Source of the DNA: Candidatus Brocadiia bacterium
Lineage (GTDB): Bacteria > Planctomycetota > Brocadiia > SM23-32
Assembly (NCBI GenBank): GCA_046538485.1
Contig: JBKHIT010000006.1
Span: 1 to 64,000 of the forward strand
Reading direction: 5' to 3'
Length of the DNA: 64,000 nt
Within the stretch, counting starts at the first letter, position 1. Each line of letters starts with the position of its first letter. A program made the position numbers and the translations under genes. Shown here piece by piece: positions 1 to 64,000 of this stretch. Below the pieces are notes generated by a model that did not search any database, was not told where the DNA came from, and saw only the letters and a program-made list of their open reading frames with translations.

Positions 1-9
1 TCAGCGGCC

Positions 10-899
10 TACAGGTATGCCTGAAAAGAGGGTGGGCTGAAGGTCCACCACAAAAAGACGAAACGGACAGAGGACAGAGCTGTAGAGGACAGTGGTCAGC
101 GACGGCAACGGCACAGACAAACGCCACAGCGGCGAAAAATCGCCGCACTCCAGAGCCGGCTGCGCCGGCGGGGTTCATGCATGAAACGGTGCTGTTACGA
201 TTGTCCGGCACGGAGCATGGTCCGTTTCGGGATAAACGGCAGCGACAAACGGCAGGTCCGCCTCGGCGATGCGGACCTGCAGCTCTCGAGCATTGTCTGA
301 ACTCGCAACAACTCTCGGCGTCTGAAAAATTCCCACAATATACCCCGACCCTCACGTATCCGGGATGCCGCATACATGGAGGGCGTGATCGCCGAGCGCG
401 CCCTGCCGTCTGATGCCCTGAAAGGGCAGAATATAATAGCCCGGGGTGCAGACGGCTGAAGGTCGTCGGAGCCCTGGGGGTACAGGTGTGCATTCAGAAA
501 AAGGTGGGCTGAAGGCCCACCACAAAACAACGAAAGACAACGGCACAGCGGCGCCCCCGTGGGGGATTCGTTGGGCGCAGAGGTGCCTGCCATTTTAAAT
601 ATCACTGGCACTGGCATACCCCCTTCCTGGTAGTCCACTGCGACTCGCGGTCGCCGCACCCCATAGCCGGCTGCGCCGGCGGGGTTCATCCGCGAACCGG
701 AGCTGAGGCGAGTGTCCGGCACGCCGCATAGGCCGTTCCGGAACAAACGACAGCGACTCCGGGTCTGACGACCCGGTCCACAGGCTTGAGCCTCCCTCGC
801 ACAAGGCTATGGAGCCCAACGAGGCTGTCCTACATGGGGGGGCTGGAGATGCTGATCCCCTCATGTAGGGGCCACCGGGTCCCGGGGTCTGGTGCTCCC
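10..899. repeat. Composite palindromic (REP-like) repeat mosaic, locus 1: modules A(partial)-B-C at 10-246, then A-B-C-D at 415-793, plus extra hairpins
   Basis: 415-756 aligns with 52141-52575 and 547-790 with 60454-60683. Hairpins at 129-147, 252-280 (perfect 10-bp IR), 415-427, 504-520, 759-776, 829-869. Probably continues left of the window. Confidence 0.85.
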
Positions 900-1044
900 G
901 ACACCGTCACCGTATTTACGAACCCGACCACTCAGTTCAGAACAAGGTCGGACGAACGCATCCATTTGGCAAACGAAGACCCATCGGCGGTAGGATGTGG
1001 CTTGTTTTGCAATATTTCGACGTTCCGGCAAGGAAGTCCATCCC

Positions 1045-2346
1045 GTGAATTCCCACCAGGAACCAGATCTCACCGAAAAACAGAAAAAGGCGGGGATGTT
1101 GCATGCCCATATCGGTCAGTCCACGGGATTGCTGGTCAGAAAATTCCTCGTGAGCACGTCCGTTGGTCCCCTATTCGTGAAAGCCATGGGCGGTTCCGAT
1201 GTGCAGGCGATGTTGCTGGGTGGTGTGGTCTGGGGGGGAACGCTTTTGCGCATTCCAATCTCCCTGAACATCCCGCAATCCAGGGGCAAGGATTTTATGC
1301 TCAAGCTGTGGGGAATCGCGGCGGTTCTTTACCTTCTGGCACTGGCCATCCCCTCACTCATGGGAACGGGCACAATAACGGCATGGTTATTTCTTCTATT
1401 GGCTGTCGGTGGACTTTACTGCCAGCATGCGGGCACGACCTTCTGGTGGCCACTGCTTCACGATGTGGTGCCGGAGCAACAACGCGGGGAGTTTTTCGGC
1501 ATATTGCGTACGATCTGGCAACTGGTGCTTTTCTGCGCCGTCTTAGCCGCAGGTCTTTTTCTCGGCGCCGACCCGCCTCTCTGGAAGTTTCAGGTCGTGC
1601 TTATAACTGCCATTGCCCTTATGGTTTGCCGCAACTTCTTCGTGGCTCGAATTCCAGAGCGCCAGAACTATTCCGCCGAGGTAGAAAAAGTCCACTGGAA
1701 AGTTTCTCTCAAACAAATCTTTAACAATCGTCCCGCGATGCTTTTTTTCGCTTATTTTGCAATCTTCACCTTTTTTGTGAATTTCTTTCACCTGCCGGTC
1801 GTCCTGTATATGAACAATCGCCTCAATTTTTCGGTAAGTAACAACACAATGATTTTCGGTTTCAAGATTCTCGGGATGGTTCTTGCCCTGTTTCTGGTGG
1901 GAAGAACCGTGGATAAAATTGGCACGAAACGGGTTTTTGTAGCGTCTCATCTTCTTTCGTGTATCGTGGCATTTGCGATCATCGTCATTGGTATTGCCGG
2001 CGGTTCCCATACCAAACCACTCATGATAGCCATTCTCGTTCTTTCCGGGACAACAGTCGCTTCCGCCGGCCTCGCCGCCACTGCGCAGGTTTTTCATCTC
2101 GCTCCCGTGGGAGGCCGGGCGCTCTTCATGAACAGTTTTGCCGTATGCCTCATGGCCGGCTATTCTCTCGCTCCAACTACAGCAGGCCTTATTATCGACC
2201 TGGCGCCCGACGGCTGGGCCCTCCAGCTCTGGAACTATGAATTCAGCATTTACGAAACCCTTTTCGGTTTGTCCGGGATCATGCTCGTGCTCGGCCTGTT
2301 CCTTCTCAGAGGTGTCGACGACATGAAAGCTGAAGAAGAGATCTAA
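1045..2346 (+). CDS. MFS transporter
   Basis: About 12 hydrophobic segments, GRTVDKIGTKR loop motif, VPEQQRGEFFG motif; GTG start after AGGAAG. Confidence 0.8.
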   Translation: MNSHQEPDLTEKQKKAGMLHAHIGQSTGLLVRKFLVSTSVGPLFVKAMGGSDVQAMLLGGVVWGGTLLRIPISLNIPQSRGKDFMLKLWGIAAVLYLLALAIPSLMGTGTITAWLFLLLAVGGLYCQHAGTTFWWPLLHDVVPEQQRGEFFGILRTIWQLVLFCAVLAAGLFLGADPPLWKFQVVLITAIALMVCRNFFVARIPERQNYSAEVEKVHWKVSLKQIFNNRPAMLFFAYFAIFTFFVNFFHLPVVLYMNNRLNFSVSNNTMIFGFKILGMVLALFLVGRTVDKIGTKRVFVASHLLSCIVAFAIIVIGIAGGSHTKPLMIAILVLSGTTVASAGLAATAQVFHLAPVGGRALFMNSFAVCLMAGYSLAPTTAGLIIDLAPDGWALQLWNYEFSIYETLFGLSGIMLVLGLFLLRGVDDMKAEEEI

Positions 2347-2748
2347 GAACTCTGCAACTGCGTCATTGTTTGCACAGCCAGCGTGCACCTATAGTTAATT
2401 TGAGCGCTTTCATATAAGTATCCTGAAGTTTTGAGAGAAACAGCAACATCGGCATCCCTCTCGGCACACCGTGTCCGCCATACCACGGACGAAGCTACAA
2501 GAACCGAAGCCGGCCCTTTTAAGAAACTGACCGGGAAAGTTTCCGGGCTCATGGCTAAAGTGCCGCCAACCCCCGACGAGGGCACTCTTTTGAATGAGAT
2601 CGAAACGCTGTTATCATAAATTATACATGCATCTTTGGGACCGTCTGGTACACGAGTTACAATCTCCCACGTTGGAACGTTCCCTCAGAAACGTGTATAT
2701 TAAGACTTTATTACATTTCGGGCTCAATCTACAGCTCTGGAGAAACTT

Positions 2749-4410
2749 GTGAAAAGAGAACTGAAAAGCAAAATTTTAAAAATTGAACCTTCCCGCGAGG
2801 TCCCTGTTGAAATCTCGGAACTGATTGATCTGGAAGAAGGCACGCCCGAACTTCTGGAAGAGACTTTCCCATATTCTCAAGTCCCTCAAGTTACATTTGA
2901 GGGGAAAGCACAGGAACACATCGACGGTGAACTCGTGGAATTTGACTTTGATGAACGCACAGAACGTAATCTCGTTATAAGCGATACGACGTTCAGGGAC
3001 GGGCAACAGGCCCGGCCACCTTACAGCAAGAAACAGATTGTTGATCTTTACAAACTGCTCGGCAAACTGGGCGGGCCGAATCAAATTATCCACAACAGCG
3101 AATTCTTCCTGTATTCCGACAGCGATATCGAAGCCGTCGAGGCCTGTCTGGAAGAATACGAAAGCGACCCGTCTCTCCCCCAACCCACTGCATGGATCCG
3201 CGGTCTGAGTGAAGATTCTCTTTACCTGAAACTCATGCAGCATATGGGGATCAAGGAGACAGGATTGTTAAGTTCTTGCTCCGATTACCACATTTTTCTG
3301 AAACTGCACAAAAACTGGAAAACCGCCGCAGAAGAATATCTCAGCATGGCGAAACAGGCAGCCGAGCGGGACATCCGGGTTCGTTTTCATCTGGAAGATA
3401 TTACGCGCTCGAATATAGACGGTTTTGTTCTGCCGTTCTGCGAGCAGATTGCTACATTCGCCCAGGAACTGCCCGAGGAGCTCAAACCGAAGGTGCGGCT
3501 CTGTGATACCATGGGGTTTGGTCTCCCCTACCCCGGTGTTGAGCTCCCGAGAAGCATCCCCAAGCTTTGCTACAAAATTCAGCAGGCGGGAATCCCGGCC
3601 GAAAGGATGGAATGGCATGGGCACAACGATTTCCACCACGTCATTGCGAACGCAGTGGCCGGCTGGCTGTACGGGTGCGACATTTTAAACGGTACGCTGC
3701 TCGGTTTCGGCGAGCGAACCGGGAATCCCCCGATCGAAGGTGCAATCATAATGTACCGGGCGCTGAAAGGCCCTAACGGAACCAATACGGAAGCGATCAC
3801 CGAGATTGCCGAGTACTTCCGATCAATGGGAGTTCAAATCCCGCCCAATTATCCGCTCGTCGGGGACGACTCCAACCGAACCAGAGCCGGTATACACGGC
3901 GGCGGTCTGATGATGGACGAACGGATTTACCAGATTTTCGATACCACGCGTCTGCTTGGACGACCACCATCCATCGCCATCACGGACAAGTCCGGTCTCG
4001 GAGGTATCGCCTACTGGGTGCAGTGTTATCTGGCCCAGGACGTGGCCGAGAGAACGGAAATTACGGTCAAGAAGACGCGGCTCATCCAGATCGCCAAGTG
4101 GGTCGATTACCAGTACGACGAGAAAGGCCGCACGACGGCCATTTCGGAACCCGAGATGGTGGGGCAGCTTCTGCTTCACCTCCCTGAAGCCAGCGTCCCG
4201 GCCTACATCAACAAACGATTCAACCTGAGCGGAGAGGCCAGCGTTAGTGCTGACGACTGCGGGCCGGTGATCGCCTGGATCAAGGACGAGAAGAAACGCC
4301 GGCGGGAGGAATTCCGCGATCAGGGCCGCAAGCGTGAACCGCTACCGGGCATCGAAACCGACACCCTTGACAATCTCGTACACCAACATCTGCCCCATCT
4401 TTTCGAGTAA
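2749..4410 (+). CDS. Re-citrate synthase-like DRE-TIM metallolyase (LeuA/homocitrate synthase superfamily)
   Basis: SDTTFRDGQQARPPY, CDTMGFG, EWHGHNDF, GFGERTGN, TRAGIH motifs. Confidence 0.8.
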   Translation: MKRELKSKILKIEPSREVPVEISELIDLEEGTPELLEETFPYSQVPQVTFEGKAQEHIDGELVEFDFDERTERNLVISDTTFRDGQQARPPYSKKQIVDLYKLLGKLGGPNQIIHNSEFFLYSDSDIEAVEACLEEYESDPSLPQPTAWIRGLSEDSLYLKLMQHMGIKETGLLSSCSDYHIFLKLHKNWKTAAEEYLSMAKQAAERDIRVRFHLEDITRSNIDGFVLPFCEQIATFAQELPEELKPKVRLCDTMGFGLPYPGVELPRSIPKLCYKIQQAGIPAERMEWHGHNDFHHVIANAVAGWLYGCDILNGTLLGFGERTGNPPIEGAIIMYRALKGPNGTNTEAITEIAEYFRSMGVQIPPNYPLVGDDSNRTRAGIHGGGLMMDERIYQIFDTTRLLGRPPSIAITDKSGLGGIAYWVQCYLAQDVAERTEITVKKTRLIQIAKWVDYQYDEKGRTTAISEPEMVGQLLLHLPEASVPAYINKRFNLSGEASVSADDCGPVIAWIKDEKKRRREEFRDQGRKREPLPGIETDTLDNLVHQHLPHLFE

Positions 4411-4542
4411 TTCCGTGCGGACCCGGTCTTTCCAGTTGTAAACCCGTATCCATGCGGGTAGAGTGTATCCCTGTTAGCGAGAACTGTGTTTCTGCTGATT
4501 TCGCTTTTTATCTTGCTTTAACTTACATCGTGGAGGGTAGCA

Positions 4543-5058
4543 ATGGACGATTCGCAGGAAAACATGCCCGAAGAAGACCTGCCTGAAGAAGATGAAGTCG
4601 GAAAAGATCAGCCCGCTCCGCCAGCCCCAGATGCGGAGGAAGAAAAAGACAGCGAAGCGGAACCGGGAGAGACGCCGGACGCGGGAGAACCGGCAGAAGT
4701 TGCAGAGACGGAAGAACCCGCTGCCATAGCAGCATCCGACGACGATCGCACTATGGGAATGCTGTGCCATCTCCTCGGCATTTTCACCGGGTTCCTTGGC
4801 CCGCTCATTATCTGGCTTGTCAAGAAGGATGATTCAGACTTTGTCGATGATCAGGGCAAAGAAGCGCTGAACTTCCAGCTCACTCTGCTGATCGCGTACA
4901 TAATCTCTTTCGGCCCCTTGAATCTTCTTTTTTGCATCGGTTCGATCATCGGCATGGTCATTTGGATTGTAGCACTCATTTTTTCAATAATGGCTACTGT
5001 CCGCGCCAAAAACGGTGAGCTCTACCGCTATCCGATTAACATTCGCATGATTAAGTAG
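4543..5058 (+). CDS. DUF4870 membrane protein with acidic disordered N-terminus
   Basis: LCHLLG...GPLIIWL...QGKEALNFQ...YRYP; RBS GGAGG. Confidence 0.85.
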   Translation: MDDSQENMPEEDLPEEDEVGKDQPAPPAPDAEEEKDSEAEPGETPDAGEPAEVAETEEPAAIAASDDDRTMGMLCHLLGIFTGFLGPLIIWLVKKDDSDFVDDQGKEALNFQLTLLIAYIISFGPLNLLFCIGSIIGMVIWIVALIFSIMATVRAKNGELYRYPINIRMIK

Positions 5059-5088
5059 GATATCGCACCGCATTAAAAAAACCGATTG

Positions 5089-5130
5089 GAGCGCCGCAGC
5101 AAAAGTTCCCTGTGGCGCTCTTTGTTTTTT
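5089..5130 (+). terminator. Intrinsic terminator between convergent DUF4870 and uvrB genes (possibly bidirectional)
   Basis: GAGCGCCGCAG/CTGTGGCGCTC 11-bp stem followed by TTTGTTTTTT; A-run just upstream. Confidence 0.7.
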
Positions 5131-5159
5131 AAATCCTCACTTAAGCGCCGGACCACGGC

Positions 5160-7133
5160 TCAGCTTTTTTCTTTCAGCCCCTCAATTCTGTCCCTCAACT
5201 CAGCCGCCATTTCAAAGTCCAGCCGGTCGGCTGCCTTTTCCATTTCCGCCTGAAGTTCGTCAATTCTGTTTGCCGTCACATAATCCTCTTCCTTTTCAGC
5301 CGCCACAGGCGTCTCCACGCGTCTTTGCCAGGCCGCAACTTCGTAACCGATTCCTTTGCCAATTTCTTTATGAATAGTTTCCGGTTCAATATCGTTTTCC
5401 CGGTTATGCTCGATCTGTATCTCACGGCGCCTTTCGGTTTCCTCGATTGCGCGTTTCATAGAATCAGTCACTTCATCCGCGTACAGGATAACCCGCGCGT
5501 TCACGTTGCGGGCACAGCGCCCTATCGTTTGCACCAATGACGTCTCCGATCGCAGAAAACCTTCCCGGTCCGCATCAAGTATCGCAACCAGAGACACCTC
5601 CGGCAAATCAAGTCCCTCCCGCAGCAGGTTCACTCCCACAACAACGTCGTATTTGCCGCGTCTGAGGTCGTTCAGAATCTTCACCCTTTCCAGCGTCTCA
5701 ACCTCACTGTGAAGGTACGAACAGCGAATGTTTTCATTCTGAAGAAATTCCGACAGATCTTCGGCAAGACGTTTTGTAAGTGTCGTAACGAGTGTGCGCT
5801 CATCCTTTTCCGCCTGCTCCCGAATTCGCTGGATGACGTCCTGCACCTGTCCACGCGCTGATACCACCTCAATCTCCGGGTCGACCAGACCGGTTGGGCG
5901 AATTATCTGTTCGACAACTTCCCCGCCGCTCTTCTCGATCTCATATTCTTCAGGCGTAGCGGAAACAAAAAGTACCCGATTTAACATTTCCTCCCACTCT
6001 TCGAACTTAAGAGGTCGGTTATCGAGAGCCGAGGGCAGGCGGAAACCGTGGTCGACAAGCGTTTGTTTGCGTGAGCGGTCGCCGTGGTACATCGCATGAA
6101 CCTGAGGCACGGTTTGATGTGACTCATCAACGATACAAAGATAATCGTCCGGGAAGTAATCGAGCAGACAAGCCGGACGTTCCCCCGGTTCCCGACCGCT
6201 CAGGTGGCGCGCATAGTTCTCGACCCCCGGACAGAATCCCACTTCGGATATCAGTTCCATATCATATCGGGTTCTGGCTTCGAGCCGCTGAGCTTCAGCT
6301 GCTTTGCCTTGCTCTCGCAGCTCTTCGAGCCGTTTTTCGAGTTCTTTCTCAATACTTTGCAAAACTCCTTCAAGCCGGTCAGGTGGCGTCACAAAATGGT
6401 TCGCAGGATACAGTGTTACCTCACTTGTCCGCTCAAGCTGGCGTCCACTCAGAGGGTCAATCAGCGCTATACGGTCGACGCAATCCCCGAAAAAATCAAC
6501 GCGGAAAGCAATTTCATCATAGGCCGGATAGATTTCCACAATGTCGCCACGCGCTCTGAATGTGCCACGTTTCAGTTCGGTATCGCTGCGTTTATACTGC
6601 AGTTCCACCAATTCTTCGAGCAAAGCATCCCGTTCTCTCTCTTCGTTCACAACCACGCGCAGGTACATCTGCCGATAATCCTCGGGCGAACCGATACCGT
6701 AGATACACGAGACACTGGCTACAATGACAACGTCGCGCCGTTCCATAAGACGTGTGGTAGCCGCCAGGCGCAGGCGGTCGATATCCTGATTAATTGAAGA
6801 ATCTTTGGCGATGTAGAGATCCCGGCTCGGCACGTAAGCTTCGGGCTGGTAATAATCATAATAACTCACGAAATACCCAACCGCATTTTCAGGGAAAAAC
6901 TGCTTGAACTCGCTATAGAGCTGAGCCGCCAGCGTTTTGTTATGGCTCATTACCAGAGTTGGCAAACCCAGATTCTGTATGACATGGGCCATGGTGAACG
7001 TCTTCCCCGTACCTGTCGCGCCCAGCAGTGTCTCATACTTGCTGTCTGCCTGAAAATGTTCGGTCAACTCACGTATGGCTTCCGGCTGATCCCCGGCAGG
7101 CTCGAAATCGGCATGGAGATTGAAGTTTGCCAT
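5160..7133 (-). CDS. uvrB: Excinuclease ABC subunit B
   Basis: GATGTGKT, HNKTLAAQLYSEFK, YFVSYYDYYQPEAY, DESH, C-terminal UVR domain. Confidence 0.98.
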   Translation of the reverse strand: MANFNLHADFEPAGDQPEAIRELTEHFQADSKYETLLGATGTGKTFTMAHVIQNLGLPTLVMSHNKTLAAQLYSEFKQFFPENAVGYFVSYYDYYQPEAYVPSRDLYIAKDSSINQDIDRLRLAATTRLMERRDVVIVASVSCIYGIGSPEDYRQMYLRVVVNEERERDALLEELVELQYKRSDTELKRGTFRARGDIVEIYPAYDEIAFRVDFFGDCVDRIALIDPLSGRQLERTSEVTLYPANHFVTPPDRLEGVLQSIEKELEKRLEELREQGKAAEAQRLEARTRYDMELISEVGFCPGVENYARHLSGREPGERPACLLDYFPDDYLCIVDESHQTVPQVHAMYHGDRSRKQTLVDHGFRLPSALDNRPLKFEEWEEMLNRVLFVSATPEEYEIEKSGGEVVEQIIRPTGLVDPEIEVVSARGQVQDVIQRIREQAEKDERTLVTTLTKRLAEDLSEFLQNENIRCSYLHSEVETLERVKILNDLRRGKYDVVVGVNLLREGLDLPEVSLVAILDADREGFLRSETSLVQTIGRCARNVNARVILYADEVTDSMKRAIEETERRREIQIEHNRENDIEPETIHKEIGKGIGYEVAAWQRRVETPVAAEKEEDYVTANRIDELQAEMEKAADRLDFEMAAELRDRIEGLKEKS

Positions 7134-7150
7134 TGATACGTCCCGCCAAC

Positions 7151-7546
7151 CTACTTTGAACGAGAATTATCCTTTACATCGGGCGGGACACACATCACAT
7201 GCGGCCGCAGCTTCTCGATCGTTTTGGGCCCAACGCCCCGTATTTTCTCAAGATCATCTATGTGCTCAAAAGGTGCTTGTCCTCGCCGATATCGGACAAT
7301 TTCCTTCGCTGTTACTTTTCCGATCCCTGGCAAAAGTTGCAACTCATATGCTTTTGCATTGTTCAAATCCAATCTTTCAGGATAGCCCAAACGTTCGGGG
7401 ACGTTTACCACTTCGAACCCTCCGCCCCGGCGCATTGCCCGCACAGTTTGGGTTATGCTCAAGCCTGCAATCGCCAGGGCTGCGGCTATTACAAGCACAC
7501 GCAATTCACGACCCGAAAGCTGGAACCATCTACTTTGCCACTTCAT
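7151..7546 (-). CDS. comEA: ComEA-family helix-hairpin-helix DNA-binding membrane protein
   Basis: N-terminal TM, LDLNNA, LPGIG and IRGVGPKT HhH motifs. Confidence 0.85.
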   Translation of the reverse strand: MKWQSRWFQLSGRELRVLVIAAALAIAGLSITQTVRAMRRGGGFEVVNVPERLGYPERLDLNNAKAYELQLLPGIGKVTAKEIVRYRRGQAPFEHIDDLEKIRGVGPKTIEKLRPHVMCVPPDVKDNSRSK

Positions 7547-8825
7547 TTTCTTTGGATGAATGATTTTCGCTTCGCGCTTTTGATTTCAGGGATCTCCGCA
7601 GAGATCGGGGAACAGTGCTACGAGGTGTTTTCTCTGCAATAATACCGCACCCCTCTTTCCGCTTAACGTAATACCCTCGGTATATCCAGTTTTTGTGGTG
7701 GTTGCAAAAAACACTCGGGAAGCTTGTTCTTGAATTCCGGAGAAGGATAAAACTGCAACCATCAAAAGAACCGTCATTTTCACACCGGAACAGCTCATCT
7801 AAGGATTTATCATCCACCCGAACTTGAACAGGTCCTCGGGAAGATTGGAGTGTCACAGTGTCCCCTTTGAGCTTTTGCAAATCCGTTTTTAGTTTTTCCA
7901 GGCTATCGAAACGCCTCGGATCGCCATAAGCCATAAGTCCGAGGGCGAGGATTCTCTCAATCTTGTTTCGACACTCACTTTCATCCGTTTCCAGTTCTGA
8001 GATGTACTTTGCCCATGCCCGCTCGAATCCCCGGATATTCGTCCCAAAAGCCTCGTGAAATGCTTCCCTGGGTTTTTCGCCTCGGCCGAGCTTTTTAAGA
8101 TATTTCCAGACACGCGGCTGATAGCGCCCCCCTCTGGCGTGAATAAGAAAATGGACAACAGACCAGGCCTCGTTATACTGCAGCCTTGCCCTCTGCGGCG
8201 AATCCTCAATGGCTTTCCCCCAACTCAACGTATCGAGTTGAATAAGTTCCAGAAGAGGTATATGGGATTTTTTTTCCACAGCCGGTTGAATTATTCGCAA
8301 ACGATAACCGGGAACACGACCAACATCGAAGCCTCGCCCGGTCCACTCAGCTTCCGCAAAGTATTCGGCGAAGCCTTCATTGATCCAGATCGGTGCGTCC
8401 CTGGTAATACACGAGTACATGAACTGGTGAAAACCTTCGTGGTAGAGTGTGCGCAGAACGCGCTCTTCGGAAAACTGCTCCTTATACGCCACAAGCAGTT
8501 GCATCGAAGGGATAAACGCTCCGCAAGATCCTTTAATCACAGGCATACGCCCCTCGTAATCCCTGCGGCTTTTATATACGTTGACCTGAAACCTTCCTTC
8601 TGCTTCAAGATCAAACCCCCGAAACCGGCGCCCGTACTCGGCATAAATCGCTTCCATACGTTGGGCCAGAAGCCGGGCAAAATCAGGTCCCACGTCTGTC
8701 AGAACTCTGTAATGGGGTGTCTTAAGTTTATAAAGCCGCGCCTCCACGCGGGAGACCGACAATATCCCCGTCAGCAGAAAAGCCGCGAAAATAATCGTCA
8801 ACAAATTAATCCGGTCTGATCGCAT
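7530..8825 (-). CDS. Secreted DUF1570/gluzincin-like metallopeptidase
   Basis: Signal peptide, LYHEGFHQF, WINEGFAEYF, YNEAWSVVHFL. Confidence 0.8.
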   Translation of the reverse strand: MRSDRINLLTIIFAAFLLTGILSVSRVEARLYKLKTPHYRVLTDVGPDFARLLAQRMEAIYAEYGRRFRGFDLEAEGRFQVNVYKSRRDYEGRMPVIKGSCGAFIPSMQLLVAYKEQFSEERVLRTLYHEGFHQFMYSCITRDAPIWINEGFAEYFAEAEWTGRGFDVGRVPGYRLRIIQPAVEKKSHIPLLELIQLDTLSWGKAIEDSPQRARLQYNEAWSVVHFLIHARGGRYQPRVWKYLKKLGRGEKPREAFHEAFGTNIRGFERAWAKYISELETDESECRNKIERILALGLMAYGDPRRFDSLEKLKTDLQKLKGDTVTLQSSRGPVQVRVDDKSLDELFRCENDGSFDGCSFILLRNSRTSFPSVFCNHHKNWIYRGYYVKRKEGCGIIAEKTPRSTVPRSLRRSLKSKARSENHSSKENEVAK

Positions 8826-8867
8826 TATTCCTTCTCAGCAGACTTCTTGAGACAACTACTGCCCCTT

Positions 8868-10124
8868 TTATTCAAGTTTTCTCAGTAATTCCTGAGGCAA
8901 AGTGGCTCGCACAATCGTTTCCACCTTCATCTGTAATTTGCCATTTTCCCCGCGTTGGTAGTACCCCCGGACGACAACTCCTTTATGGTGATTGCAAAAA
9001 AGCTCCGGAAGCCCCGTATTCTTGTTTTTCAACAATACGTAGCTGATTTTCGCTTTAGATCTATCGTAAGGGCATCGGAACAGGCCAGCTGCAGATTTCT
9101 TGTCCTCCGAACTCACCTTGCGTCCATAACCCGAGACAACTTTCCACTGTCGACGCGGATTCGAAAGTTCCCGGCGCAGGTGCTCCAGGCTTCGAAATCG
9201 CCTTGCACTCCCATAACATCCTAAAGCTATTGTACCCAACAATTCCATGTTGCTCCGGCATAGTTCCGTTGCACCAGGTTGCAGTTTCTTAACATATTGT
9301 ATCCACTTGCGCTCAAGTCGCCGATAATCTACCCCAAAACTCGCTCGAAATGCTTTTTCAGCGTCCTTGTCCTGAGACAATTTTTTCAAATACGCAAACA
9401 GACGCTTGCGGTAACGGCCTCTCTCGGAATGCAGCAAAAAATGGACGACCGACCAGGCTTCGCAATATTGAAGGGAAGAAAGACTTTCACTGTTTCGCAC
9501 ATGCCCGAGCCACTGTTCGCTTTTGCGCTCAAATAATTTCTCAAAACTGATGTGTCTTTTCTCTTTGATGGCCCTTTTAACGACAAAAATGCGATTCCGG
9601 GGCACCAGGCCCGTCTCAAAACTGTCACCATCCCACGTTGCTTCAGAAAAATAAACTGCAAAACCCTCGTTAAGCCACAGTGGGACGTTCCGGGTTACAC
9701 AGCTGAACAAAAATTGGTGAAATCCTTCATGATACAAAGTCCGAAATGCTTCCTCTTCCGTGTGGCCTTCCAGATACGCTCCAAGCCATTTCTGATCCGG
9801 CAAAAAAGCACCGGTTGAGCCGACGAGATCTTCAGGCACAGCGTGGTTGTAATCTTTCTCCTTGCTGTAAACCCTGACCTCGAAACGTTTATGTTCCTTC
9901 AAACCATAGTCGCGGAAACGACGTGCATATTCGCCGTAAATAGATTCCATGTGTTGCGCAACAAGGTGCGCAATGCGTTTCCCCGCGTCCGTTTTGATGG
10001 TGTAATGCCGCGTATTGAACGCGTAAGGTAAGTCTCGTGCAACGCCTTGCCCTGCGCCAATAACAAACAGTAACGCAACAAAACCGAGCACTGGAGTCCA
10101 TTTATGTTTCGTACTTATATGCAT
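8868..10124 (-). CDS. Secreted DUF1570/gluzincin-like metallopeptidase (paralog of downstream gene)
   Basis: Signal peptide, LYHEGFHQF, WLNEGFAVYF, YCEAWSVVHFL; start uncertain (10124 or 10169). Confidence 0.8.
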   Translation of the reverse strand: MHISTKHKWTPVLGFVALLFVIGAGQGVARDLPYAFNTRHYTIKTDAGKRIAHLVAQHMESIYGEYARRFRDYGLKEHKRFEVRVYSKEKDYNHAVPEDLVGSTGAFLPDQKWLGAYLEGHTEEEAFRTLYHEGFHQFLFSCVTRNVPLWLNEGFAVYFSEATWDGDSFETGLVPRNRIFVVKRAIKEKRHISFEKLFERKSEQWLGHVRNSESLSSLQYCEAWSVVHFLLHSERGRYRKRLFAYLKKLSQDKDAEKAFRASFGVDYRRLERKWIQYVKKLQPGATELCRSNMELLGTIALGCYGSARRFRSLEHLRRELSNPRRQWKVVSGYGRKVSSEDKKSAAGLFRCPYDRSKAKISYVLLKNKNTGLPELFCNHHKGVVVRGYYQRGENGKLQMKVETIVRATLPQELLRKLE

Positions 10125-10321
10125 CGGCAAAGTTCTCAGTTTGGCATATAGTGGATAAGAAACTCTCAAATACGCTCGTTAGAGTGTACATTACATATCT
10201 ATTTTACGGTCCTTTACACAACCGTTCAACACATCAGTCTTCTTCTGAGATCTTAACTAAATGCTTGAAATTTGCGATCTTGTGCAAGGGAAGCTAAACT
10301 TAGATGAAGGAAACACACAAA

Positions 10322-13300
10322 ATGAGCGCTTATTCGATCAAAATAGTGCCCCTCGTTTCTGCCTGCATCCTTTGCATCCTTCAAGCTCCTGGGCCTGCGG
10401 CAGAGCCACAGGATAAGCGCCAACGTTTCTTTACCGATGTTTATAATGTTATCGAAAAAGAATCCGGCCCCCACGAAAAAGCCACCTGCCTGATCCGACT
10501 CGCCATCGAATATAAAAAAGCTGGCTATTCCGAAACCGCTTCCGATCTCATCACAAAAGCGCTCAGTGCCTACCGTGATGACCCCTGGGCCGCATCTCAT
10601 CTCAAGCGCCTTGCCAGCCAACTACTCAAGGCAAAAATGTTCGCCCAGGCGGAAAGGGTTATCGAGTCTATTACGGATCATTCTTCGAAAGCTTCCGCTC
10701 TGGCCGAACTTGCAAAGTTCCATGCTCTGGCCGGCCACCACACCGACTCGATTAAGATTATCGCCCGCACTTTCAATGAATGGGAAGACACGGAAGGCTA
10801 TCACAAACGGCGCAACACGCTAAGTGAAATCAGGAGAGCTCTCCGGCAACTCGGCAAATCCTCTGAAACACGGGATATCTTTCTCCGCCTGATCGATGCG
10901 AGTTCAAAACTCGACAAAAGCAGGTCGGGAACAATCCTCAGTGACATTGGCCAAACAGCTTTCCGAAGCGGTTTCCCGGAGTTGGCCGAACGCGCCCTTT
11001 CTTACATAAGCGATCAGCAGCAACGCACGCGCGCTTTTATCAACATAGCACAGACCGCTGCTGACTCAGGCCAGAGGGAACGCGCTCGTCAACAACTTCA
11101 GCTGGCCATGGAAAACGCGACCAAATGTGGTTCTACGCAGACAACGGTCTTCCTCCTCACTTCTGTGGCGCAGAAAGCTTCCGATATCGGTTTTCGCGCC
11201 CTCGCCGAAAAAGCCGCCAGAAAAGCCAGTAAGGCCGCCGAAAAGGCGCAAGGTTCGCGACTTGAAAGTTACACTGGATTTGCGCGCGCAAAAGCATGGT
11301 TAAGCGCTGGCAGGCCTGATGTTGCACTTGAAGAGACGAACAAAATGACGGAAAGCAGTTTCAAAAACATTGCCCTTAATCGTATCGCCGCATATTACGC
11401 CGAAAAAGGCCAGCATGAAAAAGCGCTTGCGCTGATTGAAAAGTTCTCGTCCGACAATAAAAACGCCTTTGCCCTCAATACGATATGTGAGGGCCTTGCA
11501 AAAATAGGAGAGTATGAAAGGGCGAAAGCGCTTTTGAAACGCATTGACAACCCGCAAACCCAGCAACAAACGGCTATCCAGGCAGCTAAACAGGCGATTG
11601 CACGCAGTGATGTCGAAGATGCCATCAGTTTCAGCGGCGTTTTCAAAAAACGCCAGGACCGTGATAGGGCACTCGCAGCGACGCTAACTGACGCGCTGGA
11701 AAATCTTTCACCCCAGAACGTCAAAGCGCTGTCCCGAATAGAAAAACTCGCCGATTCGATAAAGGCTAAAAGCCGACGCAACAAAGTTTTTCTTGCACTT
11801 GCCGAAAACTATCTTAAAAACGGAATGGGACAAAAAGCCGAGCAACTCGCTATTTCGCTCGCTCACGCTGAGTTCGACACACTCCCTGACTATGTTAACG
11901 CCGGCAAAATACTGGCAAGAGTCGGCAGAAGAGAGGCCGCTCGCAAAAAATTCCACCTGGCGCTGAGAAAAGCCCGCGGAATTGGATGTGGTACCTGTCG
12001 CTCCAAGAACCTTGCCAACATATACGAGGCTATGGTTGAATCCGAAATGGGCCAGGAAGCATACACTCAGTTTCAGGACCTCGCCAGTGCGTCTCAACTC
12101 ATTCACTCTTATCTGCGGAGTGCTGAGAAAGCACTTAAAAATGGAGAGATGGAAAGAGGACGGGAAATTGCCCTTAAAGCGCTACGCTCATGTGTTGACC
12201 TACCCGACACCCAACAGATTGTTGAAACTGTCCTGCAAATCGGTGAGGTGTACGAAAACCATGATCTCTCGTGGTCGGGCTCCGAGTCCAAGGCCATAAA
12301 AAAGCTGGAACAAACGATTAAAAGCCGTCAGGTTTACGAAGGAAGCCAGGTCGCACGCGAAGGCGTAGCATACCTGCTGTATTTTCATCAGCCCGGTTGC
12401 CCCGAGTGCAAAGATGTTTCGGAACTTTTGAAGAAAATGGAAGACCGGTTTGAGCTGAGGGTCAAAAAAATGGACCTCATGAAGCGTCATGCACTGGAAT
12501 TGAACAAGGGACTCTGCGAGAAGCTGGACCTGCCCGGCCGGCAACACGGCATGGCACCCTCCATTTTCGCCTCGAACGGAGCACTGGTTGGCCGAAATAT
12601 CACCACAGGCGCACTCACCCGGCTGATCCGCAAAGCAAGCGGCAAAGTGCCCCCCTGGAAATATGAATCCGCCCTCACCCTCCGGGGTAAAGCTGCCCTG
12701 CACGACAAATCAGTCCCCCTCTCTTTGGTGCTGATTGCGGGCTTGGGCGATGGGTTCAATCCGTGTGCTTTCGCCGTCATCGTCTTTTTCGCCACCTACA
12801 TGGCTTTTGTAGGCCATTCCCGGCGCGAAATTGCCCTCGCAGGAATCGTCTACACCGCCGCCGTTTTCCTCACATATCTAACGATTGGGCTCGCTCTGCA
12901 CCTGCTGGCCCGGCAAATCCAGGCACCTCCGATCACGCGAACGATCTTCCATATCGCAATGATCGTTTTGCTCACTCTGGCGGCGGGACTCAGTCTGAAG
13001 GACGGAATTCAGTGCAAGCGCGGGGAGACCGACAAGGTAACGCTCAAGCTCCCGGATAATATCAAGACAAAGATTCATCAACTCATGACCCACCGGGTGC
13101 GCGAAGGCTTAACCATAACCAGCGCACTGGTCCTGGGCGCACTGGTCGGTGTGCTCGAACTGCCCTGCACCGGCCAGACTTACATTACGATAATCTACAA
13201 ACTTCCGGAGAGTTTTGGCACGGCGTTTTTAAAACTTCTCCTTTACAATCTTTGTTTCATCCTCCCGCTGGTAGGCGTCTTCTTATTCGTCCTCTTTGGA

Positions 13301-13414
13301 GCTACCAGTCAGCAGGTTTCCTCATTTTTCCAGAAACACCTGGCCAAAACCAAATTCGGCCTGGCCGGTGTTTTCCTCATGCTGGCCATCTATCTCGTCT
13401 GGACACTGCCCTAA
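10322..13414 (+). CDS. TPR-like repeat + thioredoxin + CcdA/DsbD-type membrane domain fusion
   Basis: Signal peptide, long Ala-rich helical repeats, YFHQPGCPEC thioredoxin motif, DGFNPCAF and ELPCTG in a multi-TM C-terminus. Confidence 0.75.
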   Translation: MSAYSIKIVPLVSACILCILQAPGPAAEPQDKRQRFFTDVYNVIEKESGPHEKATCLIRLAIEYKKAGYSETASDLITKALSAYRDDPWAASHLKRLASQLLKAKMFAQAERVIESITDHSSKASALAELAKFHALAGHHTDSIKIIARTFNEWEDTEGYHKRRNTLSEIRRALRQLGKSSETRDIFLRLIDASSKLDKSRSGTILSDIGQTAFRSGFPELAERALSYISDQQQRTRAFINIAQTAADSGQRERARQQLQLAMENATKCGSTQTTVFLLTSVAQKASDIGFRALAEKAARKASKAAEKAQGSRLESYTGFARAKAWLSAGRPDVALEETNKMTESSFKNIALNRIAAYYAEKGQHEKALALIEKFSSDNKNAFALNTICEGLAKIGEYERAKALLKRIDNPQTQQQTAIQAAKQAIARSDVEDAISFSGVFKKRQDRDRALAATLTDALENLSPQNVKALSRIEKLADSIKAKSRRNKVFLALAENYLKNGMGQKAEQLAISLAHAEFDTLPDYVNAGKILARVGRREAARKKFHLALRKARGIGCGTCRSKNLANIYEAMVESEMGQEAYTQFQDLASASQLIHSYLRSAEKALKNGEMERGREIALKALRSCVDLPDTQQIVETVLQIGEVYENHDLSWSGSESKAIKKLEQTIKSRQVYEGSQVAREGVAYLLYFHQPGCPECKDVSELLKKMEDRFELRVKKMDLMKRHALELNKGLCEKLDLPGRQHGMAPSIFASNGALVGRNITTGALTRLIRKASGKVPPWKYESALTLRGKAALHDKSVPLSLVLIAGLGDGFNPCAFAVIVFFATYMAFVGHSRREIALAGIVYTAAVFLTYLTIGLALHLLARQIQAPPITRTIFHIAMIVLLTLAAGLSLKDGIQCKRGETDKVTLKLPDNIKTKIHQLMTHRVREGLTITSALVLGALVGVLELPCTGQTYITIIYKLPESFGTAFLKLLLYNLCFILPLVGVFLFVLFGATSQQVSSFFQKHLAKTKFGLAGVFLMLAIYLVWTLP

Positions 13415-13773
13415 CCGGGGCCAGCCGTAACTTGAGCGAAAAGCTGCAGAACCAGCAGAGCCACATTCGACTCATTCTTCGTCACTATCGACCGGCCCTG
13501 CCCGCACAACCTTGACGATTGACCACGTTCCATTGATCGCAAACCCGCATTTTTCACGAACCTAAAGAGATAATTATTAGAAACGGCAGCCCAGAAAGAC
13601 TTTGCACTATATTTCGCATCTGATCTCCGTACACAGTCTGTAATCCGAGTCTAAAAACAGCGGTTCGCCCTCCGGGAGCGCCGCTTGAGAAAAGCGGGGA
13701 AAACCCCCCAGAATGACGGCCAGCCACCAGCTATCCAGACCTTCCCCCTGCAATAGCTGGACGTAATCGCCGG

Positions 13774-14187
13774 TCACGACGCAGTGCCTTCCGCTCGACG
13801 GGCAAACTGAGCGAGGTCGATATTGGAAAGCAGCTTCAACCGTGCCGCTTTCAATTCTTCTCTCAACCACAGAACCGCGTCGCTGTATGGGCTTGTGGGA
13901 AGTTCTCGTTTTCGCTGGTCTGATGGTGGAGAGGCAGCCGCTACGATCTCAGCCACACTGATCATTTCCGGTCGCCGCATGAGCAGATATCCCCCCCCCG
14001 GCCCCTTTTCGCTTCGGACAAGTGCCCTCTCCTTGAGATTCAGCAGTATCTGGGCCAGAAACTTCTCGGGCGCACCTGTCCTCCGGGCAATATCGCTCGC
14101 TCGCACCGGCGAGTCCGGATTGTAATGCCGCGCCAGATCCATCGCCGCCACCAGTGCATATTCGGTTTTACTTCCAAAACTCTTCAT
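13774..14187 (-). CDS. Rrf2-family transcriptional regulator (no Fe-S Cys ligands)
   Basis: KTEYAL, FLAQILLNLK, SEKGPGGGYLL; no cysteines. Confidence 0.9.
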   Translation of the reverse strand: MKSFGSKTEYALVAAMDLARHYNPDSPVRASDIARRTGAPEKFLAQILLNLKERALVRSEKGPGGGYLLMRRPEMISVAEIVAAASPPSDQRKRELPTSPYSDAVLWLREELKAARLKLLSNIDLAQFARRAEGTAS

Positions 14188-14371
14188 CAGCACACTCCCT
14201 TGCTATCCCGTTTGATGCAAATGGGTTAAAAGAAAATGGGCCTCCTGTCAAATGAGTATCGGGGGTGCGTTTATCTCGGCCCCGGTTTCAACAGTTGACG
14301 AAAGAGGCATTTTGGTCTAAAAGATTAACTGTTGTTCAACATTTCAACATCCCGCTGACAGAGAGTCTGGC

Positions 14372-15310
14372 ATGACCGGGAAAGAACGGACAGGTTTTCT
14401 ACTGGCGATATTGGCGGCATTTTTATGGAGCCCGCATTTTTATGCCGTCCAACGTTTCGTAAAACCAGACACCAATCTGATGGTTTTTTATTTCCACGTG
14501 GTCTTCTGGGCAGCGCTCGGGAGTCTCGTGTTTCTCACCCTTGTTGGCCGCCTGGACGAAATATCGGTGTTCAAACGCAACGAATCTCGCTTTTTTCTAC
14601 TGGCTTTGACGGGAGGCTACGGTTTCTGGTTGTTCCGCGCCATCGCGCTCAAAGAGGTCAGCGCGGCTGGCGCCGCCCACATACACATACTTTTCTATGC
14701 AGCCCCCCTGATTTTGGCGCTTTTTACTATACCAGATCCACGGGGAGCGGGTGCGAAAGAACTGGGGTCCCTCGCACTGGGTTTTGTTGGCTGCATTATG
14801 ATTCTGGCTCCGAGTGGAACCGAAAGCCAGGAAAGTCTGCTCGCAGCCGGTCCTGGCACTTCTCTTATTGCCGTTGCTGCCGCGCTTTGTTGGGGGATTT
14901 TCACTTTTGTTTCCCGCGGTCTTTTGCGCAGAGAAAAACCTCTCCCTGTCACCACAGTCGTTTGGAGCATGGGGGCGATATGCCTGCTTGTAACGTGTTT
15001 AAGCACCGGGAATAACCCGCTAGATATCACACGAAACGAATTGTGGATCAGTATGATCCTCGGAATCATCACTGCCGCTCTCTGTTTCATCACGTGGTTG
15101 AAAGCACTCTCGATCGCGGGACCCTGTTTCATCGCACCAGTCTGGTATATCGGCCTTGTGTTCGGTATTCTGTGGTCACGGTGGTTTGCTGGCACTTCCC
15201 CTGGCTGGTGGACAATTGGTGGTGCACTGCTGATACTGCTTGTATCTCGAAGTGGCAGTTCACAAACGCGTGGATCACCCGCTTCGTTGAGCGACCTGCT
15301 TCGCAGTTAA
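14372..15310 (+). CDS. DMT/EamA-family transporter
   Basis: About 10 TM segments in two EamA-like repeats. Confidence 0.8.
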   Translation: MTGKERTGFLLAILAAFLWSPHFYAVQRFVKPDTNLMVFYFHVVFWAALGSLVFLTLVGRLDEISVFKRNESRFFLLALTGGYGFWLFRAIALKEVSAAGAAHIHILFYAAPLILALFTIPDPRGAGAKELGSLALGFVGCIMILAPSGTESQESLLAAGPGTSLIAVAAALCWGIFTFVSRGLLRREKPLPVTTVVWSMGAICLLVTCLSTGNNPLDITRNELWISMILGIITAALCFITWLKALSIAGPCFIAPVWYIGLVFGILWSRWFAGTSPGWWTIGGALLILLVSRSGSSQTRGSPASLSDLLRS

Positions 15311-15342
15311 ATCGACCTGATTCATTCTCCAGAGAAAACACC

Positions 15343-15990
15343 GTGAACATTATCGACATTCTTTTGCCAATTACTGCCTATCTCTACGGCTCCGTTCCTT
15401 TCGGTTTTCTCATGGCAAAATGGGTCAAAGGGGTTGATATTCGGGATGTAGGAAGTGGAAATATTGGGGCGACGAACGCCGCACGCGCTCTGGGGTTCAA
15501 ATTTTTCCCGATCGTTTTTCTACTCGATTTCAGTAAAGGCCTTTTGCCTCCCCTCGCTGCCAGTTTACTGATTAGCTCACAAACCGAATTCAGTCCTCAT
15601 CCTCTCGCGGCAGGTGCTGCAGTCGCTGCCATTCTCGGACATGTTTTTCCTATTTACTTGAAATTTAAGGGTGGTAAAGCTGTCGCAACCGGAACAGGAG
15701 CCTGCCTATTTCTTGCTCATTGGGCCGTTCTCATTGCAGCAGGGGTCTGGGCCGTCGTGTTCCTGATATGGCGGTACGTCTCACTGGCGTCCATTTGTGC
15801 CGCGATTGCTCTCGGAGTTTCCGTTTGGTTCGTTTTTCCGCATGCGCTTGAAGCGGGTATCTTTCGCTCGATTTTCTGTGGGGGAGCGGGGATATTTGTC
15901 ATCATCCTCCACCACGGAAACATTCGGCGGCTAATTTCAGGAACCGAACACAAAATCGGCCACAAAAAACCAAAAACCGAAGAAAGTTAG
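15343..15990 (+). CDS. plsY: Glycerol-3-phosphate acyltransferase PlsY
   Basis: YLYGSVPFG, GSGNIGATN, GHVFPIYLKFKGGKAVAT, HHGNIRRL; GTG start at 15343. Confidence 0.95.
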   Translation: MNIIDILLPITAYLYGSVPFGFLMAKWVKGVDIRDVGSGNIGATNAARALGFKFFPIVFLLDFSKGLLPPLAASLLISSQTEFSPHPLAAGAAVAAILGHVFPIYLKFKGGKAVATGTGACLFLAHWAVLIAAGVWAVVFLIWRYVSLASICAAIALGVSVWFVFPHALEAGIFRSIFCGGAGIFVIILHHGNIRRLISGTEHKIGHKKPKTEES

Positions 15991-16027
15991 AACTCCATCT
16001 TTCCGAGCTGGACGAGTGTCATCCGGA

Positions 16028-17077
16028 TCAGGGAATTTTCTCCTGTGCCGGGGGATTGAGCAGTTGTTCGCGGTTCTCCGAGGAAACGCCAAGTTTTCCC
16101 AGAAAGGTAGATTCCAGAAATTCCCGCAACTGGTCCGGATCACTGTCCTGATCCAGAGGTATGTTTCCCCCTGCCACCATATCGTGGCCTCCCGCCCCGC
16201 CATAATCGCCTACCATTTCATTCAGCAGGTCCCCGGCGTTTGCATCAGTGTCGGTTGTCCGCAGGCACAACAGGAGGACATCCTCTTGTTCACCGGTACA
16301 AAAAACCCAGCGCGTGCCCGCCATAGAGTTCAGAATATCAGCCACCCGCGCGAGCTCATCGTCCGCATTCAACCTCGCCAGGTGGCAGATGGCCAGATCT
16401 TCGTATATTTGGGCGGTCCCCAACGCCGCCGCAAGGGTACTGAAAAACTGTCTTTCAACACGGGGGTGGCGCAGCCGTCCCATCAACACGTGGTTCACTT
16501 TCGGAAGCACTTTGATGTACGCCTCAAGATCCCGCTGGCTCACTTCGCGTCCGAGGTCTTCCGTCTCCGAAGCAATCCCATAGGCGACGGCGGTTGCAAG
16601 ACGTGAATCGTAATCCAACCCCGCTTCTTCTACATACTCAAACGCAACAGTCACAAGCGCTCCATATTCTTCCCGAATATCCATGAACGGAACATTATCT
16701 GTTGCAGCCGGGTGATGATCGAAAACTCCGACAACTTTTGCATTGTCGGGCAAAGAATTATTGCTGAACGAAGGCTGTGTATCAACACATACGAAGTGGT
16801 CTTTCGGATCAATCTTATTGCCCTTAATGTGGGTCAAAGATACGTCCAGCAAATCAACCATCGCCAGGTTATCAGGACGCGCAATGTGGCCGCCATAAAT
16901 CATTTCACCGCGCACATCGGCCGCCTTCCTGAGGATTTTTTCGAGGCACATCGCTGTTGCCATCGCATCGGGATCAGGTGCATCATGCATGAGCAACCAC
17001 ACATGATCGATATCGGCAAGTACGTCACGAAGTTCTTTAACTTTCGCTTTGGTTGTGAGTCGGCTGCTGGATGTCAT
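16028..17077 (-). CDS. DHH/DHHA1 phosphoesterase
   Basis: HDAPDPDA, VDTQP, DHH, GGAGGH motifs; start uncertain (17077 or 17104). Confidence 0.85.
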   Translation of the reverse strand: MTSSSRLTTKAKVKELRDVLADIDHVWLLMHDAPDPDAMATAMCLEKILRKAADVRGEMIYGGHIARPDNLAMVDLLDVSLTHIKGNKIDPKDHFVCVDTQPSFSNNSLPDNAKVVGVFDHHPAATDNVPFMDIREEYGALVTVAFEYVEEAGLDYDSRLATAVAYGIASETEDLGREVSQRDLEAYIKVLPKVNHVLMGRLRHPRVERQFFSTLAAALGTAQIYEDLAICHLARLNADDELARVADILNSMAGTRWVFCTGEQEDVLLLCLRTTDTDANAGDLLNEMVGDYGGAGGHDMVAGGNIPLDQDSDPDQLREFLESTFLGKLGVSSENREQLLNPPAQEKIP

Positions 17078-17213
17078 TCGTGACAGCTTTCTTTGGAAGC
17101 GCACTTATACGAGGAGGAAATTGCTCTAATTTCTCTTCTATAAAAGTCCTATCTTCTACTGTGAGTTCCGATAATTGTTCCGTGATCAAACCCCGGATAA
17201 TGCCAAACTGCTT

Positions 17214-18257
17214 TTATACAACGACAGGCAGATGGAATCCGCAGTGCGGACACCTATCACCCTCCAGCTTACTTTCAGTCTCCCCGAGCACGCCTCTCTG
17301 TATTACGCTGTGGCCACAATTGGGGCAAACCGTATCCCGGCCTTCGGGAAGAGCAATGTTTCCAGCGTAAACGTACTGCAGACCTTCTTCTCTTCCGATT
17401 TCTATCGCGCATCGAATCGTCTCGCGCGGGGTAGGATTGATGTCCTGTGCTTCAAAATCAGGATGGAACCGGGTTACATGCCAGGGCAAATCCTCGGATA
17501 TCCCACTCAGAAACGACGCAATACTGGACAATTCATCGTCGGAGTCATTCAATCCCGGGACAACCAGAGTCGTCACTTCAACATGAATACCAGCCTTATA
17601 CATATTCTTAATTGTTTCTAAAACTGGTTCCAACCTCGCCCCACACTTTTCTTTATAAAAATCATCCGAAAAACTCTTAAGATCGATGTTAGCAGCATCG
17701 ATAAGCCCTTGCATTGTGTCAACCGCTTCCGGAGTCTGATAACCGTTTGTCACAAATACATTTTTTAGCCCATCCTTCTGGGCCAGACGCGCCGTGTCCA
17801 GGGCATATTCCATGAAAATGGTGGGCTCCGTGTAGGTGTAGCAGACGCTCTGGCACTTTTCGACCTTTGCTTTCTCCACAACATGCGATGGATCAGTATA
17901 AGCGATCTGATTGAGATCACCTATTCCATTGCTATGGGAAATACGCCAGTTCTGGCACCATGGACACCGGAAGTTACATCCCGGGGTTGCAATTGAGTAC
18001 GACCGCGACCCGGGTTGAAAATGGTAGAGTGGCTTTTTCTCGATAAACTCAACACTCGAGGTCACAAGATGGCCGTAGACTAGGCTGTAAAGTGTACCTT
18101 GCCGGTTTTCCCGCACCCCACAAAAACCTCTATGGTCCTCCGATATGGTGCACCTGTGATTGCACAAAAAACAATCTACAACGTCACCGTCCTGGGACCA
18201 GAGAATGGCTTCTCTCAGATTCCGTTGCATGAAGAAAATTGGCTTTCTAACCTGCAT
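17214..18257 (-). CDS. amrS: AmmeMemoRadiSam system radical SAM enzyme
   Basis: CFLCNHRC...CGVR, IEKKPLYHF, CNFRCPWCQNW, YTYTEPTI, C-terminal CxxC pairs. Confidence 0.9.
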   Translation of the reverse strand: MQVRKPIFFMQRNLREAILWSQDGDVVDCFLCNHRCTISEDHRGFCGVRENRQGTLYSLVYGHLVTSSVEFIEKKPLYHFQPGSRSYSIATPGCNFRCPWCQNWRISHSNGIGDLNQIAYTDPSHVVEKAKVEKCQSVCYTYTEPTIFMEYALDTARLAQKDGLKNVFVTNGYQTPEAVDTMQGLIDAANIDLKSFSDDFYKEKCGARLEPVLETIKNMYKAGIHVEVTTLVVPGLNDSDDELSSIASFLSGISEDLPWHVTRFHPDFEAQDINPTPRETIRCAIEIGREEGLQYVYAGNIALPEGRDTVCPNCGHSVIQRGVLGETESKLEGDRCPHCGFHLPVVV

Positions 18258-18337
18258 CGCACGCAGGTTATATCAAACGCTGAGTATTGTTACGCAAGTA
18301 TGAACACCGTTCCAAGAAATTCTTTACAGCGCACCAG

Positions 18338-18523
18338 CTATCCTCCAACTATTATTGCGTCCGCCGGGCATTCTTCCGCCGCTTCCTCCACAGCATCCTC
18401 GTATTCAGGAGGGACAGTATCCACAATCACCTCCGCGAATTCATCTCCCATCTCAAAAACGTCCGGACAGATCTCAACACAGCGTTCACAAGCAATGCAG
18501 TCTTCCGTAACTGTCACGTTCAC
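18338..18523 (-). CDS. Single-cluster ferredoxin
   Basis: CIACERCVEICPDVF...CPADAI; GTG start after AAGGAGAGG. Confidence 0.92.
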   Translation of the reverse strand: MNVTVTEDCIACERCVEICPDVFEMGDEFAEVIVDTVPPEYEDAVEEAAEECPADAIIVGG

Positions 18524-18832
18524 AGTTCCTCTCCTTATTTGAGAAATGAGTATATCAATATCAATTTTGGCGACAGGAATAGCCCGCAACAATATCCCGT
18601 CAGCAAAACTCAGTTTAGGCCGCCGGAACTAAAAGTGTCAAACGAGGCGCCTGTCTCCGCGCCTCTAACTGTGCAATCACAATCTTCTACTTGCTTCAGG
18701 GACGGATCTCGCCCTCACCTTGAGAAAAAACGGACCGATATTCATTCCCTCTTTGACGCTCCTCTTTGTCGTTATTAAAATGAAAAGCATATCAGTGCAC
18801 ATGCCACTGGCATTCGATAAGGAGAAGCACCG

Positions 18833-19240
18833 ATGGCCGCAGTTGAATGTCGCCTGGCCAAAATCGTTATGAGCGAAAGCCATGATCGGCAGGTCGTCGT
18901 CCTGGAAGAGAAAGAAGGGGCACGGCGCTTCCCGATTATTATCGGGTTTTTCGAGGTCTTTGCCATCCACCGTTTTGTGAACGGCGAACCCCCGCCCCGT
19001 CCCCTCACCCACGAATTGATCGGAAATATCCTTCAGGGTATAGATGTAACGGTTGACCGCATCATTGTAAATGACCTTCACGACATGACGTTTTACGCCC
19101 GCCTGATCCTCAAAAAAGACGGGCAGACATTTGATGTCGACAGTCGTCCCAGCGATGCAATTGCCCTGGCTGTGCAGATGGATGCGCCTATCTATGTGGA
19201 AGAAGATGTCATCGAAGAAGCCTCACAGGATTTCGAGTAG
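18833..19240 (+). CDS. Bifunctional nuclease family protein (DUF151)
   Basis: PIIIG, PRPLTHEL, DSRPSDAIALA. Confidence 0.92.
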   Translation: MAAVECRLAKIVMSESHDRQVVVLEEKEGARRFPIIIGFFEVFAIHRFVNGEPPPRPLTHELIGNILQGIDVTVDRIIVNDLHDMTFYARLILKKDGQTFDVDSRPSDAIALAVQMDAPIYVEEDVIEEASQDFE

Positions 19241-19266
19241 TCCCTATCTTTCCTCCCATTTTTTTA

Positions 19267-20259
19267 TCACCCGCGGTTCTGCTCCCTCAAAGCATTGACC
19301 AATGCCATCATATCATCCGGCACAGGAGCTTCAAACTCTATCTCTTCTTCACGCGCCGGGTGGAATATCTTCAGACGCCGGGCATGGAGAGCCTGGCGGC
19401 TCAGAAGAGGCGATTCTGAGGGGTAATGCTCTTCGCCCGTAAGGTCGCTTAAATAAATATTCTCACGATACCCATACGCGCAATCGGAGACTATTGGATG
19501 TCCCACATGTTTCATATGGAGGCGTATCTGATGGGTGCGGCCCGAATGCGGCTTACATCTGACGATTGTAAAATCGCCGAGCCTCTGGACAACCTCATAC
19601 AATGTCGTCGCTTTTTTGCCCCGGTCATAACGGATTGCCATGCGCGTCCGGTCGCGTAGATGCTGTCCGATCGGCGCATCGATTACATCGCTGTCCAGTT
19701 CGACCACACCTTCACAAATTGCGATGTATTCTTTTTGCGTCTCCCGATGCTCAAACTGTTTTGCAATATCTTGGTGAATGCTTTCGTCTTTGATCATCAG
19801 GATCACGCCTGTAGTATCTCTGTCGAGGCGGTGCACGATTCCGGGGCGCAGATCGCCGCCAAACTCACTGAGATTCTCGCAATGGTAAGCCACCGCATTC
19901 ACCAATGTACCGGTTTGATGGCCGCGTGAAGGGTGTACGACCATATCCCATGGTTTGTTCACAACGATAATCCATTCATCTTCGTATATAATATCCAGAT
20001 CCATCTCCTCTGGTTCGATCACCTCCCCGACTTTCATCGGCACTTCTGCTTCGATCGTGTCCCCTCTGTGCGGCGTATACGATGCTTTCACGGGCTCCCC
20101 ATCGACCGTTATAAGCCCCTCATCAATTAATTTTTGAATAAATGTGCGCGAATATTCCGGGAATCTCGCCGCCAGAAAAGCATCGATCCGGTCTATATTG
20201 GGCGGGCGTTTCAACGTAAAATCGAATTTCTTTCTGACGATTCTTTCATCTTTCGTCAT
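19267..20259 (-). CDS. rluD: RluA-family pseudouridine synthase (RluD-like, S4 domain)
   Basis: S4 domain, RPGIVHRLDRDTTG, GRTHQIR, QALHA. Confidence 0.88.
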   Translation of the reverse strand: MTKDERIVRKKFDFTLKRPPNIDRIDAFLAARFPEYSRTFIQKLIDEGLITVDGEPVKASYTPHRGDTIEAEVPMKVGEVIEPEEMDLDIIYEDEWIIVVNKPWDMVVHPSRGHQTGTLVNAVAYHCENLSEFGGDLRPGIVHRLDRDTTGVILMIKDESIHQDIAKQFEHRETQKEYIAICEGVVELDSDVIDAPIGQHLRDRTRMAIRYDRGKKATTLYEVVQRLGDFTIVRCKPHSGRTHQIRLHMKHVGHPIVSDCAYGYRENIYLSDLTGEEHYPSESPLLSRQALHARRLKIFHPAREEEIEFEAPVPDDMMALVNALREQNRG

Positions 20260-20308
20260 AATCGATCTGGCCGATCTTTCTGTGGCTCACGAATCCAAGG
20301 GGGTGACG

Positions 20309-21418
20309 TTACACCACGGCCGTCCCTCCCGAGAGCAAACGGTCATAGAATTCAAGTGTGCGGTCAGCCACCCGTCGAATATTAAATTTCTCGCCCACGG
20401 CCCGTCTCGCGCCTTCCCCGATCCTTCTCGCTTTCTCAGGTTGACTCGCCAATTCCTGCATCGCTGATGCGAGACTTTCAACGTTGTCCTTTGGGACAAG
20501 TCGTCCAGTGCGACCGTCTTCTATCATCTCACAAGCAGTCCCTGTGTTGAACGCAATGACAGGTCTTCCATTCGCCATTGCGTCGAGGATGCTAAAGCCG
20601 GATACATCTACCTGAGCGCTCTGGATCACAATATCAAGTGCGTCCAGCACCTCATCGTACGATGAAAAATCCCGTGCGAACGTCAGGCATTCTTCCAGAT
20701 CTAACTCGCGACGCAATTTCCGCAGGTGTGGCAATTCCTCACCTTTGCCGGCAACCACAAAATGCCACCTTTGACCTTCTCCAACCGTTCGAGACGCTGC
20801 GCGAACAAAAAGTTCGTGTCCCCTCGCGTGTTCCACTGGGCCCACCGAACCAAGTACAACCGACCCACTGCTAAAAATAGGCCGCGTCTTTTCACCCGCA
20901 ACGGCATCAATGTCAATCCCGTTTGGAATCACCACAATCTTGCTCTTTTCTACCCGACATTCGTTCACAAGTTCCTCGCGAACATCCTCGCTGGTAGCGA
21001 TTATCCCTGAGACTTGCTCGGCAATCGACCGAAAAGCTCTGACCTTCCTCGGAGGAGCATGCATCGTCAAAACCACCGGCACATCAACCTGTTTTCCGAG
21101 TTGTTTCACGAGACGGGCCACCCGGACGGTCTGGGCATGGACAATCTGGGGATCGAATTTCCGGATTTCCTCCCCAAAACGCTCGCGTTCAGCACTGCGC
21201 ATTCGTAATTTTCCAAGACGCTCGAACGTTTGGGAAGGAATCCCCTTGTCTTTTAGAACTTCGAACATAGCCCCTGGCCCACCGAACACCGCAACGGTCA
21301 GATTGCGCCTTTGCAGTTCATTGGCCAGATGAACGACGTACTCGTTTGTCCCCCGAGCTTCCATCTCGGGAGCCACAAACAGTAGTCTGTCCGGATCGCC
21401 AGATTCGCGCTTTGCCAT
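20309..21418 (-). CDS. Glycosyltransferase family 4
   Basis: GT-B fold motifs IPNGID, SILDAMANGRPVIA. Confidence 0.85.
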   Translation of the reverse strand: MAKRESGDPDRLLFVAPEMEARGTNEYVVHLANELQRRNLTVAVFGGPGAMFEVLKDKGIPSQTFERLGKLRMRSAERERFGEEIRKFDPQIVHAQTVRVARLVKQLGKQVDVPVVLTMHAPPRKVRAFRSIAEQVSGIIATSEDVREELVNECRVEKSKIVVIPNGIDIDAVAGEKTRPIFSSGSVVLGSVGPVEHARGHELFVRAASRTVGEGQRWHFVVAGKGEELPHLRKLRRELDLEECLTFARDFSSYDEVLDALDIVIQSAQVDVSGFSILDAMANGRPVIAFNTGTACEMIEDGRTGRLVPKDNVESLASAMQELASQPEKARRIGEGARRAVGEKFNIRRVADRTLEFYDRLLSGGTAVV

Positions 21419-21721
21419 CCTATTGCCCTGATTTATACCGATATCGCTGATTGTTAGAATCCAAATGCATCCAAACCGCCATCATATAGCTTTTATTATA
21501 CGCCAAAGAAGCAATCCTCTCACATAAATGCCTTTCTCCTCTTTGTACGTAAACTTTCTTCTTTACTTCGAGCAGTTGAGATTGCAAACACAGCCAGATA
21601 CAGTTCAGCTGCATATCATTGAAACGCGGCGACGGTCGGTTGGATTGTACCTCCCTGAAAAGTTATCATATACGTTATCGTATAATCACTATGTTCGGGC
21701 GACAATATCTGTGGTGTAATT

Positions 21722-22333
21722 ATGGAACCGATGGACATCCAGGGTGTTATCTTTGATATGGACGGCACGCTTGTACAATCAAATCTTGATTTTCGCCATA
21801 TCCGTGAGGAAGCAGAGGTCCCTGTTGATACGCCCATCCTTGAATATGTCGCAAGCGCAGATTTCAAAACACAACAAAAAGTTCTGCAGGTCCTCGAAAA
21901 ACACGAAAAAAAAGCTGCATTGACCTGTGAACTTGTCCCCGAGGCCAAAGAAATATTGCATAAACTGAAATCCCGTGGTTACCCGCTGGGGCTACTGACG
22001 CGAAATTCTCGACATTCTGTAACTTGTGTAATTCAACGATTCGCTCTACAGTTTGACTGCTGGATTACCCGGGAGGACGCAGATCCTAAGCCTTCTCCTG
22101 AACCTGTCAGAAAAATCGCATCTATATTTAATCTCCGCACATCCCAGCTCCTTCTGATTGGAGACTACGTTTTCGATATCCAGGCCGGAAACGAAGCGGG
22201 TGCATTTACGGCGCTCTTGAAAAATCAACGCAATCGCGCTTTTGCTGAACAAGCCGACATCGTTCTGGAGACGCTGGGCGACTTGTTCGATTACCTGCCA
22301 GATCAATCCGTCGCTCCGGGAGAATTGCCATGA
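21722..22333 (+). CDS. HAD-family hydrolase
   Basis: FDMDGTL, LLTRN, KPSP, GDYVFDI. Confidence 0.9.
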   Translation: MEPMDIQGVIFDMDGTLVQSNLDFRHIREEAEVPVDTPILEYVASADFKTQQKVLQVLEKHEKKAALTCELVPEAKEILHKLKSRGYPLGLLTRNSRHSVTCVIQRFALQFDCWITREDADPKPSPEPVRKIASIFNLRTSQLLLIGDYVFDIQAGNEAGAFTALLKNQRNRAFAEQADIVLETLGDLFDYLPDQSVAPGELP

Positions 22334-23082
22334 TCTACAGTAAGAGGAAAGCCATTTTCGTGTGGCCGCTTTTGGCACTTCTTTTGTGCGCTCCTGCCTT
22401 CGGTGCAGCTGAAGATGAAAAGGCGGATACGCCTTTCGACGACCTCTCACCTGAACTGCAAAAAGTCCTCAAACAACTGGAACGCGCAAACAGTGATGTT
22501 AAATCACTTGTGGCTGATGTTAATTATAAACGTCAGATCCCGTTGCTCGACGAATCTGAGACATCCACGGGAAAACTTGAGTTTCTCAAACCGGATAAGA
22601 TACATCTTAAACTCGGCAAACCTCGCAACGAAGAAATCTATTCTGACGGCAAGAATTGGTGGGTTACTGATCACGACGAAAAACAGACGGAAATTTACGA
22701 TGCCGCCAGCAAAAACGCTGAATCACCGGAAGCTTCCTTTCTGACCTTCGGATATGGCGAAAGCCCCAGAAACCTTCTTGAGACCTATGTCATTTCGCTT
22801 AAAAACACAAAGCAGAGGGATAAAAGCACAAAAAAAGAAAATAATCTGAAAATCTACACCCTTCGGTTCGAGCCACGTGACAAAGATGCATCAACCCGGT
22901 TTGCAGCTATTGAGACGGAAATCCCCGGCGATTCCTGGTTGCCCCGAAACATTGTGCTGCACGAAAGCGATGGCGAAATTGTCCATCAGTTTCGGCTTCA
23001 TAACAGACGAACAAATGTGAAGCTAAAAGACAAAACATTCTCATATAAACCACCAAAAGGCTATACGATTCTTAGACCCTAA
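22330..23082 (+). CDS. lolA: LolA-like outer-membrane lipoprotein carrier
   Basis: Signal peptide, GKLEFLKP, IYSDGKNWW, FSYKPPKG C-terminus. Confidence 0.7.
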   Translation: MIYSKRKAIFVWPLLALLLCAPAFGAAEDEKADTPFDDLSPELQKVLKQLERANSDVKSLVADVNYKRQIPLLDESETSTGKLEFLKPDKIHLKLGKPRNEEIYSDGKNWWVTDHDEKQTEIYDAASKNAESPEASFLTFGYGESPRNLLETYVISLKNTKQRDKSTKKENNLKIYTLRFEPRDKDASTRFAAIETEIPGDSWLPRNIVLHESDGEIVHQFRLHNRRTNVKLKDKTFSYKPPKGYTILRP

Positions 23083-23121
23083 GACGAATTCTGTCCTGGC
23101 ATATGTGTGGGATAACGATTT

Positions 23122-23661
23122 ATGTTTACCTCTTTTTATCAGAGTCAGTATGGGCCGATGCGGCTTCGAGGAACACGTTCGGGTGTAATCAGCCTCGAAC
23201 TGCTCAAAGATACTGAACGGGAAATCGCTTCCGCGAAATCGACCGATCATGCCCATACTGCCCCGCTGAAAAAAGTGCGCCGTTTTCTGGATTCATATTT
23301 TGCAGGGTGCCCGGTCAAGATTCCCCTAAAATGGCTGGTTCCACAACCGCTGAACACTTTCGACACGCTCGTTTTGAGAAAACTTCAGGGTCTCCCATTC
23401 GGTGAGCTGACAACCTACAGCAAGTTGGCCGTGCGCTGCGGTTACCCCCGGGCTGGGCGTGCTGTCGGAAACGCACTTGCAAAAAATCGTTTGCCCGTTC
23501 TCATCCCATGCCATAGGGTTATTCGTTCAGATAGTAAGATCGGTGGCTTCAGGGCGGGAGCGAGGTGGAAAGAAAAGTTGCTGAGACACGAAGGGCATAT
23601 TGTGGAAAAAAGAAATGTCGCCAGCAATCTGGTCAGCCTCTTACGGACCCAGGATAAATAA
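23122..23661 (+). CDS. ogt: Methylated-DNA-protein cysteine methyltransferase
   Basis: RAVGNALAKN, IPCHRVI, KEKLLRHEG. Confidence 0.92.
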   Translation: MFTSFYQSQYGPMRLRGTRSGVISLELLKDTEREIASAKSTDHAHTAPLKKVRRFLDSYFAGCPVKIPLKWLVPQPLNTFDTLVLRKLQGLPFGELTTYSKLAVRCGYPRAGRAVGNALAKNRLPVLIPCHRVIRSDSKIGGFRAGARWKEKLLRHEGHIVEKRNVASNLVSLLRTQDK

Positions 23662-23986
23662 AACGGCTTATCCTTAAGATGTAGAGTGTATGATAAAGGT
23701 ACTTGATGGAGTTCCGCCCACCGAGCTGCATTAGCAGGGAATGTCCGCATACATTTTAGAAAAAGGCAATTACACGTTACCTTCGCACTTGTAAAATTGA
23801 TACAGCGGGCGCACAGTTATATCTCGGTTGTCGGATATAGTGCGCGATTCCTGAAGCCCCGACTTTTGGCCGAGAGTACCTGCGAACCATTGCTCAATGA
23901 ATTGTTATCGCCTGGTTTGACGTCCCGGCTCCAAATTGTCTGATAACTTCTGGGTAGCGAACACCGTAAAAATCGGGAGATCCAAA

Positions 23987-24526
23987 ATGAACGACAAAAC
24001 AGTTTGTGTCTACGCCGGTAGTTTCGACCCCCCAACAAACGGGCATATGTTCATGATTGAAAAAGGGACACAGCTTTTTGACAGCTTAATTGTTTCGATC
24101 GGGATAAACCCTAACAAAAATTACACATTTTCAGTTGATGAAAGAGTTGAAATGCTGCGCGAGTGCACCGAGCAATATACGTCAGTCTCTATCGATCATT
24201 TCGAGAACCTATTTCTGGTTGATTACGCGGAATCGGTCGGCGCGGACTATATCTTGCGGGGTATTCGCAGTCAGCAGGATTATGAATTTGAACGCGCCAT
24301 GCGCAATATTAACGAAGATATAAACTCAAGCATCACTACTATATTCATGATGCCACCCCGCGAAATCTGCGAGGTCAGCAGCAGCTTTGTCAAAGGGTTA
24401 ATGGGCCCTGAAGGCTGGGAGGATATCGTTCGTCCGTACGTCCCGGATGCGGTTTATAAACAGCTTCTGAAAACACCTGTCCGCTGGCATAAACAGACGG
24501 GTGGCCCCGAGACAGCCAGTGATTGA
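23987..24526 (+). CDS. coaD: Pantetheine-phosphate adenylyltransferase
   Basis: YAGSFDPPTNGH, ILRGIR, DYEFE, VSSSFVK. Confidence 0.95.
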   Translation: MNDKTVCVYAGSFDPPTNGHMFMIEKGTQLFDSLIVSIGINPNKNYTFSVDERVEMLRECTEQYTSVSIDHFENLFLVDYAESVGADYILRGIRSQQDYEFERAMRNINEDINSSITTIFMMPPREICEVSSSFVKGLMGPEGWEDIVRPYVPDAVYKQLLKTPVRWHKQTGGPETASD

Positions 24527-24567
24527 ACGAACGACCGGCAAAAGCAGGTGCCTCTCAGACGAGTTCC

Positions 24568-26313
24568 TCATTCGCCTGTCAGTTCGGGAAGCATCTCATT
24601 ATTAATCTCTTCAATCAACTTCAGATTTTCATCGGGATTGGCCGTCTGCAGGATTTTCTCCGCCAACTCTCTTGCTCTCTCATAGGTAATTGATCTTACC
24701 ACTTTTTTGATTTCTGTGAGAATTTGGGGCGGAGCCACACTGAGGCTATTCAACCCAAACCCAATAAGAAGAACCGTATAGACAACCACACTGGCCATTT
24801 CGCCGCACAGCCCGACAGGAATATCCTCAGCTTCCGCCGCTTTCACAGTATTTTTTATCAACCGAAGGACAGCGGGATGTTCCGGGCGATAGAGGTGTGC
24901 CACATGTTCATTTGCCCGGTCGACAGCCAGAGTGTACTGAATCAGATCATTTGTGCCGATGCTGAAGAAGTCGCAGTGAGGCGCAAGTATATCGGCGTTG
25001 ATAGCTGCGCTGGGTACTTCTATCATAATGCCCACTTCCATATCGCGATCGTATTCTTCACCTTTTTCCTCAAACTCTTCACGAACCTCTCCAAGCATTC
25101 TTTTAGCCTGCTGTAATTCTTGGAGTCCGCCCACAAGTGGAAACATAACTTTCACATTCCCCAACGCGCTTGCTTTTAAAATCGCACGGAGCTGGGTTTC
25201 GAGCAGTTCAGGGTGACTCAGGCAATATCGCAGCGAGCGCAGGCCCAAAAACGGATTTGGTTCCTCGGCAAGGCCCAGCTCACCATCGAACTTATCCGCC
25301 CCAAGATCGAGCGTCCTGATAATGAGGGGGCGGTCACCAAGGTGCCGAATGGCTTCGACATAAGCTTCAAAATGCTCATGCACCGACGGCGGTCCTTCAC
25401 GCGCAAGATACAGGAATTCCGTTCGATAAAGTCCGATCCCCTCAGCACCATATTCGACGGCTCTTTCTATTTCTTTCGGTGATTCAATATTGGCCATCAG
25501 CGTAATTCTGTGGTTATCGGGTGTTTCAGCCGGAAGGTCTTTGAATTCCTGCAGCAAAACTCTCCCGGATTGTTCTTCTTCATCCCGCCGTTCTTCATAC
25601 CGTTCGAGGGTTTCATCGTCCGGTTCAACAATGATGATCCCACGCCCCCCATCAACGATGACAAGATCACCTCCGCCCACCTCATTGGTAATTGATTCCA
25701 GACCAACAACTGCCGGAAGCCCTAGGGCTGATGCAATAATAGCAGTATGGCTCGTCGGGCCCCCTCCATCGGTCGCAAACGCCTTGACCCGCCCGGTGTC
25801 GAGCGTTGCGATCTGGCTCGGCCGCAGGTCGTGTGCAACAAGAATGACTTCTTGTTGGAGCGACGAAAGCTCTTCCTTTTTTTGCCCTAATAATTGACGC
25901 AATAACCGACGTTCAATATCGTCCAGATCCGCCACTCGTGGAGCAAGAAATGAGTCGTTCTCAAACAGCTTCCGCCAATGTCGCATAGTTCTTGCGACGG
26001 CAAACTCTGCGGTATAGTGTTTCTCATCAATCATCTCGAAAAACTCCTCGCGGAATGCTTCATCCCCGAGCATTCCGGCGTGCGCCACAAAAATCTCGGC
26101 GATTTTGGCACCTGCTTTCGATCCCACCTCGCCGGCCAAGTTATGTAGCTCTTCCAGAGCTTCGTCAAAGGCTTTTTCCAGGCGTTTAACTTCGCCGTCT
26201 GTCTCGTCAGGCGAAATAAAATGCTCCGGGATACGGACCCCTTCCGCTTCGAGCAAGAAAACCTGTCCTATGCTGATACCCGGAGAAACCGGGAGTCCCT
26301 GCCGTATGTCCAT
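24568..26313 (-). CDS. ptsI: PTS enzyme I
   Basis: GGPTSHTAI, GIGLYRTEF, RTLDLGADK, FFSIGTNDLIQY, CGEMA. Confidence 0.96.
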   Translation of the reverse strand: MDIRQGLPVSPGISIGQVFLLEAEGVRIPEHFISPDETDGEVKRLEKAFDEALEELHNLAGEVGSKAGAKIAEIFVAHAGMLGDEAFREEFFEMIDEKHYTAEFAVARTMRHWRKLFENDSFLAPRVADLDDIERRLLRQLLGQKKEELSSLQQEVILVAHDLRPSQIATLDTGRVKAFATDGGGPTSHTAIIASALGLPAVVGLESITNEVGGGDLVIVDGGRGIIIVEPDDETLERYEERRDEEEQSGRVLLQEFKDLPAETPDNHRITLMANIESPKEIERAVEYGAEGIGLYRTEFLYLAREGPPSVHEHFEAYVEAIRHLGDRPLIIRTLDLGADKFDGELGLAEEPNPFLGLRSLRYCLSHPELLETQLRAILKASALGNVKVMFPLVGGLQELQQAKRMLGEVREEFEEKGEEYDRDMEVGIMIEVPSAAINADILAPHCDFFSIGTNDLIQYTLAVDRANEHVAHLYRPEHPAVLRLIKNTVKAAEAEDIPVGLCGEMASVVVYTVLLIGFGLNSLSVAPPQILTEIKKVVRSITYERARELAEKILQTANPDENLKLIEEINNEMLPELTGE

Positions 26314-26316
26314 CCT

Positions 26317-26877
26317 TTAACCCCCCTTTTGGTTCGCTTCAGCCCCCATGGCTTCTTCGATATAGAACCGATATTTCACCAACTTCTCCAGTATCTTGTT
26401 CGCCTTATTGGCATCGGGCCCTTCCACATCAAAACCGACATCGCTGGTGGGCTCGATCCCAACCTCGTTGAGATCCGTAACATCTTCGCAATCGTATTTG
26501 TCGCCTTCAAAAACGACATGCACTTCCGAATCAAAACAAGAAACCAGCTTCATTAAGCGGTCGATATGACGATTAGAATCTTCAGGGGGATCAAGAGTAT
26601 CCTCGACAAAAAAGTCTTCTTCCACCACAAAGCTGAGAACTTCCAACGCCTGGCGCGCGTCGTCTCCCCGAGCTCTAATTTTGATTGCGGAGCCACACCG
26701 TCCCCCTAAACCCATCAAACCCATCACGCTTTTACCGGAAGCATTTTTACCTTCGATTTCCACTTCTATATCGCTGTCAAACACCTGCGCCAGTTCAGCA
26801 AACCGCTGAACAGGCCTCACGTGGAATCCGAGTGGGTTTTCGATTACAAGTTCTCTGCTGTATTCTTCTTGCTGCAT
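26317..26877 (-). CDS. ptsH: HPr with a second, degenerate HPr-like domain
   Basis: NPLGFHVRP (His15) and SGKSVMGLM (Ser46); C-terminal half aligns ungapped to N-terminal half. Confidence 0.85.
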   Translation of the reverse strand: MQQEEYSRELVIENPLGFHVRPVQRFAELAQVFDSDIEVEIEGKNASGKSVMGLMGLGGRCGSAIKIRARGDDARQALEVLSFVVEEDFFVEDTLDPPEDSNRHIDRLMKLVSCFDSEVHVVFEGDKYDCEDVTDLNEVGIEPTSDVGFDVEGPDANKANKILEKLVKYRFYIEEAMGAEANQKGG

Positions 26878-26951
26878 CGTTGTCCCGTACCGAAAGGGGC
26901 ATCCGCGTTTTAATTGATCCCAGCTGATGCGACACCGCACCTCGGGCAAGC

Positions 26952-27413
26952 CTATAGGCTCATTTCCTCCACTAAGTCAACCACTTCTTTGGCGGTATCA
27001 GCCTGCGCCAGAAACCGACGGAAGTCGCCTTTTTGCGTTAAGTTGCTGATTTCTTTCAAAACTTCGATGTACCTGTCAGCGTCTTCCTGAGGGCCGACCA
27101 CAAGGAATATCGCGTGGACTGGCAACCCATCTAATGAATGAAAATCCACTCCCTCTTCGCTCAGCCCCACACCCACCAGAGTTTTGTCAAATCCTTCGAC
27201 TCGAGCATGCGGAACAGCAATTTGGCGTCCTACCGCCGTTGTACCGAGAGACTCGCGTTTGATAATTGCCCGCAAAACAGGCTCGACTTGATCTTTTTTC
27301 AATTTTTCGGTCTCCGCCAGCTGAATGAGCATCTCGCGGACCGAATCGTCGCGTTCACGGGATTGCAAGCAAATAGCAACCTGTTCTTCAGAAATCAAAT
27401 CTGGGAGCTCCAT
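26952..27413 (-). CDS. PTS IIA component (Ntr/fructose type)
   Basis: RESLGTTAVG, AVPHAR, GVDFHSLDG. Confidence 0.9.
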   Translation of the reverse strand: MELPDLISEEQVAICLQSRERDDSVREMLIQLAETEKLKKDQVEPVLRAIIKRESLGTTAVGRQIAVPHARVEGFDKTLVGVGLSEEGVDFHSLDGLPVHAIFLVVGPQEDADRYIEVLKEISNLTQKGDFRRFLAQADTAKEVVDLVEEMSL

Positions 27414-27537
27414 TGATGCCTCAAAACCAAAAACCAGAACCGAATTCAGACACACGCTTCTATTCGACAGTGAATCGATCAAACTAATCTCGTAGCGCAC
27501 GGCTTCGTCAAACACTTCAGGGGGCCATGTTATGTAT

Positions 27538-27834
27538 TTAGCGACTTCTTTTTTCAATCAATTTATCGTGAAGGCGGGAAATTCTCCGTTCAAGTTTCGC
27601 AAAAGCCTTGTCTATCGACTCATACATATTGTGGCTACGAGCGTTGGTCACAAGAATATTCCTGTGGCACTTCGCGATCACTTCCACCTGCTCGCCACCG
27701 GAATCATTTTCCAGCGTAACCGTGACCGCCAGTATCTGGTCGTCCAGTCGTGGCAATCTGTCGACACGGTCCCGCACATGTTTTTCCATTGCATCCGTAA
27801 CGTCAACGTGTCGTCCGCTGATAGTAACATCCAC
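27538..27834 (-). CDS. hpf: Ribosome hibernation factor (short HPF/RaiA)
   Basis: ISGRHVDVT, MYESIDKAFAKLERR; start 27834 or 27849. Confidence 0.9.
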   Translation of the reverse strand: MDVTISGRHVDVTDAMEKHVRDRVDRLPRLDDQILAVTVTLENDSGGEQVEVIAKCHRNILVTNARSHNMYESIDKAFAKLERRISRLHDKLIEKRSR

Positions 27835-27911
27835 TTGCCGAGACCTCACTTTCCTGCTGGTGCGTCAGATGAGAAAATGCCGGTCAGCTGTTCTTTTGGA
27901 AACAGGCCGAC

Positions 27912-28769
27912 TTACTCTTCACTTCCTTTGCCCGCAACGGAAACGTCCTCTTCCGCCCCAAAATTTTGTTCCTCGACAACATCCAGATCCTCTTCTGGAA
28001 TCTGGACACCGGACACTCCCGTCCGATCCCGGTTCTTCTCCCAGGGGCGTTGCCGGGCCGAGGCCACCATTCCGGCCGTCATCGAAAACCGAAACGCTTC
28101 TTCAACTGTCATGTCAAGTTCCGTCACCTCATCTTGCGGAGTCAGTATTATAAACCCGGTCAGGGGCGTCGGCGACGTTGGGATGAACACCGCCACCAGA
28201 CTCTGCCCCGCAACTTTTTCGACGTCTTTCAATCCTTCGCCGGTCAGGAAACCAATTGTGTATAGCCCACGCCGCGGGTATTGCACCGCCACCACATGAC
28301 GGAATCCCACACGCTGATGCGAACCAAACAACAAATCGGCCACCTGGCGCGCATACGGATATATAGCCTTGATAACCGGAAACCGCTCGAAAAAACTATC
28401 CACACCACGCAAAATGCGGTACCCGATATATCCCCGCAAAAAGAGACCAATTACGTACACAATCACCAGAGCCCCGACGAAACCTACAAGAGTGCCAACA
28501 AACGCCGGAAAATGCTGGCGGGCATGCTTCTTACGGCTTTCCAGATCATCAACTGTTTCCGCATCGGCCTGGGGGAAAACGAATTCAAACAGACCTTCAT
28601 TTCTCACCACAGCCGTGCGGAGAACACCATTAACCTTCTGGCCGATAGTCCGATCCAACTGTCCATACAACCACGTCAATAAAAAAATCGTGATCAGAAT
28701 GGGAAACAGCGCCGCCAGACCAGTTAAAATTGTCGACTTGAAGCTGCTTGTGAGTTTTTTTGCAGGCAT
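27912..28769 (-). CDS. DUF502 membrane protein
   Basis: LTGL..LFP, QYPRRG, VFIPTSPTPLTG. Confidence 0.9.
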   Translation of the reverse strand: MPAKKLTSSFKSTILTGLAALFPILITIFLLTWLYGQLDRTIGQKVNGVLRTAVVRNEGLFEFVFPQADAETVDDLESRKKHARQHFPAFVGTLVGFVGALVIVYVIGLFLRGYIGYRILRGVDSFFERFPVIKAIYPYARQVADLLFGSHQRVGFRHVVAVQYPRRGLYTIGFLTGEGLKDVEKVAGQSLVAVFIPTSPTPLTGFIILTPQDEVTELDMTVEEAFRFSMTAGMVASARQRPWEKNRDRTGVSGVQIPEEDLDVVEEQNFGAEEDVSVAGKGSEE

Positions 28770-28837
28770 CGATCTGATTCTACACACCGCTTACCCAAAA
28801 AGCACTTGCGGCACAAGGTCGCTCTCGCAAATGTTGT

Positions 28838-28866
28838 ATTCTATCGGCCCCGACTTGTAACGTCAA
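28838..28866 (-). promoter_or_regulatory. Sigma70-type promoter for the DUF502-hpf-PTS operon
   Basis: Minus strand TTGACG-17 nt-TAGAAT. Confidence 0.6.
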
Positions 28867-29158
28867 GCATTACCCATGTTTTGTGGGTCGATTGTGCCTT
28901 CTAGCCCGGATTTTACGGATAACTGGACGCCCTTTTTGTCAAGTCAGGGCAGAATCTTTATTGGACACCGTTCACAACCCTTCTCAGCCAAGAATCCGAG
29001 CTTAAAAAACGGCCCATAAATCTGACAACTTAAAATCAGTGATCAGCAACGAGGCAAACGCCACGTTGAGAAACGATTGGCTTTAACTGCTTTTTCACAA
29101 GGAAGATGCAGGTTAGCCCGCCAACAAACGGGGTCTTACACCCTTAATTCGCCCCTGC

Positions 29159-32100
29159 TCACTCATCGATTCCTTCATCACTGTCCAGAATCCCCCCATC
29201 CTCGACAATTGTGTAAATAACCGGGATAACAACCAGCGAAAGTGTAGCCGCCGCAAAAAGCCCTCCAATCTGCACGACCCCGAGCGGACGAATAATCTCA
29301 CCGGCGAATCCCAAACCCAAAGATAACGGTATCATCGCCGCGATCGTCGTCATGTTCGCCATAACGATCAACCGGAAACGAACCTGACAAGCTTCTTTGA
29401 TCCTTCCCAGTACTGATTCCCCCTCACGCTCCTCCCCCGTTGCATAATCGAGAATAATAATGGCGTTATTCACCACCATCCCAACCAGCATTATCATTGC
29501 CATCAGCGAAAAAACGTTTAACGCCACGTCCCCGATCAGCAGAGCCAACGTCACACCAATCAACGAAATGGGAATCGCCAGAATTATAATAACTGCAAGT
29601 CCAAAAGATTCTATGATCCCAGCCACGCACAAAAATGTCAGCACTGCCGCCGTCCCCATTGCCTTGAAAAGTTCCGGGAAATTCTTGTTCATCAGCTCCA
29701 CTTCTCCACCGTAACTAATCTCCACATCCTCAGGTATGGCTATCTCATTTGCTATAGTATCCTGAACGTCTTTCTTCACAGCTTTCAATTTCCGCTCGCC
29801 CGTCAACTCCGCGCTCACCGTAATCATCCGCCGGCGATCCTTGCGAGTAATCACTGTGGGACCAGACTCGAATTCTATTTCGACAATTTGTGACAGCGGA
29901 ATCATTTCACCTGTTGCAAGGGATTTCACGAACATTTGCTCAACATCTTCAGCCCATTTCCGATACCTCTCGTCCAATTTCAAGCGCATATCATAATCTT
30001 CATCACGGTCGCGGAATTGCGAGACCTCGCGCCCCTCCACATATGTCCGCAATGCCATCGCGATTTGTGCCACCGTGAGTTGATATCTTCCAGCAACCCG
30101 ACGTCGTGGTATGAAACGAATTTCCGGTTGCCCTGTCCGATAAGACTGGTCTACATCGGAGGTTCCACCGATCCGAGCAACTATATCTTTTATGCGAGCT
30201 GTCAATTCTCGCAGTTCATCCAGATCATCACCCCGAATCTCGACCTGCAGCGGTCTTCCACCAGGCCCCGCTCCACCGGCCGCACTCACAGTCGTTTTCG
30301 CCGAATGTACTTCCGCAAGAACCGGACGCACACTGCTCAGTAGTTCACGCATCTGTTCCGGTCTTTCGGCCTTATCAATAACAGAAACACCCACCTCCGC
30401 CAGATTTGCCCCTTGAGAACTGCTGCCAAGAAAACCCGATATGTTTCCAATCCGCGAATAATGATGGCGGATATAACCTGCCGGCAAACTCTGTTCGATC
30501 TTTCGTTCCACTTCTTTAACTCGATCCGTGGTAAAATCCAGCGAACTCCCCGTTTTCGTCTCGACTAAAACTGAAAAGCGACCTTCATCAGAAGGCGGGA
30601 AAAATTCTCGTCCCACAATGAAATAAAGGACCAAAGAACCCGTCACGAATAAAAGAAACGTCAGCGCAATAGTCGTCTTACGCCATTGCAAACACCAATC
30701 GACCATCTCACCGTAACGGCGTCTGAACCAATCGAAACTCTTTGTCCAGAGCGTCTGCGGCAAGCCGAACAGCACCGCGAGACAGCCGAAGAGTCCCCCA
30801 TGATCAGGACCTTCCTCGGATTCGTTGCGGAGCAAGGCGGCGCACATCATCGGGGTTAACGTAAACGAAACAAACAAAGAAACGGTTGTCACAAACACAA
30901 TGGTAAGACCAAATTCACGAAAAAATCGTCCGATCAGTTCCCCCATAAATGCTATCGGAAGGAAAACAACGAGATTTGTTGCTGTCGAGCTGATAATAGC
31001 CAGCGAAATATCCTGTGTCCCCCTGACGGCCGCCTCCCCGGGTTCAAAACCCTGTTCCAGAAAACGGTGGGAGTTTTCCAAAACCAGAATGGCATTATTG
31101 ACCACTATACCCATCGAAAGAGCCAGTGCGGTCAGCGTCAGAATATTAATGCTGATCCCCGAAAAATTCAGAAACGTAAATGTTATAACGAGGGCTGCTG
31201 GCATCACAACAACTGCAATAATTGTGGCCCGCCCCGATCCAAGAAACAGAAAAAGCACAATGGAGGTCAGCAATATACCCAAAACTATATTTGTCCTTAC
31301 GTTCGACAGAGCCCCTCGCACATAATCGGCCGTGTCATCCACAAGCGTAAGACTCGCGCCTTCCGGGAAAACCTCCTGGAGGGTCTCCATCTCAGCCCGC
31401 ACACCTTCTGAAACAAGAACATCGTTTGCATCGCTTTGCTTCAGGATGCTCAAAATTACGGCGTTTTCCCCGTCGGATCGGGACCGCGTTCGTTCCTCTT
31501 CGTACGTATCTTCAACCCGAGCAATGTGGCGTAGTTCAAGCGTCCCGACAGCTGTTTTTCGCACCGGCACATGCCGAATCTCCTCCACGTTCTCAAATCG
31601 CCCAAGAGTTCGCACAGTATATTCGGTCCGCGGTTGTGTAATACGGCCAGCCGGCAACTCAAGGTTCGCCTTCCGGACGGCTATTGCCACTTCATCCGTC
31701 GAGACGCCATGTTTGCGCATTTTAGCCGGATCAAGCAAAATGTGGATTTCCCGGCGGCGCCCCCCTGTAATCTCCACATCGGCCACGCCGGTCACCTGCG
31801 ATAATCGGTCAGCCGCAATTTCATCGGCGATTCTAAAAAGCTTTTCTGTATTCAGCGCCCCCTTAAGAGCAAGAGTCACAACCGGTGTTTGCGCTATGTC
31901 GAACTTTCCGACCACTGGATCTTCCGCATCTTCGGGAAGCAAACTTCTAATTTTCCCCACCTCATCATCGACGTCAGCCTTTTTTACATCAATGTCCGCC
32001 TCCAATTCGAACTGGATCATCACCAGCGATAATCCCTGTTGCGAATACGACCGGATCTCATCTACTCCTGAAATAGAACTGACGGCATCCTCAATACGCT

Positions 32101-32302
32101 TCGTTATCTCTGTTTCCACTTCCTGAGGGCTGCCGCCCGGGAAAACCGTCGTCACCGTCGCCATCGGAAAATCGACATCCGGAAATCGACGCACCTGTAT
32201 CGAAAAGTAAGAAAACCCCCCCAGAATGATGGCGATCAGGAGAACCACGGTGGTGAGAACGCGACGGCGGACCGCCACTTTGATGACATTCACCTCAGTC
32301 AT
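29159..32302 (-). CDS. RND efflux permease (AcrB/AcrD/AcrF family)
   Basis: FPDVDFP, two large periplasmic loops, GIVVNNAILVLEN, GMVVNNAIII. Confidence 0.95.
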   Translation of the reverse strand: MTEVNVIKVAVRRRVLTTVVLLIAIILGGFSYFSIQVRRFPDVDFPMATVTTVFPGGSPQEVETEITKRIEDAVSSISGVDEIRSYSQQGLSLVMIQFELEADIDVKKADVDDEVGKIRSLLPEDAEDPVVGKFDIAQTPVVTLALKGALNTEKLFRIADEIAADRLSQVTGVADVEITGGRRREIHILLDPAKMRKHGVSTDEVAIAVRKANLELPAGRITQPRTEYTVRTLGRFENVEEIRHVPVRKTAVGTLELRHIARVEDTYEEERTRSRSDGENAVILSILKQSDANDVLVSEGVRAEMETLQEVFPEGASLTLVDDTADYVRGALSNVRTNIVLGILLTSIVLFLFLGSGRATIIAVVVMPAALVITFTFLNFSGISINILTLTALALSMGIVVNNAILVLENSHRFLEQGFEPGEAAVRGTQDISLAIISSTATNLVVFLPIAFMGELIGRFFREFGLTIVFVTTVSLFVSFTLTPMMCAALLRNESEEGPDHGGLFGCLAVLFGLPQTLWTKSFDWFRRRYGEMVDWCLQWRKTTIALTFLLFVTGSLVLYFIVGREFFPPSDEGRFSVLVETKTGSSLDFTTDRVKEVERKIEQSLPAGYIRHHYSRIGNISGFLGSSSQGANLAEVGVSVIDKAERPEQMRELLSSVRPVLAEVHSAKTTVSAAGGAGPGGRPLQVEIRGDDLDELRELTARIKDIVARIGGTSDVDQSYRTGQPEIRFIPRRRVAGRYQLTVAQIAMALRTYVEGREVSQFRDRDEDYDMRLKLDERYRKWAEDVEQMFVKSLATGEMIPLSQIVEIEFESGPTVITRKDRRRMITVSAELTGERKLKAVKKDVQDTIANEIAIPEDVEISYGGEVELMNKNFPELFKAMGTAAVLTFLCVAGIIESFGLAVIIILAIPISLIGVTLALLIGDVALNVFSLMAMIMLVGMVVNNAIIILDYATGEEREGESVLGRIKEACQVRFRLIVMANMTTIAAMIPLSLGLGFAGEIIRPLGVVQIGGLFAAATLSLVVIPVIYTIVEDGGILDSDEGIDE

Positions 32303-33476
32303 CCCCCTGTTTATTCGGATCGTTGCGTTTAACAACCCGCGCTTTCATCCCATCTTTGAGATCATACCGGGGGGTAGACACAATGAGATCTTCTGGATCA
32401 AGCTCCGAGTCCCTTAACTCCGTGTAGCCCCCGCTACGCAACCCGGTGCGCACCCTGTGTATCTCCGCCCGCCAGAACTGCTTCTGCCCGGTCTCGCCAC
32501 CACCTATCTGTTCGACCGGACTGAGAAGAAACACATACTTTCGCGTCCCCTCGAATCGGAGGGTGCTCACCCGCACAGCAAGCGCATCGCGCCTGACCTC
32601 TCGTGGTATGCGAACCTCGACATACATTCCGGGTCGCATAATCCAAGCCCCATTCCGTCGGCTGTTCGTAACGGCTACAAATATATCAACAAACTGATTT
32701 CCCGAACGTGCATGGGCACCGATTCGTTTGACTTTACCTGACCGCCACTTTTTCTCTCCCACGATGCGAAACTCTATCCTTTCTTCTTGTCCAACGTACC
32801 GGAGACTTCTTTCAGGTACCCGGGCTTTAACTTCCAGCTCAGACAGGTCAACGAGCGACAGGAGCCGCGTCCCCGTTGCGGCAAATTCTCCTGGATTTAC
32901 AAACCGCTCCGACACTTTCACGGTCCCCTCTTTTCCGGACGCTATCTTTCCGGCCGGAGCCTTTACTTCCGCAAATGTCAGTCGCGATTTTGCCGCCCGG
33001 AGCGCTGCAGCGGCGTTTTCGGCCGCTGTCCGGCGGGCATCCAGCATGTCTTCGGGAACAACGCCTTTCTCAAACAACGCCTGGTACCGTTCGTAGTTCC
33101 TCTTCGCCTCGGCTGCGGCCGCCGAGCGGGCGGCAACCTCTGCTTTCAAATCATCATCCCGAAAGGCCACCAGCAATTGGCCTTCTCTAACCGCCTCCCC
33201 CGTGTCAATTCTCACATCAGTAACCGTCTCACTGATCTTCGAGCGCAACATGTAACGTTTACGTGCCGCCAGCTCACCGTCCACGTACACATAATCCGCC
33301 AGATCCATCCGGACTGGATGCTCCGCAGCGACGGCGATACCTTTTTCCCGCTCTACTTCTTCTTGAGTAACCGCCTCGAAACCCTTATCAGTTGCGCGTT
33401 GATACGCCAGTACGCCCAACAGACAAAAGATGGCCCCGAGGACCACAGCCCAGGTTGTACTTTTTCCTATCTTCAT
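32295..33476 (-). CDS. RND periplasmic adaptor (membrane fusion protein)
   Basis: N-terminal TM, biotinyl-like and alpha-hairpin segments, MRPGMYV; overlaps permease start. Confidence 0.92.
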   Translation of the reverse strand: MKIGKSTTWAVVLGAIFCLLGVLAYQRATDKGFEAVTQEEVEREKGIAVAAEHPVRMDLADYVYVDGELAARKRYMLRSKISETVTDVRIDTGEAVREGQLLVAFRDDDLKAEVAARSAAAAEAKRNYERYQALFEKGVVPEDMLDARRTAAENAAAALRAAKSRLTFAEVKAPAGKIASGKEGTVKVSERFVNPGEFAATGTRLLSLVDLSELEVKARVPERSLRYVGQEERIEFRIVGEKKWRSGKVKRIGAHARSGNQFVDIFVAVTNSRRNGAWIMRPGMYVEVRIPREVRRDALAVRVSTLRFEGTRKYVFLLSPVEQIGGGETGQKQFWRAEIHRVRTGLRSGGYTELRDSELDPEDLIVSTPRYDLKDGMKARVVKRNDPNKQGDD

Positions 33477-33780
33477 TTTGCGCGCTCTTTCCGATCAAGC
33501 TTATCCAAATTGAACTCTGGTTTCTTCCCTCTCCTGGAATCTGCTGCAATAGATAACTGCCGCAGCCTCGTTTTTGGCATTAATGTCGCGCGAAAATGCT
33601 GTGCCGCGTCGGATTCATCAACATCGGAATGTTCCGCCCAGATGCACATCGTAGGAAGCTTACCAGAGTCCGGTTGAAGGGACGCAAAGGGACGGCGCTT
33701 TGATGAACATCACTTAACTGTCGATGGTAGATCACCGTTCCGATCTTTGCAAGTAGCGAACGAAGGGGGGGCACGGTGTG

Positions 33781-34135
33781 CTAGCCCGCATATTTCATGA
33801 ATTCCGAAGTGATATTACTATAAAGAATGTCTGGATTTGGCCTTACTACGGATTTTGCCATGATAATTTGTACACACCCTGTACTGAGCGCTTTTTCAAA
33901 CAAACGGCAGGAATTCACCCTGTCGGGAGCCCCCTCAGCCGCCAGTTGGCGGTTCCGTTGGAGTGAGACTGTCAGACCGCGCGGACGGTGACAAAAAAAC
34001 CAGCCCCGGTCTTACTATGATGAAAGAGGCTTCTGCCTCTATGCTTTGTCAGGCTGCAGTTGGGGTATACGAATACACCCGCCTTTGCCCTCCGCGCATA
34101 TCCGGCGCTGAGGGGGCTTGAAATATGCGGGCGAG
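33781..34135. mobile_element. Putative MITE / internally deleted IS with 17-bp terminal inverted repeats
   Basis: CTAGCCCGCATATTTCA (33781-33797) vs TGAAATATGCGGGCGAG (34119-34135), 16/17 complementary; no transposase ORF inside. Confidence 0.6.
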
Positions 34136-34359
34136 CTATCTTAAAAGCGACAGGCAATATGCCGATCTTCCTCGCCAATCATCAATGCTCACAGACTTAT
34201 CGTTATGTCAACACCAAATAAAAATTACCAATTCGACAACAACACCTGGAAAATGGCCGTTCTGGTCAGGGATGGTTGGCTCAAATTCATCGCTCCGCTT
34301 GACACTTCGGTCAAACGACAGTTAGGGTGGAACTTTTCCCGGAAGGAAAAGTCTTCACT

Positions 34360-36129
34360 ATGAGCAGCAACAACGTTTTACCACACAAGACGCATGAATG
34401 CGATTTCTGTGTGATTGGCGGCGGAATGGCGGGACTTTGTGCCGCCCTCGCTGCGGCTCGCCACGGATCACAAACGATCCTTATGCATGACCGCCCGGTT
34501 CTCGGCGGTAATGCTTCCAGCGAAACAAAAGTCCACATCTGCGGCGCTGACCGCCACGGCGGTATTCCAAATATGCGTGAGACAGGGATCCTGGAAGAAA
34601 TCCGACTCGAGAATCTTCACCGGAACCCACACCGCAATTATTCCATATGGGACACAGTCCTTTACGAAAAGGCGCTTCAGGAACCGAATCTCCATGTGCT
34701 CTACAACTGCTCATGCCAGGAAGCGGAGATGAGTGGTCAACGCATTCAGAGCGTCACCGGCTGGCAACTTACAACTGAGACTCGACACACGGTTCATTCC
34801 CAAATCTACGCGGATTGTAGCGGAGATGGCATTCTTGCCCCACTTACGGGCGCCTGTTGGCGAATGGGACGCGAGGCCCGACACGAATTCGACGAGTCGA
34901 TCGCGCCGGAGGAAGCCGATAACTGCACGATGGGTATGACCTGCATGTTCTGCGCCCGCGAATACGACGAACCACAACCCTTCGATCCTCCCGAGTGGGC
35001 TTATACTTTCGAAAACTGTGATGAACTCCCCTACGGCGAAGACGGCCACAAAAAATGGGAATGTGGCTACTGGTGGGTTGAGCTCGGCGGGCAATCCCAT
35101 TCAATCTATGATACAGAAGAGCTGCGCGAGGAACTCCTCAAGATCTCCTACGGGGTCTGGGACCATATCAAAAATCACTGTTCCGTCAGTGCCAATAATT
35201 GGGCGCTTGACTGGCTTAATTTTCTGCCAGCGAAACGTGAAAGCCGTCGCTATATCGGTGACCATGTCTTGAACCAAAACGATGTCGAAGCCGGAGGCTC
35301 GTTTGAGGATATTGTGGCTTATGGCGGCTGGACAATGGACGACCACCATCCGACCGGCTTCTGGTCAGCAAAATCCGGAGAACCCGCAACAATTTTCCAC
35401 CCTGCTCCTTCGCCATATGGAATACCTTATCGCTCGCTGTATTCTAAAAATATTGACAATTTGATGTTCGCCGGCCGATGTGCCAGCTGCACACACGCCG
35501 CTATGAGCTCCACACGGGTCATGGGCACAGGGTCGGTTATGGGCCAGGCCGTTGGAACCGCAGCGGCAATGGCAGCTGAAAGAAATCTGATTCCTCGTGA
35601 GATGAGCGATCATATCGTGGAACTTCAGCAAAATCTCATCGATGAGGATTGTTATCTGCCGGGAATTGACGATCAGCTCTCAGAACCGACGCTGAGCGCA
35701 GACCTTTCCTCCTCAGCGGGAAATCCTGAAATGATTCGTGACGGAATCAATCGGCCTATCGAGGATAAAGAACACGCATTAATCGCTTCCGCGGGAGATA
35801 AAGTCACGCTCGAATGGAACGAAACCGTCCGCATTAGATCACTGCGTATGGTGGTTGATAGCGCCATGGAACGGCTGATATGTATGTGTCCCGGAGACGA
35901 TGATCGTCTCAAATTTACACCGGACGAAATGCCCAAGAATCTACGCCTGGAAGGCCGGAAAGATAGCCAGTGGATAGACCTCGCCGAAATCGAAGAAAAT
36001 CACCAGCGCCTGATCAATATTCCGATCGAAGAAAATCTGGACGGTGTCCGTCTCACTCTTGTCGACACGTGGGGAAGAGATCGAAGTCGAATACATAAGA
36101 TTGAAGCTTTAAGGGGAAAAAATGGCTGA
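34360..36129 (+). CDS. FAD-dependent oxidoreductase (FAD_oxidored family) with C-terminal extension
   Basis: VIGGGMAG, RPVLGGNASSE, DCSGDG, KRESRR, YGIPYRSL, STRVMGT. Confidence 0.9.
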   Translation: MSSNNVLPHKTHECDFCVIGGGMAGLCAALAAARHGSQTILMHDRPVLGGNASSETKVHICGADRHGGIPNMRETGILEEIRLENLHRNPHRNYSIWDTVLYEKALQEPNLHVLYNCSCQEAEMSGQRIQSVTGWQLTTETRHTVHSQIYADCSGDGILAPLTGACWRMGREARHEFDESIAPEEADNCTMGMTCMFCAREYDEPQPFDPPEWAYTFENCDELPYGEDGHKKWECGYWWVELGGQSHSIYDTEELREELLKISYGVWDHIKNHCSVSANNWALDWLNFLPAKRESRRYIGDHVLNQNDVEAGGSFEDIVAYGGWTMDDHHPTGFWSAKSGEPATIFHPAPSPYGIPYRSLYSKNIDNLMFAGRCASCTHAAMSSTRVMGTGSVMGQAVGTAAAMAAERNLIPREMSDHIVELQQNLIDEDCYLPGIDDQLSEPTLSADLSSSAGNPEMIRDGINRPIEDKEHALIASAGDKVTLEWNETVRIRSLRMVVDSAMERLICMCPGDDDRLKFTPDEMPKNLRLEGRKDSQWIDLAEIEENHQRLINIPIEENLDGVRLTLVDTWGRDRSRIHKIEALRGKNG

Positions 36130-37192
36130 AGAAACAGATGGGGAAGAACTTTTTGTCCCGGGACGGATCTGCCTTTTCGGGGAACACAGTGACTGGGCAG
36201 GTGGCTACCGGCGAATGAACTCGGATCTGGCAAAAGGCCATACGATAATTACGGGGACCAATCAGGGACTTTACGCTCGTGTGAAACCTCACGAGGATCG
36301 GTTTATTTATCATGCCGCTGTTGGAGATTCGAAGCGCCGGCATTATGAAGTAGATATGGAACCCTCGGCTCTGAAATCAGAAGCCGAAAACGGTGGTTTT
36401 TTCAGCTACGCCGCTGGCGTTGCTTACCAAATTGCAACGCATCATAAGGTCAAAGGGCTTGAAATCGACAATTATCGGACCACTCTTCCGCTCAAAAAAG
36501 GCCTGTCCTCAAGCGCCGCCGCCTGCGTGTTAGTCGCACGAGGGTTCGACAACATATATGATCTCAAGCTTACCACTCGCGGCGAGATGGAATACGCATA
36601 CAAAGGCGAAATCACCACTCCGTCGCGCTGCGGTCGGATGGATCAAGGGTGTGCGTACGGTTCCCGCCCTATCCACATGATATTTGATGGAGATCTGATC
36701 GATGTTCAAACCATCGCCGTCGGCAAAACCCTCTATTACGTCATCGTTGATCTTAAAGCTGGCAAAGATACAATCGAAATTCTCGGCCGGTTGAATGAAT
36801 GCTACCCTTTCCCGGCCGAAGACAAACATCGGGCTGTTCAGGAATACCTGGGGCCGATAAATGCAGAAACCGTTCGTAGAGCCATCACAGCACTCGAAAA
36901 AGGGAATACGGAACATCTGGGGGAGCTTATGCAGGAAGCCCAACAGAATTTTGATCAGTATCTCGCGCCCATGTGCCCTTCAGAGCTTGATGCCCCGGTC
37001 CTTCACAAAGTGCTCTCCTACGAGCCAATACAGCCGCATATTTATGGCGGGAAATGCGTCGGGTCTGGTGGCGACGGCACTGCTCAAATGGTGGCACGTA
37101 ATGAAAAATCGCAAAAACAGGTCGTCAAAATTCTCGAGAAAGAATTCGATGTAGCATGCCTGGAATTAACAGTCGATAAAACTGATCATTAA
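36122..37192 (+). CDS. GHMP-family sugar kinase
   Basis: PGRICLFGEHSDW, KKGLSSSAA, CGRMDQ, GSGGDG. Confidence 0.88.
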   Translation: MAEETDGEELFVPGRICLFGEHSDWAGGYRRMNSDLAKGHTIITGTNQGLYARVKPHEDRFIYHAAVGDSKRRHYEVDMEPSALKSEAENGGFFSYAAGVAYQIATHHKVKGLEIDNYRTTLPLKKGLSSSAAACVLVARGFDNIYDLKLTTRGEMEYAYKGEITTPSRCGRMDQGCAYGSRPIHMIFDGDLIDVQTIAVGKTLYYVIVDLKAGKDTIEILGRLNECYPFPAEDKHRAVQEYLGPINAETVRRAITALEKGNTEHLGELMQEAQQNFDQYLAPMCPSELDAPVLHKVLSYEPIQPHIYGGKCVGSGGDGTAQMVARNEKSQKQVVKILEKEFDVACLELTVDKTDH

Positions 37193-37338
37193 ATCGTGTA
37201 CGATTTCTGACCCGTTTCGTTCATTCGTCTTTATCCCCTTTAACCTGTCAAGAGAGGCATTTAAACCCTCCGACTTCCGGGATACAATCGCATGATATTT
37301 GCTGCCCGGCTGCCCGAAAGCCTGTCTCTCCTACCCCA

Positions 37339-37518
37339 TCAAAGCTCCACATAACGATACGCGGTGATACTTGCCAGCGCCAGAATTGCATAAGCTGTCG
37401 CCCGAAACCCCTCGTAGGCATTTTCCGAGGAAACGTTTAGCAAATGCGAAATTGCCAGGGCGGCGAACACCACCGCAAGAACGCCAAGAATGATCCGGCC
37501 AATAAGTCTCTTTTTCAT
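37339..37518 (-). CDS. 59-aa small membrane protein (not in ORF track)
   Basis: MKKRLIGRIILGVLAVVFAALAISHLLNVSSENAYEGFRATAYAILALASITAYRYVEL; RBS GAGGAG upstream; two hydrophobic helices. Confidence 0.7.
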   Translation of the reverse strand: MKKRLIGRIILGVLAVVFAALAISHLLNVSSENAYEGFRATAYAILALASITAYRYVEL

Positions 37519-37767
37519 CGCAAGCTCTCCTCGCCCTTCTCAACTCCCGCGCCAACACACTGGTGCTTCAGCTCTAACAGTGTAATGCCCCCGGCGCTTC
37601 GAGACAAGTGATACTGCTCCCTTCCGCATTTTTCTGAGAAATCTTGGGGCTTTTTGCGCCAGATAACACACTCCGTGACAAACTGCACCCTCAAACGACA
37701 GCCTTTACTTGATAAATATGGTTTGTATAATAAAATAAGTTTGCTTTGCTATAGACAAGGATACAGT

Positions 37768-38904
37768 ATGGAACGAGAAACTGATGCCGAAGCAAAACGA
37801 AGAGGACGTCTCCCCCGGAAACGAAGTGAACTTGTGCGGGAGATATGCCAGCGTATCGCCTGCGGAAACTTTCAGCCGGGATCGCGCTTGCCGACGCGCA
37901 CGGAGTTTGAGGACGAATTTGATCTCAGTTCCGTAACTGTTCAGAGAGCATTTGACTGCCTCAACGAGGCTGGCTTTGTTGATCCCCGCGGCTCCAATGG
38001 CACGTACGTGGCTGAAAGACCACCTCACTTGTTCAGTTTCGCTCTCGTCATGCCGGAACACCCCATTCGCGGGTGTCAGCCGAGTTTCTGGCAGGCCCTT
38101 GCCCGCGAAGCATCGAGTATAGACAACGAGGGGAGTTACAATCTCTCGGTCTTCTGGGATGTCCAAATTAACAAAAAAAGTGCGGATTACCAGCGACTGC
38201 AACAAGAAGTAAGCGAACACCGCCTGGGGGGTATCATTTTCGTCTCCCCCCCCTACTATGTCTCAGGCTCCCCCATCCTGGAAGAACCGATTCCTCACAC
38301 CGGCATCATGCAGGAACCAATCACCCCTGACACTCCCGTGGTTGCGCCCGATTACCGCAGTTTCATGGAACAAGCCCTCGAATACCTCCAGAGTCGGGGC
38401 CGTCGGACCATCGGCGTTGTAAGCGCCAGTCTCCCCGGAGCCAAAAGCCCGTTCGAACTGGAACAATGGCATCAGGCCATCGCCGGTAGAAATCTCACAA
38501 CATCCCCTCGCTGGACACAATTCGTCGACCCATGGTGTGAACAAGGCGTTCGCAACTGCGTGCATCTGCTTATGAGTCACCCCGAGGACCGCCCCGATGG
38601 CCTCATAATTGGGGACGACAATCTGCTGCCACATGCAACAGCGGGGCTCATAGCAGCGGGGATGCGAGTCCCGGCCCAGGTAAAAGTAGTGACTCATGCG
38701 AACTTCCCATGGCCCACAATGGCCGTTACACCCGTTGTTCGGTTGGGATTTGACGTGCGACAAATACTTCAATCCTGTATTGATAATATCGTGCAACAGA
38801 GACAGGGCAAAGAGGCGCCCGCAAAAACCCGTATCCCTGCTGTGTTCGAGCACGAGCTTAAAACAGATCCCGGCAGTAACGTAGAGATTACATCAAACAT
38901 CTAA
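37768..38904 (+). CDS. GntR-HTH + LacI-type sensor transcriptional regulator
   Basis: RLPTRTE...VTVQRAF...GTYVA w[13 protein letters not shown] periplasmic-binding-fold domain. Confidence 0.88.
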
Positions 38905-38939
38905 AAAATATCCCCCATTCAGATTCAAGGAGTTCAAAA

Positions 38940-39623
38940 ATGGAAAAAACGTTAGCGGGCTTTGTAAATCCCTTTTCAATGCACCTGCAGCGTCAAACAC
39001 GACGCTTCCCAGTCGCGGGATTCACATTGATTGAGCTCCTTGTTGTGATAGCTATCATTGCTATCCTGGCTGCTATGCTTATGCCCGCACTTGAACGGGC
39101 CCGAGAGGAAGCACATCGCACGGTCTGCCGTAGTAACCTGCACCAGATGCATCTTTGCGCGACATATTATGCCAACGATTACGATGGCGACGCGCCTTAC
39201 CAGTGGAGCGACACATGGGACCGCGGTATCTATACCGAGTGCTGCAATCATTGCAATTGGGGGAGTCCAAGCAAACCCACAGGTTGGAAAATATTTGGCG
39301 ACGAAGATTATATGAATGAAGAACTCTTTGAATGCCCCAGTTTCGGTACGCCACCTCGTCTTAACTCCAGCAGTACTGAAGGTATACATTATTCGTATCG
39401 CTACAATAGCCGGCGCGCTATGGGCTATCTTGACTCTACAATCGCTCCTCACGCTCAGTATTGGCTCAGTATCCGTGGTAGTGGATCAGCCTGCTCATGC
39501 TGCGCCCGCAGCAATCCCGCCATCATTTCGTCCCTCAGTTTCCGATATGCAGGCAAAGCCCACAGATCGCGAATCTCCTCCGGGTCCTCATTCAGATCAA
39601 AGAGATGGCCCACCTCATCCTGA
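38940..39623 (+). pseudogene. Prepilin-type (DUF1559-like) gene, 3'-truncated at about 39454
   Basis: [43 protein letters not shown]; then runs 169 bp antisense into the sulfatase 3' end without the C-terminal H-x9-DG region. Confidence 0.7.
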
Positions 39624-40990
39624 GGATAGTAGTTGAGTTTGGCCCCCTCGGTGCGAAGCGTCCAGCAAGTTACATACGGTCCCCATGGCGCGGTATACAT
39701 CTCGCAATAAACCCGGTCTTTACCGATAGTATCTCCTGACCGAAGAGCGGGTGCCATATCTTTGCCCTGCATACCAGCATGGGACTCGACGCCCGCAACA
39801 GAAAGTAACGTCGGCGCCAGATCAATCGACTCGATCAGCCCCTTAACCCGCCGCCCTTGCGGCAACATTCCCGGCGCGCTGAGCAAACACGGCGTCCGCA
39901 TCATACAGTCAAAGTGATAACTACCCTTCCGGAAAAGCCCGTAATCGCCCAGCAATTCCCCGTGATCGGCTACGAAAACAAAAATGGTATTTTGCAACTC
40001 GCCCGCCTCCTCAATCGCTTCCACAACTCTCCCCACCGCGCGGTCGATGGTCTCGATCATTGCGTAATAATACGCGGTGACCGTTCGCGTCAGCTCCGGA
40101 GTAACATCGGAAAAATCAGATGCTCGCTCCGCCAAAGACTGAGGCCACTCAATCGGACAACTCTCCTGCCGCGGCAGCGGCATCTCGTCAGGCGGATAAT
40201 GGCGGGCAATTTCCGCCGGCGGATCCCACGGATGATGAGGGTCGACGAAAGAAACATGCATAAAACACGGCTGCTCGTCGTGCCGGCGCTGGAAAAATTC
40301 AACAGCGCTCTCGGCTATAAACGATGAAGGATGAAGCTCCGCCGGAATATTCACGGCGCCGGTATCCCCCAGCGGTGAACCCGGAGCGACACCGTCGAAA
40401 ACGCCTGTATCTTCTCCACCATGCTTCCACTTCCGCACATCTCGCCCCAGCGACTCATCGCGTTTCTCCAGCCAATCGATGTATTCCCCCCATAACGCGT
40501 CCTCAAAACCGACGACCTCCTGAAAACCGTAGTTCTGTCGATACGGTTCCCCGGGCATCGGTGCCTGGAAACCAGCGGGCTCCAGAAAGGGTTCGGCATT
40601 CGTAATGGGGCGATCGCTGTTCAGTTCATCTCTGGTGTACTGCTGCGGCGTCAGATGAAGCTTCCCGAACATTCCCGTCGCATACCCGGCCTGCTGAAAA
40701 AGCTGCGGCACTGTAACTTCCCAGGGATCGAGCACAGCACAGCCATTCGCCATGTTGAGGTTTTGCAGATAACGTCCCGTCAGCATGCACGCACGACTCG
40801 TTACACACACTGGCGACTGAACATAGGCCTGCTCGAATACCGTCCCCATATCGGCAATTCGATCCAGATTGGGCGTCGAAACGATGTTATTCCCGGTGAA
40901 ACCAACAGCATCCCAGCGCAGCTGATCGCACATAAACCAGACGATATTCGGCCGGGACTTTCCCGTTTCTTCATCTTTTTGTCCGGACAC
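39455..40990 (-). CDS. Sulfatase (Cys-type, no signal peptide)
   Basis: [30 protein letters not shown]. Confidence 0.93.
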
Positions 40991-41006
40991 CGTTAATATT
41001 CCCTCC

Positions 41007-42590
41007 TTACGTCGTGTATTCCGAAAAAATCTGCTCGAGATTGTCGCGCAGAATCATTTGTTTTTCACCCACAGACAAATCGGCCTGAAGAACGGGCCCG
41101 AGTCCCCACGATATGGGCAAATCCTGCAGATCCGAACCGAACATAACGCGGTCTGCACCGGCCGCTTCGACCAGACGCTCGCAGCTCCCCGGCGTATGTA
41201 CCGGGCAGGTGCAGATCCGTAAGTTCTCATATCCCCGCGCGAGGGGCCCGTACGCCACATTGGCATGCCCGGCAATGAAACACATTTCGGTGTATTTCTC
41301 CAGCAAACCCGCCAGCCGCTCGTTGCCCCCCCAATTATGACTCAGCACAATCCATCGGCGCTCGTCGGCCCATTCGCAACATGCATCAATGACGGGACTC
41401 TCCGGCGACACGCCCTGGTAATGCAGGATCAGTTTGATGCCCCTGAGCCCCATCTCCTCACCACGTTTCAGTTCCTCCAGAACGTTCTCGCGTCCTCGGT
41501 GAGGGTTGATGCCGACGAATCCCACAAAACGTTCGGGGTACTCTGAAACGGCATCCGCCACGACGTCGTTCTCGTAACGTTCGTCGCTGTGTACGACGCT
41601 GAAACTGAACACACACGCCTTCTGTACTCCCATTCGTTCCATTTCACCAACCGTCCGCGCGACCTCGCCATCCGGAATGTGATATTCCGGCGAAAGCCCC
41701 CCGAGATGTCCGTGGCAATCAAGAAACGTCATATTATCGGGTCGATCCCCGCTCTGCGCAAAGCGACAAAACTCATCTTCTGGCTCCGGGATTTCCACAT
41801 CGGCATATTCCGGCTCGCACCAGTTGATCAATCGCCGGAGGTTATCCCCGGCGACCAGGCGTCGGTCGTCTTCGTCCAGCTCTGCCATGCTCACGGTCGC
41901 CGCCGTACATGATTGATTCAGGTAAGGCCAATTGCTCCCGAAGATCAGTCTTTCCGGACCCCAATGCTGTACCAGGTATTCAATACCACGGTAAAGCCAG
42001 TAACCACTGAGCTCAACGTGCAGGTTTTCGCACGCCTCCAGCGCTCTGTAGATTAAACGGTTTTTCCGACGGATCCGGTACTCGGTCAGTATCACGGGCA
42101 GAGATGGCCATCGGCAACAGAATTCCACAAGTTCCGGCCACGCACAGGAATCCATTGTCTTATTACGATTGTCGTTGAAATTAACAAAAACGGGCACGCC
42201 CGCCTCGGCCAGCGGTTCGATAAAAGCATCCACTGCCCAATCGGACAGAGTAAAGCCATACTGAACCGGGAAAAGAAACAGAGCACCGACCTTGTGCTTC
42301 CTCATTTCAGCAATCAGTTCCTCGGGCTCCGGCTGCTCATCGGCACTTCCGTGCGGCAACGCGGACCACGCCGGATGAAGACGGGGATGATCCGACACCT
42401 CGTCCAGAATACGCCTGTTCCCCGCCGCCGGATGATGTTCCCGGCTCAAGCAATCGATGACCAAGGCCTCCGAGATCCCGGTCCGATCCATGCTTTTCAG
42501 AAGATCCGATGGCGTGAAAGGATCATCGCTTTTGGACTTCAGATGACGTCCGGTTGTGCAAAATGCGTCGAAAAAATTGAATTTATTCAT
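41007..42590 (-). CDS. Two-domain amidohydrolase family protein
   Basis: Two TIM-barrel repeats (LIFGSNWP; DCHGH...VMFGSD); first domain lacks the HxH motif. Confidence 0.8.
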   Translation of the reverse strand: MNKFNFFDAFCTTGRHLKSKSDDPFTPSDLLKSMDRTGISEALVIDCLSREHHPAAGNRRILDEVSDHPRLHPAWSALPHGSADEQPEPEELIAEMRKHKVGALFLFPVQYGFTLSDWAVDAFIEPLAEAGVPVFVNFNDNRNKTMDSCAWPELVEFCCRWPSLPVILTEYRIRRKNRLIYRALEACENLHVELSGYWLYRGIEYLVQHWGPERLIFGSNWPYLNQSCTAATVSMAELDEDDRRLVAGDNLRRLINWCEPEYADVEIPEPEDEFCRFAQSGDRPDNMTFLDCHGHLGGLSPEYHIPDGEVARTVGEMERMGVQKACVFSFSVVHSDERYENDVVADAVSEYPERFVGFVGINPHRGRENVLEELKRGEEMGLRGIKLILHYQGVSPESPVIDACCEWADERRWIVLSHNWGGNERLAGLLEKYTEMCFIAGHANVAYGPLARGYENLRICTCPVHTPGSCERLVEAAGADRVMFGSDLQDLPISWGLGPVLQADLSVGEKQMILRDNLEQIFSEYTT

Positions 42591-42769
42591 GAGTCATCCA
42601 TTTTTTTACTGGAGATCTTTCACAAGCTTTCTGAAGCAAAAATCCGGGCAAAAAAAGGACGGATGAAGTAGAAAGAGAACGTAAAAAAACTACGTTGTTT
42701 CAGAAGAATGCACAAACTGGAATTTGACCGGCAGCCGGGGTTGAGAATGCAGAATGCCTCAAGAAGGCA

Positions 42770-44230
42770 TCACCATCGCTCATCCAGGTCCATCGGTAGC
42801 GCATCGCTCGTTTCCAGATACCACCGCATCAATCGGTCTTTCATACGTTCCAGGACATCAGCCTTATCCGGATCATCAATCATGTTTTTCGATTCCATCG
42901 GGTCGTTCACCAGGTCGTAAAGTTCGTCGGATTCCGAGAGCCGGTGAACGTATTTGTACTCCCGCATTCGGCACATGCTTGCCTTGTGCCCGCCGGGATG
43001 GTTTTCGGTGTAGACCGACTGCGCGGGCCAGTAGGGATTTTTTTCTCCGTATTTTTGCACATAATGTTCATCCCATAAAACGTCGCCCGGCAGCATACCA
43101 CCTTCGGCAAAAGCCGCATCCCGATGTTCTGTAGTCTGCCCCGAAATGACGGGCACCAGTGACCGGCCAAAATGGCGCCAGTCGGGCTCAATACCGGTCA
43201 ATTCAAAGACAGTCGCGGGAAAATCAATCAGCTCAACGATAGCATCGCTCACACCGCTATCGACCGGAACCTTCTCCGGCGGTTTGATGATAAACGGCAC
43301 CTGGATCAAATTGTCATCAAAAATCGAATAGCTTTTGTTCGGCAGATTATAGTCGCCGGTCAGGTCGCCATGATCGGAAAACATAAACACGGCCGAATCA
43401 TCGTACATATCCGCGTCTTTGAGCGCTTCCATAATCAGACCGAACTGGTGATCAACTCGCGCACACATCCCGTAGTAGACGGCGCGTAACTCGTCCAGCT
43501 GCTCCTCGGTCCAATCCATCATTCCGCATCGCTCGGCCATGATATCGATGACCGATGTTTTATTTCCTTCCGCCGGAAACGGCCGCCGCGGAGGCAACTT
43601 ATCCCTGTCAATCATGCTGTACCACGGGTCCTCAACCCTGTATGGACAGTGCGGATAACTCAGCGCGAGAAACAGACACAGGGGTTCGGAACGGTCGTAT
43701 TGTTTGATGAATTCAACCGCGTCCTCGATGTTGGCCCAATCGTTATCGCGATGGTAACCAGCTTTATCCTCTTTAAAGACCTTACCTCTCATAAAGCTGT
43801 AATAGTTCCCGCTGCCCGGCTCGCCCTGTTGGTATTCGCTTTCGGCCGGTTCAAACGGTCCTTCAACCTGGTTTTTAATATTGCACACATGCTTAAATCC
43901 GTGCTGGGCTGGGACAAGATCATTCTTACCACCCCACCAGACGAAATAACCGTTCTCTTTGAGTGTCTGCAACAAAACGGGGTCATTTTCTCTCAGCATA
44001 TAAAGCTGGGAGCGATGGCCTCGGACATGGGGGTACCACCCCGTCATAAAACTGCAGCGGCTCGGCGTACAAACCGGTAGCTGACAGGACGCATGTCGGA
44101 AACTCACGCCATCGTTCTCAACCAGCCTGTCGAGGTTCGGTGTAACCGCAGCCGGATTGCCTGCGTGACCGAGCACATCTCCGCGCCATTGATCGGGATT
44201 AAAAATAATGATGTGAGGCTTATCAGGCAT
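42770..44230 (-). CDS. Sulfatase (Cys-type, no signal peptide)
   Basis: NPDQWR, CTPSR, GKND, YPHCPY, SDHGD. Confidence 0.93.
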   Translation of the reverse strand: MPDKPHIIIFNPDQWRGDVLGHAGNPAAVTPNLDRLVENDGVSFRHASCQLPVCTPSRCSFMTGWYPHVRGHRSQLYMLRENDPVLLQTLKENGYFVWWGGKNDLVPAQHGFKHVCNIKNQVEGPFEPAESEYQQGEPGSGNYYSFMRGKVFKEDKAGYHRDNDWANIEDAVEFIKQYDRSEPLCLFLALSYPHCPYRVEDPWYSMIDRDKLPPRRPFPAEGNKTSVIDIMAERCGMMDWTEEQLDELRAVYYGMCARVDHQFGLIMEALKDADMYDDSAVFMFSDHGDLTGDYNLPNKSYSIFDDNLIQVPFIIKPPEKVPVDSGVSDAIVELIDFPATVFELTGIEPDWRHFGRSLVPVISGQTTEHRDAAFAEGGMLPGDVLWDEHYVQKYGEKNPYWPAQSVYTENHPGGHKASMCRMREYKYVHRLSESDELYDLVNDPMESKNMIDDPDKADVLERMKDRLMRWYLETSDALPMDLDERW

Positions 44231-44287
44231 ATTCCACCTCCGATCAGATGATTTTGTATCGGAATTTGATTTTGAGTTCAGATTGTA

Positions 44288-45589
44288 TCAGCAGGACACC
44301 CTGGGCGCCACCTCGGAACAAACTCCGTTTATGGCCTCCGCCACTCGATGACAATCGTTTTCGGTCCACCACTGGTTCACATCGACGAAAATAGCGCGCG
44401 ACATCAGATCCATGGTGCGCGGACACATATCGGGCGAGTAGTCGGGCAGTTTGCCCTCGTAATAGGGGCATGTGAACGGACACCCCTCCTCGGTCGTCGT
44501 CTTCTGCTTCATGATGTGTTCCCAGTACGCATAAATGTGCCAGTCACGGGCCGTTTTGGATCCGCGGCCACCAGCACTAACACCTTCCTCTTTCAAAGCC
44601 TTGATGATTTCGCCGGATTGCTCCGGCGTATCTCCATAGAGGACAAGTTTGTATCCGACGTCGCCTTCAATGTCGTTTGACGGGCGGCGTCGAACAGTTT
44701 CGAATTCGTCAAAGTGTTGCACGACTTCCTGCATGTTTCGATTGTATCGTCTGGCCTGATCTTCCGTCTTCTGGAGCTGAACGTAATTGATTGCCCCTTC
44801 CAATTCGGACATCCGGTAGTTCTGCCCACAGAACAGCTCCCCCGGCTCTCGCTCGACGGCATACCGATCTGGCCTCCAGCAGGCCGCCGTATCGTGCTGA
44901 TTCTGAGCGCGCGTGTACAACCACTCATCGTCCGTCAGCACCAGCCCCGCCTCCCCCGCGCCGGTGATTTTGTACGAACTGAGGCTGAAACATCCCATGG
45001 TTCCGATGGATCCCGTGAACTGGCCATTGTATTTCCCGCCGCATGCCTGCGCGTTATCCTCGATCAGGGCCAGATCGTGCATCTCCGCCAGCGCTGTCAG
45101 CGAATCCATATCGCAGACGTTACCGGACATGTGGACGCAGATGATGGCTTTTGTCCGTGGCGTGATTTTGGCTTCAACATCTTCAGGATCAATGCAAAGC
45201 GTTTCGTCCACTTCGGCGATAATCGGGATAGCTTTTGTAGTCACGACCGCCGCAACCGTCGCGAAAAAAGTGTAAGCAGGCACGATCACCTCATCCCCGG
45301 GCCCGATACTGCACGCCGCATAAGCCGTATTCAGAGCTGAGGTCCCGGAATTCACACCCAGAGCATACTCGACTCCAAAAAGTTTCTTCGCATAATCCTC
45401 GAGCATTTTTACACGCGATGGATTCGGATTGTAATAACGCGTCAGATGCGGCACCGATACATCTTTTTCCTGCGACACGATATCTCGCAGAGACTCAAGC
45501 GTGGAATCACTGTAGTCAAACAGCTCCGCAAGAGCCATGAACTCATCCACTGCACCATTTCGTGGAGCTCGTCCTTCATACTCAACCAT
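44288..45589 (-). CDS. DegT/DnrJ/EryC1/StrS PLP-dependent aminotransferase
   Basis: NSGTSAL, GPGDEVIVP, IEDNAQA, SSYKITGAGEAG, NYRMSE. Confidence 0.92.
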   Translation of the reverse strand: MVEYEGRAPRNGAVDEFMALAELFDYSDSTLESLRDIVSQEKDVSVPHLTRYYNPNPSRVKMLEDYAKKLFGVEYALGVNSGTSALNTAYAACSIGPGDEVIVPAYTFFATVAAVVTTKAIPIIAEVDETLCIDPEDVEAKITPRTKAIICVHMSGNVCDMDSLTALAEMHDLALIEDNAQACGGKYNGQFTGSIGTMGCFSLSSYKITGAGEAGLVLTDDEWLYTRAQNQHDTAACWRPDRYAVEREPGELFCGQNYRMSELEGAINYVQLQKTEDQARRYNRNMQEVVQHFDEFETVRRRPSNDIEGDVGYKLVLYGDTPEQSGEIIKALKEEGVSAGGRGSKTARDWHIYAYWEHIMKQKTTTEEGCPFTCPYYEGKLPDYSPDMCPRTMDLMSRAIFVDVNQWWTENDCHRVAEAINGVCSEVAPRVSC

Positions 45590-45739
45590 TGGCCTTTACC
45601 TTCCTGTTGAGGGAAAACGTGATTCCCGATTTCCAACTTCATGCATTAACCAGCGCATATGAATATGATATACGCTTGTTAAAGGCGATAGAATAGGCTA
45701 TCCTGCAAAAAGCATACATATTCCTGCAAAGGATTAATT

Positions 45740-46615
45740 ATGGGAATTGGCGGAAAGGCTCCCGACGCAGAACGATCATCGGATGCAACACTGCTGAAAG
45801 CGTACACGGGCCGAACCTATTTCTCCTCAACGCGCTGGAACCGTTGCGAAGCTTCTCAGTGGGTCCTCGATTACCTTAACAGCGGTGAGCAACGCCAGTC
45901 CGTCGGCGAAAGGCTCCCTTTTCAACGCCTCGCGGGCATCGCCGCGCTCTACGAGCCAGGAACGCGCTACCGTGAATACCAGGAAAAGGGAAAATTCGTT
46001 GACGAATCGTATATCACATTCCACCTTTATGGAACTCGCGCCGAAGCATTCCATCGCTTAACGGGTCCGGAAGGCTGGGCTCACGTGCGCGATCCCCATT
46101 CCGCCATCGACAACCTCCTCCGGCGATTGGGGGAGGTCATATTCTATCGCGGCCCCGGACATACATTGGAAGCGCAGGGCATTTTTTTGGAATTGTTGGG
46201 GATACTGGAAGGCAGTTTGAGAATCGAACCGCATCTACGCAAGGTCCGCGCGAGGGAAAAAAGTCAAAACGAAGAGGGGATTGTCGCGGTCACGGAGCGT
46301 TACATCCGAAACCACATTGACGGACCTATTGAAGTGGAAGAGCTTGCTGACGAAGTCGGCATGGGACATTCAACGTTCGCCCACAAATATCCGGCCGTCT
46401 GCGGCGAAACTCCGTACCAGACCGTGCTCCGTTTGAAGATCGAAACCGCAAAACGGCTTCTCTTGTGGGAAGATCTGTCGGTAAAAGAAGTCGCCGCCCG
46501 GACGGGTTTCTCCTCCCCTTTCCACCTCTCCCGGGTTTTCAAGCGGCTGGAAGGGTTTCCACCGTCAAAATGGGGGCAACAGCTCACCGAGAAAGGGAAA
46601 CTTGTTTCGGGCTGA
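45740..46615 (+). CDS. AraC-family transcriptional regulator
   Basis: C-terminal double HTH (VAARTGFSSPFHLSRVFKR); divergent from the DegT operon. Confidence 0.9.
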   Translation: MGIGGKAPDAERSSDATLLKAYTGRTYFSSTRWNRCEASQWVLDYLNSGEQRQSVGERLPFQRLAGIAALYEPGTRYREYQEKGKFVDESYITFHLYGTRAEAFHRLTGPEGWAHVRDPHSAIDNLLRRLGEVIFYRGPGHTLEAQGIFLELLGILEGSLRIEPHLRKVRAREKSQNEEGIVAVTERYIRNHIDGPIEVEELADEVGMGHSTFAHKYPAVCGETPYQTVLRLKIETAKRLLLWEDLSVKEVAARTGFSSPFHLSRVFKRLEGFPPSKWGQQLTEKGKLVSG

Positions 46616-46657
46616 CTCTATAACCCCACGGGGATACAAAGCCGAATCGGCCCTCTG

Positions 46658-47230
46658 TCAAGTCAGGCTGTGTCTTTCAACAGCCTCGGCCGGGATTTCC
46701 CTGGCCACGTAGATTTCCGCACTTGCCTGTTGAATCTCAACACCGCGCTCCGCGGCAGCCTCACAGTCAATTCTGAGAATCACCGGTTCGGCACAGTGCC
46801 GCCGCCCCACATCGCAGGCACCTTCAACAGTTGAAGAAAGATGCACCTTCTGACGCCCCCGGGGTTTGAGACCTTCCGCCAAAATACGCCTGCCAGCCTT
46901 TTCGGTCGTCCCGTGATAAAGAACATCCGGAGAGTCGTCCACAGGCAGCGATGGCTCAACATCAATCGAATGACCGTATACCGCTCGAATCTTGTTACCG
47001 GACAGTTCATATCGTCCTTTTGAATCCGCCTGTACTACGTCCTTAACGTAGCCCTCATCGACCTTAAATCCACGGGCCTCCAACTTCTCGATCAGATCGT
47101 TCAACGACACAAAACCTTCTCCATCCATCTCCATACCTTCTGGATCGTGACGGAGAAGATAGGCCATGGTTTTGCTGACCTTTGTTTTCCGATCGCAGGG
47201 CAAAATGTGCTCCTCAGCAGGTTCGATCAA
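46658..47230 (-). CDS. kptA: RNA 2'-phosphotransferase (Tpt1/KptA)
   Basis: LLRHDP, KGRY, IRAVYGHS, LYHGT, RQKVHLS; start uncertain. Confidence 0.92.
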   Translation of the reverse strand: MIEPAEEHILPCDRKTKVSKTMAYLLRHDPEGMEMDGEGFVSLNDLIEKLEARGFKVDEGYVKDVVQADSKGRYELSGNKIRAVYGHSIDVEPSLPVDDSPDVLYHGTTEKAGRRILAEGLKPRGRQKVHLSSTVEGACDVGRRHCAEPVILRIDCEAAAERGVEIQQASAEIYVAREIPAEAVERHSLT

Positions 47231-48314
47231 TCAGATCCTCTGTTCTGGCAATCGCTACTTCGACACTCCCGCGGATCGTGGTTGTAAAAACGACATAGCG
47301 ATCATTGCAGCAAAAACGTGGGTGGGGATCGATATGATATTCCGATCCGGTCATACCTTTCATCTCGGGATTTTGCACGAGTTCAAGATACTGACCGGTG
47401 GATCGATTGAGAAAACCGACGGTCGACGGGCAACCCCGGTAAAACTTTTCATTGGAATCGGCCACAATGTAGTTCGCCTCCCGGCTGGAATATGCATGCC
47501 AGCAATGGGACGGCCAGGATATCTTCTCCACCTTCCGCGTCTCAATATCGGTGCGCCACGCTTCTTCCCCCCGCACGCACCAGATGTGTCGGCCATCCGC
47601 ATCCCACCATTCGTGCGACACCCGCGTCGGCTCCTCGAAAACGGGTTGTGCTTTCTGCCCGCGCTGAATCAGCCACATCCGATTTTCGATCCCGAAACGC
47701 AGGCCGGTAATCGGATCGCGATGATTTTCTTCCGCAAACAGCACACGATCCGGATCGGTCGGGCTGAATTGGGCGTGGTTGTGATTGCGATCGAACCGTT
47801 GCCACCGGCAAAAATCTCCGCCGTCAACCGGCAATGTGCCGAAGACATATTTCAATCCAATGTTCGCATCGATGAAAAATTCTCGATCATCGGCCGAACG
47901 CGTCAGGTGCGTCGCAAAACGATGTACAGTCCTCTCCCCTATCAGATCTTCCGGTAGAGAATTCACGGCTTCAGTATGGTCATTCTCTCCCGGTCCGCGC
48001 CGCCAGAGTGTATCGCGAGCTCCCCAGTAACAGACGGCCGTCTCGGGATCAACGTATGGAGAGGCCCCGCTGAACTGAGTCTCCGGGAAATGCCGGATCT
48101 CGTCGCTCTCGAAATCAACCACTCCGAGCGTCTTCCCCGGCGAAGGCGGAAACGCGCAGTAAAACCAGAGGTGCCGGGCATCCGACGACATGCCGCTGTT
48201 CACAAAATAGAAACTCTGCTGAAGCGGGGCCACTTTCTCGTCGAGAATATAGAGTGTGACATCGTCCTCGGAAGACTCAACGGACGTAAAAAGATGAGAT
48301 TTCTCCAGTTGCAT
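47214..48314 (-). CDS. Oligogalacturonate-lyase-like beta-propeller protein
   Basis: FYFVNSG, HAQFSPTDP, SHEWW, HPRF motifs. Confidence 0.6.
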   Translation of the reverse strand: MQLEKSHLFTSVESSEDDVTLYILDEKVAPLQQSFYFVNSGMSSDARHLWFYCAFPPSPGKTLGVVDFESDEIRHFPETQFSGASPYVDPETAVCYWGARDTLWRRGPGENDHTEAVNSLPEDLIGERTVHRFATHLTRSADDREFFIDANIGLKYVFGTLPVDGGDFCRWQRFDRNHNHAQFSPTDPDRVLFAEENHRDPITGLRFGIENRMWLIQRGQKAQPVFEEPTRVSHEWWDADGRHIWCVRGEEAWRTDIETRKVEKISWPSHCWHAYSSREANYIVADSNEKFYRGCPSTVGFLNRSTGQYLELVQNPEMKGMTGSEYHIDPHPRFCCNDRYVVFTTTIRGSVEVAIARTEDLIDRTC

Positions 48315-48439
48315 GGCTCAATCCCTGCTAAGAAAGTCAAAGGGATCGCTATTGTAACGGGCGGCATGCACCGGACAAAATGACGGGCAGGAAACCGGGT
48401 GACTGCAAATTCACTCTGGCCAAGAACACGGAGGTACCA

Positions 48440-48466
48440 AAGAGACCTGAGGGATAGAAGGGACTA
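48440..48466 (+). repeat. Degenerate 9-bp tandem repeat x3 (AAGGGACNN)
   Basis: AAGAGACCT GAGGGATAG AAGGGACTA. Confidence 0.4.
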
Positions 48467-48489
48467 TTGATTTTCGGACTTGAACCGGA

Positions 48490-49443
48490 TCAGTAATCGG
48501 AGCCCTTGAAGGACCAGCAGTACCAGTAGAGGGAATTGAGCCAGAAAATTGGCACGTTGAACTCGTCGTGGGGAGAAACGACGCTGTTATCCACCCGCAG
48601 AAAATTAAAATCGGGGAACGGTTCCTGCGGTTTCACCCCGTATATCCTCCAGGAAGCCGTATCGCGGATTCCGGGTTTGCGGCTCCAGCCCCCCGGTCCA
48701 CCCGCCCAATCATCGCGGAAATGGTAACCCCGAAAATAGCCCAGTTTCTCGATCGGCCAGCCCGTCACATTGTTGGCTTTGTTGAAAAACTGCAGGTAGT
48801 CGCCCGCAAGAGACATCCGCGGGTCGGCGGTGTGGGCGCGGTGGGGCACGCATTTGCCCCAGGCTTCCCGGTGCTCGTATTTCCCGTTCGCCACCCATCG
48901 CGATTCCACTCCGGTGTAACCGAAGGGGTCCTCGGCCGCCACACCGTTCCGCTGACCGCCGCCGACGTATCCCGCAAAGACGTCGTAGCCGGTCATTTCA
49001 TACCAGTATTTCCCGTTTGTGTCCCAGTGGTTTCGGCCGGTAGTATCCCCCCATCCTCCGCCGTTCTGCCAGTAATCAAGAGTTTCGTCGACGAGCGGAC
49101 AACTGACCGCGGTCGGAGAAATGTAGGGTTCGATCATATCGTGGTCGTCGTAATAGGGGTTGTGAAGCTGCCCCCAGCACCAGGGTTTTCGCCCGTCGTC
49201 GTATCGCGCCGGATACCACCCGTTCCAATCATTCGTATAAAGGGCGAAAGACGTCCCGAGATGATGAAGATTGTTCTTACAAGCCGTCACCCTGGCGGCG
49301 TAACGGGCCGATTCCAACGCCGGCATCAACATGGCCGCGAGTATAGCGATGATCGCGATGACGACCAGAAGTTCGATAAGCGTGAACCCAACGCGCAACG
49401 CAACCTTCTTGCTCCCGGCTCTGTCGCAATCGTCCGATCTCAT
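48490..49443 (-). CDS. Prepilin-type N-terminal cleavage/methylation (DUF1559-like) protein
   Basis: [34 protein letters not shown] motif, NFLRVDNSV. Confidence 0.88.
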
Positions 49444-50252
49444 TTGAGGTCCTCCAGGTAAGGATCATATTTGTCCCAGCTGGCAATGTGGTCCGTCGTC
49501 GGCCAGTCAAGACTGAAATTATTGGGCAACCAGCAGGCGGACCCACCGTGAGTAATGACATTGCCTCCGTCGTAATGCGCCCACATGCGCTGGCCCGTCT
49601 TCCAGGTCTGCGGCTGGGTTTTTGTCCTCGGGAGCCCGGTGCTTTTGCTAACAGAATAAGCAGCGGTATCGATAAAAAGCAGTTTCCTGGTGCGGTCGGA
49701 TTTCGCGAAGACAAACGGCTTCCATCTACAGTTGCTGCTCCAGTGCCATCCGATATCGAGGTTATTGTAGCGATATCCGTAACTTGTGGCTCCTCCCCAG
49801 TATTGATCCCACGCCCCATGCATAGGGATGTCCATGGAAGGACATTTAAATACTTCAACCGACGCATACTTTTGTTTGAGAAACGTATGGACCCCGGTCG
49901 GGTTCGGGGGGCTTGCACCGGCCGGGTAACTGCGCAAACTCCACTGACTGCCTGACCTGCCGTTGTGCCAAACGATGTCCACCGCCCGGGGGAGAAGACC
50001 ATCGTGGTCATGGTAATACGTGCTCGCACCGAAATAGATCTGTCGCAGATTCGAGAGGCAGCTGACACGGCGGGCGCTCTCCCGCGCCCGTTCCAGGGCA
50101 GGCATTAACATACCCGCCAGAATAGCGATAATAGCAATAACCACCAACAGTTCTATCAGTGTGAATGCAGCCCCCGCCCGCTTGACCACTCTATCCAACC
50201 CCGCGCTAAAGCACCAGCGCAGCCTATTTTGAGACGTCCGGTTTCGCGCCAT
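49440..50252 (-). CDS. Prepilin-type N-terminal cleavage/methylation (DUF1559-like) protein
   Basis: [51 protein letters not shown]. Confidence 0.9.
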
Positions 50253-50280
50253 TTCTGAATTACCTCCCCTGTGGAAACAC

Positions 50281-51354
50281 TCACCTCACCACCAGCTTCG
50301 GCCTGACGTAATCCAAACTTCCCCCTGGCTCGTCTTCCAGAAGCGCCTTTCTGAGAGCCCGCCCCCCCCGCTCAGCAAGCCCTTCCAGATTCAAATCTAC
50401 CGAAGTAAACGGCGGTTCTCCCGCCCGGCTCCAGGGAGTATTGTAGTACCCGATAAATTCAACCTCATTTACCCGATCAGGACATTCCCTTCTCAGGAGC
50501 CGCTGGACAGCAAAGGATTCCACATCCATCAGACCGAAAACAGCAGTGGGAAAATCAGTTTCGCCTTCAAAATGCGACAACAAATTACCGTTATCAAAAA
50601 TCGGCATCTCGTCCTTCCATCCTTCCGAGGCGATAACGCTACAATCGCCACCGCGCTTTTGCCACTCCCTCATGAACATCCGCCCGTGCTCGAACCCCCC
50701 ACCTTCCTTTTCGATCTGCTCCATCCTCGGCACCACAATCAGAACTTTCCGGTGACCCCGTAACTCAAGATGATCTGCCACCATCTCTCCCCCCGCACTG
50801 AAATCAGAAAGGACCCGTACCAGATTCTCCATCTCCGGTCCCCGCCATTCAACAATCCCCACAATCGTTTTTTCACGAAACAAAGGCGACTGAAGTTTTT
50901 CGAAAGGAAGTCCCCGGCGCCCATGCAGCACAAACGCCGCCGTATCGCTTCGCGCCAGCCCGGTGAGACGTTCTCTCCCCTCGGGCGTGCTCGCATCGAA
51001 TATGATGGGCGGGAGTCCGACGCGACTGAGTTCCCGCGCCAGAAGAAGTTCCAGTTCTCCCCAGACGTGAGCCCGCGTTCCAAGCCCCAATGCTACCGTC
51101 TCGCCAAGACTCAACGCCGATGAAGCATCGGCTACAAACGTCCCCGCACCGTTCTTCTTGATGACGTACCCCTGTTCTTCCAGCTCTTCCAATGCCTGAT
51201 GCACGGGAGAGATACTCGTATCAAAACGCTCCGCCAGCTCCCGGATCGACGGCAACTGCTTCCCCACCGCCAACTCCCCTGCCGTAATCTCCTCGATCAG
51301 CATGTCCCGAATGTACTGCTTCATGCTGCTCCGCACGACCCGAACAATACCCAT
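50281..51354 (-). CDS. GntR-HTH + LacI-type sensor transcriptional regulator
   Basis: [12 protein letters not shown]...[26 protein letters not shown]. Confidence 0.9.
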
Positions 51355-51399
51355 AAACGCCCCTCCTTCCGACCCTTTGTGCGTTGTTCTTATAGTTCA

Positions 51400-51428
51400 A
51401 AGGTAACGTTTTAACCGCCGTTTGTCAA
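51400..51428 (-). promoter_or_regulatory. Possible sigma70 promoter for the GntR-prepilin operon
   Basis: Minus strand TTGACA-17 nt-TACCTT. Confidence 0.45.
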
Positions 51429-51595
51429 GCCTTCATTTGATTGTTCACGACACATTTATTTGCGACATTGTTATTCTATCCTTATTTGCTGCAAAGCATT
51501 ACGACGCCCTGGCAATTTCTACAGCAAACCAGTACGACAAAGGACTCTTTGTTAGAAAGAACGTAAGCGCGTTCTTTTTTATAACAATTTTCGGC

Positions 51596-52575
51596 GCGAG
51601 GAGAAACGTTTTTGTGTTGGCGGACTTTCCTCCAATTTGTCCGCCTCAAGTCCAGTTTCGCCCGCCGCTGGCGCGCTCAGCTGAACTCGAGTCTCAATCC
51701 CCCCGAGCGGGCTGGACTTCAGCCAGCGGCTGGAGTTCAGAACGCGGTGCATAAACCCAACGGTTCACTAACAAAACAGTCAACAATTGACAGCAGGTCA
51801 CGCAGGGAGATCTATCCTGCTATGAACCATTGCCACGAAACCGCGGATGCCAACCGATGCGCCGTCATAGTAGTGCAAGCATCTTGCTTGCAACTTTTCC
51901 GTTATTCTGCCAGAAGAGATCAGGTCAATTATCCGAACTCCATCTGTGACAGGCAGGAGTACCTGTTTAGCCCGGAGATACCCCTTCGTGGGTCATTGCG
52001 AGTCCATCGCGAGATGGGCGAAGCAATCTGGTCGTTTTTTCAGCCCAACAGCGAGATTGCCGCGGCGTCCCACAGCGCGGAACGCCTCGCAATGACATTG
52101 TGGGCGTGGATGGCCGATGTAGGGCACGCTAAATGCATACGCCCTGAAAGGGCAGCATATAACAGCCCGCCGGGGTGCAGAGGGCTGAAAGCCCTCGGAG
52201 CCCTGGGGTACAGGTATGCATTGAGAAAAAAGTGGGCTGAAGGTCCACCACAAAACGACGAAAGATAAAGGCAAAGCGGCGCCCCCCGTGGGGGATTCAA
52301 TGGGCAGACGTTCCTGCCATTTTAAATATCATTGGCATTGGCATACCCCCTTCCAGGTGGTCCACCGCGACTCGCGCCCCCGTGGGGGATTCAATTTTCG
52401 GAAATATCAGTTTCACCGGCAGAGCTTACTAAGGCCCTTGCAGCACCCCCGATGTAGTCTACCGCGACTCGCGGTCGCCGCACTCCACAGCCGGCTGGCG
52501 CCGGCGGGGTTCATGCACGACCCGGTGCTGATACGATTGTCCGCCACGCCGCATATTCCGTTCCGGAACAAACAA
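51596..52575. repeat. Composite palindromic repeat mosaic, locus 2 (modules F, GTAG-hairpin, E, A, B with two cassettes, C)
   Basis: 52141-52575 homologous to 415-756; GTAG-TGCAAGCA-TCT-TGCTTGCA at 51870-51892; 21-bp identity with 59926-59946. Confidence 0.85.
51992..52096. repeat. Empty GTCATTGCGAG...CTCGCAATGAC cruciform repeat (module E)
   Basis: 11-bp terminal IR, inner GCAATCT/AGATTGC IR; 52047-52097 is 48/51 identical to the reverse complement of 58000-58050. Confidence 0.9.
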
Positions 52576-52586
52576 CAAATGGCGCC

Positions 52587-54032
52587 TTATACAAACCGCA
52601 TACTGTAAAGGTCCGCATCCCGCATTACAAAACGAAGCCGCACCGGTTCTCCAGCCAATTCACTGACATCTGCCCCGTCTTCCCAACTCGCACAACCGGC
52701 GATCCGGTTCCCAAAAATATCCTCGGCTTCCTCCAGACTATAGCCCGGAACCGGATTTCCGTCCGGGTCGCACATTTCCACGCCCATGCTTCCCGCGGCA
52801 CTTGTGCTGTAATTCAGCTCCAGTTTCTTGCCGGAAAACACAAGCGGTTTGGTCAAAAACTCTCCACCGCTGTAGCGAGCCTGTACCGAGCAGAAACCGT
52901 CAAGCCGCAGGCTGTAGCGGCGCAGCTGGTTGCCGGGTTGGGCATAATGCTCATCCACATAAAAACTCATCTCTTCGGGCCCCGTCTGCACAACGCCATT
53001 GGCCGGATAATTGCATCTGGCCGACCAGTGGCTCGCTCCGATTCGCGGACGCACAAAAGCCTCCATAAACGTCCGGTCATACCACGAATGTCCCGGCCGC
53101 GTCGTCATGAAACAGGCGTCGCTGCAGGCCGACATCTGGGTTTCATGCACGCCAATCGCTTCCCCTTCTTCCTCGGTGATAGCCGGACGGTTTCCCATGA
53201 AGCGTGCCGGCAGAGCGACGTAAATGTGCGGCGCGCGGAAGTACGGTCGCGTCTGGTTAATATAGAACTGTTCGGCCGGTGCCGGTTGATCCGCGGTCCG
53301 ATAATCCATTAAAACCCCCGGTCCCCATGACCGAAAATCTTCACTGGTCGCTCGCATAATGGCCCGCAGGCGATCCGGATACGTCGTAGGACCTGTCTCT
53401 CCCGACTCAAAGCTGTCTTTCTCGACAAAAGTTCGGTAATAGGCGACGTATTTCTGCTCGGTCCCGCTCCAGAACCCAACGTTCTGGGAGTCGAAAGCGC
53501 CGTCGGTGATGATCGGTTCGTCTTGCAGCAACTCCCATTCAATTCCATCGGCGCTGACGAAAGCATAAAGCACCGGTTTCTTTCCACCATCTTTTTCTAT
53601 ACAGCCCCGGCTGAACGCCTTGAAACGTTCTTCAGCCGGCACGCCCGGCCGAGTATCGAGGAACGGTGCAAACGTGTGAGTGTACGGTTCTTCCGCAAAA
53701 AAAATGTTGTTGTCTTTTCTGCCATAGCATTCGTGCATGTCCAGGTTCGGACGCTCGAAATGGATGGCATCCGTGCTCTCCGCGACACAATAGGCCGCGT
53801 TTTCATTGGGCACCTGCCAGCCTCGGTAGTACATCAGATACCGGTCCCCATCGTGAATGATCGTATCATACAGCGAAAACGGACCTTCCCACGGTTTATT
53901 ATGATGCAGAACCACCTCCTGCGGCTGTGGTTCGGCCAGTTTAAGGAATGCACCATCGAGCGTATCAATCAGAAGATGATCGACGAACAGTTCGCGGCGC
54001 GAACCGATTTGAATCGGAGCGGTTTCTCCCAT
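52587..54032 (-). CDS. Glycoside-hydrolase-like five-bladed beta-propeller protein
   Basis: RELFVD, YLMYYRG, FDSQN, LRLDGF, DADLYSMRF; no signal peptide. Confidence 0.65.
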   Translation of the reverse strand: MGETAPIQIGSRRELFVDHLLIDTLDGAFLKLAEPQPQEVVLHHNKPWEGPFSLYDTIIHDGDRYLMYYRGWQVPNENAAYCVAESTDAIHFERPNLDMHECYGRKDNNIFFAEEPYTHTFAPFLDTRPGVPAEERFKAFSRGCIEKDGGKKPVLYAFVSADGIEWELLQDEPIITDGAFDSQNVGFWSGTEQKYVAYYRTFVEKDSFESGETGPTTYPDRLRAIMRATSEDFRSWGPGVLMDYRTADQPAPAEQFYINQTRPYFRAPHIYVALPARFMGNRPAITEEEGEAIGVHETQMSACSDACFMTTRPGHSWYDRTFMEAFVRPRIGASHWSARCNYPANGVVQTGPEEMSFYVDEHYAQPGNQLRRYSLRLDGFCSVQARYSGGEFLTKPLVFSGKKLELNYSTSAAGSMGVEMCDPDGNPVPGYSLEEAEDIFGNRIAGCASWEDGADVSELAGEPVRLRFVMRDADLYSMRFV

Positions 54033-54151
54033 GTCACATTTCTCCCTTATTCTGGAACCTCTGGTTTTTCTGCTCAATTTCTCTTCACCAGCGACATTCG
54101 ACGCTACGCCCCGGCAAAATACCAGAAGGCAATCCTGGGGTCAATACGGCG

Positions 54152-54187
54152 AAAGGACAGAAGGGACTTAAGAGACATAAGGGACAA
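54152..54187 (+). repeat. 9-bp tandem repeat x4 (AAGGGACNN)
   Basis: AAAGGACAG AAGGGACTT AAGAGACAT AAGGGACAA. Confidence 0.7.
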
Positions 54188-54336
54188 ATGAAAAGTGGCG
54201 CTAACCAGCACTTCACATCGGTGTTCATCTTTGGTTCTCCAATCCCTCCCATTGGCCGTTGCAGTTGCACTTTTTTGATTTCCCGAATAGCCTCTCGATA
54301 ACGCCACGAAAAAATTCGGAACGGAAGGATTTTATC

Positions 54337-57300
54337 ATGGACCCGCTCATACAAAAATCCATACCCCCGCTCACGGACCTGCGCGAAATGGTGCGACAGC
54401 ACATTGTTCGCCGCAGTCTGGCCTGCATGGAAAAGGCGGCCGAACGGCGCGAGGAAGCAACCCAATCTTCCGCAACTTTAAACACATACAAAACAGCCAT
54501 TCGGGAATCGATTCACCGTTTCTATGGCAACCTCCCGGCAGGTGAAACTCAACCAGCTCCGCAAGCGGAACTCGTTTCCACATTCTCACACAACGGGTTC
54601 CGAGTCGAAAATGTGCTTTTTGAATCTTTCCCCGGCTGGCAGGTCAACGCCAGCGTTTACGTCCCTACCGACTACGAACCGCCCTTCCCCGCAGTAATCG
54701 TCCCTGTCGGGCATTCCGGCAAACAGTTCGAGAGCTATCAGCTGCCCTGCCAGTATTTCGCCCGCAGCGGGTTCGTGGCAGTCTGTTTCGATCCGCCGGG
54801 ACAGAGAAGCGAGAAACAACCGGGGAACGACCATTTTAATGACGGCGTGCGCGACTATCCGCTCGGAAAAACCTCAAGCCGATATTTCGTGGCCGACGCA
54901 CTTCGCTGCATCGACTACCTCGCAACACGTGACGACATCGACATGACCCGCGGCATCGCTATGACGGGAGTCTCGGGGGGCGGCACGACCACCACGTTCG
55001 CCGTCGGGCTTGATGACCGGATCTCTGTGATCGGCCCCTCCTGCTGTGTCGCACCACTGGCCGCCATGGATATCACGCAATGCTATGCTGGTTGCCCCGA
55101 AACACACCAGTTCGGGCGCTACTCGGAAGGTATTGACGAAGTCGATCTACTGTGCGCCACCGCACCAAAGCCCTGTCTCCTGATGGCCGGCGAGACCGAC
55201 GAAGTCTTTCGCATCGAAGACAGCCGGCGACTCGCCGAAATAGTGGCCCGATTCTACGAATGCAATGATGCTGGAGATCGTTTCGAGTTCTTTGTCGATT
55301 CCGGCGGCCACGCTTACACGCTCCGCCAGGCCCGGGAATTCACCGGGTTCATGAACTGCTGGCTTTTAGATGAACCCGACCGACCTCTGCTCGAACTGGC
55401 CGAAGCCCGTTGCTCCATGTTGCCGTACAAAGAACTCCAATGTTCCCCTCGCACAGATATCAACATGCGAACGCGTGCGGTAGCCGAAGCCGACCAGTTG
55501 GCCGAACAACGAGAATTAAAACCTCAGCAAATTCGCGAGGCGGCGGCAGAGATAGCCGGGATTACGGGAAGTGTCCCCGTCCCCGACGCCGAAATCGGCG
55601 AACCGTTCCAGGTCTGGGTACACGATTGGCGCTCTTTGATGCTGCGACCCGAGCCCGACATCGAACTCCCGGCAACCTGGCTGACCGGACGCGGCCAACA
55701 GCCCGCCACAACCCTGCTGCATTTTGACGACAACGGACGCCACAGAATGTTGCGGCGGGGAGGCATTTTGACCGGCGCCATGCGGTTTATCGACCGCGAT
55801 CGACAACCGCTCAACCTTCTAACCGTCGACCTCCGTGGATGGGGCGATACAAGGCCCACCATGTACCCCTACGAAATGGCCGGCTGGGGAAGCGTTGATC
55901 GCTACGTAGCTTACGCAACGGCCGCACTCGGGGATCATATCATGGCGATGCGAATTCGCGATGCCCTCGGAACCCTTGCCTGGCTCAAAGAACAACCCGA
56001 GGTCGACCCGTCGCGCATCATCCTCACCGGATCCGGGCTTGGGAGCATGGTTGCCCTGCACGCCGCTGCTATCGATAAGAATATCGGAGCCGTTGTCACG
56101 TCGGAGGGCCTTTCTTCGTTTCGCAGCCTTCTGGAAGCCGCGAATTACCCCTGGCCCGCCGATACATTCATGCCGAACGCGCTGAATTTCTATGACCTGC
56201 CAGAACTCGCAGCAGCGCTGACATGCCCGGTGCGAGCCCACGCGCTCCGCGACGGAACGGGAGCCGCGGCCGGTGAAAAAGAATTGACAAAATGGCAGGA
56301 GCACGACCATATTGTGGCCAAAACCGAGGGGGAAAGCGGCAGTCTACGCAAAAGTATCGAAGAATTGGCCAACCGGTCCGAAGCGATCATAAATCTCCAG
56401 GAACGTCAGCCTTTTCTCTGGGTCAATCCCCACTGGCAACCGGCAAACCAGTGTCTCCACTCCCTTCCAATGGCACACAACGACATCGAAGAGGCGGAAG
56501 CACGCTGGCAAAGGTTTGCACCGCTCCTGGAAAAGCTTTTCCCGGAATTAAGAGAAACAAACGGTATCATCGAGTCGGACTTGCTGCCCGCGCCCTCCCT
56601 CGCGAAACGGATCTTGCCGCCTGATTCTGGCAAACTCATGGTTAAAGCGGATCATGCTCTGCCGGTCGCCGGTTCAATCAAAGCCCGCGGCGGGATCTAC
56701 GCGGTGCTCCATTTTGCTGAATCGGTCGCGCTGGAAAACGGTCTGCTTGAAAACAAGGAGGACGACTACCTGACATTATCCTCGGACGAAGCCAAGCAGG
56801 TCTTTCATACATATGAATTGAGCGTCGCCAGCACCGGGAATCTGGGTTTGAGTATCGGCATCACGGGTTCAGCGCTCGGTTTCCCCGTCACAGTTCACAT
56901 GTCCCACGAAGCCAAAGAATGGAAGAAGGAACGGTTGCGCCACCGAGATGTAAACGTCATCGAACACCAATCCGACTACACCGCCGCCTGCAAAGTGGCG
57001 CGTCAGGAAGCCGCCGATAACCCGCGAAATCATTTCATCGACGATGAGAATTCCGTCGAACTTTTCCTCGGCTACGCCACCGCGCTTCCCCGGTTGAAAC
57101 ACCAGCTGACGCAAGCCGGAATCACCATCGATTCCGAACACCCGCTCTTCATCTACCTGCCCTGCGGCGTGGGCGGCGCACCGGGAGGAATCACATTTGC
57201 CGCACGTCACGTCTTCGGAGACGACGCTCACTGCTTCTTTGTGGAACCGGTCGATGCGCCGTGTATGACTCTCGGGCTCCTCTCGGAGCGCCATTTCGAT

Positions 57301-57681
57301 ACGTCGATCTACGCTCTCGGATTGGACCTGGAAACAGACGCCGACGGGCTCGCGGTATCCAGACCCTCTCGTTTTGTGGGAAAACTGATGGTTCCCTTGC
57401 TGAGCGGATGCTGCACAATGGAAGATGAAGCGATGTACCGCCACGTCCTGGACCTCTACGAAACCGAAAGCATCGAAGTCGAGCCATCCGCCGCAGCCGG
57501 CTGCGTTGTCCCATGGATGCTTTTTGAGACCGATGCGGGCCGTCAGTATCTCGAACAACACACCCTGACGCCGTGTTTGCCGAATACCACACACCTCGTC
57601 TGGACGACCGGCGGGCTTTTTGTGCCTCCGAAACAACATCAGCACTTCCGCGACATCGCCCGGAAACAAAAGAAGAGGTAG
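54337..57681 (+). CDS. dsdA: Fusion: tandem alpha/beta-hydrolase (acetylxylan-esterase-like) + D-serine ammonia-lyase (DsdA)
   Basis: N-part GVSGGG, DLRGWGDT, GSGLG; C-part from about 56365 FLWVNP, GSIKARGG, STGNLG, LPCGVGGAPGG, DGLAV, EPSAAAG, WTTGG; single open frame. Confidence 0.85.
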   Translation: MDPLIQKSIPPLTDLREMVRQHIVRRSLACMEKAAERREEATQSSATLNTYKTAIRESIHRFYGNLPAGETQPAPQAELVSTFSHNGFRVENVLFESFPGWQVNASVYVPTDYEPPFPAVIVPVGHSGKQFESYQLPCQYFARSGFVAVCFDPPGQRSEKQPGNDHFNDGVRDYPLGKTSSRYFVADALRCIDYLATRDDIDMTRGIAMTGVSGGGTTTTFAVGLDDRISVIGPSCCVAPLAAMDITQCYAGCPETHQFGRYSEGIDEVDLLCATAPKPCLLMAGETDEVFRIEDSRRLAEIVARFYECNDAGDRFEFFVDSGGHAYTLRQAREFTGFMNCWLLDEPDRPLLELAEARCSMLPYKELQCSPRTDINMRTRAVAEADQLAEQRELKPQQIREAAAEIAGITGSVPVPDAEIGEPFQVWVHDWRSLMLRPEPDIELPATWLTGRGQQPATTLLHFDDNGRHRMLRRGGILTGAMRFIDRDRQPLNLLTVDLRGWGDTRPTMYPYEMAGWGSVDRYVAYATAALGDHIMAMRIRDALGTLAWLKEQPEVDPSRIILTGSGLGSMVALHAAAIDKNIGAVVTSEGLSSFRSLLEAANYPWPADTFMPNALNFYDLPELAAALTCPVRAHALRDGTGAAAGEKELTKWQEHDHIVAKTEGESGSLRKSIEELANRSEAIINLQERQPFLWVNPHWQPANQCLHSLPMAHNDIEEAEARWQRFAPLLEKLFPELRETNGIIESDLLPAPSLAKRILPPDSGKLMVKADHALPVAGSIKARGGIYAVLHFAESVALENGLLENKEDDYLTLSSDEAKQVFHTYELSVASTGNLGLSIGITGSALGFPVTVHMSHEAKEWKKERLRHRDVNVIEHQSDYTAACKVARQEAADNPRNHFIDDENSVELFLGYATALPRLKHQLTQAGITIDSEHPLFIYLPCGVGGAPGGITFAARHVFGDDAHCFFVEPVDAPCMTLGLLSERHFDTSIYALGLDLETDADGLAVSRPSRFVGKLMVPLLSGCCTMEDEAMYRHVLDLYETESIEVEPSAAAGCVVPWMLFETDAGRQYLEQHTLTPCLPNTTHLVWTTGGLFVPPKQHQHFRDIARKQKKR

Positions 57682-57765
57682 GTATCGACGATCAAGAATA
57701 GCATTTTCCGGCATCCGAGTGGTACGCATCTGGCGCCTTTTGCATCGGCCATTGAGAACTTACCT

Positions 57766-57853
57766 GTCATTGCGAGGCAGCGTAGCCCCGGCGATTTCGT
57801 TGTTGGGCCAAAAAACGACGAGATTGCTTCGTCACTGCGTTCCTCGCAATGAC
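57766..57853. repeat. Empty GTCATTGCGAGG...CCTCGCAATGAC cruciform repeat (module E)
   Basis: Perfect 12-bp terminal IR; inner 14-bp stem 57791-57804/57814-57827. Confidence 0.9.
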
Positions 57854-57999
57854 CGGGTGGCGTCTACCTGCCGTTGGGAGGGGTTAGTATGTCTGTATGA
57901 AGTACATTATCCTTAGCCCTTCGGGCTGACGCGTCATTATGAAGTATCCTTCCGTGATTTACGATGACATCGGCGTTGCATTAGCTGTCCACGCTCACA

Positions 58000-58430
58000 T
58001 GTCATTGCGAGGCGTTCCGCGCAGCGGGACGCTGCGGCAATCTCGCTGTTCCTGTTCAACAAGAAGCAGTAAACCATGGCAAAACCAATGTGGGTATACA
58101 TTATGACCAACAAAAGCAATACAACTATCTACACAGGTGTAACGAACAGCCTCCATCGCCGAGTACATGAACATCGCACGGGGAAAGGCAGTAGCTTCAC
58201 CAAGAGGTATAAGATTCGGAAGTTGGTGTATTACGAGTTCTACGAGAAACCGCAACGCGCAATTGAGCGAGAAAAACAAATCAAAGGTGGTTCACGTAAG
58301 ACTAAGATTCAACTCATCGAAACCGTTAATCCGCAATGGGAAGATCTTTACGATGAACAGTCGGCCGACATTACGCCGATTGAAGCAAAACGACGAGATT
58401 AATTCGTCACTGCGTTCCTCGCGACGACCG
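58000..58430 (+). mobile_element. Module-E repeat carrying a GIY-YIG gene between its arms (putative autonomous copy)
   Basis: Left arm 58000-58050, gene 58076-58402, right arm 58387-58430 (40/44 identical to 57812-57855); mobility is inferred. Confidence 0.6.
58076..58402 (+). CDS. Small stand-alone GIY-YIG nuclease
   Basis: VYIMTN..TIYTGVTNSLHRRVHEH, FTKRY, LVYYE, AIEREKQIK, NPQWEDL. Confidence 0.93.
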   Translation: MAKPMWVYIMTNKSNTTIYTGVTNSLHRRVHEHRTGKGSSFTKRYKIRKLVYYEFYEKPQRAIEREKQIKGGSRKTKIQLIETVNPQWEDLYDEQSADITPIEAKRRD

Positions 58431-58483
58431 TATATGAGTCACCTGGAGGCAAAGTCAACTGCCAAACCAAAGGAGAAACAACA

Positions 58484-59506
58484 ATGGATCAGAAAGCCCT
58501 CGTTTACAAAGGATACCCCCCGGATCATTGTTGCTGCGATAGCACTTTGCGGATTCTACCAAACGGCGAATTCGCCGCCTTTTTCATGACCGGCGGCCTG
58601 CGAGAACCGGACATGCGAAATCATATTGCGCTCTGCCGTTCCACCAACCCCGGACTCGCCTGGTCTCACGAACCAGAAATCGTTTTGCAGAGCAACGACC
58701 GGGCCTGTCTCCTCTCCGAAGTTTATGTTGACAACGACCGCATCGTCGTCCAGGTCACCACCCACGATGGAAGTTTTGGGGACTGGCGCAATTTCACCAT
58801 TGAAAGTCGGGACAACGCCGGGACCTGGAGCGAACCAGAACCTTTCGATCCGCTGCCGCAACGCGGATTCGTGCGCAACCGTTATGTCGCTTCCTGGGGC
58901 GAGTGGTACCTGCCACTTCAACATTATGAAACCCACGGAAATGCGGAGGTCGCCCCCCAGACCGACGGTTCGTTCAAACGCCCCCGCAACGGGGTTCTGA
59001 TAAGTTCAGACCGGGGGCAGTCGTGGACAAAATCCGAGACCGTAACCGGTGCGAACGCCTGGTCAGAAAACAATGTCGTCGAACTCTCCGATGGTTCCAT
59101 GGCCATGCTCATCCGCTCCGACGGCGCAGGTTGTCTGAAGCGCACGGATTCCGAGGACCGCGGACGCAGCTGGACCCCGCCGCGTCCCACCGGGATCCCG
59201 AACCCTGGAAGTAAAGCGCGTCTCTACCGTTTCAGTGACGGACGCATACTGCTCGTCCACAACCCAAATTCGGAGACATCCCATCCGAACGCCCGCCCGC
59301 AGGCCGCCTGTCAGCGCAATCCGCTTTCAATCTGGATTTCGGACGACGATATGTGCACGTGGGGATATAAACGCGATCTTACAGATTTCCCCGGTATGCT
59401 CGCCTACCCCGACGGCATCCTCGATGAGGAGAACAACATCCTGCACATCGCCTTCGACTACAACCGCCACGACGTTATCTACTGGGGTGCCGAACTTCCG
59501 GGCTAA
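58484..59506 (+). CDS. Sialidase-like (BNR/Asp-box) protein
   Basis: Asp-boxes SRDNAGTW, SSDRGQSW, SEDRGRSW, SDDDMCTW; RNPL and YP motifs. Confidence 0.85.
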   Translation: MDQKALVYKGYPPDHCCCDSTLRILPNGEFAAFFMTGGLREPDMRNHIALCRSTNPGLAWSHEPEIVLQSNDRACLLSEVYVDNDRIVVQVTTHDGSFGDWRNFTIESRDNAGTWSEPEPFDPLPQRGFVRNRYVASWGEWYLPLQHYETHGNAEVAPQTDGSFKRPRNGVLISSDRGQSWTKSETVTGANAWSENNVVELSDGSMAMLIRSDGAGCLKRTDSEDRGRSWTPPRPTGIPNPGSKARLYRFSDGRILLVHNPNSETSHPNARPQAACQRNPLSIWISDDDMCTWGYKRDLTDFPGMLAYPDGILDEENNILHIAFDYNRHDVIYWGAELPG

Positions 59507-59808
59507 TTACTTTTTTGGCGCCAGGTCTCGGATCCCGTCCATAATTTTTCGTCTCAAGGGTACGATTCACCGTATGCCACACTGCAGCAATTGAGGCAGC
59601 CCTTCAGACCGCGGCGGGTTCGTGCAACGACACGTCAAACTTAATAGTCGATGGCACCGTACGCTAAATGGATACGGCCCGTCTATGGCACTATTCGACT
59701 TCTGTCCGCCAAACCAGCGTACGAAATCTATCAGGAAGGCAGTTGTAAGACCCAGAAACATATTAATGTGGGCTAAAAGTCCACCACATATCATATCGAA
59801 CACCAATG

Positions 59809-60683
59809 CGGGTCTGACGACTCGGCCCACAAGCTGGAGAGCCTGTGCTACATGCGTACTTCGTGCCTGTCAGGGGTCTGGCTGCGAGGAGAAAAGTTTT
59901 TTGTTCTCCCGTGCACTTCTGCAAGATTTGTCCGCCTCAAGTCCAGCAAGATGCCTGCCGGTACTCTGACGGCTGGCTATGCCCGGCCGCGAGGCATCCT
60001 GCCCGTACCCGTTCATCCGCGGCTACCTCTGCGTCGCCCCCTTCGGGGCTTTTATGTTATGGGACCGATCTGACCCGGAGCTTGCGCGCCAAAAGACAGC
60101 GCGACCGCGCACCGGGCTAGCCCTGCACCGCCCACTCGTGGGCTTTGCTTGCCGGGCCGTTAGTCGACCCAAGCGGGTCAGCTCTGCACGGCCCACTTCC
60201 TGAGCATCCCTGTGATGATTTGAGCCCCTGAGAAGGGGCGATCGCAGACATAGCCCGGGGCGCGCCCGTTGTGCGGGCAAGCCCCGGGACCCGCACGCCT
60301 CACATAATTTCCAAACCCCGAAGGGGTGACGCAGCACCGCTTTTACTTTCGTCCACAGAGATAAAATGTCCGGCGAAAAATTATAGGAACCTTTTTTCTT
60401 GATTTCAGGCTTATCGGATTGCCGTAGCATCTGAGATTTTCATACCAATTGGAAGCGGCGCCCCCTGTGGGGGATTCGATGGGGCAGACGTGCCTGCCAT
60501 TTTAAATATCATTGGTATTGGCATACCCCCTTCCAGGTAGTCCACCGCGACTCGCGGTCGGCGGCGGGGTTCATACACGAACCGGGGGTGATACGATTGT
60601 CAGGCACACACCCCATTCGGTTTCGGATCAAACGGTAACGACTCCGGGCCTAACGACCCGGTCCACAGGCTGGAGAGCCTGTG
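59809..60683. repeat. Composite palindromic repeat mosaic, locus 3 (D', F, A-like, B, C, D)
   Basis: 60454-60683 homologous to 547-790; 59809-59852 second D copy ending GCCTGTGCTACA; GCCCCTTCGGGGC and ACCCCGAAGGGGT hairpins. Confidence 0.85.
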
Positions 60684-60730
60684 AAATCTGCTATCGGCCG
60701 CTACCGTACCCTCAAAAAGGCGTCGCAGGC

Positions 60731-62695
60731 TCATTTCTTCCCACCCCTCACCCTCAACATCTCCGCAATTGCCCGATCCGCCGCTTCGGCGGCTCTGCAT
60801 GTTTCGGGACTGCATCCCGGTTTCCAGAGTTTCCCGTCGTGCTGGTAAGCCCCGATGTCAGGCTTCTCACCGGAAAATGCCCCCGTGATCCCCGGCACAA
60901 CTCGTCCGGCGTTCACCAGCGGCGAATCCTCCATCGGGCGAAAATCACAGTTTTCAACATTCCGCAGCATGGGATCGCAGCCGCTCAGATTGCAGTTTCG
61001 TTTGCCACCGGGCAGGGCTTCTTCGTGCCAGTTCGGTCGACCGCCTTTGATAACGGCGAAATTATTGTAGGCTTCCGATTTCTGGTTCTGTTCGTCCAGC
61101 AGAGGCCATTGTTTTCGACGCCACGGTTTCTCCGGCTCCGCCGCGCTGTCAAGACGAATATCCCCGAACCCCTGGCCCGTCCCGTTGTCGAAACAGGTGT
61201 TATGATGGACCTGATTTTCATTCCCTTTGCAAATTATACCTTCCCATCCGCAATCCCAGACGACGTTGTGATGGATCGTCAGGCCGCGTGTCTGGTCATC
61301 TCCCCGGATACCCAGCGCGATGTGAGGCGAATGACAGCTGTGAACCCAGTTGTAGCGGAAAACGGTGCCACGGATCAGCGGCAACTGTGTGTAGAGCAGC
61401 GAGACATCCTTGCAAGCTTTCCCGCCATCGTGGATATGGCAAAGCTCCACCGTGTTCGTCGGCATGTGCCCCACATGAACCAGACAGTTTCCACCGTCAA
61501 AAACTTCGCAACGACGCACCACGCCGTGGCCTTCACTCTCTTCATCAGACCCTTTCGAAGAAAGCCTGATACCCGCAAAACGCAACGATCCATTCCAGCA
61601 AACATCCTGGACCAGACAATCTTCCACCAGCGAATGAGCGCCAAGGATCTCCAGACCCGCCATGCTGCTCCGTTTCAGACTGCACCCGCGAATGACATGA
61701 TCGCGGCCAGTCATAGTTGTCGCTGTCAGGACATTCAGGGCCTGCGGAGGTCTATCGCCACCGGGGTCGGGGAAAAACCGTCCGAAAGTCGGGTACCGCA
61801 GATGGCAATTTTCGACAAATCCGTGCGCGCAATCGCGGAATCGGAAGCTCGTACCGAGGAAACAAAAACCCGACAGCTGCACGTGGTCGGCGGTGACGTC
61901 GAACGCCAGCGGACGGCATTTAACCTCGATCTTCACATCGTTTGGGTCGGCGCCTTCAGGTGGCCAGAAATAAAGGATATTAGTCTCCCGATCGAGCACC
62001 CACTCGCCCGGTTCGGTGAGAAATTCCAATTTTCCGAACAGACAATACCGGGGGGCGTTTTCCCCTTCGGGCTGAGGCCACTCGTCCCGCTGTTCCCAGG
62101 CCGCCAGTCCCTGGAGATTCGCGTCGTATCGAAACGTCGCATCGCCCGCTTCGTGCCGGGTAACACGCCGCGACCAGGCATAAAACTGATGCGCGACGCT
62201 GAGCCACGCCACCGCGCCGGTCGCATCGATACCCATCTCTGCCAGTTCCGGATCGGTCACCCACCCGTGTCCCGTCTTCTCGGCTGCAGCCCAGTGTTCA
62301 CGGTCCACAAGCCGGTTGGCTCCCGGGCCAGGCCAGCGCGCCTCCGCCATCATTTTCGGTCCCACGAAAAGTTGCTCGAAAGGTTCATCGATTGTCGTCT
62401 TCCAGATATCGTCAGTATGTTTTTCCCATTGGGCGCTAAGCGGTTCGTTCCCGGTCAGGACCACCGTCTCGCCATTGGCAGTCTGGAACCGGATCGGACG
62501 CTCCGTTTCGCCGCCGCCCGAAACCTCGACCGTCTCCCGGTAAAGCCCCTCATGCACAATGCAGGTATCGCCGGGGGTCATGATTTCAGCCGCTTGCTGA
62601 ATGCGGCTGAAAGGATCTTCTTTGGTTCCAGACGCCGCATCGTCGCCCTGCGGAGACACGTAAAAGGTTTTCTGGTCTTTCCCTTCAGAACCCAT
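60731..62695 (-). CDS. Right-handed parallel beta-helix (pectin-lyase-fold) protein
   Basis: FYVSPQGDD..GT..PF, PGDTCIVHEGLYRE, EARWP, repeated beta-helix rungs, PDIGAY; no signal peptide. Confidence 0.85.
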   Translation of the reverse strand: MGSEGKDQKTFYVSPQGDDAASGTKEDPFSRIQQAAEIMTPGDTCIVHEGLYRETVEVSGGGETERPIRFQTANGETVVLTGNEPLSAQWEKHTDDIWKTTIDEPFEQLFVGPKMMAEARWPGPGANRLVDREHWAAAEKTGHGWVTDPELAEMGIDATGAVAWLSVAHQFYAWSRRVTRHEAGDATFRYDANLQGLAAWEQRDEWPQPEGENAPRYCLFGKLEFLTEPGEWVLDRETNILYFWPPEGADPNDVKIEVKCRPLAFDVTADHVQLSGFCFLGTSFRFRDCAHGFVENCHLRYPTFGRFFPDPGGDRPPQALNVLTATTMTGRDHVIRGCSLKRSSMAGLEILGAHSLVEDCLVQDVCWNGSLRFAGIRLSSKGSDEESEGHGVVRRCEVFDGGNCLVHVGHMPTNTVELCHIHDGGKACKDVSLLYTQLPLIRGTVFRYNWVHSCHSPHIALGIRGDDQTRGLTIHHNVVWDCGWEGIICKGNENQVHHNTCFDNGTGQGFGDIRLDSAAEPEKPWRRKQWPLLDEQNQKSEAYNNFAVIKGGRPNWHEEALPGGKRNCNLSGCDPMLRNVENCDFRPMEDSPLVNAGRVVPGITGAFSGEKPDIGAYQHDGKLWKPGCSPETCRAAEAADRAIAEMLRVRGGKK

Positions 62696-62824
62696 ATCAG
62701 ATTTCCCTTCAAAAATAACGAAGCGGAACGGACCAGCACCTTAACGGTTCTAATGTGCCCTGTCACGCAGGATTCTCTGCCCAACCTCTCCACCAGGTCC
62801 ACTCAGACCACTGTTTTTGGGCCG

Positions 62825-62851
62825 AAGGGACTTAAGGGACAGAAGTGACTT
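62825..62851 (+). repeat. 9-bp tandem repeat x3 (AAGGGACNN)
   Basis: AAGGGACTT AAGGGACAG AAGTGACTT. Confidence 0.65.
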
Positions 62852-62904
62852 GGGGTTGTGAGCGTTGTCCTGTTTGCATTGCACCGGAGGGCCCAAAAAA
62901 CAGC

Positions 62905-62933
62905 TTGACAACCCACGGACCGCCGATTATCAT
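62905..62933 (+). promoter_or_regulatory. Sigma70-type promoter for the GntR/LacI gene
   Basis: TTGACA-17 nt-TATCAT. Confidence 0.65.
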
Positions 62934-63006
62934 CTACCTTAGTTTATTGTGCTCTATCTGTTTGTATACTTTTCGACGGTTTGTTAGGGGGAAGATATCG
63001 GGAGCA

Positions 63007-64000
63007 ATGGGTTCAATGAACAAGACAAACGAACTCGGTCGAGTCACGCGAGGCGCTGTCGCGGACGCATTGCGTTCGGCAATTGTTGACGGGGAGTTCC
63101 CGCCAGGTTGCAAACTCCCGCCCCGGGAGAATCTCATCGAGCGTACAGGCGCCAGCCGGCTCACGGTCCAGCGGGGAATTGATCAGCTCAGAGACGAAGG
63201 GTTTGTCCGGGCCCACCGCGGCGTCGGCACATTCGTCACCGATAACCCGCCCCACCAGTTTCATTTCGGGATCGTCTTCAGCGGTCACCCCGAGCAGGAC
63301 GGCCAGTGGGACTCCCGCTACCGGCAGGTCGTCCACCGCGAATCGGTCGCCCTCGCCCGCGAAACCGACCCCCTTCAGGTCCATGTCTTCTACGACGTCT
63401 CCCCGGATCCTCCCAGCGAATCCTATGAGAAACTGCTCGACGATGTCGATGCCAACCGGCTGGCCGGCCTGATATTCCCGACAGCTCCCGAGAAATTCTC
63501 CGACAGTCCCCTGCTGCGAAGCTCAAACGTCACGGTGGTCAGTTTTCAGAGCCGACGTCCCTGGCTGCCCGGAGTCCTGGCCGTGGGACCGGACCAGCAT
63601 TCTTTTGTCGAACGCGCCCTGGAACGTCTCGCCGGCGAAAACATCAAATCCACGGCTTTCCTTGTGACACCCGGCTTTCTCACGCAGGTTAATCAAGAAA
63701 AAGTCCGTTATCTGATTCAAAGTGCCGACCAATACGACATTCAGTGCAGACCCGAATGGGTCCAGTTCGTCAGCCCCCGCGTTCAGTTCGGCGTCACCAC
63801 CTCCATGCGATTGCTAATGTCGTCTGATTACCCGGAACGCCCGGAAGGCGTGATCGTTGCCGACGACCATCTCATCACCCCCGCCTGCCGGGGACTCCGC
63901 GATGTCGGCCTGACCGTCGGGCAGGACGTTCAAGTGATTGGATACGCCAATTTCCCGGATCCCAATCCGCCCGACCCTGATGTGATACGCCTGGGGTTCA
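63007..64000 (+). CDS. GntR-HTH + LacI-type regulator, partial (runs off the window; absent from ORF track)
   Basis: Translated by hand: KLPPRENLIERTGASRLTVQRGIDQL...GTFVTDNPPH...RPEGVIVADDHL...ANFP...VIRLGF; paralog of 37768-38904. Confidence 0.9.
   Translation, partial: MGSMNKTNELGRVTRGAVADALRSAIVDGEFPPGCKLPPRENLIERTGASRLTVQRGIDQLRDEGFVRAHRGVGTFVTDNPPHQFHFGIVFSGHPEQDGQWDSRYRQVVHRESVALARETDPLQVHVFYDVSPDPPSESYEKLLDDVDANRLAGLIFPTAPEKFSDSPLLRSSNVTVVSFQSRRPWLPGVLAVGPDQHSFVERALERLAGENIKSTAFLVTPGFLTQVNQEKVRYLIQSADQYDIQCRPEWVQFVSPRVQFGVTTSMRLLMSSDYPERPEGVIVADDHLITPACRGLRDVGLTVGQDVQVIGYANFPDPNPPDPDVIRLGF

Follow-up and report, generated by a model that had tools for sequence, protein, structure and literature searches.

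Ssn nucleases are single-domain GIY-YIG proteins (cd10448) that cut single-stranded DNA (ssDNA) a few bases 5' of the hairpin flanking their genes (Chenal et al., Nat Commun 2025, PMC11893778). The 2025 paper introduced them as the first ssDNA endonucleases with sequence specificity; four enzymes were assayed in print, on their NTS/SRM-type repeats, and the authors expected many more specificities (PMC11893778). The pairing of nuclease and repeat, the IS-like repeat-gene-repeat layout (NTS-ssnA-NTS) and the analogy with REP palindromes and the domestication of their RAYT transposases are all set out in that paper. A second group, the CGTC-tagged REPs, comprises four families with 8-9-bp stems and 4-5-nt loops, which according to the accessible part of Di Nocera et al. 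(2013, PMC3733652) lack a dedicated transposase and do not flank transposase genes, and for which no nuclease partner is named.

We analyzed a window of 64,000 nucleotides from the genome of a Candidatus Brocadiia bacterium, in which a small GIY-YIG gene lies between two arms of a hairpin repeat. The original prediction had left it undecided whether such a pairing had been described before; novelty is not supported, since the pairing, its layout and the RAYT analogy are all in print. As with Ssn and NTS/SRM in Neisseria meningitidis (SsnA), the protein is a single-domain GIY-YIG enzyme of the ca. 95-110 aa kind with identical catalytic residues, the gene sits between converging tagged hairpins, and many gene-less copies occur across the genome. 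The repeat unit is built from a GTC tag, an outer stem of 5 bp (ATTGC/GCAAT), a purine-rich bulge, a long and variable inner hairpin and a short tail; stem, bulge and inner hairpin set it apart from NTS and SRM. Judged from sequence, the kind of system is known, and what appears to be new is this bulged repeat as an Ssn partner, a signature in the protein, and the carriage of repeat dimers by IS66-like mini-elements. None of the three was found in print by a literature search that had figures, some supplements and subscription journals outside its scope, and the repeat motif was absent from 12 of the 14 supplements of Chenal et al. and from four supplements of Di Nocera et al.

The reading that we favor, with a probability of about 0.75, is that an Ssn enzyme cuts one folded unit on exposed ssDNA, that the cassette moves horizontally, and that gene-less dimers arise and are in part amplified by an IS66-like mini-element. 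The gene would encode a site-specific ssDNA nuclease whose cognate repeat is the bulged hairpin. As proposed here from the behavior of the Neisseria enzyme, a unit would fold when its strand is exposed by replication, recombination or DNA uptake, and the enzyme would bind that unit in a single orientation, with a cut a few bases 5' of the tag. As a whole, the repeat-gene-repeat cassette would move between distant bacteria and leave gene-less dimers, probably by internal deletion; in this genome a dimer would then have become the cargo of an IS66-like mini-element, a DDE-type element that would account for roughly half of the dispersed dimers. Because one oriented unit suffices in Neisseria, where dsDNA and RNA are left uncut (PMC11893778), the recognized form is, by analogy, more likely a single ssDNA hairpin than a cruciform dimer.

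The nuclease gene and its flanking repeats

By domain content and alignment, the 108-aa protein is a member of the Ssn family of single-strand DNA nucleases. PF01541 is its sole domain (E 4e-16, profile search), as in the small proteins (<150 aa, a single GIY-YIG domain) that define the family. Residues Y8, Y19, R29, H33 and E66 are all intact; Y8, Y19 and E66 align with the tested catalytic residues Y6, Y17 and E64 of SsnA at a constant offset and with the same spacing, and they are conserved in at least 98-99% of 195 homologues. Homology to SsnA (E<1e-10 over 75% of the length) was judged by a proxy, in which NTS-class proteins rather than Neisseria SsnA were aligned, and all 14 of those collected are 43-55% identical to the window protein, with E at most 5e-21. 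The placement is further supported by P. terephthalicicum JT, a genome scored as ssnA-positive and cd10448-positive in the accessible part of Supplementary Data 4 of Chenal et al. (PMC11893778), where the 108-aa query has one match at E<=1e-8, which falls in the window protein's own clade. No NCBIfam family matched the protein, a PDB sequence search returned only the distant GIY-YIG proteins 1zg2 and 1ywl, and a single-sequence structure model (pLDDT 55) was uninformative. The gene is present in a single copy in the assembly, which is 88% complete.

Table 1. Features of the nuclease locus and of the gene-less dimers, in window coordinates
Feature	Position	Strand	Description
Predicted Ssn-family single-domain GIY-YIG nuclease gene	58076..58402	+	108 aa, intact ORF
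Left repeat unit, gene-bearing copy	58001..58044	+	Intact; GTC tag, 5-bp outer stem, purine bulge, inner hairpin, short tail
Right repeat unit, gene-bearing copy	58395..58428	-	Decayed, 4 changes; holds the gene's TAA stop codon
Flank preceding left unit	57973..58000	+	28 nt, matches sequence before A arms inside IS66-like mini-elements
Gene-less head-to-head dimer	57766..57853	.	Left arm decayed (GCAATC arm lost), right arm intact
Probable decayed mini-element left end	57722..57765	+	44 nt before tag, 3/13 mismatches
44-nt direct repeat, 91% identical to 58387-58430	57812..57855	+	Dimer's right arm duplicated beyond the gene
Gene-less head-to-head dimer	51992..52096	.	B arm, 26-nt spacer, A arm; form that dominates in the genome
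IS66-like mini-element, 182 nt, enclosing the 51992-52096 dimer	51959..52140	.	13-nt inverted ends starting GTA; target duplication absent

Three copies of the repeat had been described in the window, the third with its arms bracketing an intact-looking gene. Inverted pairs are indeed present at both gene-less sites and a third surrounds the gene, but two of the six arms are decayed; the gene and its left unit are intact, but the right arm is not. The left unit is an A arm, the commonest arm type among the genome's dimers. The right unit carries two changes in the tag and two in the GCAATC arm, so that its outer stem is unable to pair, and the gene-bearing copy may have lost mobility through this decay. 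No intact mini-element end was found at the gene-bearing copy, and no mini-element right end at the 57766-57853 dimer. The 11-mer tag has six matches in the window at up to one mismatch, five of them exact, against a mean of 1.5 in shuffled sequence, where six or more were reached in 0/100 shuffles. Folded as ssDNA and compared with shuffles, the whole dimers reach z scores of -4.1 and -3.1, and single units mostly do not exceed shuffled folding (-1.1 to -1.9 in four of six, -2.9 in one and +1.3 in one). Over 51500-60600, Rfam gave a single sub-threshold match, to Acido-Lenti-1 RNA (28 bits against a cut-off of 37), at 52140-52174 on the minus strand, in a repeat beside the mini-element.

These features bear on an alternative in which the gene is a passive or decaying passenger, the repeats being host elements (RNA hairpins or recombination spots) that mini-elements and gene conversion have dispersed, with an enzyme no longer active on them here. 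Such a history would suit the decayed right arm, the C-terminus that runs ca. 12 residues beyond the usual end and stops within that arm, the absence of any sigma-70-like promoter match for the gene, and the persistence of repeats in relatives without it. The intact reading frame and catalytic residues, the intact left unit of the commonest type, and a linkage of repeat to gene that holds across the clade all argue against it, and we regard it as quite improbable.

Linkage of the bulged repeat to a nuclease clade

The homologue loci that we examined are the best 80 of at least 424 confirmed matches, so that the linkage figures describe the nearest relatives only. Within this set, a bulged unit is present at 68/80 loci. 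As had been predicted, the arms are enriched near homologous genes: among the 58 loci with full flanks, the repeat lies within 300 nt of the gene at 47, versus 2/58 control positions (windows 1.2-1.5 kb from the gene, with counts of 2 and 0). Like the window gene, whose right arm is decayed, 38 of the 58 genes have oriented GTC-tagged hairpins on both sides, 34 of these pairs converging. Across the 80 loci (best 80 of at least 424), the commonest outer stem was seen 57 times; four variants retain pairing through changes on both sides (at 4, 4, 1 and 1 loci, with a doubly changed form in 2), and ca. 30 locus-level variants are not fully paired.

The repeat also tracks the protein tree. The tree holds 195 proteins from 204 loci (8 partial, stop-containing or edge sequences and 1 identical sequence were left out) and comes from a quick search on 91 columns in which no starred branch holds the window's protein. 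The predicted congruence of arms and protein is borne out on this tree, where the 81 proteins with the bulged repeat need five changes, against a shuffled mean of 62 with 0/500 shuffles as low. A branch with 96% SH-aLRT support separates the NTS, simple-hairpin and one other group from two bulged classes. Across that branch, NTS and simple-hairpin proteins have W at both positions 72 and 76, whereas the window protein carries the signature of the bulged-repeat clade, G72 together with a residue other than W at 76. G stands at position 72 in 75/81 proteins with this repeat versus 0/77 others, and position 76 is non-W in 106/106 bulged-class proteins versus 1/52 others. An independent-pairs test for the two residues found one pair on starred branches; thus, they are a clade marker and a specificity hypothesis rather than a demonstrated case of co-evolution. 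Hosts of the window protein's clade span more than ten phyla, and one Bradyrhizobium genome encodes paralogues with three different repeat types. Thus, the repeat follows the enzyme and not the host. A large cross-phylum branch of Ssn proteins is defined in this way, with its exact repeat and two candidate specificity residues.

The published degenerate SRM pattern had no match within 300 nt at any of the 80 loci (best 80 of at least 424), and its 26 matches genome-wide include none that overlaps a unit. As an Ssn partner, the bulged repeat therefore falls outside SRM as published. For two genomes with genes of the window clade, the accessible part of the published data lists SRM enrichments of 1.6 and 0.7 (PMC11893778). 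The published census missed the bulged repeat. Two further classes, a second bulged one (GTCATTCTGAG type) and a long-hairpin one (GTCATTCTAGGG type), flank Ssn subclades of their own, the latter comprising 11 proteins on one 99% branch. Loci with the GTCATTCTGAG/GTCATTCTAGGG classes include L088, L090-L092, L096, L098, L128 and L129; the published-pattern search had no match at these loci, nor in most of the long-hairpin class.

Among palindromic elements of Rickettsia, RPE-7 may belong to the same repeat class as the bulged unit. An ATGAC end motif, the reverse of the tag, is common to the unit and to RPE-4, -6 and -7 (PMC3767692). The bulged repeat may also be one of the CGTC-tagged families of Di Nocera et al., which we compared by their described features. 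Going by the accessible part of that paper (PMC3733652), the two have in common the CGTC/TGTC tag (of 215 tags here, 118 have C and 77 have T), stems starting with AT, a short tail, head-to-head heterodimers, conserved spacers, no linked transposase, and some dimers that lie inside larger palindromes without an empty form.

As in the REP/RAYT systems (TnpA-REP, REPtrons, REPINs), an enzyme gene lies between its own palindromes, and gene-less dimers and clusters occur elsewhere; unlike in those systems, with their HUH/Y1 enzymes and GTAG-type tags, the enzyme here is a GIY-YIG hydrolase, and the Y1 genes of the genome go with other repeats. The repeat could in principle be a classical REP served by a Y1 transposase (RAYT) elsewhere in the genome, the GIY-YIG gene having landed in it by chance. 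A profile search did find nine Y1_Tnp matches in the genome, although, as originally noted, none in the window. The nearest unit is at least 24 kb from four of the nine, and the other five have no unit on their contig. The three Y1 genes with the best matches lie between repeats of another family, and a search with seven of the nine Y1 proteins gave a Y1-like match at one of the 80 nuclease loci (best 80 of at least 424), a locus with another repeat class. CGTC-tagged repeats are likewise reported not to flank transposase genes, as far as the accessible part of PMC3733652 goes. Set against the linkage of repeat to nuclease, a RAYT origin is scarcely credible, and the original prediction that the repeat partners a GIY-YIG clade rather than a Y1 transposase holds. 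The pairing had been held vulnerable to two outcomes, a lack of flank enrichment and a repeat that co-occurs with Y1 instead; neither was observed.

Gene-less dimers and their IS66-like carriers

A scan of the 5.19-Mb genome, which had been suggested as a check, found the repeat genome-wide and not just locally, with 95 exact tags, 69 strict units (0 in a reversed control), 142 loose units (8 in the control) and 34 head-to-head dimers. The dimers are heterodimers with a conserved 26-nt spacer. Both spacer ends equal the stretches that adjoin the arms on their gene side in the gene-bearing copy, which is what derivatives formed by internal deletion should show; in a relative of another genus, one dimer has these spacer ends around a longer middle. 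From this arrangement, the gene-less dimers are probably internal-deletion products of the cassette, the alternative being that the gene entered a dimer.

No empty site for a bare unit or dimer was found among 102 clusters in the same genome, one mini-element without its A unit apart, which a 4-nt microhomology deletion explains equally well. A comparison of filled and empty forms of the window locus found no orthologous site among 60 relatives. Fifteen of the genomes searched have at least 10 exact units; the gene, flanked by the repeat, is present in seven, and none was found in eight, which include G056 (1 contig) and G050 (4 contigs). Gaps in the assemblies could account for some of these gene-less genomes, less so for G056 and G050. 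These eight genomes are evidence against a strict dependence of the repeat on the nuclease.

Conservation around the dimers continues 33-44 nt beyond the tags, up to 13-nt inverted ends that start with GTA. Both ends are recognizable at 20/38 dimers, including the one at 51992-52096, against a background of 5.7% per side; the remaining 18 lack two recognizable ends. Target duplications of 8 bp, matching at 6/8 or more, flank 5 of the 20 mini-elements (control mean 0.2, maximum 3 in 2000 shuffles), and another scan showed two more, at 8/8 and 7/8; the other 15, the window's among them, have no clear duplication. Empty target sites were found for two elements, one dimer-bearing and one other. 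The same ends also enclose a different repeat in this genome and, in three relatives, unrelated palindromic cargo with duplications of 8/8, 6/8 and 8/8; two of these three relatives have no exact unit of the bulged repeat.

IS66 ends start with GTAAGCG, and the family makes 8-bp duplications, according to the accessible part of PMC11946415. The mini-elements that carry dimers have the inverted GTA(A) ends and, in some copies, the 8-bp duplication by which IS66 is recognized. They resemble IS66 and its miniature derivatives, from whose ends theirs differ by one letter; unlike that family, they have interiors of REP-like dimers of several unrelated kinds, and no intact transposase with these ends was found. 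An IS66-type enzyme would be their presumed mobilizer. The assembly (88% complete) holds one decayed PF03050 fragment as its only trace of an IS66 transposase, and no intact IS66 was recognized, by eye among the longest open frames, beside nine single ends in relatives. IS630, suggested by TA at both ends, was dropped as the carrier when the 8-bp duplications appeared; its only trace is a DDE_3 fragment where a contig ends. Mini-elements free of cargo were looked for and not found, so that capture of a dimer and insertion of units into a mini-element look alike. In this lineage, REP-like repeats may be carried generally by the IS66-like mini-element family.

Copies with varied REP-like palindromic cargo lie at window 51959-52140 and at G000 C26:70130-70446, C3:22259-22575, C92:310-624 and C69:4617-4743, and mini-elements with the same 13-nt ends are also found at L249, L250 and L253. 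A 746-nt intergenic stretch that includes the window's mini-element (51636-52376) is 95% identical to G000 C44:111281-112018, on another contig, and was thus duplicated as a block. Intergenic DNA, both genome-wide and at 52140-52400 and 59800-60560 of the window, is pieced together from at least four other repeat families with ca. 50-250 motif matches each, inside which the mini-elements often lie; one of these families is similar to the repeats on either side of the Y1 genes on C127 and C7.

Possible traces of movement at nuclease loci

The nuclease had also been predicted to spread the empty copies itself. That part is weakened, because about half of the dimers lie in mini-elements with DDE-type ends and 8/15 repeat-rich genomes gave no cognate nuclease; an insertion in the closed genome G044 keeps a nuclease-driven route open. 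REP-like dimers can thus owe their spread to an unrelated DDE mini-element, which bears on any pattern of an autonomous element plus empty copies.

In G044, one unit lies inside the cognate gene at ca. codon 51 (loci L101, L102 and L111). Compared with the uninterrupted gene in G044 and G055, the inserted piece starts 3 nt 5' of GTC, and no target duplication flanks it. A derivative made of a unit, the 3' half of the gene and an inverted unit is present at 15/19 fetched loci; most share outer repeats of ca. 100 nt, which suggests that they spread as a larger composite. At L103-L118 of the same genome, the half-gene dimer has on each side a direct copy of another ca. 100-nt repeat, itself starting with a GTC-tagged hairpin; at L112 the inner part runs opposite to the outer repeats, and L117 has tandem copies. 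Direct repeats scoring at least 30 flank the gene in 20/53 loci versus 0/106 cross-locus controls; on this scale, the 44-nt repeat of the window reaches 28. At 7/80 loci (best 80 of at least 424), there are tandem partial 5' ends. Upstream of the intact gene at L070 is a duplicated stretch of 227 nt that takes in the gene's 3' end, a trace of tandem cassette duplication. The in-gene insertion, the half-gene dimers and the direct repeats fit nick-primed repair, and they also fit ordinary recombination among repeats.

These traces are what would be expected if the nuclease were the mobilizer of an autonomous element, with gene-less units and dimers as non-autonomous copies made by nick and repair at the tag end. 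The G044 insert starts near the SsnA cut position, and close homologues come from more than ten phyla, which would suit such an element as well as the half-gene derivatives, the long direct repeats and the tandem partial ends do. The G044 insertion, however, is one event, and the 15 derivatives appear to have spread within a larger composite; the missing empty sites and the repeat-rich genomes without a cognate gene count against it too. To our knowledge, GIY-YIG enzymes hydrolyze DNA and form no covalent intermediate for rejoining, which also speaks against it, and we consider a mobilizing nuclease unlikely.

A bolder version can be put forward tentatively, as a possibility somewhat stronger than the last: the bulged-hairpin Ssn would be a selfish element that pastes its own repeat without a transposase, and so the missing mobilizer of the CGTC-tagged REPs, with residues 72 and 76 setting the hairpin shape that is read and IS66-like mini-elements amplifying the products later. 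The end produced by the cut a few bases 5' of the tag would be joined to a new site during repair, and this would account for the G044 in-gene insertion, the tandem partial copies and the long flanking duplications. The reading that we favor, in which the enzyme cuts a folded unit and the dimers owe part of their numbers to the mini-element, takes cleavage of the bulged repeat and the position of the cut from the Neisseria enzyme, and both would be expected to hold here.

A 1140-aa ORF on the plus strand (window 54259-57681) combines acetyl-xylan-esterase-like alpha/beta hydrolase domains with a complete D-serine ammonia-lyase in one apparent fusion.
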